Below are positions 1-64,000 of a stretch of DNA of 64,000 nucleotides, one piece after another (positions within the stretch are counted from its first letter, which is position 1; the number at the start of each line of letters is the position of its first letter). The notes beneath the pieces were generated by a model. It did not search any database and had not been told where the DNA came from. It saw only the letters and a list, made by a program, of their open reading frames with translations. A program made the translations under genes and the position numbers. Where the stretch lies: positions 34,811 through 98,810 of IMG/VR virus record IMGVR_UViG_3300027749_000065; one strand, 5' to 3'. This DNA comes from a virus.

Positions 1-370
1 CTGGTATTTCATATACTTGTTGATTATTAACAAGATTAAAGAAATCTTTCTTTAATTCCCAAGGACCATTTGCTTGTAATCCAACAATTTTTGAATATGA
101 ATATGTGTATTGTGTTTCATAATCCAAACTTCTTGTAGTAAATGCACGAGTTAATGATTGTGTATCGACATTAAGACCCATTAATGATGACCATTGTGAT
201 TCAATCAACCAATCACTAACATATTGTTCGTATTCTGAGATAGATAATTCTAAAAAAGTATCCATTTGTTCTTCAGTCAATTCAATACCACGAACTGGCA
301 TCCCTAAAAGGTGGAAAACTTGTGTATATAATTTTTCTTTATCTATTGGACTAATGATGGTTGATGACAT
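1..370 (-). CDS. Neck/head-tail connector protein, T4 gp13-like (N-terminal part; runs off the window)
   Basis: Manual translation from ATG at 370: MSSTIISPIDKEKLYTQVFHLLGMPVRGIELTEEQMDTFLE..., which resembles the gp13 N-terminal LGxP-x-x-x-E-L-T-x-E-Q pattern. TATTTAT motif upstream (387-393, minus strand). gp14/gp15-like genes are nearby. Confidence 0.7.
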   Translation of the reverse strand, partial: MSSTIISPIDKEKLYTQVFHLLGMPVRGIELTEEQMDTFLELSISEYEQYVSDWLIESQWSSLMGLNVDTQSLTRAFTTRSLDYETQYTYSYSKIVGLQANGPWELKKDFFNLVNNQQVYEIP

Positions 371-373
371 ATA

Positions 374-405
374 TTTGTTTTATTAAATAAATATTACTAT
401 ATTTG
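374..405 (+). promoter_or_regulatory. Bacteroidota-type sigma70 promoter (TTTG-N20-TAnnTTTG)
   Basis: TTTG at 374-377 and TATATTTG at 398-405, 20 nt apart; ATG at 411. Confidence 0.6.
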
Positions 406-410
406 GTTTT

Positions 411-1385
411 ATGACATTTAACGATTTCAAAACATTTTTTTCAAGTAACCTAAAATGGGTATATCGAGATAAATGTGATGCAGTATTTAAAAGACAATTT
501 ACTAAAATTGGTAAATATCATTTTTGTGAGAAAAATAATAAATATGGTATTCTCGATGAAGATGGTAGATGGGGGTTTGAAAATACCATAAATACTAATT
601 CAAGATGTGCATTGGAATTATATAATATTTATCTTGAGTTTGGTAATCAAAAATTAGATTTTTTTGAAAATACAGAATATTCCGTTAATAAATTATGGAA
701 TTTTATTGAAGATAATTTTGAATTACTATTCACATATAATATAGAAACAAAATATTACCATAAGTTTAGACTTATTTGTAATCTTTCTTGGTCAAGAGGT
801 CAAATAACATCAGTCTTTTTTTATTTAATACATAAAAATATATTTCCTGACACAATTAAAACAATACTTGAGTTAGAAAGAGGATTATTTTTAGATTTAA
901 AAGGAATAGATGGGTTATTAAATCAAAAAGATGGAACAGAGTTATCTTTACAAATAAAGAGTGGAACTTTTGAAAAGAAGAAATGTTTTTATATTATTGA
1001 TGGTGCTCAGAATGATTTTAATAGTCCAGCCAATTATTATTGTTACATTTATATTGGTGAAGAGAATAATCAAATTATTGTTTTTGAAAATAAAAAAGAA
1101 GGTATAATGTCAAATAATAGTCAATGTATTATTGACGAAGAAATTGTAAAATATATAGATATGGAAAATAAAGAAAATATATCACAAAAACTAATGGAAA
1201 TACTATTATTTTGTTCAAAAAATGAATTTGTTTTTGAATTAAAAAATAATGAACCAGAAAACGGTTTTAAAATCGAACTTAATCCTGAAAAAGTGGTAAC
1301 AATATCAATTAATGATTTTGAAGATAAAGGATTATATAATTTATTGGAAGAGAACTTTAATAAATTAAAGAATCTCCCCCAATAA
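411..1385 (+). CDS. Hypothetical protein, possible PD-(D/E)xK-fold nuclease
   Basis: 324 aa ORF with D-x-x-GID...QIK motif (DLKGIDGLL...SLQIKSG). Oriented opposite to both neighbours. Confidence 0.45.
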   Translation: MTFNDFKTFFSSNLKWVYRDKCDAVFKRQFTKIGKYHFCEKNNKYGILDEDGRWGFENTINTNSRCALELYNIYLEFGNQKLDFFENTEYSVNKLWNFIEDNFELLFTYNIETKYYHKFRLICNLSWSRGQITSVFFYLIHKNIFPDTIKTILELERGLFLDLKGIDGLLNQKDGTELSLQIKSGTFEKKKCFYIIDGAQNDFNSPANYYCYIYIGEENNQIIVFENKKEGIMSNNSQCIIDEEIVKYIDMENKENISQKLMEILLFCSKNEFVFELKNNEPENGFKIELNPEKVVTISINDFEDKGLYNLLEENFNKLKNLPQ

Positions 1386-4211
1386 TTCTTTTGTAAAGGA
1401 TTCTGAATATTCACCGTCACCCATCACCTGATCTATAATGTTTTTCTTTTTATTCAACATATTATAGATTATTCTTTCTATTGTATTATCAAATATTGGG
1501 TAATAAACCATAACACCCTTTTTTTGACCATATCTGTATGCCCTATCTTCTGCTTGTGAATGTAGTGCCGGCACAAATGCCAAGTCATTCATAATTACAA
1601 CTTCTGCAGCAGTTAAAGTAATACCAACACCACCAGCAACAATATTAGAAATGAATATTTTTATCTTATCTTCATTTTGAAATTTATCAACACTATCCTG
1701 TCTTTTTTCTTTTGACATTCTACCATCTAATATTACTGAATTTTTTTTATACTTTTCATGTAACATATCCAATGTCATGGTAAAATTGGTAAAAACGATT
1801 ATTTTTTTATCTTGTTCTAACGCCTTGTCAATTAATTCACATGTATAGTCTATTTTTTCAAATGAAATTACTTGTCTAATTTTCATCAAACGATTAATTG
1901 TTACACTAATACTTTCATTATCCTTTTTTTCGTTAGATATTCTCATGAAGTTTTCTAATTCTTCCTCATAATAGGTACTTTTTAACTCCAAAAAAACTGG
2001 AGATATAATCTTCTCAGGTAAATCCAATATATCTGTCTTCATTCTTCTTAAAACAAGGTTTTTTGTACGTTCTCTTAGTTCATCTAAGTGACTAGCACCA
2101 CTAGTGTTCCATATTTTTTTACCATTTACAGTAAACTGAAATCCTTTACAATATCTTTTGACATAACTTTGCCAATTAAGGGTTAAAGGTGAATCAACGA
2201 TGCTCAAAAGATTAAAATAATTAATTGGTCTTGATGTCATTGGTGTACCTGTTAATAACCACACTTTTGGAATTTTATCTAAAATGTCATTTAATAGTTT
2301 AGTTCTATTTGCGGTGGTATTTGAAATCATATGTGCTTCATCCACAATAGCCAAATCAAATTTTTCATTTTCAATTAAATTTAATTCAGGATTTTCATTA
2401 TCTATTGCGTGGTAGTTTTTGATTATATCATAATTAATAATATAAAATTTAAATGTTGAACCCCATTTTCCACCTTCAACAATTAAAACACGTTCATCTG
2501 AATAAATCGAAATCTCTCTTTGCCAGTTAATCTTTAAAGATGCCGGACAAACAATCAATATTTTTTTAGCACCACTTTCTAAAGATGCGATCGTAGCAGA
2601 AGTTGTATTATGTGTAACAATCGCATGTTCTGCAACATATAATTTATCTGGAGAATCTACTGAAATACATGTACACTCACTTTCACCATATTTTTCAATA
2701 TTAGTGATATATCTACCCGTTGGATATTTTTTAGGTTCGTTATATAAATCTGATTTTCGTTTTAAACGAAATGGGTTCATACCTGGAGGTAATTTTATAT
2801 TTAATCTATATGATATTTTACATTCAACTCTAATTCCATTTTTTTTATAAAAACTTCTTCTTGACCTTTTTCTACAAATACCACCTAAAGTATGAACAAT
2901 TTCAGCAACATCATCACATAGTTGTTCAGACACAGTAGAAAATTCAGTTCCATTAAAATTACCATTTTTTGATTTCATACAATGTCCATCAGTATCCATC
3001 AATCCTTGTAATATTGATAGTCTATTTTCAATTGTTGTATATTTGTATATATCAGGTATAAATTTATTATGTGATCGAGTATGTTCCAAATGTAGATCGA
3101 ATAATGAATTTCCAACATTTATATAACCATTTCTTTTGTTATCTTGTGGTTTGTTTTCTTTTAATTTAAATAAACTAAATAAAGAATCATAATCATCTTT
3201 ATGAACAGAAAATTTTATATTTTTATTTTTAAATGACCCATCACCCAATCCAAGTCCTAATAAATAAGGATCAATCGGTAAAATATTTTTATTATTAAAT
3301 TCTATCGGTTTAACAATTGGTATTTGCCACTTATTATTTCCATTTGGGGATTTATAATATGTATTAATTTTGTAATCTCTATCTTCATTATAACCACTAC
3401 CTTTTATTAATATTTCCCCACCTTCAAACATTTGTTTAGTTGATAACACTAAAGATTTTTTCAATCTATCATTTTTTCTATTTTTACCATAATTTGGTGA
3501 TGAAACTGACCATAAATGTTCATCCCCACTTAAAATTGTGTATCCATCATTAAAAGTTATTTTATATGTTTCTTTTTTACCTTGAGGAAATACACCAATT
3601 ACATTACACGGTTTACCATTTGAACCAATTACCTTATCGCCAATAACAATTTCACCCATTTTTTTTACACCTAACTCATTGTAAATCAATGTATTATTGT
3701 CTAAAAATTTCCCCAAACCCATATCATCCGCCAATATGAATTTATCGTTTGCTAGTAATTTCTCAATTGCAACTTTTTGATGTTCTAATGGTGGTCTTTT
3801 ATTAAATCTTGAATAATCAATAATTCTATTTAATTTTTTTTCAGGTTGTACGATTGCTGCTTTAGGTAACCAAAATGCGTGGTTAACTTCATGTTCAAGA
3901 TATTTTCCCCATATATGATATGCCTTATCGCTTTCACATAATAATTTTTCACACCAAATATGTTCCAATTTATCTAATAATAAACGTTCATCCATTATTT
4001 TTTCAGCAAAAGAATCAACAATTTTTATGTGTTTTTTTGCCACTTTTGGTTCAACATTATGGTAGTTTAAAACATAATCAGATTGTGGGCGTGACAATTT
4101 AAAGTTCTTAACGGACGTGAACTTGTTCTTCAATTCTAATAGATGGTTATTTGCTCCACTATATTCTAATAATATTTCTCTTGCCCTAATTTCAGGAATT
4201 TTATTATTCAT
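1365..4211 (-). CDS. SNF2/SMARCAL1-like helicase with intein
   Basis: ILADDMGLGK/T motif I split by an intein, IVCPASLKINW, VDEAH, LLTGTP, GGVGITLTAA, QAEDRAYRYGQ. Confidence 0.93.
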   Translation of the reverse strand: MNNKIPEIRAREILLEYSGANNHLLELKNKFTSVKNFKLSRPQSDYVLNYHNVEPKVAKKHIKIVDSFAEKIMDERLLLDKLEHIWCEKLLCESDKAYHIWGKYLEHEVNHAFWLPKAAIVQPEKKLNRIIDYSRFNKRPPLEHQKVAIEKLLANDKFILADDMGLGKFLDNNTLIYNELGVKKMGEIVIGDKVIGSNGKPCNVIGVFPQGKKETYKITFNDGYTILSGDEHLWSVSSPNYGKNRKNDRLKKSLVLSTKQMFEGGEILIKGSGYNEDRDYKINTYYKSPNGNNKWQIPIVKPIEFNNKNILPIDPYLLGLGLGDGSFKNKNIKFSVHKDDYDSLFSLFKLKENKPQDNKRNGYINVGNSLFDLHLEHTRSHNKFIPDIYKYTTIENRLSILQGLMDTDGHCMKSKNGNFNGTEFSTVSEQLCDDVAEIVHTLGGICRKRSRRSFYKKNGIRVECKISYRLNIKLPPGMNPFRLKRKSDLYNEPKKYPTGRYITNIEKYGESECTCISVDSPDKLYVAEHAIVTHNTTSATIASLESGAKKILIVCPASLKINWQREISIYSDERVLIVEGGKWGSTFKFYIINYDIIKNYHAIDNENPELNLIENEKFDLAIVDEAHMISNTTANRTKLLNDILDKIPKVWLLTGTPMTSRPINYFNLLSIVDSPLTLNWQSYVKRYCKGFQFTVNGKKIWNTSGASHLDELRERTKNLVLRRMKTDILDLPEKIISPVFLELKSTYYEEELENFMRISNEKKDNESISVTINRLMKIRQVISFEKIDYTCELIDKALEQDKKIIVFTNFTMTLDMLHEKYKKNSVILDGRMSKEKRQDSVDKFQNEDKIKIFISNIVAGGVGITLTAAEVVIMNDLAFVPALHSQAEDRAYRYGQKKGVMVYYPIFDNTIERIIYNMLNKKKNIIDQVMGDGEYSESFTKELLGEIL
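2607..3707 (-). mobile_element. Class 3 intein with LAGLIDADG endonuclease in SNF2 Walker A (367 aa)
   Basis: Starts with Phe after GLGK and ends IVTHN/T. EHLW (block B Trp), ECTCISV (block F Cys), THN (block G Thr). LLGLGLGDG and LQGLMDTDG motifs. Confidence 0.9.
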
Positions 4212-4246
4212 AATAAAATATAATAAAATGGAATGACATTTTAAAG

Positions 4247-4253
4247 TATTTAT
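4247..4253 (+). promoter_or_regulatory. TATTTAT candidate late promoter (representative copy)
   Basis: The same heptamer lies just upstream of starts at 4247, 6246, 9289, 11100, 11688, 13608, 15543, 26476, 37774, 40115, 48252, 56180, 62230, 63669 and 387-393 (minus). Confidence 0.65.
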
Positions 4254-4259
4254 AAGTAT

Positions 4260-4772
4260 ATGGATAATAAATTACCGATAACTCGTTTGGGGAAATTCAT
4301 TTCTGAAGATGATTTTCAACTAAATATTTCAATGGGAGAAGAATATCTTCATGGTGATTTGAATATGAAACTTGTTTTATATAGGGTTGATAGACAAAAA
4401 ACAGATATTGATAATGTTTATGGTGAAGTGGGTATGGATGAAATAAAATATCAACCTCCAGTAGAATTTAATGGATTGGTTAAAATTATTGAACCAAAGA
4501 ATAGTTCATATAAAGATGGTTTGGTAAGATATAACGAACCTGGAAATATGACCATATCTATTTATATTAAACATTTAAATGAATTAAAAATTGATATAAA
4601 ATATGGTGATTATATAGGTTATTCTGAATCTGAAACTAAAACAAGATTTTATAGTGTTATAGACGATGGTAAAGTTACATCAGATAATAAACATACGATG
4701 TTCGGTTATAAACCTTTTTATAGGACTATAACTTGTTCACCTGTACAAGACGGAGAATTTAGAGGAGTATAA
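4260..4772 (+). CDS. Neck/head closure protein (gp14-like)
   Basis: NVYGE motif, size, and position before the tail terminator and sheath genes. Confidence 0.55.
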   Translation: MDNKLPITRLGKFISEDDFQLNISMGEEYLHGDLNMKLVLYRVDRQKTDIDNVYGEVGMDEIKYQPPVEFNGLVKIIEPKNSSYKDGLVRYNEPGNMTISIYIKHLNELKIDIKYGDYIGYSESETKTRFYSVIDDGKVTSDNKHTMFGYKPFYRTITCSPVQDGEFRGV

Positions 4773-4773
4773 T

Positions 4774-6009
4774 ATGGGAACACCAAAAAGAAAAACGAAT
4801 ATTAAAATATATTCTGAAAAAATTTTAACGGACAGAAGACAAGAATTATTAGATAATATCACAAAAAATGATCCATATCTACCTGATAGTATATTGCACG
4901 ATGATTTAGATAGAGGTTTATTAGATTATGTTATTAAAAACTTTAAAGTGACATCTGATGGTAAACAAATACCTATTATAGAAAAAATATTAACAATACA
5001 AAGATGGGCAGAGTTTACAAATAATTGGGAATTTTCAGATGAGGATGGTATTGTTCAATTACCATTTGTGTCAATTATTAGAAAACCAGATGTACAATTT
5101 GGTACAAATCCATCTGTTCAAAGAACAATACCTGATAGGCATCAATTTTATTATTCTATTGTACAAACTTGGAATGGTAACGAGAAGGGTGCGGATGTTT
5201 ATAAAATACCACAACCTATACCTGTTGACATTACATATGATGTTACAATTATTTGTAATAAATTTAGAGATGTTAATAAATTTAATAAAATAGTTTTACA
5301 ACATTTTGCATCAAGACAAGACTATACAATTGTAAAAGGACATTACATTCCAATTGTTCTTGATAAAATTGAAGATAATACACCAATGCAGACTTTAGAT
5401 GGTCGTAGATTTTATGTCCAAACATATCAATTTACAATGTTAGGGTTTTTAATTGATAGTGAAGAATTTGAAGTTAAACCGGCAATTAGTAGAGCAATAC
5501 TAATGGATGAAATAGTTACTGAAAATAGACCAAGTAAAATTATAAAACAATCGGTTATAGATATTACAATCGTTTCTTTTAAAGGAAATGGTACTCAAAT
5601 AATATTCACTGTTGGTGAACCTATTGGTGTTTTGTTTAATGTTACAATAAATGGGTTAACTCAAAGGGATGGTGTGGATTATTTTCACATATCTAATTCT
5701 TCAAGAATATCATTCTCAGAACCACCACCATCAAATAGTACTATTGTAATAACATATTATAAAGGTAGAAATCCATCAATGACAAATACTAATGGAGTGA
5801 TCTTAAATTATAATTTAGAGTATTTTACTTATAATGGTTCTACATTAACATTTAATACAACTAACCCAATTGTTAGTGTTATTTTTTTAGAAATTAATGG
5901 TTTAATTGAAGTGAAATCAATTGATTATAATATTTCTGTTTTAGGTGTTATAGAATTATCACAACCACCTATTATTGGATCAGTTATTGGGGTGGGTTAT
6001 TTATATTAA
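4774..6009 (+). CDS. Tail terminator (gp15-like) with two C-terminal beta-rich repeats
   Basis: PIPVDITYDV motif and position before the sheath gene. C-terminal repeats of the type NG...INGL...DY...I.xS.PP. Confidence 0.6.
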   Translation: MGTPKRKTNIKIYSEKILTDRRQELLDNITKNDPYLPDSILHDDLDRGLLDYVIKNFKVTSDGKQIPIIEKILTIQRWAEFTNNWEFSDEDGIVQLPFVSIIRKPDVQFGTNPSVQRTIPDRHQFYYSIVQTWNGNEKGADVYKIPQPIPVDITYDVTIICNKFRDVNKFNKIVLQHFASRQDYTIVKGHYIPIVLDKIEDNTPMQTLDGRRFYVQTYQFTMLGFLIDSEEFEVKPAISRAILMDEIVTENRPSKIIKQSVIDITIVSFKGNGTQIIFTVGEPIGVLFNVTINGLTQRDGVDYFHISNSSRISFSEPPPSNSTIVITYYKGRNPSMTNTNGVILNYNLEYFTYNGSTLTFNTTNPIVSVIFLEINGLIEVKSIDYNISVLGVIELSQPPIIGSVIGVGYLY

Positions 6010-6164
6010 TCATCACCATATAAATCTTTTTTTATTGGTTTACAATGTTGTTCTATCCATTTTTCAATGATTTTATGGATTTTTAAACCATTTTTTTCAC
6101 AATGACTTTTTAACATTGTATGATGTTTTTCACTTATCTTAACGTTTTTTTGTTTGTTTTCCAT
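6006..6164 (-). CDS. Small ribbon-helix-helix-like regulator (52 aa; not in ORF track)
   Basis: Manual translation: MENKQKNVKISEKHHTMLKSHCEKNGLKIHKIIEKWIEQHCKPIKKDLYGDD. Beta strand followed by a helix-G-helix pattern; divergent from the sheath gene. Confidence 0.65.
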   Translation of the reverse strand: MENKQKNVKISEKHHTMLKSHCEKNGLKIHKIIEKWIEQHCKPIKKDLYGDD

Positions 6165-6183
6165 ATAAAATATATTAAAAGAT

Positions 6184-6211
6184 AAAATAAGATAGTTTAT
6201 TATCTTATTTT
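6184..6211. promoter_or_regulatory. Perfect 11-bp inverted repeat, candidate operator
   Basis: AAAATAAGATA-gtttat-TATCTTATTTT between the divergent RHH-like and sheath genes. Further AAGAT/ATCTT boxes at 6179, 6226 and 6242. Confidence 0.45.
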
Positions 6212-6291
6212 TGGAATATAGTAAAATCTTTGATAAAAATAAAGATATTTATTAAATAAGAAATAAAAATTTTAAACAAACAAAAAAATCA

Positions 6292-9213
6292 ATGGCAAAT
6301 TCAAACAGAGTATTCGTTTCTCCGGGTGTGTACACATCAGAGCTCGATTTAACATTTGTGGCACAAAGTGTTGGTGTCACAACACTAGGTTTAGTGGGTG
6401 AAACTTTAAAAGGTCCTGCATTTGAACCTATCTTAATTTCATCTTGGGATGAATTTAGAACATATTTTGGAAGTTCTTCACCAGAAAAAGATGGTGTTGG
6501 AAATCCAAAATATGAATTACCTTACTTCGCCAAATCTTATCTAACAGAAGCGAATCAATTATTCGTTACAAGGATTCTTGGGTATACAGGGTATAAACCA
6601 GGTCTTTCTTATGGTATTAAATCACTAGGTGGTATTAATCTTGGTACATATAGTGGTTATACTAATGGACTTACAATGTCAGGTACTAGTACTACGATTA
6701 CCGCATCAACAATTTATAATGAATTATCAGGTAAAACAAATATAGGAAATGGTTTATCAGTTACAAATTATATTGTTAGTAAATATAGTGGAAATACATC
6801 AACAAATCATAATGACTGGTTCACAATAGGACTTATTCCGTCAGCGAATATTCCTAATAATGGAACTGAGGTTAAATCACCATTTACTGATGATTATAAT
6901 TTGAATAACAAAAACAATAAAGAATGGTATAATGTATTCTTCCATAAAACAGGTTCGACTGACTCAACAATAGATGGGGTATATTCATATTTATTTCAAT
7001 ATAATTCAGGTACATCAAGATTTGATGTGACAAGATTTATATATTCAGCATCGCTTAATACTGATTATGACAACATAATTATTGCTTGTTTAAGATCAAG
7101 AGGTCATTATGTGACAAATAAATTAAAATTAGAAGTTACTGGATTAACAAGTGTTAGTTTATCATCAGTTAATGATATAACAGTTAACCCATATCAAGAT
7201 TTCACTATTAGTGTTACGGGTTCAACTGGTGGAAATAAATCATTTACATGTAACATAGATAATACTTCGTCTAAATCTTTAACAAAAGTATTAGGTACAG
7301 AAGTATTTGATAGGGATTATTATGATCATCCATTATATGTTCATGAATATTATCCAAATTTATTGAAGAATGCTTATCAACAAGGTTATATTAGAGGTTT
7401 AAGTTTAACAATCGTAACAAACGATGAGCAAGATGGTTTTTTACCAAGTAATGGTGGTTATAAGGCGTTTGATACCCCAGCATCACCAATGGTTGTTTCT
7501 GAGGTAAGAGGTGGTAAAGTATTAGATTTATTCAATGTAATAACAATATCAGATGGTAATGATGCAAATGAACAAGTTAAAATTACGATCCAAAATATCA
7601 ATACAGATAATGGTGAATTTGATTTAATTGTTAGAGATTTTTATGATACTGATTCAAATCAAGTTGTACTTGAAAAATTCTCAAGATGTTCAATGAATCC
7701 TGACGCTCCGGGGTATATAGGTATAAAAGTTGGTACATCAGATGGTCAATATCCATTATTGTCAAAATATATAATGTTAAATTTAGAACCTAACGCACCT
7801 GTTGATTCAATTCCAGCTGGTTTCAGAGGATTTGTTAAAAATACAATATTTGGTACATCATATCTTGGTGAAACCATATATAAAACAAAATATTTTAATC
7901 CGGGTGATACAATTTATTATACCGCAGACGGTACTCCAAATATATCATCTGGAGATAAAATTAGAAATGTAACATTAGGTTTATCTTCATCTGATGGTTT
8001 TTCATATGATGCTGATTTATTTAAATATAAAGGGTCACATGCTGCAGGACAAACATTTGGTTTTCATTTATCTGTAAATGCGTCAGGTTTAACTGCAATA
8101 TATGGTGCAACAGGAACAACAGGAACAACATATAAAACAACCCCTTATGATTTAGAAGGTCAAACATCAGGATCAACAGGTGTTAATATGTTAACAAAAT
8201 TAGCAAATCGTAAATTCACATTTGCAGTGTGTGGTGGTTTTGATGGTTGGGATATATATAGAAGTACAAGAACATATGATGATGGTTATATTTTTGGTAA
8301 ATCAACATATACTAATAGTAATATAAACAATGGTGGTGTGTTTAACGTAACAAAAGGTAATTCTGATTATTATGCATATTATGATGGTATAAAAACTTTT
8401 GCAAATCCAGAATCAATTGATATTAACGTATTTGCAACACCTGGTATTAACTTCTATAATCATAGTTCTTTAACAAATCAAGCGATTGAAATGATTGAAG
8501 TAGATAGAGCTGATTCATTATATGTTATATCATCACCTAATGAAAGTACTGCGGACGGTGTAATTGGTGATATCATGGATCAAGAATATGATAGTAATTA
8601 CTCAGCAACATACTGGCCTTGGATTCAAATTAAAGATGTTGATAATGCAACTCAAATATATATCCCACCAACAGGTGAGGTATTAAGAAACATCGCATTA
8701 ACTGATAACATTGCTTATCCTTGGTACGCATCCGCTGGTTACTCAAGAGGACTTGTTAAATCAATTAAAGCAGTTAAGAAATTAACATCTGATGAAAGAG
8801 ATAATTTGTATAAAAATAGAATTAACCCAATTGCAACATTCTCCGATACTGGTACAATTATTTGGGGTAATAAAACACTTCAAGTTAGAGAATCAGCACT
8901 TGATAGAATTAACGTAAGAAGATTATTATTAAGAGCAAGAAAGTTAATCTCAGCTGTTTGTGTAAGATTATTATTTGAACAAAATGATGACCAAATTAGA
9001 CAAGAATTCTTGAGATTAGTTAATCCAATTCTTGAAGCAATTAAAAAAGAAAGAGGTTTAACTGATTTCCGTGTAACTGTTTCTAATGACCCTGCTGATA
9101 TTGATGCAAATACATTGAGAGGTAAAATATACATCAAACCAACACGTAGTTTGGAATTTATTGATGTAGAATTTATCATAACTCCAACAGGTGCTTCATT
9201 TGAAAACGTGTAA
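6292..9213 (+). CDS. Contractile tail sheath protein
   Basis: SPGVYTSELD N-terminus; PWYASAGYSRG, RINPI, IWGNKT, RINVRRL, PTRSLEFI C-terminal sheath motifs. Confidence 0.96.
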   Translation: MANSNRVFVSPGVYTSELDLTFVAQSVGVTTLGLVGETLKGPAFEPILISSWDEFRTYFGSSSPEKDGVGNPKYELPYFAKSYLTEANQLFVTRILGYTGYKPGLSYGIKSLGGINLGTYSGYTNGLTMSGTSTTITASTIYNELSGKTNIGNGLSVTNYIVSKYSGNTSTNHNDWFTIGLIPSANIPNNGTEVKSPFTDDYNLNNKNNKEWYNVFFHKTGSTDSTIDGVYSYLFQYNSGTSRFDVTRFIYSASLNTDYDNIIIACLRSRGHYVTNKLKLEVTGLTSVSLSSVNDITVNPYQDFTISVTGSTGGNKSFTCNIDNTSSKSLTKVLGTEVFDRDYYDHPLYVHEYYPNLLKNAYQQGYIRGLSLTIVTNDEQDGFLPSNGGYKAFDTPASPMVVSEVRGGKVLDLFNVITISDGNDANEQVKITIQNINTDNGEFDLIVRDFYDTDSNQVVLEKFSRCSMNPDAPGYIGIKVGTSDGQYPLLSKYIMLNLEPNAPVDSIPAGFRGFVKNTIFGTSYLGETIYKTKYFNPGDTIYYTADGTPNISSGDKIRNVTLGLSSSDGFSYDADLFKYKGSHAAGQTFGFHLSVNASGLTAIYGATGTTGTTYKTTPYDLEGQTSGSTGVNMLTKLANRKFTFAVCGGFDGWDIYRSTRTYDDGYIFGKSTYTNSNINNGGVFNVTKGNSDYYAYYDGIKTFANPESIDINVFATPGINFYNHSSLTNQAIEMIEVDRADSLYVISSPNESTADGVIGDIMDQEYDSNYSATYWPWIQIKDVDNATQIYIPPTGEVLRNIALTDNIAYPWYASAGYSRGLVKSIKAVKKLTSDERDNLYKNRINPIATFSDTGTIIWGNKTLQVRESALDRINVRRLLLRARKLISAVCVRLLFEQNDDQIRQEFLRLVNPILEAIKKERGLTDFRVTVSNDPADIDANTLRGKIYIKPTRSLEFIDVEFIITPTGASFENV

Positions 9214-9233
9214 AATTTAAACATAATAATTTT

Positions 9234-9270
9234 AAAAAACCTTTTAAGAAATTCTTAAAAGGTTTTTTTA
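9234..9270 (+). terminator. Intrinsic (bidirectional-type) terminator
   Basis: AAAAAACCTTTTAAGAA-a-TTCTTAAAAGGTTTTTT after the sheath stop codon. Confidence 0.8.
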
Positions 9271-9332
9271 TTTTAATACTTTTTACTATATTTATGTATA
9301 TAGGTTAACGTTACCATTAAATATATTTTACC

Positions 9333-10856
9333 ATGAAAATAGAATTAAAATGTAAAAATTGTAATGAGTCATTTATGACTGATTTTAAATTTAGAGATAA
9401 AAGTTTTTGTAATAGAAAATGTTATTTTGAGTATGCAAATGAAAATAAGTTACTGGGTAATAAGAAAAATGAATCAGTAAGGGAGAAGAGAATTTGTGTT
9501 CAATGTGGAGATGAATTTTTGGAGAGAAAAAAATATGAAAGAAAATTATGTTCTGAAAAATGTAGAAAAGAATGGAATATTACTGAGGATAATAAAAATG
9601 ACAGAATAAAAAAATCAAAAGAATCGATGATTAATAAATATGGTGTTGATTGTCATTTTAAAACTAATGATTTCAAACTTAATGTTAAAAATTTAATGTT
9701 TGAAAAACATGGTGTTTATCACCCAATGGAAAAAAAAGAATTTGTTGATAAATTAAAAAATACCTTTCGTGAAAATCATTTACCAAAATTAATACAGGAA
9801 TTAAAAACAAATAATATAGAATTAATTGATGATTACATAAATAATAAAGATAAAAATACAAGTAGAACATATAATTTTAAATGTTTAAAATGTGATAATA
9901 TATTTTCAAGTACATTATTAGGTTCTGGTAAAATACCTATTTGTAGAAAATGTTATCCAATAATTAAAAACTCATCTATAGAAGTCTTTATTAAAGATTT
10001 ATTAAATGAAAACCAAATAACACATGTAGATGGTAATAGAAAAATTTTAAATGGTAAAGAAATTGATATTTTAATTAAAGAAAAAAATATTGGGTTCGAA
10101 ATAAATGGTAATTATTATCATTCAGAAATAAGTGGAGAAAAAGACAAAAATTATCATATTAATAAAAGTAAAATATGTTATGATAATAATATCAAATTAA
10201 TACATATATATGAAGATGAAATAATGTTAAAATTTCCGATAGTTAAATCTAGAATTAAAAATATATTGGGAATTTCTGAAAATAAAATATATGGTAGGAA
10301 ATGTATTGTTAAAGAAATCGATAAAAAAACAGCATCTAATTTTTTAGATAAAAATCACATACAAGGTAATTGTGTCGATAAAATTAGATTAGGTTTATTT
10401 TATGAAAACACATTGGTTTCTATTATGACATTTTCAAATAAAAGAAAAGTATTAGGTAATAAATCCGCAATAAATGAATTTGAATTAATACGATTTTGTA
10501 ATATAATTGATTCAAATGTAATTGGATCATTTTCAAAATTATTGAATTATTTTATTAACAATTTTTCACCAAATAAAATTATTACATACGCAGATATTAG
10601 ATGGTCAGGTTTAAATCCTGAAAGTACAATATACAAAAAATATGGTTTTAAATTTATAGGTACAACACCACCAAATTATTGGTATTTAAATAGAGAAAAT
10701 TATTTAAATAGATACCATCGTTTTAATTTTAGAAAAGATATTTTATTAAAAGAAGGATTTAATAAAATTCAAACAGAATGGGAAATTATGAAATTAAAAA
10801 ATTATGATAGAATTTGGGATTGTGGATCAATGAAATTTGAACTAAATTTATTATAA
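9333..10856 (+). CDS. Free-standing putative homing endonuclease (Zn-finger repeats, Vsr/DUF559-like domain, C-terminal Hef-like domain)
   Basis: CxxC...FCxxxC repeats, KYGV repeats, EIDI...FEINGNYYH...LIHIYEDE, and C-terminal ELIRFC/TYADIRW/RIWDCG. Inserted between sheath and tube genes. Confidence 0.75.
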   Translation: MKIELKCKNCNESFMTDFKFRDKSFCNRKCYFEYANENKLLGNKKNESVREKRICVQCGDEFLERKKYERKLCSEKCRKEWNITEDNKNDRIKKSKESMINKYGVDCHFKTNDFKLNVKNLMFEKHGVYHPMEKKEFVDKLKNTFRENHLPKLIQELKTNNIELIDDYINNKDKNTSRTYNFKCLKCDNIFSSTLLGSGKIPICRKCYPIIKNSSIEVFIKDLLNENQITHVDGNRKILNGKEIDILIKEKNIGFEINGNYYHSEISGEKDKNYHINKSKICYDNNIKLIHIYEDEIMLKFPIVKSRIKNILGISENKIYGRKCIVKEIDKKTASNFLDKNHIQGNCVDKIRLGLFYENTLVSIMTFSNKRKVLGNKSAINEFELIRFCNIIDSNVIGSFSKLLNYFINNFSPNKIITYADIRWSGLNPESTIYKKYGFKFIGTTPPNYWYLNRENYLNRYHRFNFRKDILLKEGFNKIQTEWEIMKLKNYDRIWDCGSMKFELNLL

Positions 10857-10876
10857 CACCAATAGGTGACTCATTT

Positions 10877-10913
10877 AAAAAAGACCTTGATTTATTTCAA
10901 GGTCTTTTTTTTT
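10877..10913 (+). terminator. Intrinsic terminator
   Basis: AAAAAAGACCTTGA-tttatt-TCAAGGTCTTTTTT followed by a T run. Confidence 0.8.
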
Positions 10914-10955
10914 ACTTTTTTTTATAAAATTAATTTATACTGGACCATTATAAAA

Positions 10956-11019
10956 TACTAGAACTAGATATACTAGAACTAGATATACTAGAACTAGATA
11001 TACTAGAACTAGATATACT
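10956..11019. repeat. Tandem array of 4 perfect 15-bp units TACTAGAACTAGATA plus a partial unit
   Basis: Units start at 10956, 10971, 10986 and 11001, then TACT. Intergenic and followed by a long A-rich tract. Confidence 0.95.
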
Positions 11020-11147
11020 GGGTACCTAACAAATATAAATAAAAAAATTCAAATAAAAAAGTATTAAATAAAATAAATAAAATATTTTCAAAAATCACAT
11101 ATTTATAATAAAAGAATAAAATAAACTAAAACAAAAAAATAAAAAAA

Positions 11148-11636
11148 ATGGCAGATTTATTAATGAAAATGCCGGTTCCATATGAACCGTTAAGAGTAAA
11201 CAGATTTATATTGAGATTCCCAACTTCATTAGGGATTAATGAATGGTTTGTTACTTCAACATCAAGACCTAAAGCAAAAATAAATTCAGTAGCAATTCCA
11301 TTTTTAAATACTTCAACATATGTTGCTGGTAGATTTGAATGGGAAGAAATGCAAGTTACATTTAAAGACCCAATTGGACCATCTGCATCTCAAGCATTAA
11401 TGGAATGGTTTCGTTTACATGCGGAATCAGTAACAGGACGTATGGGATATGCTGCTGGTTATAAAAAAGACATTGAACTTGAAATGTTAGATCCAACAGG
11501 TGTTGTTGTTCAAAAATGGATACTTCAAGGTACATTCATGACAGGATTTGATGGTCAAGCTTTAGATTACTCAAGAGATGAAATTGCAACTATTCAAGTA
11601 GGTTTACGCCCGGATAGATGTATACTTGTCTACTAG
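11148..11636 (+). CDS. Tail tube protein (gp19-like)
   Basis: 162 aa with EPLRVNRF, YVAGRFEW, GYAAGYKKD and LDYS motifs; located after the sheath gene. Confidence 0.92.
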   Translation: MADLLMKMPVPYEPLRVNRFILRFPTSLGINEWFVTSTSRPKAKINSVAIPFLNTSTYVAGRFEWEEMQVTFKDPIGPSASQALMEWFRLHAESVTGRMGYAAGYKKDIELEMLDPTGVVVQKWILQGTFMTGFDGQALDYSRDEIATIQVGLRPDRCILVY

Positions 11637-11678
11637 TTTTTTACAAAAATATATCTATCGGGTTTACATTTTACTATT

Positions 11679-11718
11679 ATTTCCATATATTTATCTAAAA
11701 AGGTAGATATATGGAAAT
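11679..11718 (+). promoter_or_regulatory. Hairpin sequestering the endonuclease start codon, with the TATTTAT motif in its 5' arm
   Basis: ATTTCCATATATTTATCT-aaaa-AGGTAGATATATGGAAAT: 18-bp stem with two G-U pairs. ATG 11711 lies in the 3' arm. Confidence 0.75.
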
Positions 11719-12616
11719 TTTTATTTGTAAGATATGTAAAAAAGAGTTTAATAGTTTATTAGGTGTTTCAAATCATTCTAATAGATTTCATAACATAAGT
11801 CCTAAAATGACATATATTGATTTTGTTTTGAATAATGTAGAACCTAAATGTGAATGTGGTTGTGGTGAAAAAACAAAATTTTTAACTATAAATAAAGGTT
11901 TTAGTAAGTTTATTTCTGGACATAATAGTTCCACATCAAATAATAACTTTCATAAAAACCCTGAAAGTAAAATTAAATCGGCAAAGACACAATCTGAAAA
12001 TTGGAGTAAAGGTATGTATCGTAGATGGTGGGAAGAGGATACTGAAGATACTAAACAAAAAATTGAAGGGATAAAAGAAAAATTAAGAAACGACAAAGTA
12101 AGAGGTAAGAAAATATCTGATAAATTATCAGGTGTACCTAAAACAGAAGAAAGTAAAATTAAAAATTCGTTATCTCAAATCGAAAGATATAAAAATAACC
12201 CCCAATTAAAAATTGATGCATCTAAAAGAAAACTAATTTGGATGAGAAATAATTCAAAAGTTAAAACATCTAAATTAGAAATTATTTTCTCTAAAATTTT
12301 AGATGATCTTGGTTTAATAAAAGATGTTGATTATATACATAATTATTTAATATCTGAAATTAAAACTTTTTTTGATTTTTATTTTATTAATAAAAAAATA
12401 TTAATTGAAGTTGATGGTGATTTTTATCATTGTAATCCAAATAGTAAATTTTCAATTCCAAAATACGAAATACAAAATAAAAACATATCAAATGATAAAA
12501 GGAAAAATACATGGTGTAAAAATCATAATATCATATTAATTCGTTATTGGGAAAAAGATATAAATGAAAACCCTGAATATGTAATAAAAGATTTAAAAGA
12601 AAAATTAGGTATTTGA
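11711..12616 (+). CDS. Free-standing homing endonuclease (Zn finger, CxCGCG, NUMOD3-like, Vsr/DUF559-like)
   Basis: CKIC..H..H, CECGCG, KTEESKIKNS, FFDF...IEVDGDFYH...IRYWE. Confidence 0.8.
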   Translation: MEIFICKICKKEFNSLLGVSNHSNRFHNISPKMTYIDFVLNNVEPKCECGCGEKTKFLTINKGFSKFISGHNSSTSNNNFHKNPESKIKSAKTQSENWSKGMYRRWWEEDTEDTKQKIEGIKEKLRNDKVRGKKISDKLSGVPKTEESKIKNSLSQIERYKNNPQLKIDASKRKLIWMRNNSKVKTSKLEIIFSKILDDLGLIKDVDYIHNYLISEIKTFFDFYFINKKILIEVDGDFYHCNPNSKFSIPKYEIQNKNISNDKRKNTWCKNHNIILIRYWEKDINENPEYVIKDLKEKLGI

Positions 12617-12648
12617 TTTTTTTACAAAAATATATTTCAAATTATACG

Positions 12649-12677
12649 AATTCCCATATTTTATATGGGAATTTTTT
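12649..12677 (+). terminator. Intrinsic terminator
   Basis: AATTCCCATAT-ttt-ATATGGGAATT followed by Ts. Confidence 0.7.
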
Positions 12678-12731
12678 ATTTATAAAAAAAATTCTTTACT
12701 TTCAACTATATATTAATTAAATTAATGTATT

Positions 12732-13481
12732 ATGGAAGAATTAAAGATTGACCCAAGAGTTGCTTATGATGTAGTAGAACTACCGAGCAAAGGTATTCAT
12801 TACCCAAACAAAAAGAAATCAGTTAGAGTTGCGTATTTAACTGCTGCAGATGAAAATATCTTATCTGCACCGAATTTTATAAATTCAGATTCAATGATTG
12901 GTGAATTGTTGAAAAGAAAAGTATTAGATAGAGATATTGATACTGATGATTTAGTTGAAGAAGATATTCAAACTATTCTTATCTTTTTAAGAAATACTGC
13001 TTTTGGTAGTGAATATGAAATTACCACTACTGATCCTAAAACAAATAAACCTTTCAATACTAAAATTGATTTGGGTTCATTGAAAGTAAAAGACTTTAAT
13101 TTAGTTGGAAATAGTGACGATGAGTTTTCATATTATTTTGAAAAATCTAAAGTTGATATTACTTTTAAATTTTTAAATAAAAAACAAGAAAGAGAAATTG
13201 AAAAAATTAAAACAGGTTGGAATGGTTTAGGTGCACCACCTATTGTTACAAAAAGATTGGAATTTATGATTAAATCCATAGGAGGAAATAAAGACCAATT
13301 AAATATTAGAAATTTAGTTGAAAATTTACCAATTAAGGATTCACAAGATTTTAGAAAATTTGTTGAAGAAAATAAACCAGGTTTAGACCTAACACAAACT
13401 GTAACAACCCCATCAGGAGAGAATATCCAAGTAAATATTGGATTTGGGGTAGAATTCTTTCTCCCTTTCTTCGGACTATAA
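12732..13481 (+). CDS. Tail assembly chaperone / baseplate hub assembly protein (gp26-like)
   Basis: VELPSKG, LTAADENIL, LIFLRNTAFG and GVEFF motifs; lies between tube and tape measure genes. Confidence 0.75.
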   Translation: MEELKIDPRVAYDVVELPSKGIHYPNKKKSVRVAYLTAADENILSAPNFINSDSMIGELLKRKVLDRDIDTDDLVEEDIQTILIFLRNTAFGSEYEITTTDPKTNKPFNTKIDLGSLKVKDFNLVGNSDDEFSYYFEKSKVDITFKFLNKKQEREIEKIKTGWNGLGAPPIVTKRLEFMIKSIGGNKDQLNIRNLVENLPIKDSQDFRKFVEENKPGLDLTQTVTTPSGENIQVNIGFGVEFFLPFFGL

Positions 13482-13605
13482 GGTATCACAATTAAATGAA
13501 ATTTTATTATTAGTTACTAGAGGTTTTAGTTATTCTGATTTATTAATAATGCCAATCTATGTAAGAAGGTTTTATATTAATCAATTAATAGTAAATAAAA
13601 ATTAA
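13453..13605 (+). CDS. +1-frame extension of the tail chaperone (putative programmed frameshift product)
   Basis: Frame open 13453-13605 encoding ...SDYKVSQLNEILLLVTRGFSYSDLLIMPIYVRRFYINQLIVNKN. The only ATG is near the end (13549). Confidence 0.65.
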   Translation, partial: NSFSLSSDYKVSQLNEILLLVTRGFSYSDLLIMPIYVRRFYINQLIVNKN

Positions 13606-13631
13606 TCTATTTATTAATAAATTACTTAACT

Positions 13632-15521
13632 ATGACTATAGATGAAATAATTGATTTGGTTAATAAATCTAAAAATGAAAATGATTTTATTGCAAATTTA
13701 AGAGATAAAAAAGATCTTGTTTCAGATGAAAAAGCTAGACGTTTTTACAATCAACATAAAATTAAAACAGAACCAAATAAAAGTACGGGAGGTTCTAATA
13801 ATTCTAGTAATAGTGATACGGTTGGTGATTTTGCAGGTGGGTTAAATGATATATTAGATAAATTCCAAACAAAATCTAGATATAGTAATCCAGATTCAAA
13901 TACGGGAAATATTAGTGATATTTTAAAAACTATAGAAAAAGGTGGTGTATCTTGGAGTACTGTACTTGGCACTATAAAACTATCAATGGGTGCTATTGTT
14001 GATCAGATTGCAAAAGAAAGTGACTTACATACTAATATAAATGAATCTTTAGGTGTCACTGGAAAATTATCAGAAGACACAAGGGATGCAATTATTCAAT
14101 CTTCAGTACATGCGAAAGAATTTGGTTATGGTTTAGAAGACGTTGCAAGTTTATCCAAAAGTATTGGAGAATCAACGGGCAAATTTAATATGTTATCTGA
14201 TCAACAAATGAATAAGGCGGAAGAAACTGCAAGGGCATTTGTTGGTACTTTAAATCAAATGGGTGAAACATTTAATCAATTTGAACAAGTTGGTATTGGG
14301 GCAACAAAGGCGATGGAAGATATCAATAATGCCGGTCTAACATCATTACATTTAGGATTAAATGCGAAAAAAACAGTTAAAGATATAAGTGAAAACTTAG
14401 GTAAATTAAATGAATATGGTTTCAAGAATGGTGTTCAAGGTTTAGCTGAAATGTCAAGAAAGTCAACTGAGTTCAGAATGAGTATGTCCGAAGTTTTTAA
14501 AGTTGCGGATAAAGTAATGAGCCCAGAAGGTGCGATTGATTTGGCAGCGAATTTACAAGTTTTAGGTGGTGCAATTGGTGATTTTAATGACCCATTAAAA
14601 ATGATGTACGACGCAACAAATAATGTTGAAGGTTTACAAGATGCTTTAATAAAGAGTGCAAGTTCATTGGCAACATATAACAAAGAACAAGGTAGATTTG
14701 AAATAACAGGTATTAATTTAAGAAGAGCTAAAGAAATGGCTTCTCAACTTGGTGTTAGTATGGGTGAACTAACTAAAAGCGCAATCGCATCACAAGAAAG
14801 GATGGAAGGGATGGCTGAGATGACATCTAAAGCGTTTAGTGGTTTTAAAGATACTGATAAAGAATTTTTACTTAATATGTCTAGAATGGATAAAGGTGAA
14901 ATGAAGATATCTATTCCACCAAACCTAAGAGAAAATTTAGAATTAAAATTTGGTGACCAATCACAGGTTGCATTAAAAGATTTAAGTGATAAACAAGCAA
15001 ATGCATTATTGGAATATAAAAAACAAATTGAAACTATGGGTAGTGCGGAGGACGTTGCTAGAGGACAATTTAGTGCTATTGTTAATATTAAAAATTCATT
15101 GGACACCATAATACAATCACAGATAACTAAAGGTTCTAAAATGGTTATGGGTAGTGGTGATAATAGATTAGGTCTCAATAAAAAATTAGGAAATATTTCA
15201 AAAAGTTTGGTTGAAAGTTCAAAATACGTACAAAATAATGTAAATTTACCTGAAACTGCTGTTGGTGAAGTTAATAAAATAATTAACGAATTTAAAAATA
15301 GTGAAATATTTAAAACACTTAGTAATATTGAAAATTCGGCAGAAGAAAATGCTAAAAAAATGATTAGTGCAGTAAGTGAGGGTGTTTCTAAAGGTGGTGA
15401 AATAGTTAAAGAGGCGTTTAAAAGTATGTCTAATATTACAAACAATATCACTAATAATTACAATGGTGATTCGTCAAGTGGGAATAAAGGTAATTTTTTA
15501 TCCCCAACTAAATCTAAATAA
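13632..15521 (+). CDS. Tail tape measure protein
   Basis: 629 aa, Ala/Gly/Ser-rich and helical; directly after the chaperone. Confidence 0.75.
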   Translation: MTIDEIIDLVNKSKNENDFIANLRDKKDLVSDEKARRFYNQHKIKTEPNKSTGGSNNSSNSDTVGDFAGGLNDILDKFQTKSRYSNPDSNTGNISDILKTIEKGGVSWSTVLGTIKLSMGAIVDQIAKESDLHTNINESLGVTGKLSEDTRDAIIQSSVHAKEFGYGLEDVASLSKSIGESTGKFNMLSDQQMNKAEETARAFVGTLNQMGETFNQFEQVGIGATKAMEDINNAGLTSLHLGLNAKKTVKDISENLGKLNEYGFKNGVQGLAEMSRKSTEFRMSMSEVFKVADKVMSPEGAIDLAANLQVLGGAIGDFNDPLKMMYDATNNVEGLQDALIKSASSLATYNKEQGRFEITGINLRRAKEMASQLGVSMGELTKSAIASQERMEGMAEMTSKAFSGFKDTDKEFLLNMSRMDKGEMKISIPPNLRENLELKFGDQSQVALKDLSDKQANALLEYKKQIETMGSAEDVARGQFSAIVNIKNSLDTIIQSQITKGSKMVMGSGDNRLGLNKKLGNISKSLVESSKYVQNNVNLPETAVGEVNKIINEFKNSEIFKTLSNIENSAEENAKKMISAVSEGVSKGGEIVKEAFKSMSNITNNITNNYNGDSSSGNKGNFLSPTKSK

Positions 15522-15563
15522 ATAATATTTTTTAATATTGTCTATTTATTATAAAACACAATA

Positions 15564-18500
15564 ATGCCAAGTTATTTAGATTTTAATACAACAAAAGTTT
15601 TTAGGGACGCAGTAATAAATAGAACTTTAAAACAACCTAATGGACCTCAAACATTTACAAGTGCAAACTATGTAGTTCAAGGTACTAATGATTTTCCTGA
15701 TATCTATCAAGGTACGGTTGAAGATATTAGACCATCTAAATTATTATTAACACAAAATAGTAATATTTATAAACCAACAAATTATTTTATTAACGACACA
15801 ATAGGTGTATTACCAAGGAAATCTAATTTAACATTATATCCTTATTTTGTCTCAAGTAAACATAATTTAATTGGTATAATGACAAGTGGTGATGATACTA
15901 CTGAATCTGAATTATATCGTTTTGCAGCACATTACATTAAAACTAATTCAAATGGACCTGTTCTTTCTAGAGTTACACAGAACTTGGAATCCGCAACTAT
16001 TGGTAGATTTAGATTAGCAGACGCATTAAATGGTAATACTGCAACAGCATTAAACATATTAACTGGTAGAGAACCTTTAATTGAACCAAATTATAAAGTT
16101 ACTGTTTCAAATTCGTTGGTAGGTAAAGCAATTGATTTTGTTCAAACAGTTGCAGGAACATCATTACCATTTTCAACAATACCGGGTGATTATTTAACTG
16201 ACCCAAGAAACCCTATTCATTATAGACCAACACCAAGTTCGGAATTAGGAAAAGTTGTTCAAGATGTTACTGGTGCAATTGGTTCATTAATTGGTATTCA
16301 AAGAAGACCAAAAACAACAAGAAAACCATCTGATTTATTAATTGAACATACAAGTAATGGTCAATTAAATAGATTATATGATTTATTATCTTATTCAAAA
16401 TATGCACCTAATTATACAACAGTAGCAAGATCACAAAATTCATCTAAATTATTTGGTTTTATTGATAAAGTTGCTCAAGGTATAAAAAATGTTTTAGGTA
16501 CAGAAGCACCAGCTGGTAAAGCGTATATCGGTGATGATAGATCTGATAATGTGATAAATGCAATGACAGACCAATTCGGAAGACCTGTTCATAGTACATA
16601 TTATTTAGGTTTAAAATTTGACCCAATTCAAACAAATTATTTTGAAGGGATGAAGGGATTAAGCGAAGGTGGTGATATTGCCAGTAAATTAACATGGTAT
16701 GGTATTAATTCAAGAAAGAATAATAAATTAGGTGTAAATAATGCAAATTATAAAACATCACAAGAAAGTAAAATTTTACCTACTCTTTCAACAAATACAA
16801 ATTTTAGAGAAGGTTCAATATTATCAGTAACTCAAGAGATACTTAACACAATGCCACCAGGAGGACAATCACGTACTCATGTTGGTAATGTTATTGACCA
16901 AACTTCTAGAGTATTCAAAGAAGGTAATAAAATGTTATCAAGAGGTTCTGCAATTAAATATACTGAAAAATTTACTGGTATTGAAAGTGGTGTTGAGTAT
17001 TGTAGGGTTTGGACAAAAGATAGACCATATTATACATATGCAGATACAATGAAACGTAATGCTAACATTAGAAAAATGGATGGTAGCGTTATGGGTGGGG
17101 CTAGTAGAGTTTGGAATTTAAATTATGGTCCAATAAGTGTAAATAATAAAGATTTTGTAGGTTCAACAAATTTATTTCCACGTACAAAAAGTTCTAATGA
17201 ACCTGAAAATTTTTATGCTAAAAAATATATGTTTTCAATTGAAAACTTAGCATGGAGATCATCAAATAAACCTGGGTTTACTGTACAAGATTTACCTGTT
17301 TGTGAAAGAGGTAATAATGGTGGTAGAGTTATGTGGTTTCCACCATATGATTTAAAAGTTCAAGAAAGTAATGCTGCAAGATGGGAAAGTAATTCATTTT
17401 TAGGAAGACCTGAACCAATTTATACATATCAAAATACTGAAAGAAGTGGTACGATTAGTTTTAAAGTAGTTGTAGATCACCCAAGTATTTTAAATTTATT
17501 AGTTAATCAAGAACTTAAAAATAAAAGTGATGAAGAAGCCGATAATTATATTAATGCATTTTTTGCTGGTTGTAAAGATCTTGATTTGTATGAATTAGTA
17601 CAAAAATACAAAACAGTAAGTGCTAGTGATTTAGAATTGATAATTGAATATATTAATAATGATAAACCAAATCAAGATATTGTTACAGAAAATAAAATAA
17701 TTTTAGAACCAATTGTACAACCAGAACCAGATGTAAAGGTAGATCCAAGTCCAATCAAAGTACCACCATTATTGGTTCATTTAAGATTCCAAAATGATTA
17801 TCCAAAAATACAAGTTAGCGATACTGCAAGTAAAGATAATTATGAAACTTATTATAAAGATATTTCTAGTGATTCATTTAAGACTAATACAAAAAATCAA
17901 TTAATAGATGGTATAACAAAAATATATAATAATAGTAATGATTTAAAATCTATAAATGATAGGGATATTTTACAATTAACACCAGGAGATACTTTATCAA
18001 ATTGGACGGCAAGTACAGTTTCATTACTTGAAAAAGTTTTTACTAGTTCAGAAACTGGATATAACGACTTTAAACAAAGAATGAGTGATTTAAAGAATGA
18101 TTTAACAAGTGGTTTAACGGGTAATATTAGAATTGGTATTACTTCATCATGTTCTGCTGTTGCTGATAATACATACAATATGGCATTATCTGTAAGAAGA
18201 ACCGATTCAATCATTCAAGAAGTTTTGGCATTAATATCAACAGGTACACAAGACAGTAAATTAAACATAAGTAAAGCAGATTTACCTGTAAAAGGTGACA
18301 CCGATAAAATAAAAGAGGTGGTATATACATTTAAAGAGTTAGGTTTTTCTTTAAACCCTGATAAAACATTAACTTTCACAACACATAGTAAAGGTGAAAC
18401 TGCTGAAAGTGATTTTAGTGGTGATTGTGGTAAAAAGAATTTTTATAACACTAATTTAAAAATTGCATCACATCTTGCATTTGGTTGTAGACAATCTATT

Positions 18501-20339
18501 GTTAATATTGAAACATATGAACGTAAGGATCCCAGTACAAACAAACCTAATGGTAATGATCCTACACCAAATGATATTAAATTTAGAGAGATAATTATAC
18601 CAGGAGGTAAAAAAACAGTAAAAGAAAAACGAAAAATACCTATTGATATAATGAAAAGAATTATATCAAAAACATTAAACGAATCTTTTTATTTTAAAAA
18701 ATTGGAAGAAACAGACCCACTTGTTTTTTCATCATTAAGAGAAAAATTAAAATATTTTCACCCAGGGTTTCATTCAATGACACCAGAAGGTTTAAACAGT
18801 AGATTAACTTTTTTACACCAATGTATAAGACCTGGAGATACTTTACCAATTAAAGGAGTGAGTGATGATAGGGATTTAAATGCACGAAATACAACATTTG
18901 GACCTCCACCTATTTGTGTTATCAGAATTGGTGATTTTTATCATTCAAAAATCGTAATAGAATCTGTTGGTATAACATATGATGATAACGTATGGGATTT
19001 AAATCCAGAAGGTATTGGTATTCAACCAATGATTGCAAATGTAAATTTACAAGTTAAATTTATTGGTGGTCAAGGTTTAGAAAAACCTGTTGAAAGATTA
19101 CAAAATGCATTATCTTCTAATTTCTATGCAAATACTGAAATGTACGATGAAAGATCTCAGATAACAAATACAATGATGAATAATGGTGAGAAAACCACTA
19201 AAGAATTTACAAGAGAGTTTTTAGAAAAAATAAGAGGTAATAAAAATACAGAAGTAACGCCAAATACAACATCATCAAAAAATGAAATTAATACACAGCA
19301 GTATATTGGAATTACCGATAATAAAACAGATGATTTAACTGGTTTACTTGATGGTGATGGTGGATTATTTAATGCCACAGAAAAATATTATACAAATTAT
19401 AAGGTGATATATAATTCTTTATTAAAGAATTTTGGTCCTAAAGTAATAAGTGTTTTATTATCACCAAAATATAGAACAGTAAATACATATGAGGTATCGA
19501 CACCGACATCAACAACTAATATTAACTTATTTGGTAATTATAGTGATGGTGTTGATTCTAACACTTTAATTAATGATTTTGGGGATAGTTGTTTAAAAAC
19601 AATAAATAATATGACTGACTTATCTTCAATATTTGATTTCTCAAGTAGTGCGTTTAAAAACAAAGTAGGTTTAATTGCTGCATCGAATGACATTTTAAAG
19701 AAATATCTACCAACAATAACTAGTTCGAGAATAAAGAATGACTTAATTGCTGATACTGGTTGTAATGATTTTTTATCATTCAGAAACACATTGATTAAAT
19801 CGTTGGATAAAGTTAATTTTTTAGTTAAATATCACTACGATGGAAAGGTAGATAAAGAAGGTACAACCGGAAAAAAGAATACATTAGATGGATTTATGAT
19901 CGATGATTTTTATAATCAATATAGTAATGTTATTAATTACATAACAAATACTAATAGTTTATTATATGATAATTTAGATGATGGTATTGATTTTAATACA
20001 CCAGTAGTTAGTGAAAGTGATTTAAAATCAATTTTACAAGTATTATTAGTTAATGAAAAAAATAATATTTTAAATCTATATAAAGCACAACCTACGACAT
20101 TCCCAACAAAGGTAATTGATGATATTGAAGGTAATTTAAATGATTTTTTTAAACATCAACCAAAGTTGATAAACTTTAAATTTAAAAAATATCCAAAAAG
20201 AACAAATAGTAAAAAATTATCATATAATATTACGACTGAAGATTTAATTGTCGATCAGAATATGTTATCTGATCTAATTAAATTAAATTCATCAAGTAAT
20301 GTTGAAAAAAATAAATTAAATTTTTATAGAAAAAAATAA
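15564..20339 (+). CDS. Large baseplate/tube-initiator protein with OmpA-like motif
   Basis: WESNSFLGRPEPIYTYQNTERS (tube-initiator-like), PPICVIRIGD, and YNMALSVRRTDSI (OmpA-like N..LS..R). Confidence 0.55.
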   Translation: MPSYLDFNTTKVFRDAVINRTLKQPNGPQTFTSANYVVQGTNDFPDIYQGTVEDIRPSKLLLTQNSNIYKPTNYFINDTIGVLPRKSNLTLYPYFVSSKHNLIGIMTSGDDTTESELYRFAAHYIKTNSNGPVLSRVTQNLESATIGRFRLADALNGNTATALNILTGREPLIEPNYKVTVSNSLVGKAIDFVQTVAGTSLPFSTIPGDYLTDPRNPIHYRPTPSSELGKVVQDVTGAIGSLIGIQRRPKTTRKPSDLLIEHTSNGQLNRLYDLLSYSKYAPNYTTVARSQNSSKLFGFIDKVAQGIKNVLGTEAPAGKAYIGDDRSDNVINAMTDQFGRPVHSTYYLGLKFDPIQTNYFEGMKGLSEGGDIASKLTWYGINSRKNNKLGVNNANYKTSQESKILPTLSTNTNFREGSILSVTQEILNTMPPGGQSRTHVGNVIDQTSRVFKEGNKMLSRGSAIKYTEKFTGIESGVEYCRVWTKDRPYYTYADTMKRNANIRKMDGSVMGGASRVWNLNYGPISVNNKDFVGSTNLFPRTKSSNEPENFYAKKYMFSIENLAWRSSNKPGFTVQDLPVCERGNNGGRVMWFPPYDLKVQESNAARWESNSFLGRPEPIYTYQNTERSGTISFKVVVDHPSILNLLVNQELKNKSDEEADNYINAFFAGCKDLDLYELVQKYKTVSASDLELIIEYINNDKPNQDIVTENKIILEPIVQPEPDVKVDPSPIKVPPLLVHLRFQNDYPKIQVSDTASKDNYETYYKDISSDSFKTNTKNQLIDGITKIYNNSNDLKSINDRDILQLTPGDTLSNWTASTVSLLEKVFTSSETGYNDFKQRMSDLKNDLTSGLTGNIRIGITSSCSAVADNTYNMALSVRRTDSIIQEVLALISTGTQDSKLNISKADLPVKGDTDKIKEVVYTFKELGFSLNPDKTLTFTTHSKGETAESDFSGDCGKKNFYNTNLKIASHLAFGCRQSIVNIETYERKDPSTNKPNGNDPTPNDIKFREIIIPGGKKTVKEKRKIPIDIMKRIISKTLNESFYFKKLEETDPLVFSSLREKLKYFHPGFHSMTPEGLNSRLTFLHQCIRPGDTLPIKGVSDDRDLNARNTTFGPPPICVIRIGDFYHSKIVIESVGITYDDNVWDLNPEGIGIQPMIANVNLQVKFIGGQGLEKPVERLQNALSSNFYANTEMYDERSQITNTMMNNGEKTTKEFTREFLEKIRGNKNTEVTPNTTSSKNEINTQQYIGITDNKTDDLTGLLDGDGGLFNATEKYYTNYKVIYNSLLKNFGPKVISVLLSPKYRTVNTYEVSTPTSTTNINLFGNYSDGVDSNTLINDFGDSCLKTINNMTDLSSIFDFSSSAFKNKVGLIAASNDILKKYLPTITSSRIKNDLIADTGCNDFLSFRNTLIKSLDKVNFLVKYHYDGKVDKEGTTGKKNTLDGFMIDDFYNQYSNVINYITNTNSLLYDNLDDGIDFNTPVVSESDLKSILQVLLVNEKNNILNLYKAQPTTFPTKVIDDIEGNLNDFFKHQPKLINFKFKKYPKRTNSKKLSYNITTEDLIVDQNMLSDLIKLNSSSNVEKNKLNFYRKK

Positions 20340-20341
20340 AC

Positions 20342-20668
20342 ATGAGTAGAAATTATTTTAATAGATATCAATTTTTCGAAGAACAAGGAAGTTTTAGGAT
20401 TGTACCTGGTATAGAAATACCAATTAAAGGCACTGACAAATATCTACAATATAAAAAAGGTAAAGATAGGTTAGATAAAATTTCACAACAGTATTATCAA
20501 AGTCCAGTTTTTGGTTGGTTGATATTATTATCAAACCCAACCGCGGGAAGTATTGAATTTGAAATACCTGATAATTTCTTATTAAGAATACCAAACCCAT
20601 TAGTTACCACTTTACAAGATTACAAAAGTGCAGTAGATTTATACACATTATACTATGGCAATAAATAA
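20342..20668 (+). CDS. Baseplate wedge LysM-like protein (gp53-like)
   Basis: DRLDKISQQYY...WLILLSNP...LRIP. Confidence 0.8.
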   Translation: MSRNYFNRYQFFEEQGSFRIVPGIEIPIKGTDKYLQYKKGKDRLDKISQQYYQSPVFGWLILLSNPTAGSIEFEIPDNFLLRIPNPLVTTLQDYKSAVDLYTLYYGNK

Positions 20669-23600
20669 TTTAACAAATTCTGAAGAAATTTTAATAAAAG
20701 TAGATCAAAACAATTTAATTTGTATTGACCCAAATAGTGTTGTGGATAGTGATGGAAATGTACAACCAAGAGGAATACAACAAGAAAACTTAGTTATGTA
20801 TGTTAATCTTGAGGCTGATTTAGTACCAAGAACAACTTTAATTAATAATGACAACAAAAATACTATGGTTAGTATTGCTGGTGGTCAATTAAATTTCATG
20901 AGAAATCAAAATGGTCAAGATTTTGATAGTACTTGGACTGACACATATACACCATATACCAACGAATCGTATGGAAGTCAAAATAAAATGTCGGAAAATG
21001 AAAATGGTATTAACCCACATTTACAACAAAAATGGTACGATACCTCAGCACAATCTTTTGGTATTGATAGTGTAAATATTACCATTAATTCTGCTGCGAT
21101 TCCTAGAGTTAGTATTATGTTTATTGATGTTAGAGGTAAAACAATGTTTGAATCTCCTGAGAATTCACCATATAAAACATTTTTTCATGTACCTTGGCCA
21201 ATATTTTATTTAACAGTTAAGGGATTTTATGGAAAGGCAATTAGATATAGATTACATTTAGTTAAATTTTCTTCAAAATATAATGAAAGTAATGGTAATT
21301 TTGAAATATCAACAGATTTTGTTGGGTCAACATTTGCATATTTGAGTGATATACCTTTAAAAGGTATTCTTAATGCTCCTTATATGTTTTCAAGTGAAAG
21401 TACCACAAAACCTGTTTTTAACCCAAGTACAAAGACATATGATAAAAAGGTTTCTAAAACGGCAAGAGGATATTCAATATTAAAATCAGTATATGCTGAA
21501 TATAAACAAAAAGGTTATCTACCAGAAGATTTCCCTGTTAAAACATTAAGAGAGATTGCTGTTGTTGCCCAAACATTAGATAAACTATTTGAATCCGAAA
21601 TATTATCAGAAGTTGTAAATGTTGAAATTTTTAAGGTATTAAAAGAAATGGGTGATACAATTCTTGCATTTGATAATGATGTCAAAACATGGGCAAGAAC
21701 CACCTTATCAACACAAAAAGAACTAAAAAATGGTGATGATTATTATTACCTTTTGGGTACAGTATCTGACAAAACAAGTTCGGCAAAAATAATTGGTACA
21801 ACAACAACAAATACTTTAGAATCTATTATAACAAAATATAATAAACAACTAAAAGAGACACAAACACTTGCAAATAAAATAAAACTAACAAGCAAAAATA
21901 AAATAGATTTAACTAAAGTTAATGTTAAATTAATTGGTGAAATTTCTAATTATTATATACAAGTTGGTACAAATTATTTAGTTGCGATTGATAAATTATA
22001 TAATCAAATACAAGAAATACACAGAACATTTGAGGAACAAAGGGTTAAATTTGAAAATATCATTGAAGAAAAGATGAATGATATTGTTAAAGACCCTAAA
22101 AAGGGTATTGGATTTTCACCGACTGTTAAAAATATATTCGCTGTTTTATTGGCAAATGCTGAGGTTTTCATTAGATTAATGAAACAAACGCATGCTTCTG
22201 CTTTTGATGTATCTGAAAAAAGAAAAAATTTAATAAGTAATTTTTCAACAGAAACAATTGGTGAAAATATATATCCGTGGCCAGAAATAAAAAAACAAAT
22301 TAATAACGATCAAAAAGTACCAGTTTATCCGGGTAATCCTGACATGATTTCTAAACTTAAATCTGATGATAGTACTTTATGGCCTGAAGTAAATTTTGTT
22401 GAAAATTTTCATGGCACTGCAACACAAAAATACGATCCATTGGGTGAAAAAGAAGGTGGTGTAAATCAGATTAATTATATTTTTGATTCTAATTCATCTG
22501 AATACAATTCAAGTAAAATTGGTTCTATATCTTATTTAAATAAAAATATACCATATAGTGAACAAATACCGACATCAATATTGTATGAGATTTATGAAAG
22601 AGCATATAATTATACTTTTTTTGATTCGTTTAATACTAACACCTTAACAGAGTTAGCTAAAATTGAATTTGAAAATTTATCAAAATCAATAAAAGAAAAT
22701 GATGAAATTACAGTTCTTCTACATGATAAAATAATAAATAGAAATACGTTACTAACATATTTAAATACTTATTCACCATTACAGAGGTATCCATATTATC
22801 AAGATAATTTACCTACAACAGATTATTTGGTAAATGCAATTAGTAAACCATTTAAAATTGAACAATATATACCACATAGTGGTATAAGTACAGATTATCA
22901 ATATCCAAAGTTAAATGAAAATTTATTAAACTATACCGTTGATGACGATAGAAAATATATTTATCCGTTTAGTTCTGATTTATATCTTTCATATCAAAAC
23001 ATTTCAAAAAATAATTACCAAACAAACAATATTTCAATAGATGGTAATTTACAAGTCGATACATTAAACGGTTTTATTTGTTCACCTAAAAAACCAAAAA
23101 ATTGGGTTAAAATTGGTAATAATAGTGGATATACTGAAAATTTATTTAGTCAAAAATTATTAATAGGGTATAGTCAAGTTAATATTTTAAACACACCATA
23201 TTTTCATAAACAACTTTATAATGATTTTAATAATGGAGTTAATTATGGAAAGTATGCTGGTTCTGCATATTTGTTATTAAATTCATTACCATTTTATGAT
23301 TTAGAAGATAAGTTAAATTTTAATATTAATAAAAGTAGTATCAATATGGCAACATTATTCAAAGAGGTTGGTGCTACTCATATGATACCATATCACTTAA
23401 TTGTTAAATGGGGTTCAATATATCATAGATATAAAAATTATTTATTAAATGGGGTTGATATTTTAGATGGGTTTTTAACAACAGGTAATACCACAACAGT
23501 AGTACCGGGAAAAACATTTTTTAATTATAACCAAACAGGATCAACATTTACATCGTACACTATATCAAATATCGATATAGTGTATTCAGGAAGTACATCA

Positions 23601-26456
23601 GACCTTGGAGTACATCCGTATTATGATGCCATTTATCATAATATTGTTAACAATTATGCACATTATGACATTACGACTGGTAATACATCATTTAATTCAA
23701 ATGTAACAAGTAACATAATAAATGGTAGTTATAAAATAAATGACAGTAAAAGATATTGGACAAGTTTTGTTGATAATTCTAAATTTGATAGTGAAGATAA
23801 AAGATACACTTTTTTACCATCTAGCGGAGGTAATGACATAACTAGTAAAATTTTTTCAAAAGGATATTTTACACCAAAAACAGAAATAAATACTGAATCA
23901 TTTTATGATGCGGAACAAACAAATTTAAGATTAATTTGGTCAGATGAAATTTTGGATGTGACAAATGAATTTAGTGGAAAAACTTTTCCATCATATGGGC
24001 AATATAATAGAACATATAATAGTGGAAATACAAATGATAATTTATATAGTATTAATACAAATTTTAGAAAAGTTATTGATTTAATTGGTACGTTTAGTCC
24101 TTTAATACTTGATGACTTTGAAAGTATTTTTTTAGAATTCGCAACAGAAAAAATTAATTCTTTAGCGCCATTTATTAGATTTAATAAAGTAAATTATTAT
24201 AAATTCCAAGATTTATTAAAAGATATTGTTTCAGTTACAAAAAATGATGGAGATAGTAATTTAAGTATTGATGATTTGATAACACAATTAAAAACAAGAC
24301 AAGTTACCAATTTAAAAGAAATTACTAATAAAATACTTTCTACTGAAAATTTATTATCTTTCACAATTACAAATCCAAAAGAAATAAATCCATACATGTT
24401 TGAAGGTTTTATTTTAGGAACAACTGGTAATACCTTTACTTATTTACCGTTTAATATCAGTCAAGTAACACCAATAAATTTAGAGGCAATTAAATTATAT
24501 ATTGGTGAAGATATAGATAATTATTATGTTAATTTCTTTAGTGTTAATAATGTGGAATTAAATATAGAAAATATTAAAATATTTAGACCATTAATATTAT
24601 CATACGCTGGTTATGTTAATAATGGTAATGTAAATAATAGTATAAGTTTTAAAAATTATTTGGCGAATAATATATATGGTAAGAGTGCGGTAATACCAAA
24701 AAGTATGGGTTTCACTAATAGATTAAATTTTTTCTTAGATGTATTAATACCTCAATTTAAAAACTTATTAACTAGTACAACAAATAAAAGAATTGATATA
24801 ACTGGTGGTTATAATATTGATGGTTTAAAATTAGAACTTTATAATTATTTTAAATCATTAAACGATAAATGGATTGCGGGTAATTCTATTGGTCAAAGAA
24901 ATTTAATTGAAGAATTTTTATTTTTAGATAGGGCAAATAGAGATATTGGAGATAGGTTTTATTTAAATTTAGAAAGAATAAGTAATTTAATGGATGATAA
25001 AAATATTAACCAAACATTGTATAGTGCGATTTCAATTTTAATTCAAGATTCAGGATTAGATATGAGAGCGTTACCAGCATATGTTAATTTTTATGGTACA
25101 AATTTTTCAAATGTAAGTAAAATCACACCATCTAAAAATGTGGCTAAAAACTTATTTGGTACATTTTTAGAAGTTGATTATCAAGAATCTTCACCAAAAA
25201 TAATAATTCAATTAGTTTCAGGAGCATCAAAACATCCATCAGATATGGATAAAAAGGTTTATAAGTTTGCCGATGATAGTTTTAATATTTCGAATATTAA
25301 TAATAATCCATTAATTGTAACATTACCAGAAGTGTATTCACCAGGTGTGTTAGCAAAATCAAATAAAGTTGTTGCATTTGAAGTTAGTTTTGGTGATGAA
25401 AACCAAGGTATATTTAAAGGTCTAACACTTAACCAAGATAGTTTAAAGAATACTACCGAGGCATTTATGGTTATGGAAAATTTAGGTAGATCTGAATCAG
25501 GAGCAGGAACATATAATGTAGATGTTGGTTTATTTGAGTATTATAGACAAGCATCATATACTGTTACTGTTACATGTATGGGTAATGTAATGATACAACC
25601 AACAATGTATTTCTATTTAAAGAATATCCCTATGTTTAAGGGGTCTTATTGGGTTATGGATGTTAGTCATTCAATTAAAAATAATTCAATAACTACAACC
25701 TTTAAAGGGGTAAGAATGCCAGTCTCACCGTTTCCAGATCCTAAAGACTCATTTTTATCATCTTATAGAACATTATTCGATAAAATTAAAAATGTTGCAG
25801 TAAGTAAAGTTAAAGAAACAGACTTAAAAAATACAACAACAACTATTAATGTAACAACCAATCATGGTAATTTTAAAACAGATCCTGGCACATTGTTAAA
25901 ATCAGAAACAATCAATATGATTATGAATTTAGATGCTGGTGCGAACGCATTTGGTGTACATTATAATGGAGATGAAAATGTAGACACAACAGTTCAAAGG
26001 ATTAAATTTACAAATAATCCAGATGAAATATGGTTAAGAACAAGGGTAGTTAAAATGGGTGGAGCAAAATATGATGTAAAAGATAATAATGAAATGCAAT
26101 TAATCAGTTTATTGGACGCTAACCTCAGAGCGATAAATCCTAGAAAATTACCTTGGTCTGAGGTTAAAAATACTGGACAATATTTCTTTGCGTGTAAATT
26201 TGATTTACATTATACAACTCCAGATTATATTGCTGCAGCGACCACAACATTTTATAATCCAAATACAAAAGGTGATATATTTATATTACAACCTAATTAT
26301 CAATTAGATAAAAATAACGGTAAAATACAAGTTCAAGGGGCAATTGATATTATACCAAATAGTTTAAGTTATGGTATGGTCATGTCAGGTGAACTAATGA
26401 GAAAACTGAATTTACATGATAATGATGTAGTATATTTCAAAATGGAAAAAAAATAA
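20655..26456 (+). CDS. Large baseplate hub protein (gp27/VgrG-like C-terminal region)
   Basis: 1933 aa; VTCMGNVMIQPTMYFYL...GSYWVMDVSHSI motif; follows the LysM gene. Confidence 0.55.
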   Translation: MAINNLTNSEEILIKVDQNNLICIDPNSVVDSDGNVQPRGIQQENLVMYVNLEADLVPRTTLINNDNKNTMVSIAGGQLNFMRNQNGQDFDSTWTDTYTPYTNESYGSQNKMSENENGINPHLQQKWYDTSAQSFGIDSVNITINSAAIPRVSIMFIDVRGKTMFESPENSPYKTFFHVPWPIFYLTVKGFYGKAIRYRLHLVKFSSKYNESNGNFEISTDFVGSTFAYLSDIPLKGILNAPYMFSSESTTKPVFNPSTKTYDKKVSKTARGYSILKSVYAEYKQKGYLPEDFPVKTLREIAVVAQTLDKLFESEILSEVVNVEIFKVLKEMGDTILAFDNDVKTWARTTLSTQKELKNGDDYYYLLGTVSDKTSSAKIIGTTTTNTLESIITKYNKQLKETQTLANKIKLTSKNKIDLTKVNVKLIGEISNYYIQVGTNYLVAIDKLYNQIQEIHRTFEEQRVKFENIIEEKMNDIVKDPKKGIGFSPTVKNIFAVLLANAEVFIRLMKQTHASAFDVSEKRKNLISNFSTETIGENIYPWPEIKKQINNDQKVPVYPGNPDMISKLKSDDSTLWPEVNFVENFHGTATQKYDPLGEKEGGVNQINYIFDSNSSEYNSSKIGSISYLNKNIPYSEQIPTSILYEIYERAYNYTFFDSFNTNTLTELAKIEFENLSKSIKENDEITVLLHDKIINRNTLLTYLNTYSPLQRYPYYQDNLPTTDYLVNAISKPFKIEQYIPHSGISTDYQYPKLNENLLNYTVDDDRKYIYPFSSDLYLSYQNISKNNYQTNNISIDGNLQVDTLNGFICSPKKPKNWVKIGNNSGYTENLFSQKLLIGYSQVNILNTPYFHKQLYNDFNNGVNYGKYAGSAYLLLNSLPFYDLEDKLNFNINKSSINMATLFKEVGATHMIPYHLIVKWGSIYHRYKNYLLNGVDILDGFLTTGNTTTVVPGKTFFNYNQTGSTFTSYTISNIDIVYSGSTSDLGVHPYYDAIYHNIVNNYAHYDITTGNTSFNSNVTSNIINGSYKINDSKRYWTSFVDNSKFDSEDKRYTFLPSSGGNDITSKIFSKGYFTPKTEINTESFYDAEQTNLRLIWSDEILDVTNEFSGKTFPSYGQYNRTYNSGNTNDNLYSINTNFRKVIDLIGTFSPLILDDFESIFLEFATEKINSLAPFIRFNKVNYYKFQDLLKDIVSVTKNDGDSNLSIDDLITQLKTRQVTNLKEITNKILSTENLLSFTITNPKEINPYMFEGFILGTTGNTFTYLPFNISQVTPINLEAIKLYIGEDIDNYYVNFFSVNNVELNIENIKIFRPLILSYAGYVNNGNVNNSISFKNYLANNIYGKSAVIPKSMGFTNRLNFFLDVLIPQFKNLLTSTTNKRIDITGGYNIDGLKLELYNYFKSLNDKWIAGNSIGQRNLIEEFLFLDRANRDIGDRFYLNLERISNLMDDKNINQTLYSAISILIQDSGLDMRALPAYVNFYGTNFSNVSKITPSKNVAKNLFGTFLEVDYQESSPKIIIQLVSGASKHPSDMDKKVYKFADDSFNISNINNNPLIVTLPEVYSPGVLAKSNKVVAFEVSFGDENQGIFKGLTLNQDSLKNTTEAFMVMENLGRSESGAGTYNVDVGLFEYYRQASYTVTVTCMGNVMIQPTMYFYLKNIPMFKGSYWVMDVSHSIKNNSITTTFKGVRMPVSPFPDPKDSFLSSYRTLFDKIKNVAVSKVKETDLKNTTTTINVTTNHGNFKTDPGTLLKSETINMIMNLDAGANAFGVHYNGDENVDTTVQRIKFTNNPDEIWLRTRVVKMGGAKYDVKDNNEMQLISLLDANLRAINPRKLPWSEVKNTGQYFFACKFDLHYTTPDYIAAATTTFYNPNTKGDIFILQPNYQLDKNNGKIQVQGAIDIIPNSLSYGMVMSGELMRKLNLHDNDVVYFKMEKK

Positions 26457-26493
26457 TTTTATTCAATTTTTGAGATATTTATAATAAAACATT

Positions 26494-26697
26494 ATGGATA
26501 ATAATAAATTAAACAATTCATTAGATAAATTTTTAAACCCAAATGTGGTTAATAGTTTTTCTAATAATGGAAAAGAACAAGAAGTTTGTGATTTACAAAC
26601 TGGAGAATGTTATACAATAAAATCTAAAGACGGTATCGTTGAAAGAATAAATAAAAGATTCATTACCGAAGACGGTAGACAATTATTACAAGACTAA
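26494..26697 (+). CDS. Hypothetical protein
   Basis: 67 aa ORF preceded by TATTTAT. Confidence 0.65.
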   Translation: MDNNKLNNSLDKFLNPNVVNSFSNNGKEQEVCDLQTGECYTIKSKDGIVERINKRFITEDGRQLLQD

Positions 26698-26702
26698 TTA
26701 CT

Positions 26703-27353
26703 ATGTTAGAGAAACAATTACACGAAGAATTATTGCGTTACAGAGAAATCAATAATTACGGAAAAAGATTTATAAATGAACAAGCAGACCCAACTGAATT
26801 ACCACCAGCACCAGGTGGAGACGTACCTCCTACAGGAGATGTTCCACCACCAATAGGAGATACCACAGTACCACCAACAGGGGATGTAGGAGCACCACCG
26901 ACAGATACACCTCTACCTGAAGAAGATTCAACAGAAGAGATTGATATTACTGACTTAGTTAATATGACTAAAAATATTAAAAAAGATATTGATACAAGTA
27001 AACAAGATCATGGTTCGGTTATATCTAAAATGGATGATGTATTTACTAAACTAGATGACTTAGCAGCAAAATTATCTGAAATGGATGCGGTTATTCAAAA
27101 AATTGATCAATTAGGTGATGAGGTTAAACAAATGAAACCTGAAACTCCAATTGAAAAATTAGAAATGAGATCATTAGATTCATACCCATTCAGTCAAAAA
27201 CCAACTGATTTCTTTAATCAGAAACAATCTGAAATGAAAGCAAGTGGTAAAAATGAATACATATTAAGAAAAGACGATATTAGTAACTATTCTAAAAACA
27301 CAATAAAAGATACATTTAACCAAGAAAACGAAGACGATGAATATAGGTTCTAA
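26703..27353 (+). CDS. Hypothetical protein with Pro-rich repeats and coiled coil (possible head-internal/scaffold protein)
   Basis: GDVPP repeats after INEQ, followed by a heptad-rich segment. Confidence 0.5.
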   Translation: MLEKQLHEELLRYREINNYGKRFINEQADPTELPPAPGGDVPPTGDVPPPIGDTTVPPTGDVGAPPTDTPLPEEDSTEEIDITDLVNMTKNIKKDIDTSKQDHGSVISKMDDVFTKLDDLAAKLSEMDAVIQKIDQLGDEVKQMKPETPIEKLEMRSLDSYPFSQKPTDFFNQKQSEMKASGKNEYILRKDDISNYSKNTIKDTFNQENEDDEYRF

Positions 27354-27708
27354 AGTGAAATTCTTCATGGAAATTCATGCACAATTTAAAATTAACCATT
27401 GGCAAACTAAAGGATTTGCAAGACACGAGGCATTTGGCAATATCTATATGGAACTTATTGAATTGATTGATAGGTTTGTTGAGGAGGCCATGGGTAAATA
27501 CGGTAGATTTACATTAGAAGGTGATGATCAGACACTTGAATTAAAAAATTTAAGTGAGATTGATGTTAAATCAATGATTAAGACTATCAGAGAAGCACTA
27601 ATACAATTTACCGATGAATTTGACGAGACGGATACTAACTTATTAAATATCCGTGACGAAATGTTAGGAGAAGTCAATAAGTTGAGTTATTTGTTAACAT
27701 TAGAGTAA
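27337..27708 (+). CDS. Dps/ferritin-like four-helix protein
   Basis: HWQTKGFARHEAFGNIY...DRFVE motif. Confidence 0.7.
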   Translation: MNIGSKVKFFMEIHAQFKINHWQTKGFARHEAFGNIYMELIELIDRFVEEAMGKYGRFTLEGDDQTLELKNLSEIDVKSMIKTIREALIQFTDEFDETDTNLLNIRDEMLGEVNKLSYLLTLE

Positions 27709-27765
27709 GAGAAACTTTATTTTTAGAAAACTATTATTACATTTTTTTTATTGATTTTATTTTAC

Positions 27766-27773
27766 TATATTTG
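27766..27773 (+). promoter_or_regulatory. Bacteroidota -7 element upstream of the replication cluster
   Basis: TATATTTG 30 nt upstream of the SSB ATG; no well-spaced -33 element. Confidence 0.45.
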
Positions 27774-27803
27774 ATTTATTAGAAACATTTTTAAACAATA
27801 ATT

Positions 27804-28649
27804 ATGAGTACATTTGACGCGGTACTGGCACAGTACGAAAAAAACAAGAACGGTTCTTACAATGGAGTCCCACAGATGTCTGAAGCAGACAGATTAAAAA
27901 AGTATTTCAACACGGTTTTACCGAAAGGACAAACCACTGGTGAAAAAAGAATCAGAATCCTACCTACTAAGGACGGTTCAACACCATTCGTTGAAGCTTA
28001 TTTTCACGAAATTTTTGTAGATGGAAAGAAAGTAAAACTTTACGACCCAAAACAAGATGGTAAACGTTCTCCTTTAAACGAAGTAAAGGAAGGTCTATTA
28101 ATGACCAAAAGACAAGAAGACAATTTATTGGCGAGACAATATACTTCTAAGAAGTTTTATATTGTTAAAGTTATCGACAGAGATAACGAAGCAGACGGTC
28201 CTAAGTTTTGGAGATTTAAACACGCTTCAAAAGGAGACGGAATCTTAGATAAGATTGTTCCAATTTGGAGAAACAGAGGAAATCTTACAGATGTTAATGA
28301 AGGTCGTGATTTAACACTTTCATTATCACTTTTAAAATCAAATACTGGTGGTGAGTACACCGCAGTATCATCTATCATTCCTGAAGATAAAGCACCATTA
28401 CATACTGATCAGTTAATTGCTGATAAATGGATAAATGATGAAATGACATGGGATAGTGCTTATGCAAAAAAATCTGAGGATTATTTAGATTTAGTTGCCA
28501 ATGGTGAAACACCAAAGTGGGATGCTGATTTGAAGAAATACGTTTCAATGAACGTATCTGAAGAAACAATTGGTACACCAAAAACACAAACACCAAAAAT
28601 TGTTGACCCACAAGAAGACGATGAACCCTCAGATGATCTTCCGTTCTAA
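27804..28649 (+). CDS. Single-stranded DNA-binding protein (gp32-like)
   Basis: RIRILP, VIDRD...GPKFW, GRDL motifs; acidic tail ending DDLPF. Confidence 0.85.
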   Translation: MSTFDAVLAQYEKNKNGSYNGVPQMSEADRLKKYFNTVLPKGQTTGEKRIRILPTKDGSTPFVEAYFHEIFVDGKKVKLYDPKQDGKRSPLNEVKEGLLMTKRQEDNLLARQYTSKKFYIVKVIDRDNEADGPKFWRFKHASKGDGILDKIVPIWRNRGNLTDVNEGRDLTLSLSLLKSNTGGEYTAVSSIIPEDKAPLHTDQLIADKWINDEMTWDSAYAKKSEDYLDLVANGETPKWDADLKKYVSMNVSEETIGTPKTQTPKIVDPQEDDEPSDDLPF

Positions 28650-28669
28650 TTAAAAAAATAATAAACTTT

Positions 28670-28720
28670 ATGGCATGGACTTATTTATTATATCAATAAT
28701 ATGGTCTGTGCCATTTTTTT
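28670..28720 (+). terminator. Long hairpin plus T run between SSB and recombinase genes
   Basis: ATGGCATGGAC...GTCTGTGCCAT-TTTTTT. Confidence 0.5.
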
Positions 28721-28732
28721 CAAACAAAGAAA

Positions 28733-29719
28733 ATGGCTACAATTAAGAAAAAAGAAATTGGAGATTACAAAAGTAAGTATTCAAGTAAAACAAAATATAA
28801 AGAAGAGAATTTTTACTTTTGCGGTGATGCTTTTTTTAAAGCGTCAGGTGTACCAGGTCCTATAATGGGTGGAATTAATATGTTTTTAGGACATTCTAAT
28901 TCATCAAAAACAACTGCAATGATTTTATCTGCTGCAGATGCACAAAAGAAAGGTGACCTACCTGTTTTTATTATTACAGAGAAAAAATGGGATTGGAAAC
29001 ACGCAGTTGAATTGGGGTTACAAGCAACAAAAGATTCTGATGGAGTATGGGACGGTGATTTCATATATAACGATACATTTGATTATATTGAACAAGCAAC
29101 AGAATTTGTCAATGAATTATTAGATGCACAAGAAAAAGGTGAAATACCTCGTAATATATTATTTTTATGGGATTCAGTAGGTTCAATTCCATGTAAAATG
29201 ACATATGAAGGTAAGGGTGGTAAAATGCATAATGCGTCTGTACTATCAGATAAGATTGGTATGGGTATTAGTTCAAGGATTGGAAAATCTAAAAAAGAAG
29301 ATTACCCATATTATAATACAATGGTAATAGTTAACCAACCTTGGGTTGATTTGCCAGATAACCCATTTGGACAACCTGAAATCAAGGCAAAAGGTGGTGA
29401 GGCTATATGGTTAGCATCTACGTTGGTATTCTTGTTTGGTAATCAAAAGAAAGCAGGGATTAGTCACATTGATGCAACCAAAAATGGTAGAAAGGTTACA
29501 TTTGGTACAAGAACAAAAATATCGGTTGTTAAAAACCATATGAGTGGTCTTTCATATAAAGATGGTAAAATCATTGCAGTACCTCAAGGTTATATTGAGG
29601 ACACAAAAGAAGCATTGGAAGAGTACAAGAAAAAACATTCCGATTATTGGAATGGTATTTTAACTGGAACAGGAGAAGTAGAATTCACAGAAACACTTAG
29701 TGAATTTGAAGTGGAATAG
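28733..29719 (+). CDS. uvsX: RecA/UvsX-like recombinase
   Basis: GHSNSSKTT P-loop, FLWDSVGS, VNQ, KGG and VVKNH motifs; between SSB and exonuclease genes. Confidence 0.85.
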   Translation: MATIKKKEIGDYKSKYSSKTKYKEENFYFCGDAFFKASGVPGPIMGGINMFLGHSNSSKTTAMILSAADAQKKGDLPVFIITEKKWDWKHAVELGLQATKDSDGVWDGDFIYNDTFDYIEQATEFVNELLDAQEKGEIPRNILFLWDSVGSIPCKMTYEGKGGKMHNASVLSDKIGMGISSRIGKSKKEDYPYYNTMVIVNQPWVDLPDNPFGQPEIKAKGGEAIWLASTLVFLFGNQKKAGISHIDATKNGRKVTFGTRTKISVVKNHMSGLSYKDGKIIAVPQGYIEDTKEALEEYKKKHSDYWNGILTGTGEVEFTETLSEFEVE

Positions 29720-29746
29720 TATTTTTTTAACAATAAATAAACATGA

Positions 29747-30775
29747 ATGTCAGTATTACTGGTAGATGGTGATAATCTACTCACAATTGGTTTTTACGGT
29801 GTTAAAAACTATTTCTATAAAGGACAACATATTGGAGGAATTTTTCATTTTCTCAATACTCTTAGGAGATCATTTGAGACTTACAACTTAGATAAAATAG
29901 TAGTATTTTGGGATGGTGAAGAAGGGTCTAGAAGTAGAAAACTTATTTATCCTTATTATAAGGAAGATAGGAAAACTAAAACTAAGAGTGAGGAAGAGAT
30001 TAACTCATACAACTATCAAAGATCACGTATACAACAATACCTTGAAGAACTATATGTTAGACAAGGTGAGTACAAGTATTGTGAAACAGATGATAATATT
30101 GCATATTATGTTCAAAATTCACCTAATGAAAATAAAATAATATACTCATCTGATGGTGATTTAACACAATTAGTATCTCCAAATACAAAATTGTTTAACC
30201 CATCACATCAAAAATTATATAATAATAATGATATTATTATATATGAACATCAAGAAGTTTTAATTGAAAATATTAAAATAATTAAGATGATGTGTGGTGA
30301 TAAGTCAGATAGTATTTCAGGTATTAAGGGTCTTGGGATAAAAACATTTTTATCCCTATTCCCTGAACTGAAAACAACTCCCCTTAGTGTAGACTACATT
30401 AAAGAAAAAGGTAATCTCCTTTTTGAGCAAAATAACAAAAGTAAGACAATAACTAATTTATTGACAGGTGTTACAAAACATGGTGTCTTAGGTGACGAGT
30501 TTTTTGATGTCAACAACAGAATAGTGAGTCTTGATGTACCGTTCTTAACGGATGAATCAAAAGAAGAGATTATAAATTTAATTAATGAAAATCTAGATTC
30601 TGAAGGTAGGTCGTATAAGAATACCATGAAGATGATGGTTCAAGATGGAATTTTCAATGTATTACCAAAATCAGAGGATGCTTGGATTAAATTTTTAAAT
30701 CCATTTTTAAGATTAACAAGAAAAGAAAAAAACAAAAAATTAACAAGAACAATTAAAATTAACAATCATGAGTAA
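29747..30775 (+). CDS. 5'-3' exonuclease / T4 RNase H-like flap nuclease
   Basis: LLVDG, VFWDG, YKEDR, ETDD, SSDGDL, GDKSDSISGIKGLG. Confidence 0.92.
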   Translation: MSVLLVDGDNLLTIGFYGVKNYFYKGQHIGGIFHFLNTLRRSFETYNLDKIVVFWDGEEGSRSRKLIYPYYKEDRKTKTKSEEEINSYNYQRSRIQQYLEELYVRQGEYKYCETDDNIAYYVQNSPNENKIIYSSDGDLTQLVSPNTKLFNPSHQKLYNNNDIIIYEHQEVLIENIKIIKMMCGDKSDSISGIKGLGIKTFLSLFPELKTTPLSVDYIKEKGNLLFEQNNKSKTITNLLTGVTKHGVLGDEFFDVNNRIVSLDVPFLTDESKEEIINLINENLDSEGRSYKNTMKMMVQDGIFNVLPKSEDAWIKFLNPFLRLTRKEKNKKLTRTIKINNHE

Positions 30776-31214
30776 CAATCAAGAGTTAACAAAGTTAGAG
30801 TTTCTATTAACATTGGAAGGAAACATTATATGTCAGAGGTATTTTAACGTTAAGGATTTTAATCCTAAAGCAACAAGGTCTATGGATTTACATGATTATG
30901 TAAAAAATATTTGTAGAAAAATATCTGAAGATTTAAGAATAAAAAGTTCCAATTATTTATGTGAAAATAAGGAATTTATCCTTGGTTTAGAAGATGTGGA
31001 AGATACGACCGCAGTGGAAAATGAACACTTTTTGTTGCAAATTAAACAAAATGATCATGTATTTATTCAAAGAATATTTCCCGCATATGTGTTTCATCCA
31101 AAGATAAGATATACAGTTGATATTCGTCCAATGTTAAAAACATTCTTGACGGATTTAACTACTATCATGTCAATGAAAGAATTGGAAACAACTTATTTGG
31201 GTTATAATTTATAA
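30768..31214 (+). CDS. Hypothetical protein
   Basis: 148 aa ORF overlapping the upstream stop codon. Confidence 0.7.
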   Translation: MSNNQELTKLEFLLTLEGNIICQRYFNVKDFNPKATRSMDLHDYVKNICRKISEDLRIKSSNYLCENKEFILGLEDVEDTTAVENEHFLLQIKQNDHVFIQRIFPAYVFHPKIRYTVDIRPMLKTFLTDLTTIMSMKELETTYLGYNL

Positions 31215-31227
31215 TTAAAAAAACACT

Positions 31228-33624
31228 ATGGAAGAAAGGAATTTCGGTTATTTGGGGGCAACATTTCAACAATCATTAATCAAAGCGATTATTGAAGATA
31301 AAAAGTATGGTGAAAACATCATTGATGTAATAGAATCTCGTTTCTTCGACAATAACGCTTTCAAGTTCATAATGGAGAACTTGAAAGAGTTATATAAATT
31401 GTATAATAAAATCCCTGACTATAATACGTTGGCACAAAAGATTATGGCAGAAAATGGTAATAAGGAATCTGCTAGAATCCACATTGACACATTAGAAATA
31501 ATTAAATCTAGTGAACCAACAGAATATGTTAAAGATACCGCACTTAATTTTTGTAAACAACAAAATTTAAAGAGGGAACTTAAAAACGTACAAAGTATTA
31601 TTGAGAATGGTGAGTTTGAAAATTATGCGAAAATTGAACAAATAATTCAAAAAGCGTTACAAGTTGGTATCATCAATGACGATGCAACAGATGTGTTTCA
31701 CGATATTGAAGGTGCGTTAGAGAAAGATTTCAGACATCCAATACCAACAGGTATCGTAGGTATTGACAACCTTTTAAAAGGTGGTTTAGGAATAGGTGAA
31801 TTGGGTGTAGTTTTAGCTCCGACTGGTACGGGTAAATCATTACCTATAAGTGAACCAATATTGACTCCAAATGGTTGGATGAAAATTGGGGATATTAAAT
31901 GTGGTGATAAAATCATAGGTTCTGATGGTAATGAACAATTTACAATAGGGGTTTTTCCACAAGGTAATAGACCAATATATAGAGTTGAATTCACTGATAA
32001 TACTTTTGTTAACTGTGATCAAGAACATTTATGGTCAGTTAATACTCTTAATATGAGAACAACAAAAATAAGAAAAAATGGTATATCTTTATATAAACCA
32101 AATAACAATTATAAAGTTATGAAAACATCTGAAATGATGTTGGATATAAAAAAACGAGGTAGATATAATTATCGTTTACCTATTGTTGAACCAATTAACT
32201 TTAATGAAAAAGAAGTATTTATTGATCCATATTTATTAGGTTTACTCTTGGGTGATGGTTGTTTAGGTTGTGGTACAATACAAATTTCAACTAAAGATGA
32301 TGAAATATTCGATAATATTAAACATTTGAATATTCATACATCATTTAATGAATATGAAAGAGAAACATTGACCGGTATAAAAACAATAAAAAAAATTTCA
32401 TTTAATTACAGAATTAAAAAAGATTTAGAAAAATATAATTTATTGGGGACAGAATCTAATAATAAATTTATCCCAAATGATTATTTATATAATTCATTTG
32501 AAGTTAGATTATCAATTTTACAAGGTTTAATGGATACTGATGGTTATGTGGATAAAAAAGGTGGTACACAAATAACGACTATTTCAAAAGAATTATCGTT
32601 AAATATTAGAGAAATAGTTTTATCATTAGGTGGAACATGTAATATAACTTTAAAACAACCAACTTTTAAATATAAAGGTTTTAAAAAGTTAGGTCAAATA
32701 GCATATGTTGTAACAATATCTTTTTCAAATAATATTGTACCATTTAGATTAATAAGAAAAATAGAAAGATTTAGAAAAAGAAAAAAATATATTTCACAAA
32801 AATATATTAAATCAATTAATTTTTCACATAACGAAGAAGCGGTATGTATAAAAGTATCAAATACAGATGAATTATTTGTTACTAGGGATTATGTATTAAC
32901 ACATAATACCACTTTATTAACTAAATTTGCAAATACTGCATATAATTTAGGATATAATGTACTTCAAGTATTTTTTGAAGATAATCCTGGTAACATTAAA
33001 AGAAAACACTATACAATTTGGTCAGGTATTGCACCTGATGAACAAAGTGATAACAAAGATGAAGTTTTGTTTCGTGTTAAAGAAATACAAAGTAATACAA
33101 AAGGTTCAATTAAATTATTGAAATTACAATCTGATGGTGTAACAATTTCTGAAATTAAATCTAAAATCAGAAAGATGTGTTCAGACGGGTTTAAGGTCGA
33201 TTTATTGTTAATTGATTATATTGATTGTATTTCACCTGAAAGATCCGTTAATGGTGATGAATGGAAGGGAGAAGGTTCAATTATGAGACAATTGGAATCT
33301 ATGACAAGTGAATTTGAGATGGCGGTATGGACTGCAACACAAGGTAATCGGTGCGTTTGGATTAAAACAATTGTTGATGTTGAAAGTAAAGGTAAAATAG
33401 AAATTAAAGACATTTCTGTAGGTGATAAAATTTTAACGCACATTGGATTTAAAGAAGTAACATATGTTTCACCAATACAAACACAACCAACATATAAAAT
33501 TAAAACAAAAAGCGGTAAAGAAATTATTGTATCAGATAAACATTTATTTCCTGTTAATTATAATAAATATAAATCAATACGTTCTGGATTATCTGTAGGT
33601 GATAAATTATTAATAAAACAATAA
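31228..33624 (+). CDS. dnaB: Replicative DnaB/gp41 helicase, N-terminal part, with cis intein and split-intein N half
   Basis: IPTG..IDNLLKGGL..GELGVVLAPTGTGK/[intein]/TT, LLLIDYID, WTATQGNR, then CVWIKT... intein N half. Confidence 0.93.
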   Translation: MEERNFGYLGATFQQSLIKAIIEDKKYGENIIDVIESRFFDNNAFKFIMENLKELYKLYNKIPDYNTLAQKIMAENGNKESARIHIDTLEIIKSSEPTEYVKDTALNFCKQQNLKRELKNVQSIIENGEFENYAKIEQIIQKALQVGIINDDATDVFHDIEGALEKDFRHPIPTGIVGIDNLLKGGLGIGELGVVLAPTGTGKSLPISEPILTPNGWMKIGDIKCGDKIIGSDGNEQFTIGVFPQGNRPIYRVEFTDNTFVNCDQEHLWSVNTLNMRTTKIRKNGISLYKPNNNYKVMKTSEMMLDIKKRGRYNYRLPIVEPINFNEKEVFIDPYLLGLLLGDGCLGCGTIQISTKDDEIFDNIKHLNIHTSFNEYERETLTGIKTIKKISFNYRIKKDLEKYNLLGTESNNKFIPNDYLYNSFEVRLSILQGLMDTDGYVDKKGGTQITTISKELSLNIREIVLSLGGTCNITLKQPTFKYKGFKKLGQIAYVVTISFSNNIVPFRLIRKIERFRKRKKYISQKYIKSINFSHNEEAVCIKVSNTDELFVTRDYVLTHNTTLLTKFANTAYNLGYNVLQVFFEDNPGNIKRKHYTIWSGIAPDEQSDNKDEVLFRVKEIQSNTKGSIKLLKLQSDGVTISEIKSKIRKMCSDGFKVDLLLIDYIDCISPERSVNGDEWKGEGSIMRQLESMTSEFEMAVWTATQGNRCVWIKTIVDVESKGKIEIKDISVGDKILTHIGFKEVTYVSPIQTQPTYKIKTKSGKEIIVSDKHLFPVNYNKYKSIRSGLSVGDKLLIKQ
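31837..32907 (+). mobile_element. Intein with LAGLIDADG endonuclease and class 3 WCT signature in DnaB Walker A (357 aa)
   Basis: Starts SLPISEP after GTGK and ends VLTHN/T. EHLW, AVCIKV, LLGLLLGDG and LQGLMDTDG motifs. Confidence 0.92.
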
Positions 33625-33779
33625 AATAAAAAAAAAATATGTTAAAACATGAATTAAATTTAAACGATTTTATTTTAGATGAAATCGTTAGTATCGAGTT
33701 AGAGGGTGAAAATGAAACAATTGATATATCTGTTGATGAAACTGAGTTGTTTTTTGCAAACGACATATATACACATAAT
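33352..33779 (+). mobile_element. Naturally split mini-intein (IntN 33352-33621, 90 aa; IntC 33639-33779, 47 aa)
   Basis: IntN: C1...VGDKILT...SDKHLF...GLSVGD then stop. IntC: M...TIDISV...FFANDIYTHN/S. Confidence 0.9.
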
Positions 33780-34097
33780 TCATCAATTTCATCTGAAGTT
33801 GTTACCGCAGATCAAATGGGTGGTTCTATTAAGAAGGCACAAATTGGTCACGTTATCTTATCTATCGGTAAAACATTAGAACAAAAAGATCACAATTTGG
33901 CAACTTTAACATTACTTAAATCTCGTATTGGTAAAGATGGTGTAGTTTTTCAGAACTGTAAATTCAATAACGAATATTTAGATATAGATACTGAGATGCA
34001 AAACACTCTATTAGGTCATGAAGAAGAGAAGTCAAAAAATAATATTAATAGAGCTAGAGAGGCGTATCAAAGAAGAAATCAAATTGCAAATAATTAA
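33639..34097 (+). CDS. dnaB: Split-intein C half fused to the DnaB C-terminal extein
   Basis: After THN: SSISSEVVTADQMGGSIKKAQ...LLKSRIG, matching DnaB C-terminal motifs including the arginine-finger region. Confidence 0.9.
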   Translation: MLKHELNLNDFILDEIVSIELEGENETIDISVDETELFFANDIYTHNSSISSEVVTADQMGGSIKKAQIGHVILSIGKTLEQKDHNLATLTLLKSRIGKDGVVFQNCKFNNEYLDIDTEMQNTLLGHEEEKSKNNINRAREAYQRRNQIANN

Positions 34098-34111
34098 AAA
34101 ACAAATATAAC

Positions 34112-36064
34112 ATGAAAAAAAAGGGAATTTTTAATAAACGAGTCAACATTTTACCATACGATTATCCATCACTTTTATTGTATAAAGACGCTATAAGACA
34201 TTCATATTGGATAGATACAGAGTATAATTTTACCACTGACATAAATGATTATATGGTTAATATAACAGAAAATGAAAAGGATGTGATTAAAAAAACAATG
34301 TTAGCTATTGCACAAATAGAAGTCAATGTTAAAACATTTTGGGCGGATATGTATAAAAGAATGCCAATTACTGAAATTGGTGATGTTGGTATGACATTTG
34401 CCGAATGTCATGTTGAAGGAACTGAAATTTTAACACCTCAAGGTTGGGTTGATTTTAATAAAATTAATATTGGTGATGAAGTGATACAATTCAATCCTGA
34501 TAATACTTTAAATGTAACCATAGTAAATAATAAAACATATGAAAATTATAATGGTATTGTACATAGAATTTATAAGGATAATTTAGATACAATAATAACA
34601 CCAAATCATCGAATTGGATATTATAATCATAAAAACGAATTTTCAATCAAAGCTATTGAGGATTTAGGTGTAAGAAACGCTAACAATAGATTACCAGAAG
34701 CTGGAAAGTTAATTGGTGATGTTGATGAGTTATCAACATTAGATAGGTTAAAAATCGCAATACAGGCTGATGGTAGTAAAAGGTTTTTTACCAATAAGTT
34801 AGGTGAAAGAATTGATAGGGGATTAAGTAAAGATTCTAACACATATGAGATTTCAGTTAAAAAAAATAGAAAGAAAGAAAGACTTTTATATCTATTAAAT
34901 AATACTGACATAAAATATAGAACATATAAAGAAAAAAGAGGTTATTTAAAAGTTGAATTTGAAATGGATATGTCTTTTAATTACAAAACATTTGATTGGG
35001 TTAATTTAAAAGATAAATCATGGAAATGGTGTAAAGAATTTGTTCAGGAATTATCAGAATGGGATGGGTATAAGTTACCATTAAAAAAAGATTGTAAAAT
35101 AAAATATACAACAACAAATAAAAGTTGTGCGGATATTGCTCAAGCAATTGGTACATGTGCAGGATATAAAGTGAATTTCATCACTAGTGTTGATAAAAGA
35201 AGTGATAATTTTAATGATAATTACGTTTTATCTTTTTTAGAAAATAGAGAAAGAGTTGGATTTTCTGCATTAAAAGAGGAAAAATTAAATTATGATGGTA
35301 AAATATATTGTGTTAGCGTTGATTCTGGTATGATAATCACTAGATATAATAATAAAACATTTATAGGAGGTAATTCAGAAGTTAGACATAAAGACGCTTA
35401 TGCTAGATTACTTAGAATTTTAGGATTGGAAGATGAATTTAGAACAGTTGTTGAAATACCAGCAATAAAGGATCGTATAAAATATTTGACAAAATATATA
35501 GATGGTACTAGAAGTGACGATGATAAAATGTATACGAAATCAATTTTACTTTTTTCATTATTTATTGAACACGTATCTTTATTTTCTCAATTCTTAATAA
35601 TGATGAGTTTTAATAAAGAAAAAAACCTTTTTAAAGGAATTTCAAATGTTGTTGAAGCAACTTCAAAAGAAGAAAATATACATGGTAATTTTGGTGCTGA
35701 AGTTATTAATATAATAAAATCGGAATATCCAGAGTGGTTTGATGAAGAATTTACCGAATTAATTACATCTGCATGTAAAAAGGCATATAAAGCAGAATGT
35801 AAAATACTTGATTGGATATTTGAAAAGGGTGAATTGGAATTTTTATCAAAAGAAACCATAAAAAATTTTATAATGAACAGGTTTAATAATTCATTACAAA
35901 AAATTGGAATAGACCCTATTTTTAATGTTGATTTAAAAGAAATTGAAAAAACATTGTGGTTTGATGTTGAAACTACATCAACAAAAGAAGGTGATTTTTT
36001 TTATAAAAAACAAATTGACTATAATAAAAAAAGTAAAAGTATAGGTGAGGACGATTTATTTTAA
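34112..36064 (+). CDS. nrdB: Class Ia ribonucleotide reductase beta subunit with intein
   Basis: E/[intein]/SEVRHKDAY, IEHVSLFSQF, KEENIH, DFF..K..DY. Confidence 0.93.
   Translation: MKKKGIFNKRVNILPYDYPSLLLYKDAIRHSYWIDTEYNFTTDINDYMVNITENEKDVIKKTMLAIAQIEVNVKTFWADMYKRMPITEIGDVGMTFAECHVEGTEILTPQGWVDFNKINIGDEVIQFNPDNTLNVTIVNNKTYENYNGIVHRIYKDNLDTIITPNHRIGYYNHKNEFSIKAIEDLGVRNANNRLPEAGKLIGDVDELSTLDRLKIAIQADGSKRFFTNKLGERIDRGLSKDSNTYEISVKKNRKKERLLYLLNNTDIKYRTYKEKRGYLKVEFEMDMSFNYKTFDWVNLKDKSWKWCKEFVQELSEWDGYKLPLKKDCKIKYTTTNKSCADIAQAIGTCAGYKVNFITSVDKRSDNFNDNYVLSFLENRERVGFSALKEEKLNYDGKIYCVSVDSGMIITRYNNKTFIGGNSEVRHKDAYARLLRILGLEDEFRTVVEIPAIKDRIKYLTKYIDGTRSDDDKMYTKSILLFSLFIEHVSLFSQFLIMMSFNKEKNLFKGISNVVEATSKEENIHGNFGAEVINIIKSEYPEWFDEEFTELITSACKKAYKAECKILDWIFEKGELEFLSKETIKNFIMNRFNNSLQKIGIDPIFNVDLKEIEKTLWFDVETTSTKEGDFFYKKQIDYNKKSKSIGEDDLF
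34406..35374 (+). mobile_element. Intein in NrdB (323 aa, degenerate LAGLIDADG, penultimate Gly)
   Basis: Starts CHVEGTEILTPQGW; TPNH block B; IAIQADG and ELSEWDG; ends IYCVSV...FIGGN/S. Confidence 0.9.
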
Positions 36065-36073
36065 AAAAATATA

Positions 36074-37705
36074 ATGATAATGAGTAATAAGTACGAATGG
36101 GCAAATGAAGATGCCAGAAAATTTTTATCTAGAGGTTATATAACCGAAAGTGTTGAACAAAGAATAAAAAATATTGCAAACAGGGCCGAAGAAATTTTAA
36201 AAATAGATGGGTTTTCAGATAAATTTGAAGACTATATGAGTAGAGGTTTTTATAGTTTATCAACACCTGTTTGGATTAATTTTGGTAAAGAAAAAGGTTT
36301 ACCAATTTCATGTTATGGATCAAATATTGATGATTCATTAGATAGTATTTTAAATGCAAGTAGAGAAATTGGTATGATGTCAAAGTATGGTGGAGGTACT
36401 TCCGCATATTTGGGTAATATTAGACCAAGGGGTTCGGTTATATCTACCGGAGGTAAAGCTGATGGACCCGTACACTATGCTAGAATGTACGATACGACTA
36501 TTGATGTATGTAAACAATCTGAAGCAAGAAGAGGGGCATGTGCTGTTTACTTACCAATAGAACATAGTGATATTAATGAATTTTTAGATATTGGAACTGA
36601 GGGTAATCCTATTCAAAATTTACAATATGGTGTAACTGTTACTGATAAATGGTTGGAAGAAATGAAATCTGGCGATAGTGACAAAAGAAAAATTTGGGCA
36701 AAAGTTATCCAAAGACGTAGTGAGTTTGGTTTTCCCTATATTATGTTTAAAGATAACTCAAATAACAATACACCATATAAGGAATTAGGGTTAGAAATAA
36801 CTGCGTCAAATTTGTGTAGCGAAATCCAATTGCCAACGGATAGTTATAATTCATTTGTTTGTTGTATCGGTTCAATAAATGTACTTTATTGGGATGAAAT
36901 TAAAGAAACTGATGCTATTGAAATTTATACATTATTTTTAAATGCGGTATTAGATGAATTTATTCAAAAATCTGTTAATATGGCAGGTATGAAAAGGGCT
37001 TGGAGATTTGCATCACATCATAGGGCAATTGGTGTTGGTATTTTAGGATATCATTCATTACTTCAATCAAAGTTAATCCCATTTGAATCAATAATATCTA
37101 AATCATATAATCATGAGATTTTTGAGACATTAAAAATAAGAACTGAAACAGCATCACAAGATTTATTTAAATCTAATCCTGAAAAGTATAAATCATTAAG
37201 AGATGGTTATGCAAATACAACATTGGTCGCCATTGCACCGACTAAGTCAAGTAGTTTTATTTTAGGTCAAGTTAGTATGGGTATTGAACCAATTAAATCA
37301 AATTATTTTGTAAAAGATTTAGCAAAAATTAAAACAGTATATAAAAATCCTTATTTGACGAAAGAATTAGAAAAGTATGGGTTAAATACTGATGACATTT
37401 GGACAAGTATATTAAAGAAAGACGGTTCAGTACAACATTTAGATTTTCCAACTAAAGATGTTTTTAAAACATTTGTTGAAATTACACCGAAAGAAATTAT
37501 ACTTCAGGCATCACAAAGACAAAAATTTATAGATCAATCACAAAGTTTAAATTTAATGATCGACCCATCAATTCCAGCGAAAGATATAAATCAATTATAC
37601 TTATATGCGCACGAAGAAGGGATAAAAACATTATATTATCAGTTTAGTCAAAATTCAGCACAGGCGTTCTCAAGAAATATAATGGAATGTGTTTCATGTG
37701 AATAA
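36074..37705 (+). CDS. nrdA: Class I ribonucleotide reductase alpha subunit (no ATP cone)
   Basis: STP, ISC, GGG, RRGA, SNLCSEI, APTKSSS, KTLYY, C-terminal CxxC. Confidence 0.95.
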   Translation: MIMSNKYEWANEDARKFLSRGYITESVEQRIKNIANRAEEILKIDGFSDKFEDYMSRGFYSLSTPVWINFGKEKGLPISCYGSNIDDSLDSILNASREIGMMSKYGGGTSAYLGNIRPRGSVISTGGKADGPVHYARMYDTTIDVCKQSEARRGACAVYLPIEHSDINEFLDIGTEGNPIQNLQYGVTVTDKWLEEMKSGDSDKRKIWAKVIQRRSEFGFPYIMFKDNSNNNTPYKELGLEITASNLCSEIQLPTDSYNSFVCCIGSINVLYWDEIKETDAIEIYTLFLNAVLDEFIQKSVNMAGMKRAWRFASHHRAIGVGILGYHSLLQSKLIPFESIISKSYNHEIFETLKIRTETASQDLFKSNPEKYKSLRDGYANTTLVAIAPTKSSSFILGQVSMGIEPIKSNYFVKDLAKIKTVYKNPYLTKELEKYGLNTDDIWTSILKKDGSVQHLDFPTKDVFKTFVEITPKEIILQASQRQKFIDQSQSLNLMIDPSIPAKDINQLYLYAHEEGIKTLYYQFSQNSAQAFSRNIMECVSCE

Positions 37706-37718
37706 ATAAAAAAACATT

Positions 37719-37747
37719 AAAATCGGGATATTCTCCCGATTTTTTTT
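37719..37747 (+). terminator. Intrinsic terminator
   Basis: AAAATCGGGA-tattc-TCCCGATTTTTTTT. Confidence 0.85.
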
Positions 37748-37784
37748 ATTTATTATCATTTCTATATTCATTATATTTATTAAT

Positions 37785-38237
37785 ATGGCAAGAACATATG
37801 GTATAGATTATCCATTTAGAGACAGTACGACAGGTGACTTTGTTCAAATGACTGAAACTTCTGAAAGAGAGATCAGGGCCGATTTAATTCATTTAATATT
37901 AACAAGAAAAGGAAGTAGATATTATTTACCTGATTTTGGTACTAGATTATATGAATTTATATTTGAACCTAATGATCAAGCAACATGGGATTTAATTGAA
38001 TCAGAAATACGTGATGCAATTAAAAATTATATCCCTAATTTGGATATTAATTCAATAACAGTAATGTCCGCAGATGATAATCCTGATGTAATAATGACAC
38101 CAAACATACTTGAAGACGAAAGATTATTTAGGGTTTCAGATGCATCAACACATCCATATACTGCAATAGTAAAAATTGATTATACAGTAAATAACGGAGC
38201 GTTTTCATCTTCCGATTTCATAATTATTAATATATAA
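37785..38237 (+). CDS. Baseplate wedge gp25-like protein
   Basis: LILTRKGSRYYLPDFGTRLYEFIFEP. Confidence 0.92.
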   Translation: MARTYGIDYPFRDSTTGDFVQMTETSEREIRADLIHLILTRKGSRYYLPDFGTRLYEFIFEPNDQATWDLIESEIRDAIKNYIPNLDINSITVMSADDNPDVIMTPNILEDERLFRVSDASTHPYTAIVKIDYTVNNGAFSSSDFIIINI

Positions 38238-38238
38238 A

Positions 38239-40071
38239 ATGAGTAAAAAAATTAGTTATAGTGTTCGTGATTTTGCCGGACTAAGACAAGAATTGGTAAC
38301 TTTAACCAAAGATTATTATCCCGATTTAGTAAAAAATACAAATGATGCATCGATTTATTCCGTATTATTAGATATTAACGCTGCAGTCGCAGATAATTTA
38401 CATTTTCATATTGATAGGGTTTGGCAAGAAACAATGTTAGACTTTGCACAACAAAGACAATCATTATTCCATATTGCAAAAACTTATGGAATTAGGTTAC
38501 CTGGTTCAAGACCATCCGTTGCATTATGTGATTTTTCAATAAATGTTCCTGTTAGAGGTGATAAAGATGATGAAAGATATGAAGGTATTTTAAAATCTGG
38601 AGCACAAGTTTCAGGTGGAGGTCAAGTTTTTGAGACAATAGATGATATTGACTTTTCAAGTCCATTTAATAATAGGGGAGAATCAAACCGTTTAAAGATA
38701 CCTAATTTTGATGCAAATAATAAATTAATATCATATACCATAACAAAGAGAGAACCTGTAGTAAATGGTACAACAAGAATATTTAGAAGAGTTATTAGTT
38801 CGGTAGATCAAAAACCATTTTTAAAATTATATTTACCTGAACAAAATGTTTTAGGTGTTACTTCGGTTATACATAAAGAAGGAACGACATATTCATCAAA
38901 TCCAACATCGTCAGAATTTTATTCATCTCAAAATAAGTGGTACGAAGTTAAAACAATGATACAAGATAAAGTATTTATACCTGATCCAACATCTGTTTCG
39001 GACAGACAAAATTTTAAATCAGGTATTTATCTTCCTGTTAATAATAAATTTGTTACAGAATATACACCAGAAGGATATTTTTCATTAACGTTTGGTTCTG
39101 GTAGTGTTGACCCATTGTCTAATTTAGATGATTATATGAATGGAAATATGAGAGTTTCCTTGGGTTCATATTTAAATAATCTATCTTTAGGTTCGACACC
39201 AAAGATAAACACCACATTATTTGTTAAATATAGAATTGGTGGTGGTAAAGACTCTAATTTGGGTGTGGATGTCATAACAAGTGTTGATACTGTTGAATTT
39301 AATGTACAAGGTCCTGTTGGGTCGATAAATAATCAGGTGATTCAATCATTAAATGTGACAAATGTTACACCAGCAGTAGGTGGTGCAGACCAACCAACTG
39401 TTGAAGAAATTAGAAATATGGTTTCATTTAACTTTGCAGCACAAGATAGAGCGGTAACATTAAATGATTACAAATCGTTGATTGAAACTATGCCTTCAAC
39501 GTTTGGTGCACCTGCAAAGGTTAATGTTATGGAAGAAGATAATAAAATAAAAATTAAATTATTATCTTATGATTATCAGGGTAATTTAACAGATATAGTT
39601 TCAAATACATTAAAAAATAATATTTTATCATATCTTTCTGAATATAGAATGATAAATGATTATTTGGATATTGTAAGTGGTGAGGTTATTGATTTAGGAT
39701 TACAAATTGATTTACTTATAGATAAAAATTCAAGTCAGACGGATATTGTTAAAACAACCATACAAGACTGTATTACTTACTTTGATATTTCAAAAAGAAA
39801 AATGGGTGACCCATTATTTATCGGTGATTTAATGAAAATTATTGGTAGTGTTAATGGTGTAATAAATGTTGTAGATATTAGAGTTTATAATTTAAACGGT
39901 GGACAATATTCATCATCACAAGTTGCACAATCATTTGTAGATAGAACTACTCAAGAAATTCAACAATCAGATATGACGGTATTTATGAAATCAAATCAAA
40001 TTTATCAAATAAGATTTCCAAATACCGATATTATGGTAAGATTAAAAACTTTAGGAACGACTACATATTAA
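38239..40071 (+). CDS. Baseplate wedge protein (gp6/baseplate J-like)
   Basis: RDF..LR, YRIGGG..SN, GGAD..T.EEIR, QDRAVTLNDY. Confidence 0.9.
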   Translation: MSKKISYSVRDFAGLRQELVTLTKDYYPDLVKNTNDASIYSVLLDINAAVADNLHFHIDRVWQETMLDFAQQRQSLFHIAKTYGIRLPGSRPSVALCDFSINVPVRGDKDDERYEGILKSGAQVSGGGQVFETIDDIDFSSPFNNRGESNRLKIPNFDANNKLISYTITKREPVVNGTTRIFRRVISSVDQKPFLKLYLPEQNVLGVTSVIHKEGTTYSSNPTSSEFYSSQNKWYEVKTMIQDKVFIPDPTSVSDRQNFKSGIYLPVNNKFVTEYTPEGYFSLTFGSGSVDPLSNLDDYMNGNMRVSLGSYLNNLSLGSTPKINTTLFVKYRIGGGKDSNLGVDVITSVDTVEFNVQGPVGSINNQVIQSLNVTNVTPAVGGADQPTVEEIRNMVSFNFAAQDRAVTLNDYKSLIETMPSTFGAPAKVNVMEEDNKIKIKLLSYDYQGNLTDIVSNTLKNNILSYLSEYRMINDYLDIVSGEVIDLGLQIDLLIDKNSSQTDIVKTTIQDCITYFDISKRKMGDPLFIGDLMKIIGSVNGVINVVDIRVYNLNGGQYSSSQVAQSFVDRTTQEIQQSDMTVFMKSNQIYQIRFPNTDIMVRLKTLGTTTY

Positions 40072-40127
40072 TTTTAAAATTATTTATATTAATATAAGAA
40101 AATATATTTTTTTCTATTTATATAAAT

Positions 40128-43100
40128 ATGGAATTACAAAAACATAGAATCGCAACCAATATTGGTGTAGATCAAAATATTACATTTGAACTAAAACAAA
40201 ATTATGATTTATTAGAAATATTAAGTATAAAAATAAGTCAAACAGATATTTATCGTTCATTTTGTAGTGATTATGGGGTTGTGTGTGGTAGAATTACCGC
40301 TAATAATGGATTTGGTATCCCAAATTGTCGAGTTTCAATTTTTGTACCAATTAAAGATATTGATACAACAGATCCAGTAATATCCGCATTATATCCTTAC
40401 ACTTCTGTTGAGGATAGGAATGAAAATAACTATCGTTATAATCTTTTACCTGCTAGAAAACAACACGGTGGACATAAACCAACTGGTACATTCCCTGACC
40501 AAGAAGACATATTAACAAGAGAAGAAGTTTTACAAGTATATCACGATTATTATAATTTCACAGTAAAAACAAATGATGCTGGTGATTTTATGATTTGGGG
40601 TGTCCCTTTAGGACAACAAACCATTCATGTGGATATTGATTTATCTGATATGGGTTGTTTTTCAATTAGACCATATGATTTCATAAGACATGGTGTGGCG
40701 GAAGACAGGTTTGATAGGTTTTATAAATTTAAATCAGATACGGATATAGATGGTCTACCACAAATAGTTAAATTTAATAAAACAATACAAGTTGTTCCAT
40801 TTTGGGGTAATAAAGATATATGTCAACTTGGTATCACTAGAGTGGATTTTGATTTATCTGAAAAAGGTATAAAAATAGAACCAATATCATTATTTTTATT
40901 ATCAACCGTAACAGATGATAATGGAGATGCAGTTAAAAGATCTGGTGTTATTAGGAAAAAAACAGGATATAAATGTAATCTAAAAACAAGAAAAGGACAA
41001 GTAGAGGGAGTAAGATTTAAAACGTCTAAAGTAATTGGTTCTGATGGTGTTTCTGAATACCCTGAATTAGAATATTTTGAACCTGGTGTGATTGATGAAG
41101 ATGGTAGTGCAATGTTAGTTATCCCAATGAATATGGAGTACACATACACCAATGAATTTGGTGAACAAGACATCACAAACGATCCAAACAAAGGTATTGC
41201 AACTACTACAACTGCAAGATTTAGAGTTGGTTTAGATGTTGGTAATGTGTCAACATTTAAAGGAACTGAATCGGCATATTATTTAATACCAAATATTCGT
41301 GAATTTAATTTAGATCCAAAAGGTTATAATGATTATGGTGAATATAACGAGACTATGTTATCATCATACGTGTTTTCCGATGTATTTGAGGATTATTTTA
41401 GAGTACCAACACCTACAGGTTCAACGTTATCATTAATGACAAATGAACAAAGAAATCATAAAATGGATTTAATGTTGGGTGTAAATAATGATGACATACC
41501 GGAAGACACATTTTATAAATTTATATATGGTAAGGTTTATACACCATCATCTTTTCAAGGTACGCACTATGAGGTTTCAACAATAGAATCTTTTTTTGGG
41601 TTATCAAGACGGGATGCATTTTTGGGGATTAAGGAAATTCGACCAAATGCAGAAGACGACTGTTCCGGTAGTGCGAATTATTTCCCAACAAATTATGGGT
41701 TTAAAAATAGAATAAAATTTGGGTTATTAATAACCCAAATTTTATTATTTCTTCAATTTATTTTTGCAGTTATTTTTATTAAAATCTTTGAATTTTTAGG
41801 TAGAATATTTAGGTCTATTGGACAATCTTTATATGACGTATATTTTGGGTGGCCGTTTAATTGGAGACCTTTTTGTAGAATTGGTGAGAATTTTATGAAT
41901 ACTGCGTATGTTCTACAAGATAGGGGAACTAAACAGTTACCATTAACTGTTTATCCTGAATGTGAGGAATGTACTAGTGATACTGGTTCAGATAATAACA
42001 ATCAAAATACTAATGATAATTTTTGTTGTATTGGTGAAGTAAAGTGTAAAGTCTTTGGAGTCGGAGTCGATACAGTCACTGGTTATGGTGATAAAGTCAT
42101 GTTAATCCCTTTTGAAATTAGAACAGGTACAACAACTGGTAGTACATTTCTTAGCGGTATGACATTAAACGAAACAAGTTCTAGAAGTTTTTCATATACT
42201 GGAAATACAACGTACACACCACAAAATTTAGACATAAATTCATTACAACAATTACATGACTCCTCACATTTATTAGACCCAACTTTAATACCAGAGGGAG
42301 ACTATAACAATTCTCGTTTTTATGCACATATTTATCCAATTATTGATGATAATATATTACCATACAGTGCAACTACAAAACCACAAACTGGTATTGTTAA
42401 ATCAAGTACTTTTGCTGATAGTATTGTTTATTTTAATTATAATGGAGCAGCAGTTGAAATTAATAGTTTAATTTCGTTTGGTTCAAATATTCAAGATTAT
42501 CCTAGTTTAAATATATTAGGTTTTCATATTGATGGAACAAATAATTGGTTTAATAACGAATCGTACCCCAATTATTATAATAGCGTTACTAATCAAAATG
42601 TTTTGGCAAATATATTTGACGTATATGGTCATCATTTAAATACCAATAATAAAACTGACTGGATTTCTGCGAATTACACTTATGAAGAATTTACTAATAA
42701 TTTTGGTTTAAATTATGATAATTATGGTCAAAAAAGGTCAGGATCGAGTCAAGAAGACGGACGTTATAATGGTGCAGGTGTTGTTCGTGATCTTGGTTTA
42801 TATGCGGTTTTAAGAATATATGATAGGGCGGCACCTTTAACAGAAAAATCAACGTCTGGAAATACTTTGTCAATTGAGACCGGATGTGAAAAATATGATA
42901 AATTATATAATGAAACAACATCATTAGCATATTTATGGGCAAATAGTAATGTTACATATGGTAACCCATATTTACCTCATAACCCAGATACCGGATTTGA
43001 CCCTAACTCAATATACCACATTAACGGTTTTGTAATAAGTAAAACAAAACCAAGTGGATCTTCATACTCTGGTTATACTATTATGGCAGATATCTCTGCG

Positions 43101-44726
43101 AGTGAAAATACTGATAGGTTACCAAGATATTCTCCTTGGGGTTGTATCAGTAGTTCATATTTTGATAGAAAAACAAAAACAGGTTTATCGGAAGTAAGGG
43201 ATGGGGTTTTTACATGTATTCCTGTTATTAAAGGAAAATCAAATAATTTCGATTTTTTATTAGAATGGTATCGTAGGAAAAGAGTACATTCATTTTTTTG
43301 TGGTGGGGTATTAAATTATTCTTATATTGATAATTGGTTAAACGGTTTATTATATATGTTTAAATTTGATTTTAGAATCAAATGGGATAATCAAGCAATA
43401 TATGATTTAAACCAAAGAGGGTCAAAATTTCCGAGGGAGTTATTATTTTATGATGTATACCAACAAAAATTTTATTACAGAAGTACACCTTATAATCCTA
43501 ATACTAAAACATTTACGGGTCAATGGGATAGCGGTGGTTTTAAAGGTTTAATAAGACCTACAACAGTATATGATGTTGGTGTTAGAGACGAATTTTTATA
43601 TGAAATTTGTTATGACCCAAGAGTTGACCCATCGTGTTCTGTTATTAGAGATATTGGGTCAACATCATATCAAGATCCTGCAAATATACTTGAACATGTC
43701 ATTGATTATAGAATGGATGTTAGTGGAGCAAAAACAAATGTTGAAGATTTTTTTAGTAAATCACAATGGGGTCCGTCTGACCCAAATTTACTTGTGTCAT
43801 TAGTGGGCGTTGGTGTTGCTGGACTTGCAGCACCTGCAGTTACAACTTTATTAAATAATTCTAAAGTTTTGGATGGTGATATTACTCAATTAATGTCAAT
43901 TAATAATGAGGTAGGAATTGAAGCGTTTGATTTAGATGTACCACATTATTTTAATTATAATAATGAATTTATGGATCCAGAAAACACAATGTATAGTGGT
44001 TATTTTGGGAATACAGGTTTAACAGGTCAATGGGGTCCAACACCAATTGATTTTAAATTAGATGCCGATGGTAGATTTGTAAGATTATGTTTAAATAATA
44101 GACTAGGTGATTACACACAAAAAGTACCATTTTATTTATGGGAAAAATATGGTGATGGTTTTGGTGCATCAGGTGGTTTAAGTGACCAACAAACATTTTT
44201 AAAAAACCCATCTACAATTGCATCAATGAAACTTCAAAGAATATTTTCAATTGGAAGTGAAACAGGAACAACAACTAACTACGTAATGGCAGATGGTGAG
44301 GAAGAATATATGTTAAAACCAATTACAAAAGATCATGACACTTTTAAATGGCCAGGTAATTATGGTAGTTCAATCGAAAGATTTGAATATATAAAATATA
44401 GTGGAACACCCAATTTATATTTTGGTGCAGCAAGTGGTGAAACAGAAGGTGATTTATGGTTAAATATTACTGGAGGGTCTTTTAATAGTGTAGGAGGTCC
44501 ATCAGGAACAACATATGTCGTGGTTAATAAAACATGGACACCAATGGGTTATTATGATAAAAATAATCAAATATTTTTACCACAAACTGTTAATAATTAC
44601 ACAGGAACAAAACAAGTTTTATCAACCGGGTTTCATTTTTATTTTGGATTAAGACCTGGACAAACATCATATAATAAACTAATAAAATATTATGGTCCTA
44701 AAGGAGCATTTCCACCAGCAGAGTAA
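40128..44726 (+). CDS. Large baseplate-associated protein with hydrophobic segments
   Basis: 1532 aa. N-terminal GVVCGRI...KTNDAGDF beta-sandwich-like motif; hydrophobic FGLLITQILLFLQFIFAVIFI segment. Confidence 0.5.
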   Translation: MELQKHRIATNIGVDQNITFELKQNYDLLEILSIKISQTDIYRSFCSDYGVVCGRITANNGFGIPNCRVSIFVPIKDIDTTDPVISALYPYTSVEDRNENNYRYNLLPARKQHGGHKPTGTFPDQEDILTREEVLQVYHDYYNFTVKTNDAGDFMIWGVPLGQQTIHVDIDLSDMGCFSIRPYDFIRHGVAEDRFDRFYKFKSDTDIDGLPQIVKFNKTIQVVPFWGNKDICQLGITRVDFDLSEKGIKIEPISLFLLSTVTDDNGDAVKRSGVIRKKTGYKCNLKTRKGQVEGVRFKTSKVIGSDGVSEYPELEYFEPGVIDEDGSAMLVIPMNMEYTYTNEFGEQDITNDPNKGIATTTTARFRVGLDVGNVSTFKGTESAYYLIPNIREFNLDPKGYNDYGEYNETMLSSYVFSDVFEDYFRVPTPTGSTLSLMTNEQRNHKMDLMLGVNNDDIPEDTFYKFIYGKVYTPSSFQGTHYEVSTIESFFGLSRRDAFLGIKEIRPNAEDDCSGSANYFPTNYGFKNRIKFGLLITQILLFLQFIFAVIFIKIFEFLGRIFRSIGQSLYDVYFGWPFNWRPFCRIGENFMNTAYVLQDRGTKQLPLTVYPECEECTSDTGSDNNNQNTNDNFCCIGEVKCKVFGVGVDTVTGYGDKVMLIPFEIRTGTTTGSTFLSGMTLNETSSRSFSYTGNTTYTPQNLDINSLQQLHDSSHLLDPTLIPEGDYNNSRFYAHIYPIIDDNILPYSATTKPQTGIVKSSTFADSIVYFNYNGAAVEINSLISFGSNIQDYPSLNILGFHIDGTNNWFNNESYPNYYNSVTNQNVLANIFDVYGHHLNTNNKTDWISANYTYEEFTNNFGLNYDNYGQKRSGSSQEDGRYNGAGVVRDLGLYAVLRIYDRAAPLTEKSTSGNTLSIETGCEKYDKLYNETTSLAYLWANSNVTYGNPYLPHNPDTGFDPNSIYHINGFVISKTKPSGSSYSGYTIMADISASENTDRLPRYSPWGCISSSYFDRKTKTGLSEVRDGVFTCIPVIKGKSNNFDFLLEWYRRKRVHSFFCGGVLNYSYIDNWLNGLLYMFKFDFRIKWDNQAIYDLNQRGSKFPRELLFYDVYQQKFYYRSTPYNPNTKTFTGQWDSGGFKGLIRPTTVYDVGVRDEFLYEICYDPRVDPSCSVIRDIGSTSYQDPANILEHVIDYRMDVSGAKTNVEDFFSKSQWGPSDPNLLVSLVGVGVAGLAAPAVTTLLNNSKVLDGDITQLMSINNEVGIEAFDLDVPHYFNYNNEFMDPENTMYSGYFGNTGLTGQWGPTPIDFKLDADGRFVRLCLNNRLGDYTQKVPFYLWEKYGDGFGASGGLSDQQTFLKNPSTIASMKLQRIFSIGSETGTTTNYVMADGEEEYMLKPITKDHDTFKWPGNYGSSIERFEYIKYSGTPNLYFGAASGETEGDLWLNITGGSFNSVGGPSGTTYVVVNKTWTPMGYYDKNNQIFLPQTVNNYTGTKQVLSTGFHFYFGLRPGQTSYNKLIKYYGPKGAFPPAE

Positions 44727-46528
44727 TGGAAAATAAAAGAATATTATTACCTACTAAAAGGTATTTTAAAGCCGAAGAACAAGATATTAATCTAAGAATT
44801 AACTTAGAAAAAGAAGAAATATTACTTAGAGAAGGTGATATGGACATTTCATTAAATTTAGGAGATTTATTTGAAAAAGAAAGAAACCAATGTAATAACT
44901 ATAAAATTTATGGAAAAATTAAAATGATTTTTCGTAATATGTATAGCGGAAATACAGAATATCTTTATCTTAAAAATAGACTTTATTTATTGACTAATGG
45001 GGCAATAAAAGGTGATTGGTCGGGTTATCTACCATATGATGAATTCGCATTTTTAAGAAGGGATTTATTAAGGGAACAAAACTTACCTGGTTCAGGAAGT
45101 ACATTGGGGACTTTCACTCCAAATATAAATTTAACATCTGGTGATATCGGACATACAATTGTAACACCCATAACAGCACCATATCAGAATTGGAATTTAT
45201 ATATGACATATGTATACTCTGCGGACACACAATTTTCAATGGGTTATAGTTTATCTGGTGGTACTGACTTCAATTTTGTCTCAGGTGATGGAATCCCATT
45301 TAGAGTTTATGATAATGGTAATAGTTACACATTTATCAGTCCTGTTGAACACAATATTAATATTGGCGAATATCTTATAATATCAGGTGGGACATTAAAT
45401 TATAGTGTTCCTATATCAGGAAGGACTTTTTATGTTGATGATATAGGTAATGAAACATATAATTCTAAAAAACATGTTATTAATATATTAAAAAATCAAT
45501 TTTCATCTGGTACAACAATAGGTAATGTTATATTAGGTAAGAGATGTGTAAATATTGACGATATTGATGGAACTACATCACAATATTATGTACATAAACT
45601 TAAAACATTAACAGATATTAATGGATATATAATGGATAAAGTTGGATTTGAAAGTCCAATTTTTGAGGAAGAAAAAAAAGTTTTATTTGAAAATTATAAT
45701 GGTGATAATGATGTAATTGTTGAAAGAAACAGGATGGAATCAGTTCTTTTTGATTTTAAACAAAATTTAACTTTAACTGGTTTAACAAATAATTTAGGAT
45801 TAACACCAACTGAAGTTTATGTAACAACAATTTTTAGAAATGGTAATGGTTATTTTGATTATCCACCAAAAGTAGGTTTTAAATTTAATTTTCATGACAG
45901 TTGGGTTGATACACATTTTAGTGGTTCGTCATCAAATGAAACCGCATTAACAAGTATCGATTTTACAGGTAATACTAATGAATATGGTTACACTGGATAT
46001 ACTTTTAAAAGTGGGGTTACATTACCTGTTGGTACTATTTTAACAGGTTCATTTATGGAATATAATATATCAGAATTAAAAGAAAGAGTAATATCTGAAA
46101 CTTTTCATAAGATGACAATACCAAAAAACATTTTTGATTATAATCAAGATAACCCTATAGTATATTCAGGATCATCAAGTGAAAATAAATTTGGATTATA
46201 TTATCAACCACATTATAGAGTAAAACTAAGACAAGAATCACCATATATTGAAACTTCTGACACCAATAATATTTATGGGTTACCAGAGAATACAAAATAT
46301 TTTGAAAAAGATGGTTTATGGAAGTGGAGAGATTTATACGATCATGGTTATATAGATGAAGATGGTGATGGAACAGATTTTCCATTTGTTAATAATTGTC
46401 ATGCGGTTAAAGTAGATATAAATTTCTATTTAAGAAATGAAAAATATTATATTAATAAAAAAGATGGTATTATTGATTTTTATGATACAACATCAAATCC
46501 TAATTCAAACAAAAATATTATTTGTTAA
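44726..46528 (+). CDS. Putative virion structural protein
   Basis: 600 aa in the baseplate operon; stop/start overlap with the upstream gene. Confidence 0.55.
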   Translation: MENKRILLPTKRYFKAEEQDINLRINLEKEEILLREGDMDISLNLGDLFEKERNQCNNYKIYGKIKMIFRNMYSGNTEYLYLKNRLYLLTNGAIKGDWSGYLPYDEFAFLRRDLLREQNLPGSGSTLGTFTPNINLTSGDIGHTIVTPITAPYQNWNLYMTYVYSADTQFSMGYSLSGGTDFNFVSGDGIPFRVYDNGNSYTFISPVEHNINIGEYLIISGGTLNYSVPISGRTFYVDDIGNETYNSKKHVINILKNQFSSGTTIGNVILGKRCVNIDDIDGTTSQYYVHKLKTLTDINGYIMDKVGFESPIFEEEKKVLFENYNGDNDVIVERNRMESVLFDFKQNLTLTGLTNNLGLTPTEVYVTTIFRNGNGYFDYPPKVGFKFNFHDSWVDTHFSGSSSNETALTSIDFTGNTNEYGYTGYTFKSGVTLPVGTILTGSFMEYNISELKERVISETFHKMTIPKNIFDYNQDNPIVYSGSSSENKFGLYYQPHYRVKLRQESPYIETSDTNNIYGLPENTKYFEKDGLWKWRDLYDHGYIDEDGDGTDFPFVNNCHAVKVDINFYLRNEKYYINKKDGIIDFYDTTSNPNSNKNIIC

Positions 46529-47325
46529 TGGAAATTTTACAAACAAAACAAAATTTAAACTTAGTTTTAAATGGTGAACAACATTTCAAAACAGATGCGG
46601 GTTGGCAAGAAAATTTAATAGATTTTGAAACAGAAATATTAAGTGATATTATAAACCCAATAGATAATTATGAAACTATTAGATATATACATAAACCATA
46701 TGTATCCACAAATAATGTAAACCAAACAGATATTTGGTTCTATTTTTATTTCTTAGATAGTGGTGCAACATACAATAATGGTTTAGATTATAGTTTAGTT
46801 GGTATTTCTCCAAAAGATAATATGTTAATGTTAAAACATACAAGTAAAAGTTTTTTTAGGTTGGAATTTTTTAAAACCCCAAATGATGAAGCTCCTGATA
46901 GAAATAATCGTAAACTAGTAATGTCAAGAAATTTATCATTGCCATTAGGTGAAAAATACTTTTATACTGGTATTAAACATAATATTTTTTTACCAGTATT
47001 TACGGGTAGTAACTATAGAAATAAGGAGAATATGTATTTATTTTGGTTCATGGATGATAGTGCATTAACACCAAAAACATTAACCGGAAATACTTTTTGG
47101 ATGACAGGTAAATTTTTTAATGCTATTGACGGTACTAAAATGGATTTCACAACAACTGGTTTAACATATGGTCAAGAAGTGGTGGAAACAAGAGATATGT
47201 ACTATAAAATGGTTATAGATAGGACAGATTATTCATATCAAATTTTTAGATATAATGGAACAACAACAGGAGATAGGATAGGTGAATCAAATGACCCAAT
47301 TAAATTTTATGAAAAACGACAATAA
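46528..47325 (+). CDS. Putative virion structural protein
   Basis: Probable ATG at 46528 (TAATG coupling) rather than TTG at 46522. Confidence 0.55.
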   Translation: MEILQTKQNLNLVLNGEQHFKTDAGWQENLIDFETEILSDIINPIDNYETIRYIHKPYVSTNNVNQTDIWFYFYFLDSGATYNNGLDYSLVGISPKDNMLMLKHTSKSFFRLEFFKTPNDEAPDRNNRKLVMSRNLSLPLGEKYFYTGIKHNIFLPVFTGSNYRNKENMYLFWFMDDSALTPKTLTGNTFWMTGKFFNAIDGTKMDFTTTGLTYGQEVVETRDMYYKMVIDRTDYSYQIFRYNGTTTGDRIGESNDPIKFYEKRQ

Positions 47326-48245
47326 TGGAAAATAAATACCAAATATTACATAATACAGGTATAACATCTTATCAAATACCAATTTATTTAGAATCAACCG
47401 TGGATGAAATGGGAGTTATGGTTGGATTTGATGGGGATTTAATGCAAGTGGAACAATTATGTAATTTCTCATATACTCAAACGGGTTCAACAATACAAGT
47501 TTATAATACAGTAGATTCTTCACAATTAAGACATATTGTTGATCAGGTATTCACAATAGATTGGGGAGATGGTAATTTATCTGGAATTACGGTTAGTCAA
47601 AACGTAAATCAAAATTTACCAACATTAACACATACATATAGTACACCTTCTGATTACACCGTATCTATTTTATTAAATTCTCCTTGGAATTCACAAACAT
47701 TAAGTAAAAATATAAAAGTACCTAAAAATATATCTATTATAAATCCATTAGGTACTTTTAGTGGGTTCACAATCCCATATACTGATATAACAGGACAAAC
47801 ACAGGACTATATTAATAATTTAGACTATACAAATCACACCGGATTTACTACATTCTCATTTGCAGCGTTAGGTAGAAGTAGAATTAGTGAAAAGAAATTA
47901 TATGGAAGTAACACATACAATGGTGTAACAGGCGGTACTACTGTTGATGGTATTATTTATAGTTCATACACTATTGATTATTTAACATATACTGATTATG
48001 CGGATGGGATAACTTCAATTACAGGAAAAACAAATGATTTTCAGAAAGAAGAGTTGTTTAATCAAATGTTAACAAGAAATGAACATTTTATTGGATTTAT
48101 TGATGATCCAGTAGTTTATTCTGATATATTTGTGGAAAGAGGTAAATTAGGTATTATGGAAAATAATTTAAGATTAGGAGAGATTGATAATACTGGTGAG
48201 TTGGAAATTTATGGGGATAAATTTTTTAATATTAAAAAACAATAA
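47325..48245 (+). CDS. Virion protein with PKD-like domain
   Basis: IDWGDG...HTYSTPSDYTV. Confidence 0.6.
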   Translation: MENKYQILHNTGITSYQIPIYLESTVDEMGVMVGFDGDLMQVEQLCNFSYTQTGSTIQVYNTVDSSQLRHIVDQVFTIDWGDGNLSGITVSQNVNQNLPTLTHTYSTPSDYTVSILLNSPWNSQTLSKNIKVPKNISIINPLGTFSGFTIPYTDITGQTQDYINNLDYTNHTGFTTFSFAALGRSRISEKKLYGSNTYNGVTGGTTVDGIIYSSYTIDYLTYTDYADGITSITGKTNDFQKEELFNQMLTRNEHFIGFIDDPVVYSDIFVERGKLGIMENNLRLGEIDNTGELEIYGDKFFNIKKQ

Positions 48246-48294
48246 AATTTATATTTATAAAAAGAGATAAATAATTAATTAAAAAAATAAAAAA

Positions 48295-49215
48295 ATGGCG
48301 ATAGGATCGTATGGAATTATAAGACCCTCAGATATTTCACCCTCAGATGTGGATATATTTTATCATTATACATCAAATAGGGTTGCAACATCTGCGGTTA
48401 CATTAAAAAAATTAACATCATCTGATATTTTAACACCAGTATATCATAATTCAAATACAACGGATAATGTGAATGCACAAAATGTGGAAGTATTGGGTGG
48501 GTTATATAATTTAAAATTAAATTCATCTGATTTTGGTGAATTGGGTATTTATACATTACATATTAGACCAAAACAAATAAGAACAAGTATTACTGATTGT
48601 GGTATCTTAGCTTCATTACCTTCTGTTAGGGGATTAATTATTGATTTAAGTACCGTACCGACAGAAGATAGAAATAAATTTACACCACAAGGTTTAGTTG
48701 GTTATAGAATTGAATATTTGGATACAACAACAAATAAAAAAATACCTAATTTCTATAAAATAGTTACTTCTTCTTTTTATTGCACACCAATTGCATCAAA
48801 TTTAACAAACACAAATCAAAAGGCAATTAGATATCAGTATAGTGAAAATGCATCAAACTTAATGTTTCTAACAATAACACCATCATCTGCACCATCTAAT
48901 AAACCAAATACCGTTCCATTTATTGGTCAACCATCTCAAAAAATTATTTTAACAAATACATACGTTAATCCAACAACATTGGAAGTTGAAATGGTCGAAT
49001 ATGATACAAGTACATTGGCAAATGCGTTATATGGTAATCAAACTAAAGCAATTACTCCAGGTATATATACGATTTACGATAAGGATAATAATATCTATAA
49101 ACAATATAATTTATATGAAATTAAAGATACCTTTAATGAGACATTATATGAAGTTAGAGAAGAAAGAGCAACAATTGATGAAACCCTAAACTTTAACACT
49201 ATTACAAATGTATAA
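48295..49215 (+). CDS. Putative baseplate structural protein
   Basis: 306 aa, preceded by TATTTAT, within the baseplate cluster. Confidence 0.55.
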   Translation: MAIGSYGIIRPSDISPSDVDIFYHYTSNRVATSAVTLKKLTSSDILTPVYHNSNTTDNVNAQNVEVLGGLYNLKLNSSDFGELGIYTLHIRPKQIRTSITDCGILASLPSVRGLIIDLSTVPTEDRNKFTPQGLVGYRIEYLDTTTNKKIPNFYKIVTSSFYCTPIASNLTNTNQKAIRYQYSENASNLMFLTITPSSAPSNKPNTVPFIGQPSQKIILTNTYVNPTTLEVEMVEYDTSTLANALYGNQTKAITPGIYTIYDKDNNIYKQYNLYEIKDTFNETLYEVREERATIDETLNFNTITNV

Positions 49216-52200
49216 TGGCAACAACAGTAAAACATAAAGTTCCAAGTCAGGCGGCAAGTGGTGCGGATACATTTAGTGATAATCTTGTCGGTTTTCAAAT
49301 TACGGATGGTTCTAGTTTAATGACCGGAACTAACTTTGCAATTGATAAAGTTATTCCCGAAAAAGACTCCAAAAATTTTAAAACATCGCCATTTTCAGAT
49401 TTTCTAACCTTAGATAAACTGAAACAGGAAAATGATGCCCCCACCACATCATCAAAACAAGAAAAAGATAATTTAGTTAAATTCAAAGATTCTAAAAATG
49501 ATGCATCAAGATCTTTATTTGGTTCTTTAAAAAGTAGATTATTAGTATCGATAAGTAGAATTATTAATAAATTTCCTGCTGCATTATATGTCGATGCAAA
49601 TAACCAATTAAGTAGTGAAGTTAATACAGCATTTAATATTTTATATGATGCTCACAATAACATAACAACATTTAGTGTTCGTAAATCAAAATTATATAAT
49701 CCATTTGATTTAACATTGTCAAAACCTAAAAGTTTTCACTTACCAACTTCAGATAATGTTTATAGAGATATTTTTTCATCATATACAAAATATGTTGTTG
49801 ATTATAATGGACAAACATACAATATTTTAAATTATATTGAACCAAACGCACAAAATATTATCACAATAAAGATAAATGGTAATTTATTTGGTGGAAATAC
49901 AGAATTTACTGATTCATTTTTAATAAGACCTAATGATGGTGTTACTGAGGAATTTTACAATAATTTAGATGATTTGGAAGAAGTCCTTATGAATAGAGAA
50001 TCTTCTCCAAAATATAAAATCACTTTAAAAATACCAGTAGACAGTAATGATGGATCAAGAACAGTAATTAGTGACGCGATTTTTTATTGGCCTGTTAATT
50101 ATGATAATTGGAATATTAAAATTGTTGGAATTGAATTTGATACCTTAATTAGAGATTTAAGTGATAACGCAGATTTAATTGATGATTATAAATCAAACTT
50201 AATGGTTAGATTTTTAGCGTCACCACAATTGTTTGAATTTGACACACCTGAACAAAAAATACAATCCGTATTTCAATTATATGGACAAAGTTTTGATAGA
50301 GTAAAAAGATACATAGATAATATCGCTTTTATGCGTAATATCACCTATGATGGTATTCAAAATTTACCAGATATTTTATTAAAAAATTTATCAAATAATT
50401 TAGGTTTAGATACTATTAGTTTATTTGATGAAAGTACAATAGACCAAACATTATACACAAGAAGCGTCAATCAATATTCAGGAGCAACACAGGGAAAAAC
50501 ATTTATAGAATCGGAATATGAATTTTATAGAAGAATGTTAGTTAATCTAGCACACATCTATAAATCAAAGGGTACAAAATCCTCAATTAATTTCTTCTTA
50601 AAATTTTTAGGTGCTCCCGAACAATTAATAAAAATTGATGAATATGTTTATGAGGTTACAAATACCCCTAAATTAAAAGATATACAAAATCAAATTTATG
50701 ATGTTTTACAAGGTGATAAACAAATAATTAATTTAAATTTTGACCCATCAGGTTTTACATATACAACAACAATTTTAACTGCAACAACAACATTTACAAG
50801 GTCAGATTATCCTGTTGATGAAACAACTGGTCTTGCAAGAAGAGCAAATAATTCAAAAAGTGATGTGTTTTTTCAAAAAGGTTCAGGTTGGTACGATATT
50901 AGTTTAAATCATAGAACACCAGATATTTTAGATACCGAAAATTCTATTTTAACGGGTAGAACAAAAACAATTAAAACTAAACCAAAACCATATACATATG
51001 GTGAAGAATATTTTAATACGTTTAGAACCTTACCGGGTTTAGATAGCGGGTTTGAACTTACTTCAAGAATAGATAATATTAAAGGGTCAATAGACGATTC
51101 TAAATCATCATATATTCTTAACAGAAAAAACATTAGTATTTATTTAGACTCTGCGAATGGTGTTAATTTTGACATATATAGAAAATCAAGAGATTTATTA
51201 TTAACATTTGGGTCAAAAATATCAGAAACACTAACAGGTGTGACATTTCGTCCAAATACGTTACATCCACAAACAGGTGTGACGTTTGCTGAATTTGTGG
51301 GTCGTTTGTTAACCGAACAAATACCAAATTCTAATGTGGTTAGGTATAAAAAGAATTATATAACACTAGAAGACGCTTATCAAAGTTATATTACAAGTAC
51401 TGATTTTACACCATATAATATCATAGATGTACATGAATTCATAAATAAAATGAGTCCATATTGGACATCGATTATTGAACAAATAATCCCATCTACAACA
51501 TTATGGACTGGAGGTAATTTAATTCAAAATAGTGTATTTGGTCGTTCTAAATATGGTTATAAATTAGGTTGTCAACCAAAAACAATAATTGAAAATCTTT
51601 ATCCTAATTTTAATACAATATTAATTGATGATTTATCAAATTTAATCGGTTACGAAGAAAATTTCAGAGGGTTAATAGATATTAGTAGTGTAAAATTATA
51701 CCCTGTAATTGAAATAGATGGGGTACCATATTCAAGTACAACGTATAGTGTTAATGTTTCAGGAACTGGTAGTACTTTAGTAAATGCTAAATTATATGAC
51801 TCAATTACAGATGTATATGGTTGTACAATATTAACGGGAGGAACATACAATATTAATAATAAATTACCATTAATATATGGATATGATAATTATTTTAACC
51901 CTGATATTGAAAAAATAAAAACATTATGGTTAGATGCGTTAACAGGACTTATTGATAATGTTATCAATACTAGATATACAGGTTATACCGCTGGATATGA
52001 AGTTTATGACCCATATTTAAATGCCACAGGTCAAACTGTAACAATAACAAATGACCCATTATTAAATTATTCGTTTTTTACTGATGTTGATGGTGTTGAA
52101 AAAATTAAATTTTCTTCATTGAAATATGGACCTAATAGTTGTAGTATAATGAAATCATTTAGTTTTACAATTAAAACTGAGTATGATCCATTCGTTCCGA

Positions 52201-53588
52201 CTTGTTTATTAGAAATCATACCTGAAGTAGTTGACCCACAATATAATGGGGGAACATTTACGAGAGATATTAATATGCATACAGTTAATAGTGTTGGTTC
52301 ATTAATAGATACCTTTCCATACGGTTTATACTTATATTCTGGTAATAGTCCGACATTATATAATGACACATTTTTTGATAATAGTGTATTTGTTGATCAA
52401 TGTACTCAAAAAATAACTGGATTTACATCAACAAGTAGTATTGATTTTTTATATTTAGATGATGCAAATTGTCAAGTCAGATTAAAATTTACACAAAAAT
52501 CAGTATCCTCGTCAAATAATGTTAGTATTACTTTTAAATCGGAAGACAATAGTGTACCAAATCCTGAATTATGTATTATAGATAGTAAAACCGCAACAAC
52601 GATATCATCATATAGTGCGGTTACATTAGATGTGGTATATGAAAAACCAAGTAATTTTGGGTTTAAATGGAATTCAGTTGTAAGAACATATACAGGAAAC
52701 ACATTTGTTGAAACACCGGTTTATCAATTAAAAACAGGTAATACTATTTTAATTGCTGATTATATACCAAACTCACAAATTAATAGTCAAAGTATTGAAG
52801 ACATAAATTCTAAAACTAATCCAACCAACCTTACTGGTGTTGCGTTTACAACAAGATATGTTGTAATAACTGGTATTACCACATTGGCTTCAATAAAAAC
52901 ATATACAGTAAATACGTATTTACCACCATATGAAGATATATATTATAATTTTAACGTATTACCTACAACAAAATTCAGGGTATATACAAGATATAAAATT
53001 GTAAATCATGAACCAATTTTAACCGATAGTTATTTTTTTGATTCAAGATATCCAGAAGATTTACAATTATCATCACCACAAATAAAACCATGTTGTAATT
53101 ACCCAAATAATTATTATGTTAAGGGTGATCGTATCATTTCGGATAATGGTGAATTACTTGAAATTAAATCTGTAAGTTTAGATAATGGTTCACCAAATAT
53201 GTATTATGACATCACATATAGTGGACAAAATTCAAATTTATGTTTATTTTTGGGATCTGATTCACGTAAACATGCGTTAGTTGAAAACACATATTGTAGT
53301 GGAGAACCTATTTTAGTTATTGGGGAGGTTATAGATCAGGTATGTGTCTTTAATGAAAATGATGAACTAATAATAGTAAGTTACGGTTCAATTAGTATAA
53401 CTGTTAGTAATGGTTCTGGTACATATTTCTATTCTTGGTATGATGATTATGGGAATTTTATAAGTAATAATCAAAATATCGATGGATTAGAATATGGTAT
53501 CTATATAGTTTATGTAACTGATTTATGTAATGCAACATCAGGACCAGTAACATTTACCGTAAGTCCTGGAGATAATTGTGCTGCATAA
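49215..53588 (+). CDS. Baseplate wedge protein (gp7/P2 gpI-like) with C-terminal SprB-like repeat
   Basis: IYKSKGTKSSINFFLKFLG motif; C-terminal GSISITVSNGSGTYFYSW...GLEYGIYIVYVTD. Confidence 0.6.
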   Translation: MATTVKHKVPSQAASGADTFSDNLVGFQITDGSSLMTGTNFAIDKVIPEKDSKNFKTSPFSDFLTLDKLKQENDAPTTSSKQEKDNLVKFKDSKNDASRSLFGSLKSRLLVSISRIINKFPAALYVDANNQLSSEVNTAFNILYDAHNNITTFSVRKSKLYNPFDLTLSKPKSFHLPTSDNVYRDIFSSYTKYVVDYNGQTYNILNYIEPNAQNIITIKINGNLFGGNTEFTDSFLIRPNDGVTEEFYNNLDDLEEVLMNRESSPKYKITLKIPVDSNDGSRTVISDAIFYWPVNYDNWNIKIVGIEFDTLIRDLSDNADLIDDYKSNLMVRFLASPQLFEFDTPEQKIQSVFQLYGQSFDRVKRYIDNIAFMRNITYDGIQNLPDILLKNLSNNLGLDTISLFDESTIDQTLYTRSVNQYSGATQGKTFIESEYEFYRRMLVNLAHIYKSKGTKSSINFFLKFLGAPEQLIKIDEYVYEVTNTPKLKDIQNQIYDVLQGDKQIINLNFDPSGFTYTTTILTATTTFTRSDYPVDETTGLARRANNSKSDVFFQKGSGWYDISLNHRTPDILDTENSILTGRTKTIKTKPKPYTYGEEYFNTFRTLPGLDSGFELTSRIDNIKGSIDDSKSSYILNRKNISIYLDSANGVNFDIYRKSRDLLLTFGSKISETLTGVTFRPNTLHPQTGVTFAEFVGRLLTEQIPNSNVVRYKKNYITLEDAYQSYITSTDFTPYNIIDVHEFINKMSPYWTSIIEQIIPSTTLWTGGNLIQNSVFGRSKYGYKLGCQPKTIIENLYPNFNTILIDDLSNLIGYEENFRGLIDISSVKLYPVIEIDGVPYSSTTYSVNVSGTGSTLVNAKLYDSITDVYGCTILTGGTYNINNKLPLIYGYDNYFNPDIEKIKTLWLDALTGLIDNVINTRYTGYTAGYEVYDPYLNATGQTVTITNDPLLNYSFFTDVDGVEKIKFSSLKYGPNSCSIMKSFSFTIKTEYDPFVPTCLLEIIPEVVDPQYNGGTFTRDINMHTVNSVGSLIDTFPYGLYLYSGNSPTLYNDTFFDNSVFVDQCTQKITGFTSTSSIDFLYLDDANCQVRLKFTQKSVSSSNNVSITFKSEDNSVPNPELCIIDSKTATTISSYSAVTLDVVYEKPSNFGFKWNSVVRTYTGNTFVETPVYQLKTGNTILIADYIPNSQINSQSIEDINSKTNPTNLTGVAFTTRYVVITGITTLASIKTYTVNTYLPPYEDIYYNFNVLPTTKFRVYTRYKIVNHEPILTDSYFFDSRYPEDLQLSSPQIKPCCNYPNNYYVKGDRIISDNGELLEIKSVSLDNGSPNMYYDITYSGQNSNLCLFLGSDSRKHALVENTYCSGEPILVIGEVIDQVCVFNENDELIIVSYGSISITVSNGSGTYFYSWYDDYGNFISNNQNIDGLEYGIYIVYVTDLCNATSGPVTFTVSPGDNCAA

Positions 53589-53601
53589 TAAAAATTAAAA
53601 T

Positions 53602-53874
53602 ATGAGTAAAATAATAAAAATGAATTTCAGTAATCCATGTAGTGGTAGTACTATATTTACATCAAGTAATTCTGGTGTAACATACAGTCCATATCAAACT
53701 AATTTTACTGGTACAAGTATAACCATTAGTGGTAGTTCCATTAATAGTTTTACAGGAGTGACTTTTTATGTAAAAATTTCTGGTGGAACATGTGATACCG
53801 TTATACAACCAATAAATGTGTATGTTCCACCATGTTCATCCCCAACAGGAGTAACATCAACATGGTCAACTTAA
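53602..53874 (+). CDS. Small Ser/Thr-rich virion accessory protein
   Basis: 90 aa, beta-rich. Confidence 0.5.
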   Translation: MSKIIKMNFSNPCSGSTIFTSSNSGVTYSPYQTNFTGTSITISGSSINSFTGVTFYVKISGGTCDTVIQPINVYVPPCSSPTGVTSTWST

Positions 53875-53890
53875 ATAAAAATAATAAATA

Positions 53891-54448
53891 ATGGCATCAA
53901 ATTTAACAATTAATTGGTCAGGAACTACAACAGGAAATACGGTTACTAATTATACTTTAGTATATTTTACTGGTAATACTACACCTATAATAATTAGTGG
54001 TATTCCATCTGGTACAACATCATATACAATAACAGGGTTAGATGTATATAGTTCATATAGTGGTTATGTGTTTAGTAATTGTTATAATTGTTATACTAGT
54101 ACCACATTGAATTGGAGTGTACCTTCATTAGGTTGTAGACAAACTATTGTAAATTTCACTGGTCAAACTGGTATGACGGTAAGTTTAGGTATACAATCAG
54201 GATGGTCTATTTTAGAAGTTAGTGGAACAACTATAACACCATCAAATTCAGGGTGTACAAGATTTGACATTTATTATCCATCATATAACCCATCAAATCC
54301 TTCATTAAACAAAATTACAAATATTGGAAATGGTGGACATCCATTTAATAATAATGGAATTTATTATGTATATTTTTATTATACATATAATGGTTCAAAT
54401 ACAAATATTTTTATTAAATATAACCCATCACCAGATGGATGTTCATAA
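53891..54448 (+). CDS. FN3-like virion accessory protein
   Basis: LTINWS...NYTLVY...TSYTITGL..YSSY pattern. Confidence 0.55.
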   Translation: MASNLTINWSGTTTGNTVTNYTLVYFTGNTTPIIISGIPSGTTSYTITGLDVYSSYSGYVFSNCYNCYTSTTLNWSVPSLGCRQTIVNFTGQTGMTVSLGIQSGWSILEVSGTTITPSNSGCTRFDIYYPSYNPSNPSLNKITNIGNGGHPFNNNGIYYVYFYYTYNGSNTNIFIKYNPSPDGCS

Positions 54449-54460
54449 AATTAAAACAAC

Positions 54461-56155
54461 ATGGCAACAGGATTAACAATATCAATAACAGGTTTAACAG
54501 TAACATGTCCAACAGGTATAACATTCAATTATATACCTTATTCTGGTGTTTGTGAAACTGTACAAAACTTTGAAATACGAAAAACAATTTCAAATTTATG
54601 GGGACCACAAAGTTTATGGTTTGATAATAGGACAACGGATTCATATGGTGCATACCCAAATGGTAGAGTTTGGGTTGCAGATAATAGTAATTATGCAGGT
54701 GGTAATATATATTGGTTTGATCCGGTAACGGCAACAACATCATCCCATATGCATTATATATCAGGAGGAACAGGACAACCAATATTAAGAACAGATACGT
54801 TTTATCAGACATATATTGACACTTTATATAAAAGAATTTATTTTACCGGATATAACAATGCGGGGACGGATAGTGTGTATGGTTTGGTTATTTATGATAT
54901 GACAACAAATACAATAACACATTTTCATGATAATGGTAGTTTTACAACTGGTGTTTCTAGAAGACAACTTTTATATGTAACTAATGATAACATATATGTT
55001 AATACCAATAATGGTATTCTTTATTACCCCAGAAATAATAACATCCCAACCACAAGTGGGTTTACTAGTTTTGATTGTGTAACTAATACGTTCGCACAAA
55101 AACATTTTTGTAATTCTAATAGTACGGGTGAAATTTATGGCGCATTTAATTTTACACAAGTTAGTTCATCGACAATCAATTCACCAATGATATGGGTAAC
55201 CGCTTGTCCGTCAAACGGAGGTAATATTGGTATAATGAGTACGGATTTAAATAATACATTTACAGATATTTCTTTACCGGGACAAGCTACATGGGCAAGT
55301 TCAAAATATTGGCAATTTTCTTTTTACGATCAACAATATAATAAATTTTATGTTTCGGACGCTGGTAGTAATAAATATTATATTATTACCCCAAGTTCAG
55401 ATAATAAATCAGGAACGGTACAAACATTCAATATTAATAAACTATATTTAAAAGGACATGACCATGTATTGATTGGATGGACAATAGATCCACAATCAGG
55501 TAAATTATATGGTAATTATTATTTATATAATGGTACAAATACCACATCAGTTCAAACTGTGGTTTATGAATTAAATAGAAGTAATGGTACTATTAAAAAA
55601 GAATTATCGTTAACTAATGGTGTTGGAAATTTACAATCTGTTAATGATGGTAATCAATATAGCTTGATGGGGTCAGAACCAAGTCGTACTTCGGGAAATG
55701 GTTCGATAACTATTTTAAATAACACCACTAACACCGGATACACAGGGTTGTGGTACGTAAAAACAATGGAGTCAGTTGATCCCACACACAATAATATAAA
55801 AACAGGTTTTTATGTATCAACCGCTTATACAATTACAGATTATAGTCGTTGTCATATAACCACTGGAACAACTTGTCCTACATATAGCGCCGCATATGAT
55901 AGTGGTACTGTTTATTATGATTTTAATATAACACAAGATATAATTAATACTACAGGTTATACGGGTATTAATTATTATTTATATGGTAATGGAACATCTA
56001 TTACATCTGGAACAGTTCCTATGAGTTATTATTCTGGAGGAACACCTAACGTTATTTATTATTATTCAAATAACGTTACAACAACAAATCAGGGACCATA
56101 TAATATGGACTTTACATATACAACTTCAACAGGAACTATAAATTGTACCACTTAA
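54461..56155 (+). CDS. Putative beta-propeller receptor-binding/fibre accessory protein
   Basis: Repeated motifs such as GRVWVAD, KRIYFTG, KFYVSD and GKLYG. Confidence 0.5.
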   Translation: MATGLTISITGLTVTCPTGITFNYIPYSGVCETVQNFEIRKTISNLWGPQSLWFDNRTTDSYGAYPNGRVWVADNSNYAGGNIYWFDPVTATTSSHMHYISGGTGQPILRTDTFYQTYIDTLYKRIYFTGYNNAGTDSVYGLVIYDMTTNTITHFHDNGSFTTGVSRRQLLYVTNDNIYVNTNNGILYYPRNNNIPTTSGFTSFDCVTNTFAQKHFCNSNSTGEIYGAFNFTQVSSSTINSPMIWVTACPSNGGNIGIMSTDLNNTFTDISLPGQATWASSKYWQFSFYDQQYNKFYVSDAGSNKYYIITPSSDNKSGTVQTFNINKLYLKGHDHVLIGWTIDPQSGKLYGNYYLYNGTNTTSVQTVVYELNRSNGTIKKELSLTNGVGNLQSVNDGNQYSLMGSEPSRTSGNGSITILNNTTNTGYTGLWYVKTMESVDPTHNNIKTGFYVSTAYTITDYSRCHITTGTTCPTYSAAYDSGTVYYDFNITQDIINTTGYTGINYYLYGNGTSITSGTVPMSYYSGGTPNVIYYYSNNVTTTNQGPYNMDFTYTTSTGTINCTT

Positions 56156-56191
56156 AATTAACAATAAAATTAATTAATATATTTATAAAAT

Positions 56192-58372
56192 ATGAGTTTT
56201 TTAAATAACAATAATGCAGAATTTTTATCGGCAAGAATTACCCAAAAAGGGAGAAAAGCAATCGCAAATGGTAATTTTACTATAAATTATTTTCAAATCG
56301 GAGATTCTGAATATGATTACACAACACCATTTGATAATTTAAATGGTTTAAATAGTACCCCACATCAAAAAGTGTTTTCACCATTTGATAAAGAATCTGG
56401 TGTTAAATATCCATATACATTCGATTCAACAACTTATGGTACAACCTATGGTGTTCCGATTAATAATCAAATAACTGAAACAATTAGAAATGTTATGGGT
56501 CCTGCTGGATATATTTCCGATTATAAAGAATTTGATAATGTTTCTACTAACGGAACAACAATATATTGTCCTGTACGAGAAATTAGTAATATTAATTTTA
56601 GTGGAGCAACTAACATTATCCGTGCGAATAATGATTTAAGATTTAATAATTGTAAATATATTACATTGGTTATTGGTAACACTTTTGTTGGATCAGACCC
56701 AACAAGAAGACTTGTTTCGGGTAATTCAACAAGTTATGTTTATAAAGTTATTCGTACTTATGAAAGTAATTTATTTCTTGATAGAAATTTACCTATTTTA
56801 ACTAATTTACCAAATGACATAAAAATTCAAGTTATATGTAATAGTTGTGAAGTTGAATATCCTTTATCATCAACATCAGGTAAGACATCACCAGTTTGTT
56901 TACCAGAACCAATACCTAATGGTGGTCAATTAAATCCTTGGACAATGAACATTGTTTATGATGATAAAACAATCGGAATGGATACCGGCGGGTTAGCTCA
57001 AAGTTTATCGGGTTACACTAGTAATGTTTATGTTTCAACAAAAAGTTTATTAGGTTATAAAACATCAACAGGACAAACATTTACAGATTTTGCGGGTAAT
57101 GTACTATCTAAACCAACATCATATGTTAACACTTTAGGAGAAATAATAAATGTTCCATCTGAAGAACAAAGAATGATAGCAATTATACATTATTCTGAAT
57201 TGGGGGATATTGTTAATGACCCTGAAAGATTTTATAAATATGATGATTATATTAGTACAGAAACATCCACTAATAATACTATTGCAACAGACACATACGG
57301 AAATGACATATCTGATGTTGAATATCTTGAAGTTTACATTCCTTTTATTTATTATCATAGAAACACGAGTAATACTATAGGTGTTAAATTATCAATAAAC
57401 ATGGATGATTCTAATATATATTATATTAAATCAAATGTTAATGATAAACACCATTTAGAATTTATGTATTTACATGACGAAGCTGGAAATCGTGTTGGTA
57501 AAGTATTTCATAATAATAAAACAATTGTTATAGATGACCAAGAATTGGTAACAATATTAGATTATAAATCAAATAGAAGATTCACATTACCTGCACCAAA
57601 ATTAAGTCTTGTCCCAAATAATGACCTTCCTGAAAATTCACTTTTAGATGGAACAACTGGTAAAACTGTTTGGGTAACATATAATTTTTTAAATTATAGT
57701 GATGATGGTAATAATACATATAATAACGTACCTTGTAGTTACTATTCTAAAATTGAAAGCACCACAACCCCATCAAATATTTTAGTTAAATTCAGTTCAG
57801 ATGAATTTACAAATATGGTTACTGCTTATACTCAAACAACTTCTGGGTATGCTGTAACCGATTTCCAAATATTAGTTCAAATAACATATACAGGACAATT
57901 ACCAACAAATGATAACTGGACAATTTTTAATATGTATGATCAATTGGGTGGTACTGAGGCATTTACACCTTTAGATCCAAATAGTGGATATAATTATTTA
58001 ATCCCAAGTTATATTAATGGTAAAACATTTACAATTAAAAAATCTGATGAAGGTGGAATATACGATATATTATCATATAGAGTAGATAATAATGATATAA
58101 GTAATATATTAAATCAAGGGGATGAACAACCTTTTCCTGGTAGTGTTAGATTTGTTAGAGCAACTGATATAGAATCAATGAGATTTATGGTAAACTTACC
58201 ATCATCACAATTCACAACAACTCAAAACCCAACATATAGAAATGGTAAAACTAAAAAAATTACTGAAATTGCGTTGTTAGATAATAACAAAGAAGTTATG
58301 GTTATAGGAAAGACAGCAACACCAGTAACAAGAAGTGGTACTCAAGTATTTGGTATTAAATTAGATTTTTAA
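56192..58372 (+). CDS. Baseplate/tail fibre attachment protein
   Basis: N-terminal ITQKGRKAIA...YFQIGD and C-terminal ITEIALLD...IGKT..PV motifs. Confidence 0.55.
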   Translation: MSFLNNNNAEFLSARITQKGRKAIANGNFTINYFQIGDSEYDYTTPFDNLNGLNSTPHQKVFSPFDKESGVKYPYTFDSTTYGTTYGVPINNQITETIRNVMGPAGYISDYKEFDNVSTNGTTIYCPVREISNINFSGATNIIRANNDLRFNNCKYITLVIGNTFVGSDPTRRLVSGNSTSYVYKVIRTYESNLFLDRNLPILTNLPNDIKIQVICNSCEVEYPLSSTSGKTSPVCLPEPIPNGGQLNPWTMNIVYDDKTIGMDTGGLAQSLSGYTSNVYVSTKSLLGYKTSTGQTFTDFAGNVLSKPTSYVNTLGEIINVPSEEQRMIAIIHYSELGDIVNDPERFYKYDDYISTETSTNNTIATDTYGNDISDVEYLEVYIPFIYYHRNTSNTIGVKLSINMDDSNIYYIKSNVNDKHHLEFMYLHDEAGNRVGKVFHNNKTIVIDDQELVTILDYKSNRRFTLPAPKLSLVPNNDLPENSLLDGTTGKTVWVTYNFLNYSDDGNNTYNNVPCSYYSKIESTTTPSNILVKFSSDEFTNMVTAYTQTTSGYAVTDFQILVQITYTGQLPTNDNWTIFNMYDQLGGTEAFTPLDPNSGYNYLIPSYINGKTFTIKKSDEGGIYDILSYRVDNNDISNILNQGDEQPFPGSVRFVRATDIESMRFMVNLPSSQFTTTQNPTYRNGKTKKITEIALLDNNKEVMVIGKTATPVTRSGTQVFGIKLDF

Positions 58373-58465
58373 CTTTACAAATATTAAATTATTATTTATT
58401 TTAAAATAATATCACCTCAAATAAACTTAAATATAAGTGGGAATATTGTTAAAAATTATATAAAA

Positions 58466-59149
58466 ATGGAAAAAAATATTGAAGAAAAAATCAAATTATT
58501 TAAAAATAAACCAAAAATACTAGGTTTAGATATCAGCACAAAAGTTATTGGTTCAGCCTTATTTGATATAACCGGTTCTGATTTATTGGAGTTAACACAT
58601 TTTTCACCAAAAATTAAACCGCAACCCGTTGATAAAATTGAAGAGATGATTAAAAAGGCAGATGAATTTAAAAAACATTTAATCAATTATAAAAATTTGG
58701 GAATTGTTAAAATTGTTATTGAAGAACCCTTATTAAATTCAAATAATATTTTTACCGTAGGTACATTGTTAAGATATAATACTTTAATTTTAAAAGCATG
58801 TTACGATGAATTAGGAGTACTTCCAACATTTATTTCAACATATAATTCAAGAAAATATGCGTTTCCGGGTTTAGTTGGCCCAAATGCAAAAGGACGTAAT
58901 GTTTTATTCGGTGGTTATCCAAAAGACATTGATAAAAAACAAGTTGTTTGGGATAATGTTAATATTTTATTTCCAGAGATAAAATGGTTATATGATAAAA
59001 AGGGTAAACTAAAAAAAGAAAATTTTGACATGAGTGATGCCGTAACCGTGGTGATAGGTGCAATTAATATGATTAAATTAGAAGGTAATAAACCACCAGT
59101 TAATAATTTTAAAAAGAAAAGTAAAAAAATAGATGAGGACACCATTTAA
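58466..59149 (+). CDS. RuvC-like Holliday junction resolvase
   Basis: ILGLDIST, IVIEEP, and DMSDA catalytic pattern. Confidence 0.8.
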   Translation: MEKNIEEKIKLFKNKPKILGLDISTKVIGSALFDITGSDLLELTHFSPKIKPQPVDKIEEMIKKADEFKKHLINYKNLGIVKIVIEEPLLNSNNIFTVGTLLRYNTLILKACYDELGVLPTFISTYNSRKYAFPGLVGPNAKGRNVLFGGYPKDIDKKQVVWDNVNILFPEIKWLYDKKGKLKKENFDMSDAVTVVIGAINMIKLEGNKPPVNNFKKKSKKIDEDTI

Positions 59150-59654
59150 ATTATATAGGGAAGAAGAAAAAACATTGGCACCTGTTTTTAATATTGGAGC
59201 TAATTTTAGACCCCCTGGTGTTCATTTTGTTGAAAGAGATATTAATTATGTTCCTAATAGTTTTGAACCTTTAAGACAGAATAGGTTTTTAATTACTTTT
59301 CCACCTGAATTAAACATACCTAGTTATTTAGTTAAAGATGTTACGACACCGTCAATTAAAGTCTCAAATTCAGTACATTCTTGTTGTGAAGATATTATAG
59401 TGACCTTTTATGATTCGGTAGATTATTTAACACAAAAAAGACTATACGATATTATTACAAACCCTAAGTCCAATAATTCACATAATAATAAATTTACAAT
59501 TGAAATGATAGACTCCATCGGTGATGTTGTATATAAATGGAATGTATATGGTTTTATAAGTGGAGTAGAAAACACATTACTTGATTATCATATTGAGTCT
59601 TCCATTGTATTAAAATTAACTATTGTTGTTAATTATTTTGAATTAATAAATTAA
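59133..59654 (+). CDS. Divergent tail tube-like paralogue
   Basis: FEPLRQNRFLITFP aligns with tube YEPLRVNRFILRFP; IEMIDSIGDVVYKW aligns with LEMLDPTGVVVQKW; shared LDY. Confidence 0.7.
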   Translation: MRTPFKLYREEEKTLAPVFNIGANFRPPGVHFVERDINYVPNSFEPLRQNRFLITFPPELNIPSYLVKDVTTPSIKVSNSVHSCCEDIIVTFYDSVDYLTQKRLYDIITNPKSNNSHNNKFTIEMIDSIGDVVYKWNVYGFISGVENTLLDYHIESSIVLKLTIVVNYFELIN

Positions 59655-59678
59655 TTCTTTGTGCAAGTTTAGTTGAAC

Positions 59679-59715
59679 GGTAGAAGTGATAATACGTTTC
59701 TACCCATTTTTTTTT
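59679..59715 (+). terminator. Intrinsic terminator
   Basis: GGTAGAAGTG-ataata-CGTTTCTACC followed by a T9 run. Confidence 0.65.
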
Positions 59716-59743
59716 CTCATATTTTTTGTCTATATTTGTTCTT

Positions 59744-60685
59744 ATGACCGAACAATTAGTAGATTATTCACCAGTGATTGATATTCTCGAAGACATTTTC
59801 GGAGATTATAAATTACATAATGATTATAAAGGACAAATATCTTTTGATTGTCATGTGTGTTCCCATGAAATTAAAGGTTTGGATGATGGTGATGGAAAAG
59901 GTAATCTGGAAATCAATTATAAAGAAGAAGTCTTTAAGTGTTGGTCATGTTCGGAAACACATGGTACACATGGTACACTATATAAATTAATTAAAAAATA
60001 CGGTAATAAAAAACAACTTGGTAAGTTTCAATTACTAAAACCTGAAAGTAACGAGGACTCCCCAAAGAGAGAATATAAACCTGTTAGATTACCAAAAGAT
60101 TTTATTAGATTTAAAGATGTAAGTGCGGGGTTTAAAATGACTCCATATTTCAAACAAGCATGGAATTATCTTAAAAAAAGAAATATAACCAATGAAATGA
60201 TTGAAAAATATGATATTGGTTTTTGTTATCTTGGTGAATATGGTGGTAGAATAATTATTCCATCATATGATGAAAATAACATGGTAAATTATTTTATTGG
60301 TAGATCATATCAAAATAACCCAAAATTAAAATATAAAAATCCAGAAGCACAAAAAGAAGTTATAATATGGAATGAAGACCATATAAATTGGGATGAAACC
60401 GTTTATATAGTTGAAGGGGTTTTTGATAGTATATTTTTACCTAATTCAATTCCAATGCTAGGTAAAGTTTTACACGAAAAGTTATTCAAAAAACTTTATG
60501 ATTTTGCAAAAAAAATTGTGATAGTGTTGGATGGAGATGCTTGGGATAATGCTGAAAAATTATACCATAAAATAAATTGCGGTAAATTAATGGGTAAAGT
60601 ATGGATTGTAAAATTACCTATTGATAAAGATATTGCAGATTTAAAAGGTGATCTTAGTGATTACAAAGTTAAACAATTAGATTAA
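59744..60685 (+). CDS. DNA primase (zinc-binding domain plus TOPRIM)
   Basis: CHVC...CWSC, YLKKR, IVEGVFD, LDGDA, KDIAD. ATG 59744 is preferred because TATATTTG lies at 59731-59738. Confidence 0.88.
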   Translation: MTEQLVDYSPVIDILEDIFGDYKLHNDYKGQISFDCHVCSHEIKGLDDGDGKGNLEINYKEEVFKCWSCSETHGTHGTLYKLIKKYGNKKQLGKFQLLKPESNEDSPKREYKPVRLPKDFIRFKDVSAGFKMTPYFKQAWNYLKKRNITNEMIEKYDIGFCYLGEYGGRIIIPSYDENNMVNYFIGRSYQNNPKLKYKNPEAQKEVIIWNEDHINWDETVYIVEGVFDSIFLPNSIPMLGKVLHEKLFKKLYDFAKKIVIVLDGDAWDNAEKLYHKINCGKLMGKVWIVKLPIDKDIADLKGDLSDYKVKQLD

Positions 60686-61542
60686 TGGATTTAAAAGAAG
60701 TTTCAAAAGAAATAAAAGAATTATTAGAAAAAAGAAGACAAGAAATAGAATTAACCTTTATTGAAGATGAACATATCTATTTCATGAAAGATATTAATGG
60801 TGTTATTAGAAATGATTTTCCTTCCGTATCTAAGGTAATAAAATGTTTCCATGAACATTTTGATACTGAGGGTAAATCACTTGCCATGGCAAAAGGTGAT
60901 TTATATGAACAATCAAGATTATTGGCAGAATGGAAATCGGCTGGAGATTATTCAACGAATATGGGTAGTATGGTTCATTATGAATTAGAAAAAGATACAA
61001 TATCTCGTAATGGTGATTATAAAGAAGTAAGACAACCTATTTTTGAGTGTGATGAGTCACAAATAAGTAAAGGAGATTCAATGATTATCGCTGGTAAGAA
61101 ATTCCTCCATTTAATGGAGGAAAGAGGTGCGGTTTTACTTGATACTGAAATAGTATTGGGTGATCCTGAATTAGAATATACTGGTCAACCCGATAAAATG
61201 TGGTTGATAATGAATAAAGAAAAAAATGGATTCGGGTTTGTTACTACAGATTGGAAAACCAATAAAAAAAAGAATTTTATTGCTCAACCATATACAAAAA
61301 AAATGTACCCACCATTTAACTCATATGACAATACCGCATTAAGTCATTATTATATACAGTTACCATTATATGCGAAACTCCTGTTGAAGATGTTAAAAGG
61401 TACAAAATATGATAACTTAAAATTATTTGGATGTATTGTTGTATTGTTGAAAGATGATGCAACATTCGAAGAATATAGAGTACCTATGGACATAATAAAC
61501 ACAGTATTAACAATGGATGTAAAAAAATATTTAAACAAATGA
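60685..61542 (+). CDS. PD-(D/E)xK exonuclease
   Basis: PSVS, GSMVH, E..L...GQPD...DWKT...QL.LY motifs. Confidence 0.8.
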   Translation: MDLKEVSKEIKELLEKRRQEIELTFIEDEHIYFMKDINGVIRNDFPSVSKVIKCFHEHFDTEGKSLAMAKGDLYEQSRLLAEWKSAGDYSTNMGSMVHYELEKDTISRNGDYKEVRQPIFECDESQISKGDSMIIAGKKFLHLMEERGAVLLDTEIVLGDPELEYTGQPDKMWLIMNKEKNGFGFVTTDWKTNKKKNFIAQPYTKKMYPPFNSYDNTALSHYYIQLPLYAKLLLKMLKGTKYDNLKLFGCIVVLLKDDATFEEYRVPMDIINTVLTMDVKKYLNK

Positions 61543-62204
61543 TAAAAAAAATCGTACACATTAGCGACCTTCATGTTCGCACATTCTTATTACATGAACA
61601 TTATCACAAACAATTAAATGAATTTTTATTTGGTTTAAGACCAAAATTAAAAGGTTTTGAATATGACGAAATAAGGATAGTTTTAACTGGTGATGTGGTA
61701 CACCAAAAGATTAATATTTCCAACGAACAAGTTGTATTAGTTACTTGGTTCTTTAATGAGTTAAGTAAAATTGGTAAACTTATTATCATACCTGGTAATC
61801 ATGATTTCTTGGAAAATAACATGAATAGATTGGATACCATAACTCCAATTGTAGAAACATTAAATAACCCTAATATAACCTATTATAGAGATGGTGGAAT
61901 GTATTCTGACGATAATGTTAATTGGGTGGTTTATTCGTTATTTCAACACAATAATAGACCTGAATTTGAGTTAGAAGAAGGGAAACTACATGTTGGGTTA
62001 TTTCATGGACCAATTCAAGGATTTACTACCGATACTGGTTATATTTTCGATGAAACTGCATATGATAAATTAAACTTTGTCGGGTGTGATATTGTTTTAT
62101 GTGGGGATATACATAAGAGAGATATAAAATATTTAGAAAGAGAAATTGAAATAGATGAAAAAGATATTGATGAATATTTAAAAAAAGGTTGGAAAAGAAT
62201 ATAA
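61539..62204 (+). CDS. SbcD/Mre11/gp47-like metallophosphoesterase, N-terminal fragment
   Basis: HISDLH, TGD, GNHD, FHG, GDIH motifs; ends before the GS motif. Confidence 0.85.
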   Translation: MIKKIVHISDLHVRTFLLHEHYHKQLNEFLFGLRPKLKGFEYDEIRIVLTGDVVHQKINISNEQVVLVTWFFNELSKIGKLIIIPGNHDFLENNMNRLDTITPIVETLNNPNITYYRDGGMYSDDNVNWVVYSLFQHNNRPEFELEEGKLHVGLFHGPIQGFTTDTGYIFDETAYDKLNFVGCDIVLCGDIHKRDIKYLEREIEIDEKDIDEYLKKGWKRI

Positions 62205-62252
62205 CACTAAAATTTTGTTGAATTCGCTATATTTATAATAAACAACAAAAAT

Positions 62253-63167
62253 ATGGAGAAACAATGCATACAATGTAAAAAAAATTATCAACCAAAAAAT
62301 AAAACTCAAAAATTCTGTTCAGTTGAATGTCAATATAATTCATATAAAATTCAAAAAATAGAAAAAATAAAAAAAGAATGTATTAAATGTGGTAAAATTT
62401 ATTATAAAATCCCTAGTAAATCTGGTTCAACATATTGTTCTAGAGAATGTAAAGATTTACATCAAAAAGAAATTTACCTTAAAGAAGGTAATCCTATTTG
62501 GGGTAGAAAATACACAATAATTGAAAAAAAAATTAAATCAGACACAATTAAAGAATTGTGGAAATCTGAAGAATTTAGAGAATCCGTTAAAAACGGACAA
62601 GAAATTTTTTTAAAAAAAAATGGTTATTGGTTTGGTACTGATGATGTAAGTAAAGAAAAAAGAAAAAAAACTTTAATTAATCGGTATGGTATTGAACATA
62701 ATTGGTGCGGAAAATATGGTGAAAGAATTTGTGATAAAACAACCTTTGAAAAATATGGAAAGACATCTGTAGATATGTTAATTGAATATACAAGACATTA
62801 CAATAAAAAAACAGATATTGAAAATATTTTTGAAGAATTTTTAAAAGATTTAAAAATACCATTTCAAGATAAATTTAAAATTTATAATAAAGATAAAATT
62901 GATTTTTGGTATAAAGAGTATGATTTTTTAATTCTAAATACTAATATTTTAATTGAGGTAGATGGTGATTATTGGCATGGTAATGAAAAAATTTTCCAAG
63001 ACTTAACTGATTTTCAAAAATCAGTTAAAATTAATGATAAAATAAAAGAAAATTTCGCGACTTCTAATGGTTATGAAATTATAAGATTTTGGGGTTCAGA
63101 CATTAAAAAAAATAAAACTGAAATAAAAGAAAAATTAAAAGAATTATGGGAAAAATTAAATTATTAA
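62253..63167 (+). CDS. Free-standing Vsr/DUF559-like homing endonuclease interrupting the gp47-like gene
   Basis: CxxC...[FY]CSxEC repeats, YDF...IEVDGDYWH...IRFW. Confidence 0.82.
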   Translation: MEKQCIQCKKNYQPKNKTQKFCSVECQYNSYKIQKIEKIKKECIKCGKIYYKIPSKSGSTYCSRECKDLHQKEIYLKEGNPIWGRKYTIIEKKIKSDTIKELWKSEEFRESVKNGQEIFLKKNGYWFGTDDVSKEKRKKTLINRYGIEHNWCGKYGERICDKTTFEKYGKTSVDMLIEYTRHYNKKTDIENIFEEFLKDLKIPFQDKFKIYNKDKIDFWYKEYDFLILNTNILIEVDGDYWHGNEKIFQDLTDFQKSVKINDKIKENFATSNGYEIIRFWGSDIKKNKTEIKEKLKELWEKLNY

Positions 63168-63373
63168 AAAAAATACCTATTATCCAAATTGGTTCATTCA
63201 TACAGCAGAATTTTGGGGAAACAGTCAACCATCATGGTTATGGATTATATGATGTTGAAAGTAATGAATATACATTTCATGATGTTATAAATGAAAGTCC
63301 TTACTTACATTTTAAAATAAATGACATAAAAGATATAGAAAATGGAGAAGAAATATTACTTAACCTTGGATAA
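63146..63373 (+). CDS. SbcD/gp47-like nuclease, C-terminal fragment
   Basis: IGSFIQQNFGE...HGYGLYD is the GS...FGE..G motif that follows GxxH in this family. Confidence 0.8.
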   Translation: MGKIKLLKKIPIIQIGSFIQQNFGETVNHHGYGLYDVESNEYTFHDVINESPYLHFKINDIKDIENGEEILLNLG

Positions 63374-63587
63374 TGAATTTATTCAATATTGTAAATTAAA
63401 TAATATTGAAGATGTTGAAGGTAAAGCAAATGAAATATTTAAACAAGGTTTTACGATATTGAAATATGGTGTAACACCAAATATTCCAATACAAAAAAAA
63501 CCTGAACCACCACCAACTAAGATGATAAGAGAAGGTGAGAAACCAGTGGTAATAGTAACACCAAAAAAAGATCTTTATGGTGAATAA
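63342..63587 (+). CDS. Small hypothetical protein (possibly RHH-like) ending KKDLYGE
   Basis: 81 aa; short N-terminal strand, then helices and a Pro-rich linker. Confidence 0.55.
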   Translation: MEKKYYLTLDNEFIQYCKLNNIEDVEGKANEIFKQGFTILKYGVTPNIPIQKKPEPPPTKMIREGEKPVVIVTPKKDLYGE

Positions 63588-63685
63588 TTTGGTATAATAA
63601 AAATTTTTAATTATAATTGTAAAAAAAAGTATGAAAGATTTATGTTGTACATAAAATACAATAACATATATTTATAATAAAAAAA

Positions 63686-64000
63686 ATGAATAAATATTGT
63701 ATTAAATGCGAAACAAATAAAGATATTAATGATTTTGGTAATAATAAAAATAATAAAGATAAACATAATCTTTATTGTAAATTATGTGAAAAAAATAGAG
63801 CGAAAGAATATCGTTTAAATAACCCTGATAAACAAAAAGAAAGTAGTGAAAAATGGAGAAAAAAAAATCCGGAAAAACAAAAAGTATTTTATAAAAAATA
63901 TATAGAAAAAAAACCGGAAATGCATATTACTCAAAGAATTAAAAAATACAGAGAAAGTGAAGTTTATAGAGAAAATGAAAAAAAAAGTAGGAAAGAATAT
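63686..64000 (+). CDS. Putative homing endonuclease, N-terminal part (runs off the window)
   Basis: Manual translation: MNKYCIKCETNKDINDF...YCKLCEK followed by a Lys/Arg/Glu helical region; TATTTAT at 63669. Confidence 0.6.
   Translation, partial: MNKYCIKCETNKDINDFGNNKNNKDKHNLYCKLCEKNRAKEYRLNNPDKQKESSEKWRKKNPEKQKVFYKKYIEKKPEMHITQRIKKYRESEVYRENEKKSRKEY

Follow-up and report, generated by a model that had tools for sequence, protein, structure and literature searches.

The 64,000-nt window analysed here (positions 34,811 to 98,810 of the IMG/VR virus record IMGVR_UViG_3300027749_000065) belongs to a large uncultured freshwater phage whose replication helicase is encoded as two adjoining genes. 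The halves of an intein lie at the gene ends that face each other, and most likely join the helicase after translation. The contig is AT-rich and probably covers part of a jumbo phage genome; the record represents ~30% of a genome (CheckV), and a second intact helicase gene may therefore be present elsewhere.

Two helicase genes and the break between them

The upstream gene, ORF1 (31228..33624), encodes 798 aa, reads ...VWTATQGNR|CVWIKT... at the helicase break and has the C-terminal end ...GDKLLIKQ. The downstream gene, ORF2 (33639..34097), encodes 152 aa in another frame of the same strand, offset by 17 nt; its product begins MLKHELNLNDF..., reaches ...ANDIYTHN|SSISSE at residue 47/48, and continues with helicase sequence (Table 1). 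An initial annotation of this DNA had described a helicase broken at TQGNR/C, a 90-aa N-intein (IntN) ending at the TAA at 33622, and, after a 14-nt gap, an ORF in another frame that opens with a 47-aa C-intein (IntC) ending THN/S, and the ORF list reproduces each of these elements. The intein halves occupy separate ORFs, each with its own stop and start codons, as in naturally split inteins.

Table 1. Features of the split helicase locus, in window positions.
Feature	Position	Strand	Basis
Helicase N-extein part 1, 203 aa, to Walker A GTGK	31228..31836	+	ORF list; PHROG 19
Contiguous 357-aa LAGLIDADG intein in the P-loop (S1 ... THN/T)	31837..32907	+	Pfam Hom_end and LAGLIDADG_3 matches
Helicase N-extein part 2, 148 aa, C-terminal H4-type motif TQGNR	32908..33351	+	
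N-intein (IntN), 90 aa; Cys1, block B S61-D-K-H64, net charge +7	33352..33621	+	phmmer vs 6QAZ, E 2.9e-12; sub-threshold Pfam
TAA stop closing the N-precursor	33622..33624	+	ORF list
A-rich spacer AATAAAAAAAAAAT, 14 nt, SD-less leader for IntC	33625..33638	+	
C-intein (IntC), 47 aa, end ...NDIYTHN, net charge -12	33639..33779	+	phmmer vs 6QAZ, E 5.5e-4; Pfam Intein_splicing
C-extein, 105 aa and stop; first codon TCA = Ser+1 (33780-82)	33780..34097	+	

The first part of the N-extein is a DnaB-like replicative helicase sequence (PHROG 19, E 1.6e-40) with 97% identity to loci L001-L004, the second part aligns collinearly with L001 as far as base 33350 (92.9% DNA identity), and the C-extein has 97% amino acid identity to L001-L003. 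The LAGLIDADG intein in the P-loop, which must splice in cis from the N-precursor, is present in L001-L003 (96% identity) and is found neither in L004 nor in L017-L080.

The spacer contains a run of ten A residues, and this homopolymer raises the possibility that the stop codon and the change of frame are assembly or sequencing errors in an A-rich stretch, the real gene being a contiguous cis mini-intein like those of L094-L127. Fused versions of the intein, of 129-132 aa, do exist in nature, and only the probable source run crosses positions 33610-33960. However, the ORF1 stop codon precedes the A run and the ORF2 frame has its own TAA at 33627-29, just 5' of the ORF2 ATG at 33639, so that no single indel fuses the frames. 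The IntC also begins with an extension of ~10 residues (MLKHELNLNDF) that is typical of split members of the family and is not seen in fused ones, the IntN stops (...LLIKQ-stop) at the position used by most split relatives (...KK-stop), five contigs on record encode the identical ORF2 protein, and more than 60 diverged loci are broken at the same point. An error of this kind is very unlikely.

Over positions 33000-33609, contigs from two further DNA studies (X4 and X5) and from an RNA library (X3) are identical to the window, and all three bridge the extein/IntN junction. From 33610 to 33960 these three are uninformative because the read search skips the A-rich repeat, and the stop codon, spacer and IntC are crossed only by the probable source run (X1). 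Read-level support for the layout in the initial annotation is thus partial, independent at the extein/IntN junction and limited to X1 at the stop codon and frame offset.

Translation of the two genes as a single cis-splicing precursor, by ribosome bypass or frameshifting over the spacer, might be suggested by the shortness and A-richness of the gap and by the position of ORF2 directly after ORF1. But stops close both frames, so that the ribosome would have to skip at least 9 nt and pass two stops, the RNA fold at the spacer is not significant (z -0.66), and relatives retain separate start codons whether they have 1.2-kb inserts, overlaps or gaps of another length; we regard recoding as extremely improbable. 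Separate translation of ORF2 is consistent with what is seen elsewhere in this phage, where an SD-like 4-mer is found at only 2 of 39 starts and A-rich, G-poor, SD-less leaders are the norm, and the spacer resembles an ordinary translation start of this genome.

Intein residues, charge and insertion site

Together the two ORFs appear to hold a complete and complementary set of class-1 residues (Cys1, S61-x-x-H64, TIDISV...THN47 and Ser+1). Cys1, at 33352-54 directly 3' of TQGNR, is present in all 35 family IntN sequences, and block B (VSDKHLFP) aligns to CSEEHLFP of gp41-1, with S61 and H64 invariant in the family. C1, S61, H64, F66 and P67 are the conserved IntN columns, and the window retains all columns with a conservation of 93% or more among the IntN sequences of the family. 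The conserved IntC residues are D14, E15, D29, H46 and N47, of which H46 and N47 are invariant; ...IYTHN|S at 33774-33782 supplies the His-Asn pair and the Ser+1 nucleophile. In block F the Asp of TIDISV is present. The His of this block occurs in 28 of 30 family IntC sequences; the window and the L106-L109 group have Glu instead.

Pfam Hint and Intein_splicing match the IntN below their curated cut-offs and the IntC covers positions 114-155 of the Intein_splicing profile, also below cut-off; with the phmmer matches of both halves to gp41-1 (6QAZ; Table 1), these point to a HINT fold. The IntN end aligns with that of the gp41-1 IntN and the IntC starts before beta-6, the same structural split position, so that the break falls at the endonuclease-insertion loop and leaves charge-complementary halves. 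The IntN contains K15, R1, D5 and E4 and the IntC K1, D5 and E8, and a recount gave exactly the totals noted earlier (16 K/R vs 9 D/E in IntN; 13 D/E vs 1 K in IntC). All of the motifs listed in the initial annotation (HLFP, GLxxG, IDIxV and LFxANDIxTHN/SS) are likewise present and align to gp41-1.

The site is empty in sister phages with 93% DNA identity, whose uninterrupted alleles read TQGNR-D-SISSE, the helicase being intact across the junction. The +1 codon is GAT, GAA or GAG (Asp or Glu) in every intein-less allele examined and encodes Ser in every intein-bearing allele. There is no sign of a co-conversion tract around the insertion, where differences from L001 do not exceed the background density apart from the third base of the -1 codon, the +1 codon and the third base of the +3 codon.

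In a MAFFT alignment of spliced helicases the window site falls at column 379 and the gp41-1 site at column 382, in an ungapped region. The likeness to gp41-1 drawn in the initial annotation is therefore borne out for motifs, layout and split position but not for the insertion site, which is three residues upstream. Membership of the gp41-1 allele group (gp41-1 to gp41-7) was rejected on this ground, the group's site following TRSGY (P-SSM2 355/356). By motif only, rather than by alignment to the gp41-8 extein, the insertion point is that of gp41-8, after Q-x-N-R and with Ser at +1.

An intein that has become inactive, or is decaying after loss of its endonuclease, would mean either that the charged halves act as a 'clasp' keeping the helicase pieces together without a covalent bond, or that the gene is dead; the change of the block-F His to Glu and the long terminal branch of the window intein (0.62) point in this direction. 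Against this, Cys1, the block B S-x-x-H, His46-Asn47 and Ser+1 are all intact, all IntN columns at or above the 93% level are kept, and Ser+1 is retained where intein-less alleles carry Asp or Glu. The His-to-Glu change also occurs in the endonuclease-bearing L106-L109, which argues that it is inherited and not recent decay, and the efficiently splicing gp41-8 also appears to lack the block-F His, having Arg at this position in a hand alignment of the printed sequence. Inactivity is thus unlikely, and an active intein is preferred.

Same-site relatives and probable loss of the endonuclease

The comparison covers 72 IMG/VR loci, the window included, that carry a homologous intein at the same site. 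A Vsr-like (DUF559) homing endonuclease gene lies between the halves in 47 of them and endonuclease remnants in 4; the halves adjoin in 10, the window among them, and 11 are fused cis mini-inteins. The endonuclease ORF (372-410 aa, DUF559/MTES_1575) abuts or overlaps the IntC start, and the spacer in the window occupies the place of the ~1.1-1.5 kb endonuclease cassette of the relatives. In split relatives the stop codon of the IntN gene lies where it does in the window or a few codons away, usually directly after ...KK, and in two of them the IntN is 7 and 13 codons longer. The combination of basic IntN and acidic IntC is common to the whole family.

On the intein tree the adjacent state needs at least three origins. 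The window intein is a weak sister to the endonuclease-bearing L107, with which it shares the rare His-to-Glu change in block F, and its nearest intein relatives, the L106-L109 group, still carry the endonuclease. Given this series and the empty sister phages, an endonuclease that once lay between the halves has most likely been lost here, as the initial annotation had proposed. The putative end points of the deletion are drawn from low-complexity sequence only. A free-standing endonuclease gene between the halves, the mark of a fractured gene, is absent from the window, which has just the 14 nt and is an endonuclease-less derivative in a gp41-7-type state.

ORFs of ~150 aa that combine an IntC with a C-extein form at least 464 protein clusters (90% identity) in public data, and the split form is accordingly widely maintained. 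No near-identical allele that retains the endonuclease was found in JGI metagenome contigs, in which an IntN search gave two distant matches only, and the 98.8-kb record has no homologue of the intein-associated endonuclease. This endonuclease has 36% identity over just 63 aa to a Vsr-like gene that splits sbcD. A tblastn search of 50,697 phage records with ORF2 gave no match, and the IntN matched only distant inteins among phages (Shigella phage ESh36, at a different gp41 site; Lak phages; a Vibrio phage terminase). Relatives were absent from 185,579 prokaryote genomes, which offered neither a host clue nor a prophage copy.

Known split inteins and a proposed trans-splicing model

The known counterpart in insertion site is gp41-8, which comes from a GOS metagenome 'phage-like gp41' (Dassa et al. 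2009, PMC2677866) and leaves the splice scar LNR|SAY (PMC7090010 supplement; tool use, Pinto et al. 2020). The two share the type of host protein, insertion after the H4-motif arginine (LNR|SAY vs GNR|SSI), half lengths (IntN ~88-90 aa, IntC 45-47 aa), a positive IntN with a negative IntC, and the Cys1, THN and Ser+1 chemistry. However, the gp41-8 locus has an endonuclease gene between its halves and the window does not, and the sequences are clearly diverged: identity is ~42% for IntN and ~51% for IntC, by hand count from an OCR'd printed sequence, similar to the distance from gp41-1. A gp41-8 peptide, written as a degenerate DNA pattern, had no match in IMG/VR.

Among relatives with a solved structure the best is gp41-1 (cyanophage-like gp41; 6QAZ/6RIZ), for which a charge zipper between IntN and IntC has been described (bioRxiv 10.1101/546465), and a similar zipper would join the halves here. 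Besides the difference in insertion site, the window helicase is only ~22% identical to P-SSM2 gp41, the window IntC is 10 residues longer, and whole-fragment net charges are +7/-12 rather than ~-2/-4 (our count; gp41-1 sequence from PMC7895425). In gp41-7 the halves occur without an endonuclease gene, which is step III of the model of Dassa et al. 2009 (PMC2677866). The window resembles it in having adjoining halves without a homing endonuclease gene in a phage gp41-type helicase, but gp41-7 is a cyanophage allele of the gp41-1 group that keeps the upstream hairpin of the lost gene, whereas the window keeps only 14 nt with no significant structure.

The Npu and Ssp DnaE inteins are likewise of a natural trans-splicing type with electrostatically complementary halves, but those halves are far apart in the genome, in a different host protein and with no history of gene fracturing. 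Their polarity is also reversed, the N half of cyanobacterial DnaE split inteins being negative and the C half positive (PMC2677866), an opposition that the initial annotation had correctly pointed out. The layout and polarity that it singled out are indeed seen here, but they are not special: both are in Dassa et al. 2009, where gp41-1 and gp41-8 have a positive N half and a negative C half (PMC2677866), and the polarity is family-wide.

We conclude that the locus very probably encodes a live, naturally split class-1 intein in a DnaB/gp41-like helicase, from which the endonuclease has been deleted almost completely and which would splice in trans. The earlier proposal of trans-splicing is supported as far as sequence can speak to it, the class-1 residues being complementary and the helicase intact across the junction. 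Two precursors would be made from the adjacent genes, most likely from one transcript, the first being the N-helicase with IntN and the cis-splicing LAGLIDADG intein and the second the IntC with the C-helicase. The basic IntN and acidic IntC would pair electrostatically into one HINT domain, and Cys1, the block-B His, the terminal Asn47 and Ser+1 would carry out trans-splicing to give a 456-aa helicase with the junction TQGNR-S-SISSE. Historically, the intein would be a member of the 'fractured gene' family (Dassa et al. 2009) at the gp41-8 insertion site (QxNR|S), in which a free-standing Vsr-like endonuclease gene split the intein and was later deleted, leaving a stop codon, 14 nt and a new start codon.

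The layout, polarity and family are all known from the literature, and the locus introduces no new kind of arrangement. Together with its relatives it does provide a well-sampled natural series that supports the gene-fracturing model of Dassa et al., with repeated endonuclease loss and one intein in fused as well as split form.

A wider and rather doubtful proposal is that the QGNR|S site in freshwater phages holds the whole life cycle of a split intein (empty, cis mini-intein, endonuclease-fractured, decaying endonuclease, endonuclease-free split and perhaps re-fusion). The window would then reflect a recent invasion of a lineage with empty sisters (93% DNA identity), the split state would persist stably and might spread without its own endonuclease, and the +7/-12 halves with their R-1/S+1 pair might serve as a tool for rapid ligation with no cross-reaction to gp41-1, gp41-8 or DnaE inteins.

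Protein ligation, cyclisation and split-protein logic rely mainly on natural split inteins, and there is demand for non-cross-reacting pairs. With ~40-50% identity to gp41-1 and gp41-8, Arg-1 and Ser+1, and very strong charge complementarity, the present pair may be a reasonable candidate ligation tool. The essential helicase of this phage would need both a cis-splicing and a trans-splicing event.

Organization of the split helicase gene

The helicase carries a LAGLIDADG intein in cis and a split intein, with halves IntN and IntC, in trans, and the mature protein would therefore need one cis- and one trans-splicing event. The initial annotation placed the break after TQGNR, with a stop at TAA 33622-24 followed after 14 nt by a new frame with a THN/S junction; this layout is correct, and the accompanying charge counts (16 K/R and 9 D/E in IntN, 1 K and 13 D/E in IntC) are exact.

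Features of the helicase locus and of other genes in the window
Feature	Coordinates	Strand	Description
DnaB-like helicase, N-terminal part			203 aa, to Walker A GTGK; first segment of ORF 31228..33624
LAGLIDADG intein	31837-32907		357 aa, S...THN/T; second segment of ORF 31228..33624, in the Walker A loop (GTGK/S...THN/T)
Helicase continuation			148 aa, C-terminal TQGNR; third segment of ORF 31228..33624
IntN			90 aa, first residue Cys, stop TAA 33622-24; last segment of ORF 31228..33624
Spacer			14 nt, AATAAAAAAAAAAT; between TAA 33622-24 and ORF 33639..34097
IntC and C-terminal helicase	33639..34097		Other frame; 47 aa IntC to THN, then Ser and 104 helicase residues
NrdB (ribonucleotide reductase small subunit)	34112-36064		ORF containing an intein
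NrdB intein	34406-35374		323 aa; junctions FAE/CHVEG...FIGGN/SEVRH
SF2-type helicase (PHROG 62)	1365-4211	-	Intein-sized insert, weak IntN-like similarity
301-aa ORF	11711-12616		Weak matches to DUF559 and C2H2 zinc-finger
SbcD-like nuclease gene	61539-63373		Interrupted by an endonuclease gene
DUF559/Vsr-like endonuclease gene	62253-63167		304 aa; within the SbcD-like gene

A homopolymer error as the source of the split is ruled out because the first ORF has already stopped when the A run begins and a separate stop at 33627-29 closes the frame of the second. The read evidence, drawn only from assembled contigs, supports the layout in part: the probable source run covers all of it and shows no differences, but contigs from other libraries miss the stop, spacer and IntC. 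Over 33000-33609, which includes the extein/IntN junction, identical contigs come from one metatranscriptome library and from two further DNA studies, and they match again beyond 33877-33961; the region between is uncovered partly because an A-rich repeat was skipped in the comparison. The RNA-library contig gives a weak hint that the helicase locus is expressed.

With an intergenic gap of only 14 nt, we naturally infer that the two ORFs are co-transcribed. RNA around the spacer folded into no significant structure (z -0.66). In the leaders of 39 window genes, A makes up as much as 77% and G is almost absent from -16 to -1, and a Shine-Dalgarno-like 4-mer is present at only 2/39 gene starts, which suggests a host with SD-independent initiation; the spacer resembles an ordinary leader of this phage, since these are A-rich, G-poor and mostly without an SD. 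IntC has an N-terminal extension (MLKHELNLNDF) of a type confined to split members of the family, which also speaks against a homopolymer error.

Relationship to known split inteins

The solved gp41-1 intein (6QAZ) is matched by IntN at E 2.9e-12 and by IntC at 5.5e-4, IntN ends and IntC begins at its split position, and Pfam Hint and Intein_splicing both match with scores below the curated cut-offs but with the expected profile regions covered. The splicing residues are in place (Cys1, block B S61-x-x-H64, the block-F Asp, His46-Asn47, and Ser+1 of the C-extein), and the window keeps all IntN columns that 93% or more of 35 distinct relatives conserve. The block-F His, present in 28/30 relatives, is replaced by Glu, as in the related L106-L109 alleles; hand alignment puts Arg at this position in gp41-8, whose activity has been shown experimentally.

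The likeness to gp41-1 noted initially holds for homology and split position but not for the insertion site. The gp41-1 junction (TRSGY/.../SSSDV, P-SSM2 gp41 residue 355/356) lies three columns downstream of the window's site with no gap between (MAFFT, P-SSM2 gp41), and the window element is rejected as a gp41-1 allele. The gp41-8 splice scar, LNRSAY, marks the same Q-x-N-R/S position as GNR/SSI in the window. By hand count, identity to gp41-8 is ~42% for IntN and ~51% for IntC; to gp41-1 it is ~38% and ~47%. Judged from sequence, the element fits best as a diverged member of the gp41-8-site family that lacks the endonuclease.

The contrast in charge polarity drawn with cyanobacterial DnaE is sound, as DnaE is negative-N/positive-C whereas gp41-1 and gp41-8 halves are positive-N/negative-C (Dassa et al. 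2009, PMC2677866), though it is common to the whole family, whose split members range from +4 to +15 in IntN and -5 to -15 in IntC. Our own count for gp41-1 gives net charges of ~-2 and ~-4, a weaker polarity than that of the window family. The architecture has been named 'fractured genes', and gp41-7, one gp41 locus without an endonuclease, was treated by the same authors as step III of their model (Dassa et al. 2009, PMC2677866). The novelty of the locus is limited: the family and this evolutionary state have both been described, and the locus adds a new, fairly diverged member. Its intein halves are a candidate ligation pair.

A related split intein fractures gp41 of the cultured, T4-like Shigella phage ESh36 (ON528746.1, our locus L154, 1849-4829). 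Its IntN is 42% identical to that of the window, but it differs in insertion site (SDIAE/C...TKN/SAG), in its Lys-Asn rather than His-Asn terminus, and in having a 332-aa ORF between the halves.

Related loci and probable loss of the endonuclease

Scanning IMG/VR with the second helicase ORF and with an IntN alignment yielded 150 loci. The LAGLIDADG intein is shared at 96% identity by the closest phages (L001-L003, which match the window at 92.9% DNA identity over 6 kb), but their helicase is uninterrupted at the split-intein site (TQGNR-D-SISSE). Neither helicase site holds an intein in L004 and 64 further contigs (exteins 74-87% identical in amino acids). The +1 residue is Asp or Glu in all intein-less alleles examined and Ser in all intein-bearing ones.

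Homologous inteins occur at the same site in more distant helicases (21-57% extein identity), with IntN 53-64% and IntC 51-79% identical to the window, and a large protein collection holds at least 464 clusters of ~150-aa IntC plus C-extein proteins. Some of these (P0002, P0005) belong to the window's own helicase clade yet have a different intein allele. Counting the window, 72 loci have both halves: in 47 of them a DUF559/Vsr-like endonuclease ORF of 372-410 aa separates the halves, four have remnants of this gene, 11 are fused cis mini-inteins of 129-132 aa, and ten have adjacent or overlapping halves with gaps of -4 to 63 nt (the window, L110, L111, L114, L118, L119/L120 and L128-L130). 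This distribution at a shared site is in keeping with the endonuclease loss proposed in the initial annotation, and trans-splicing halves from which an endonuclease would have been lost is the best-supported reading of the sequences. A tree built by maximum likelihood from 41 distinct inteins requires at least three origins of the adjacent state and places the window beside the endonuclease-bearing L107 group at modest support (93/85); within a natural series of repeated endonuclease loss, the locus is a single well-documented case. The spacer looks like a fusion of TAAAAT, the first bases past the IntN stop, with ...AAAAAAT, the A-rich end of the L108 endonuclease gene, a low-complexity match that is no proof.

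The cis mini-inteins (L094-L096, L098, L101-L104, L116, L121 and L127; ~3001-3387 in most) differ very little from the endonuclease-fractured alleles that sister phages carry (compare L096 with L100) and represent either the empty target of the endonuclease or re-fusions. In L127 the Cys1 position is Tyr. We also note same-family inteins (IntN 53-64%) with an endonuclease in L081-L083, L122, L125, L133, L137 and L139-L144, whose N-exteins are only 21-29% identical to the window helicase, which means that the element has reached very distant helicases or other proteins.

Genome context

The window has a G+C content of 26-31% and encodes tail sheath, baseplate, helicase, exonuclease and ribonucleotide reductase genes, nearly all on the + strand. 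The IMG/VR record to which it belongs has 98,810 bases (CheckV completeness ~30%), and the runs containing its sequence are freshwater metagenomes. Related contigs reach 300-335 kb, so the phage is probably a jumbo phage.

The 301-aa ORF may be an additional free-standing Vsr-like endonuclease. The NrdB intein has Gly-Asn at its end, where a penultimate His is usual, and is absent from L004, which is contiguous across the site. The SbcD-like gene contains no intein, and its split form matches the 'SbcD-like' freshwater Lake Gatun locus of Dassa et al. 2009 (PMC2677866).

Follow-up and report, generated by a model that had tools for sequence, protein, structure and literature searches.

The splitting of an SbcD gene was already described in 2009 (PMC2677866), and the idea that added tails serve a broken enzyme was shown for another enzyme in 2010 (PMC3045599). 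Dassa et al. (2009) reported one SbcD-like locus in which a free-standing Vsr-like endonuclease separates the gene into two ORFs and no intein is present (PMC2677866). Neither the 25 residues added at the C-terminus of the upstream ORF nor the nine added at the N-terminus of the downstream one occur in intact SbcD-like proteins, and no role was proposed for these additions (PMC2677866). In phage Aeh1, the mobE gene separates nrdA-a from nrdA-b, and tails on the two NrdA fragments are essential for activity (Crona et al., 2010, NAR 39:1381; PMC3045599). The tails are dispensable for the heterodimer and needed only for higher assembly, and the authors predicted that further cases would be found (Crona et al., 2010; PMC3045599).

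The window analyzed here (a 64,000-nt stretch of DNA from a lake phage) carries a split SbcD-like gene with all its parts on the plus strand. The N fragment (221 aa; 61539..62204) contains phosphoesterase motifs I–V, up to GDIHKR, in residues 1–194 and ends with an acidic tail of 27 aa (D195–I221) and a TAA stop (62121..62204). A non-coding spacer of 48 nt (62205..62252) precedes the ORF of a free-standing homing endonuclease of 304 aa (62253..63167). The C fragment (75 aa; 63146..63373) opens with MGKIKLLKK and overlaps the end of the endonuclease by 22 nt. Its first 14 residues (M1–Q14; 63146..63187) form a basic head with five lysines, after which IGSFIQQNFGE supplies the last core strand and part of the capping domain follows to the native C-terminus. 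This is the layout proposed in an earlier, sequence-only reading of the locus, and both the ORF coordinates and the Pfam and PHROG matches agree with it.

Together, the two fragments correspond to a nuclease of the SbcD/Mre11 type. Residues 4–193 of the N fragment match Pfam Metallophos (E 1e-10) and the fragment matches the SbcD-like PHROG (E 2e-11). All five motifs of calcineurin-like phosphoesterases (DxH, GD, GNHD, H and GDxH) are present, and residues D10, H12, G51, D52, N87, H88, H156, D190 and H192 vary little or not at all. The AlphaFold model of the N fragment has a mean pLDDT of 89.9 and, when used as a Foldseek query, retrieves as top matches SbcD (7dog, E 7e-7), Mre11 (3tho and 4nzv) and E. 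coli SbcD (4lty). A profile of the nuclease family matches Mre11 3qg5 (E 5e-16), and a phmmer search against the PDB with the protein of L008, the closest relative, had no match. Despite its small size, the C fragment is complete, for it shares a C-terminus of the type ENG.E..LNLG with 79 uninterrupted relatives, which are complete, stand-alone proteins of 255–271 aa. The sequence assignments place all the predicted metal-binding motifs in the N fragment and the last core strand and cap in the C fragment. Both halves are under purifying selection (dN/dS against L008 of 0.08 and, for the C fragment, 0.13). As for the SbcC/Rad50 partner, the stretch ends at 64000; an SbcC-like gene lies downstream in one relative (L091), and others have a fused SbcD-SbcC chain that matches 6s6v_C (E 8.5e-45). 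A lake metatranscriptome run contains 44% of the stretch's sampled words.

The borders of the insertion are defined by L008, which is 91% identical in amino acids and has an uninterrupted gene, as do 78 other complete relatives. In blastn comparisons, homology between the window and L008 is confined to positions 59707–62116 (85.6%) and 63188–63484 (87.5%). Relative to the L008 allele, the window carries an inserted cassette of 1071 nt (62117..63187) in place of 43 nt that code for a native beta-hairpin. The split position is the tip of this short hairpin, between the GDxH and GS motifs, where the sequence-only reading had placed the break. We found no linker remnant in the frames flanking the stop and restart. 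The spacer forms a weak hairpin (−7.2 kcal/mol, z −2.3; z −3.4 for its counterpart in L088), and promoter and terminator scans gave no signal above chance.

The tail and head that flank the endonuclease are conserved and oppositely charged. Eight acidic residues lie within 13 positions of the tail (net charge −2), and the head has a charge of +4 over the 15 residues scored. Of 17 tails from split alleles, 16 are acidic (that of P0145 is basic), and five of six heads have charges of +4 to +6 (that of L002 is nearly neutral); native hairpins, for comparison, have a mean charge of +0.2 (n = 90). The tail motif of the window, EIDExD..YLxxGW, is conserved in split alleles as E(I/V)DExD..YLxxGW; all 19 split N fragments keep G217 and W218, which are as invariant as the catalytic residues. 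Both peptides evolve under purifying selection: the dN/dS of the tail is 0.30–0.38, changes in tail and head include synonymous ones, and the stop and restart are conserved. Furthermore, the head is 80–93% identical among the window, L111 and L088, loci whose nuclease cores are 50–63% identical. The AlphaFold model of the N fragment alone contains the tail helix (residues 207–215, pLDDT 87–88); the tail strands do not form in it. A word-indexed search on the tail region returned three proteins only.

The sequence-only reading had also proposed that the two peptides form a charge-complementary clasp peculiar to split alleles. Their conservation, complementary charges and purifying selection in the split alleles examined support this proposal in part; the observation that the reading itself named as refuting it, the same peptides contiguous in intact homologues, was partly made. 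In alignments with intact homologues, none of the 79 close relatives has the peptides, nor do about 140 of the 150 representatives, but four or five distant intact homologues (P0133, P0088, P0026, P0008 and perhaps P0093) carry a similar insert of 40–50 aa, contiguous and at the same site. Judged by sequence, the homology of these inserts to the tail and head is weak. A tail-only HMM detected two of them weakly (E 0.015 and 0.064) and missed those of P0133 and P0008, and the GW position reads GF, GY or GA in the contiguous inserts. The AlphaFold model of intact P0133 (mean pLDDT 87.7) predicts for the insert a strand (199–206), a helix (207–215), a short strand (219–221), a loop (222–229) and a further strand (230–237). 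The loop has the lowest pLDDT (~73) and corresponds to the split point of the fractured alleles. Because similar inserts are contiguous in intact homologues and the predicted order places the break at the least confident loop, the tail and head look like the two halves of one small inserted fold, or mini-domain, rather than a clasp found only in split alleles.

The endonuclease has zinc-finger repeats (CxxC...CSxxC), a NUMOD3-like motif (NP.WG) and, at its C-terminus, a candidate DUF559/Vsr-like nuclease domain. It matches a PHROG of HNH/homing endonucleases (E 7e-14) and, just over the cut-off of 20.6 bits, DUF559 (21.8 bits, E 1.7e-4); its orthologue in L111 matches DUF559 at E 1.7e-6 and Vsr at E 0.038. 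We describe it as putatively Vsr-like on two grounds, the DUF559 match and an EVDGDYWHG motif. Sequence searches of the PDB with the endonuclease, phmmer among them, yielded nothing significant. Homologues occupy the same site in L111 (61% identity), L088, L103, L097 and L002, and sister cassettes carry a TnsA-like nuclease domain instead of the Vsr-like one. L107, L109, L110 and L114 encode more distant relatives of the enzyme, which are located away from SbcD genes and in most cases have other phage genes on both sides. Searches for related loci with the window endonuclease alone and with P0133 recovered no relatives.

Gene contexts taken from IMG/VR loci revealed a shared layout in six loci with full context, the window and the five with endonuclease homologues at the same site. 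In each, the tail codons run to a stop, the endonuclease gene comes next, and the downstream ORF restarts at the end of that gene or shortly before it; the overlap is 17–28 nt in five loci, and in L002 the two ORFs directly adjoin. In a tree built from 168 nuclease cores, the placement of the 18 split rows requires a minimum of 15 changes, and well-supported branches force 11 of these. Furthermore, endonuclease identity does not track host-gene identity: the window and L088 are 63% identical in the core and 36% in the endonuclease, and the window and L111 are 52% and 61% identical, respectively. Tail and head travel with the endonuclease, and at least 11 SbcD lineages have received the cassette. 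Its scattered occurrence across the tree suggests that the enzyme may cut uninterrupted alleles at the insertion site or close to it.

We consider it likely that a site-specific mobile cassette splits a stand-alone phage nuclease of the SbcD/Mre11 type and that the halves reassemble without splicing, aided by a fold formed by tail and head. The cassette takes the place of the native hairpin that links the GDxH and GS motifs and comprises the tail codons and stop, the spacer, the gene for a free-standing zinc-finger, putatively Vsr-like homing endonuclease, and the restart and head codons. With its own stop and restart, it would cause the gene to be expressed as two polypeptides, whose reassembly would involve splicing of neither RNA nor protein. 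The acidic tail (strand, helix, GW and short strand) and the basic head (a lysine-rich strand) may be the halves of a fold that extends the native hairpin and helps hold the fragments together. From the order of the predicted secondary-structure elements, we infer that tail and head pair through their strands. Intact alleles would be cleaved during homing, the C fragment would be produced by coupled translation, and assembly would need tail and head. A clasp may be the wrong picture, since the tails of Aeh1 NrdA are needed only for higher assembly and not for the heterodimer.

A competing explanation accepts the split and the cassette and treats tail and head as passive passengers, co-converted with the endonuclease and tolerated, while the native core-cap interface joins the halves. 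Homing routinely copies donor flanks, Aeh1 NrdA fragments without tails still form a heterodimer (PMC3045599), and the dN/dS of the tail (0.30–0.38) is looser than that of the cores (0.08–0.13). Passengers would not, however, be expected to keep GW in 19 of 19 split alleles across the tree when contiguous inserts read GF, GY or GA, and the conserved charge pattern and the AlphaFold prediction of an ordered insert also argue against this reading, which we regard as unlikely. Selfish insertions can also inactivate genes, and the interrupted gene could be a decaying pseudogene for a nuclease that the phage no longer uses. This is very improbable, because both fragments have kept their frames and all motifs across six loci and about 17 clusters with identities of only 31–66%, and the dN/dS values of the halves against L008 (0.08 and 0.13) are low.

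Splicing fares no better as an explanation. Vsr-like endonucleases also occur in group I introns of recA (PMC2677866), so an intron with an endonuclease ORF could in principle be removed from the RNA here. However, a search of positions 61400–64000 against Rfam at E ≤ 1 had no match and gave no ribozyme core, only 48 nt are non-coding, and tail and head show protein-level conservation, with changes that include synonymous ones and with a conserved stop and restart; we give this possibility very little weight. The same type of endonuclease lies between split-intein halves in other fractured phage genes (PMC2677866), which makes it conceivable that tail and head form a degenerate split intein and join the halves by trans-splicing. 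Yet GDIHKR is followed by D, Q, A or S (D195 in the window) against the Cys, Ser or Thr with which an intein starts, and the head ends in IPIIQ before IGS, without the HN and nucleophile. The 27 and 14 aa are far below the length of a HINT fold and no intein family was matched in Pfam, making this the least credible of the readings. The view that the gene is broken without intein or intron, held from the sequence at the outset, therefore stands. Ribosomal bypass was rejected on the distance of 940 nt.

We also advance, tentatively, a broader proposal. Tail, endonuclease and head may constitute a self-contained mobile element with its own module for protein reassembly. Such an element would have reached no fewer than 11 SbcD lineages, including stand-alone nucleases and SbcC fusions, and exchanged its nuclease domain (Vsr-like versus TnsA-like) while keeping its site and module. 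After loss of the endonuclease gene, the module would stay in an intact gene as an in-frame mini-domain. If this is true, homing endonucleases would be one origin of new inserts in proteins.

With its uninterrupted sister allele at 91% identity, the locus would add a well-delimited case to the few in which the break that a selfish endonuclease makes in a gene is repaired by its protein products and not by splicing. Halves of this kind are easily mis-annotated as truncated genes or pseudogenes. Three questions can now be addressed: which residues form a natural association module in two pieces, whether that module and the endonuclease move together, and whether an insert remains once the endonuclease is lost. 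A practical use of the short peptides might be as natural tags for split proteins.

Among known systems, Aeh1 nrdA resembles the locus in several respects. There, too, a free-standing endonuclease splits an essential enzyme between two beta-strands and overlaps the downstream gene, and oppositely charged tails arrived with the insertion. The two differ in the host enzyme, in the endonuclease (HNH in Aeh1) and in the upstream tail, which is basic in Aeh1 and acidic here. Aeh1 is a single instance with a proven function, whereas the tails described here have a role predicted from sequence and form a conserved family over many alleles, which makes them the better system for study. Genes fractured by split inteins (gp41, NrdA, NrdJ, IMPDH and DnaE; PMC2677866) share the gene layout and the endonuclease families; they, too, have hairpins ahead of the endonuclease gene and, where the two halves meet, strands of complementary charge. 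Their halves, however, are ligated by protein trans-splicing, and the residues that define inteins are absent here. I-Bth0305I, of the Vsr-like EDxHD type, likewise combines a Vsr-related catalytic domain with a separate DNA-binding region and is found in phage DNA-repair genes (PMC3239194), but it is intron-encoded in recA, and the window enzyme is a putative member, by a DUF559 match and a motif only. Compared by description, the SbcD-like locus of Dassa et al. (2009) has the same layout, the extra peptides, an endonuclease whose 3' end overlaps the downstream ORF, and a freshwater phage as its source. To that locus we add an uninterrupted relative at 91% identity, exact borders, many alleles, statistics on conservation and charge, and fold predictions.

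The window covers the final 64 kb of a viral contig from IMG/VR (98.8 kb, about 26% G+C, an estimated ~30% complete) and carries an sbcD gene broken by an endonuclease. A primase gene (59726–60685) and a PD-(D/E)XK-type exonuclease gene (60685–61542) precede the sbcD N fragment (61539–62204, plus strand; 221 aa), which matches the Pfam Metallophos domain over residues 4–193 (E 1e-10) and the PHROG 'SbcD-like' family (E 2e-11). After a 48-nt spacer (62205–62252) comes a plus-strand ORF of 304 aa (62253–63167) with repeated CxxC...CSxxC zinc-finger motifs, a PHROG match to HNH/homing endonucleases (E 7e-14) and a C-terminal DUF559 match barely over the Pfam cut-off. The C fragment (63146–63373, plus strand; 75 aa) begins 22 nt ahead of the endonuclease stop and runs on as IGSFIQQNFGE. 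ORF calls agree exactly with the three-ORF layout of the sequence-only reading and confirm its observation of an endonuclease-split sbcD. Its claim that neither intein nor intron is present holds as well: the spacer is the sole non-coding stretch, Rfam returned no RNA families at E<=1 over the split region and Pfam no intein families in the split ORFs. In lake-water metatranscriptome run X4, 44% of sampled words from 61539–63373 are present, a word share that is not evidence of expression.

The family profile matches SbcC (6s6v_C, E 8.5e-45), Rad50 and Mre11/SbcD (3qg5_C, E 5e-16), and the N fragment, modelled with AlphaFold (mean pLDDT 89.9), is closest in fold to Staphylococcus aureus SbcD, Mre11 and Escherichia coli SbcD. 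Many relatives are one fused SbcD–SbcC chain of ~1050 aa; members of the window's clade have the nuclease as a protein of its own. In one relative (L095:5250–7619), the SbcC-like gene is apparently broken within the Walker A motif, the first ORF stopping after ...NQGGKC... and the next containing ...VSHNTSF..., a pattern suggestive of a split intein within this Rad50/SbcC ATPase.

Uninterrupted relatives delimit the insertion. An IMG/VR scan yielded 80 loci, and all 79 complete ones encode a single stand-alone sbcD ORF (255–271 aa) that ends where the 75-aa ORF ends; the C fragment is therefore complete. The closest relative, L008, encodes a protein 91% identical to the window's nuclease, and its DNA aligns at 59707–62116 (85.6%) and 63188–63484 (87.5%). 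Between these blocks, 1071 nt of the window (62117–63187) occupy the place of 43 nt of L008, the codons of the native hairpin that links GDIHKR to IGS. From these borders, the last 27 residues of the N fragment (the tail, D195–I221) and the first 14 of the C fragment (the head) belong to the insert and not to the host gene. Comparison with L008 puts dN/dS at 0.08 in the N core and 0.13 in the C core. An 81-aa ORF overlapping the sbcD end (63342–63587; conserved motif ..EF.QYC.LNNI.D...F.QGF...KYG) has neither a Pfam nor a PHROG match and has counterparts downstream of sbcD in L088, L091, L095, L103 and L111. Farther on, an ORF with CxxC motifs (63686–64000; PHROG endonuclease VII, E 5e-8; HNH, E 4.5e-4) resembles a second endonuclease and runs past the contig end. 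Because L008 DNA homology stops at 63642, it looks like another free-standing mobile endonuclease.

Five more loci have the identical layout at the identical site, in stand-alone genes (L111, L088/L090 and L103) or fused SbcD–SbcC genes (L097 and LR756508.1, L002). All share the tail motif E(I/V)DExD..YLxxGW, with a stop 3–5 residues on (9 in L002), and endonucleases whose zinc-finger N-terminal regions are homologous (window versus L002, E 1e-9). The restart codon abuts the endonuclease end or lies 17–28 nt inside it, and heads are of the type MGK.IK..KK.P in four of the five, that of L002 being more divergent. Short N fragments that bear this tail make up about a dozen of the best 150 matches when 1.8 billion cluster representatives are searched exhaustively. 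In L111, a 295-aa ORF (3694–4581) separates the C fragment from the counterpart of the 81-aa ORF, a position at which other relatives lack such a gene; its start (..IGNTPLYKLN..) is presumably cysteine-synthase-like.

In a phylogeny of 168 nuclease cores, made with the insert left out, at least 15 state changes are required to explain the 18 split rows, 11 of them forced by well-supported branches, and the window is sister to uninterrupted L008 with 100% support. Endonuclease identity is out of step with host-gene identity: the window and L088 share 63% in the core and 36% in the endonuclease, the window and L111 52% and 61%. Furthermore, the one site holds two kinds of nuclease domain behind the common zinc-finger region, DUF559/Vsr-like (window 62253–63167; L111:2501–3421) and TnsA-like N (L088:4726–5580, L097:4642–5541 and L002:3671–4588; E 6e-6 to 1e-4). 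This suggests a modular swap of nuclease domains within one cassette family, and we infer that the cassette has homed into intact alleles more than once and that domains have been exchanged.

The sequence-only reading proposed that tail and head form a clasp rejoining the halves non-covalently. Across 19 aligned split N fragments, neither G217 nor W218 varies, as with the catalytic residues. Of 17 tails, 16 have a net negative charge (−2 to −10), and five of six heads have a net positive one (+4 to +6); native hairpins average +0.2 (n=90). The dN/dS is 0.30–0.38 for tails and 0.06–0.41 for heads, the latter complicated by the frame overlap with the endonuclease. In a model of the window N fragment alone, the tail helix (207–215) is confident (pLDDT 87–88), segment 191–200 is at pLDDT 60 and the tail strands are not formed, which fits a tail that requires the head strand as its partner. 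The candidate clasp is plausible and in part supported.

Intact homologues bear on this proposal, since the same peptides held contiguously would speak against it. P0133, P0088, P0026, P0008 and perhaps P0093, all cluster representatives, are uninterrupted and have 40–50 additional residues at the split site, in the same order as tail plus head: strand, acidic helix, G-aromatic, short strand, linker, K-rich strand, P. In the AlphaFold model of P0133 (62-row alignment, mean pLDDT 87.7), GDIH187–190 is followed by strand 193–196, strand 199–206 (the tail strand), helix 207–215, strand 219–221, a loop at the break position (222–229; lowest confidence, about 73), strand 230–237 (the head strand) and strand 239–242 leading into the GS motif. 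Going by the order of these elements, tail and head strands would pair in the split protein. The HMMER alignment of the window N fragment extends through the tail in four of these five homologues (all except P0008). An HMM of the tail alone picks up P0026 (E 0.015) and P0088 (E 0.064), both at the correct position, and detects neither P0133 nor P0008, so homology of the inserts to tail plus head is likely but weakly supported, and the objection to the clasp applies in part. Contiguous inserts have F, Y or A next to the G, never W; in split alleles this residue is invariably W. Insert-bearing intact rows are scattered on the 168-core tree (five changes, four forced), consistent with scars after endonuclease loss or with transfer of the insert alone; the contiguous insert could instead be ancestral. 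The reading of most interest is that the module moves with the endonuclease and may persist as a protein insert after its loss.

The insertion, its borders, the separate frames and the conserved extra peptides are established. In the most likely mechanism, the endonuclease would cut uninterrupted alleles near the hairpin codons, flanked by conserved GDIHKRQ and GSLIQQNFGE codons, and repair would use a genome that has the cassette as the template for copying it. The N fragment would terminate at TAA 62202, translation of the endonuclease would begin at 62253, perhaps damped by the weak hairpin of the spacer, and that of the C fragment at ATG 63146; the two chains would then assemble, and their tail and head would together make up a small fold at the lengthened hairpin. 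Spacer hairpins lie just before the endonuclease start in the window (62205–62252, z −2.3) and L088 (4682–4725, 12-bp stem, z −3.4) and resemble hairpins that have been described as control elements ahead of the endonucleases of fractured genes. The clasp reading itself is not new. At one Lake Gatun locus, a Vsr-like endonuclease interrupts an SbcD-like gene and no intein is present; the halves have 25 C-terminal and 9 N-terminal extra residues, and the endonuclease overlaps the downstream ORF (Dassa et al., 2009; PMC2677866). In Aeh1 NrdA, split by mobE, oppositely charged insertion-borne tails are essential and serve dimerisation of heterodimers, not heterodimer formation, and further cases were predicted (Crona et al., 2010; PMC3045599).
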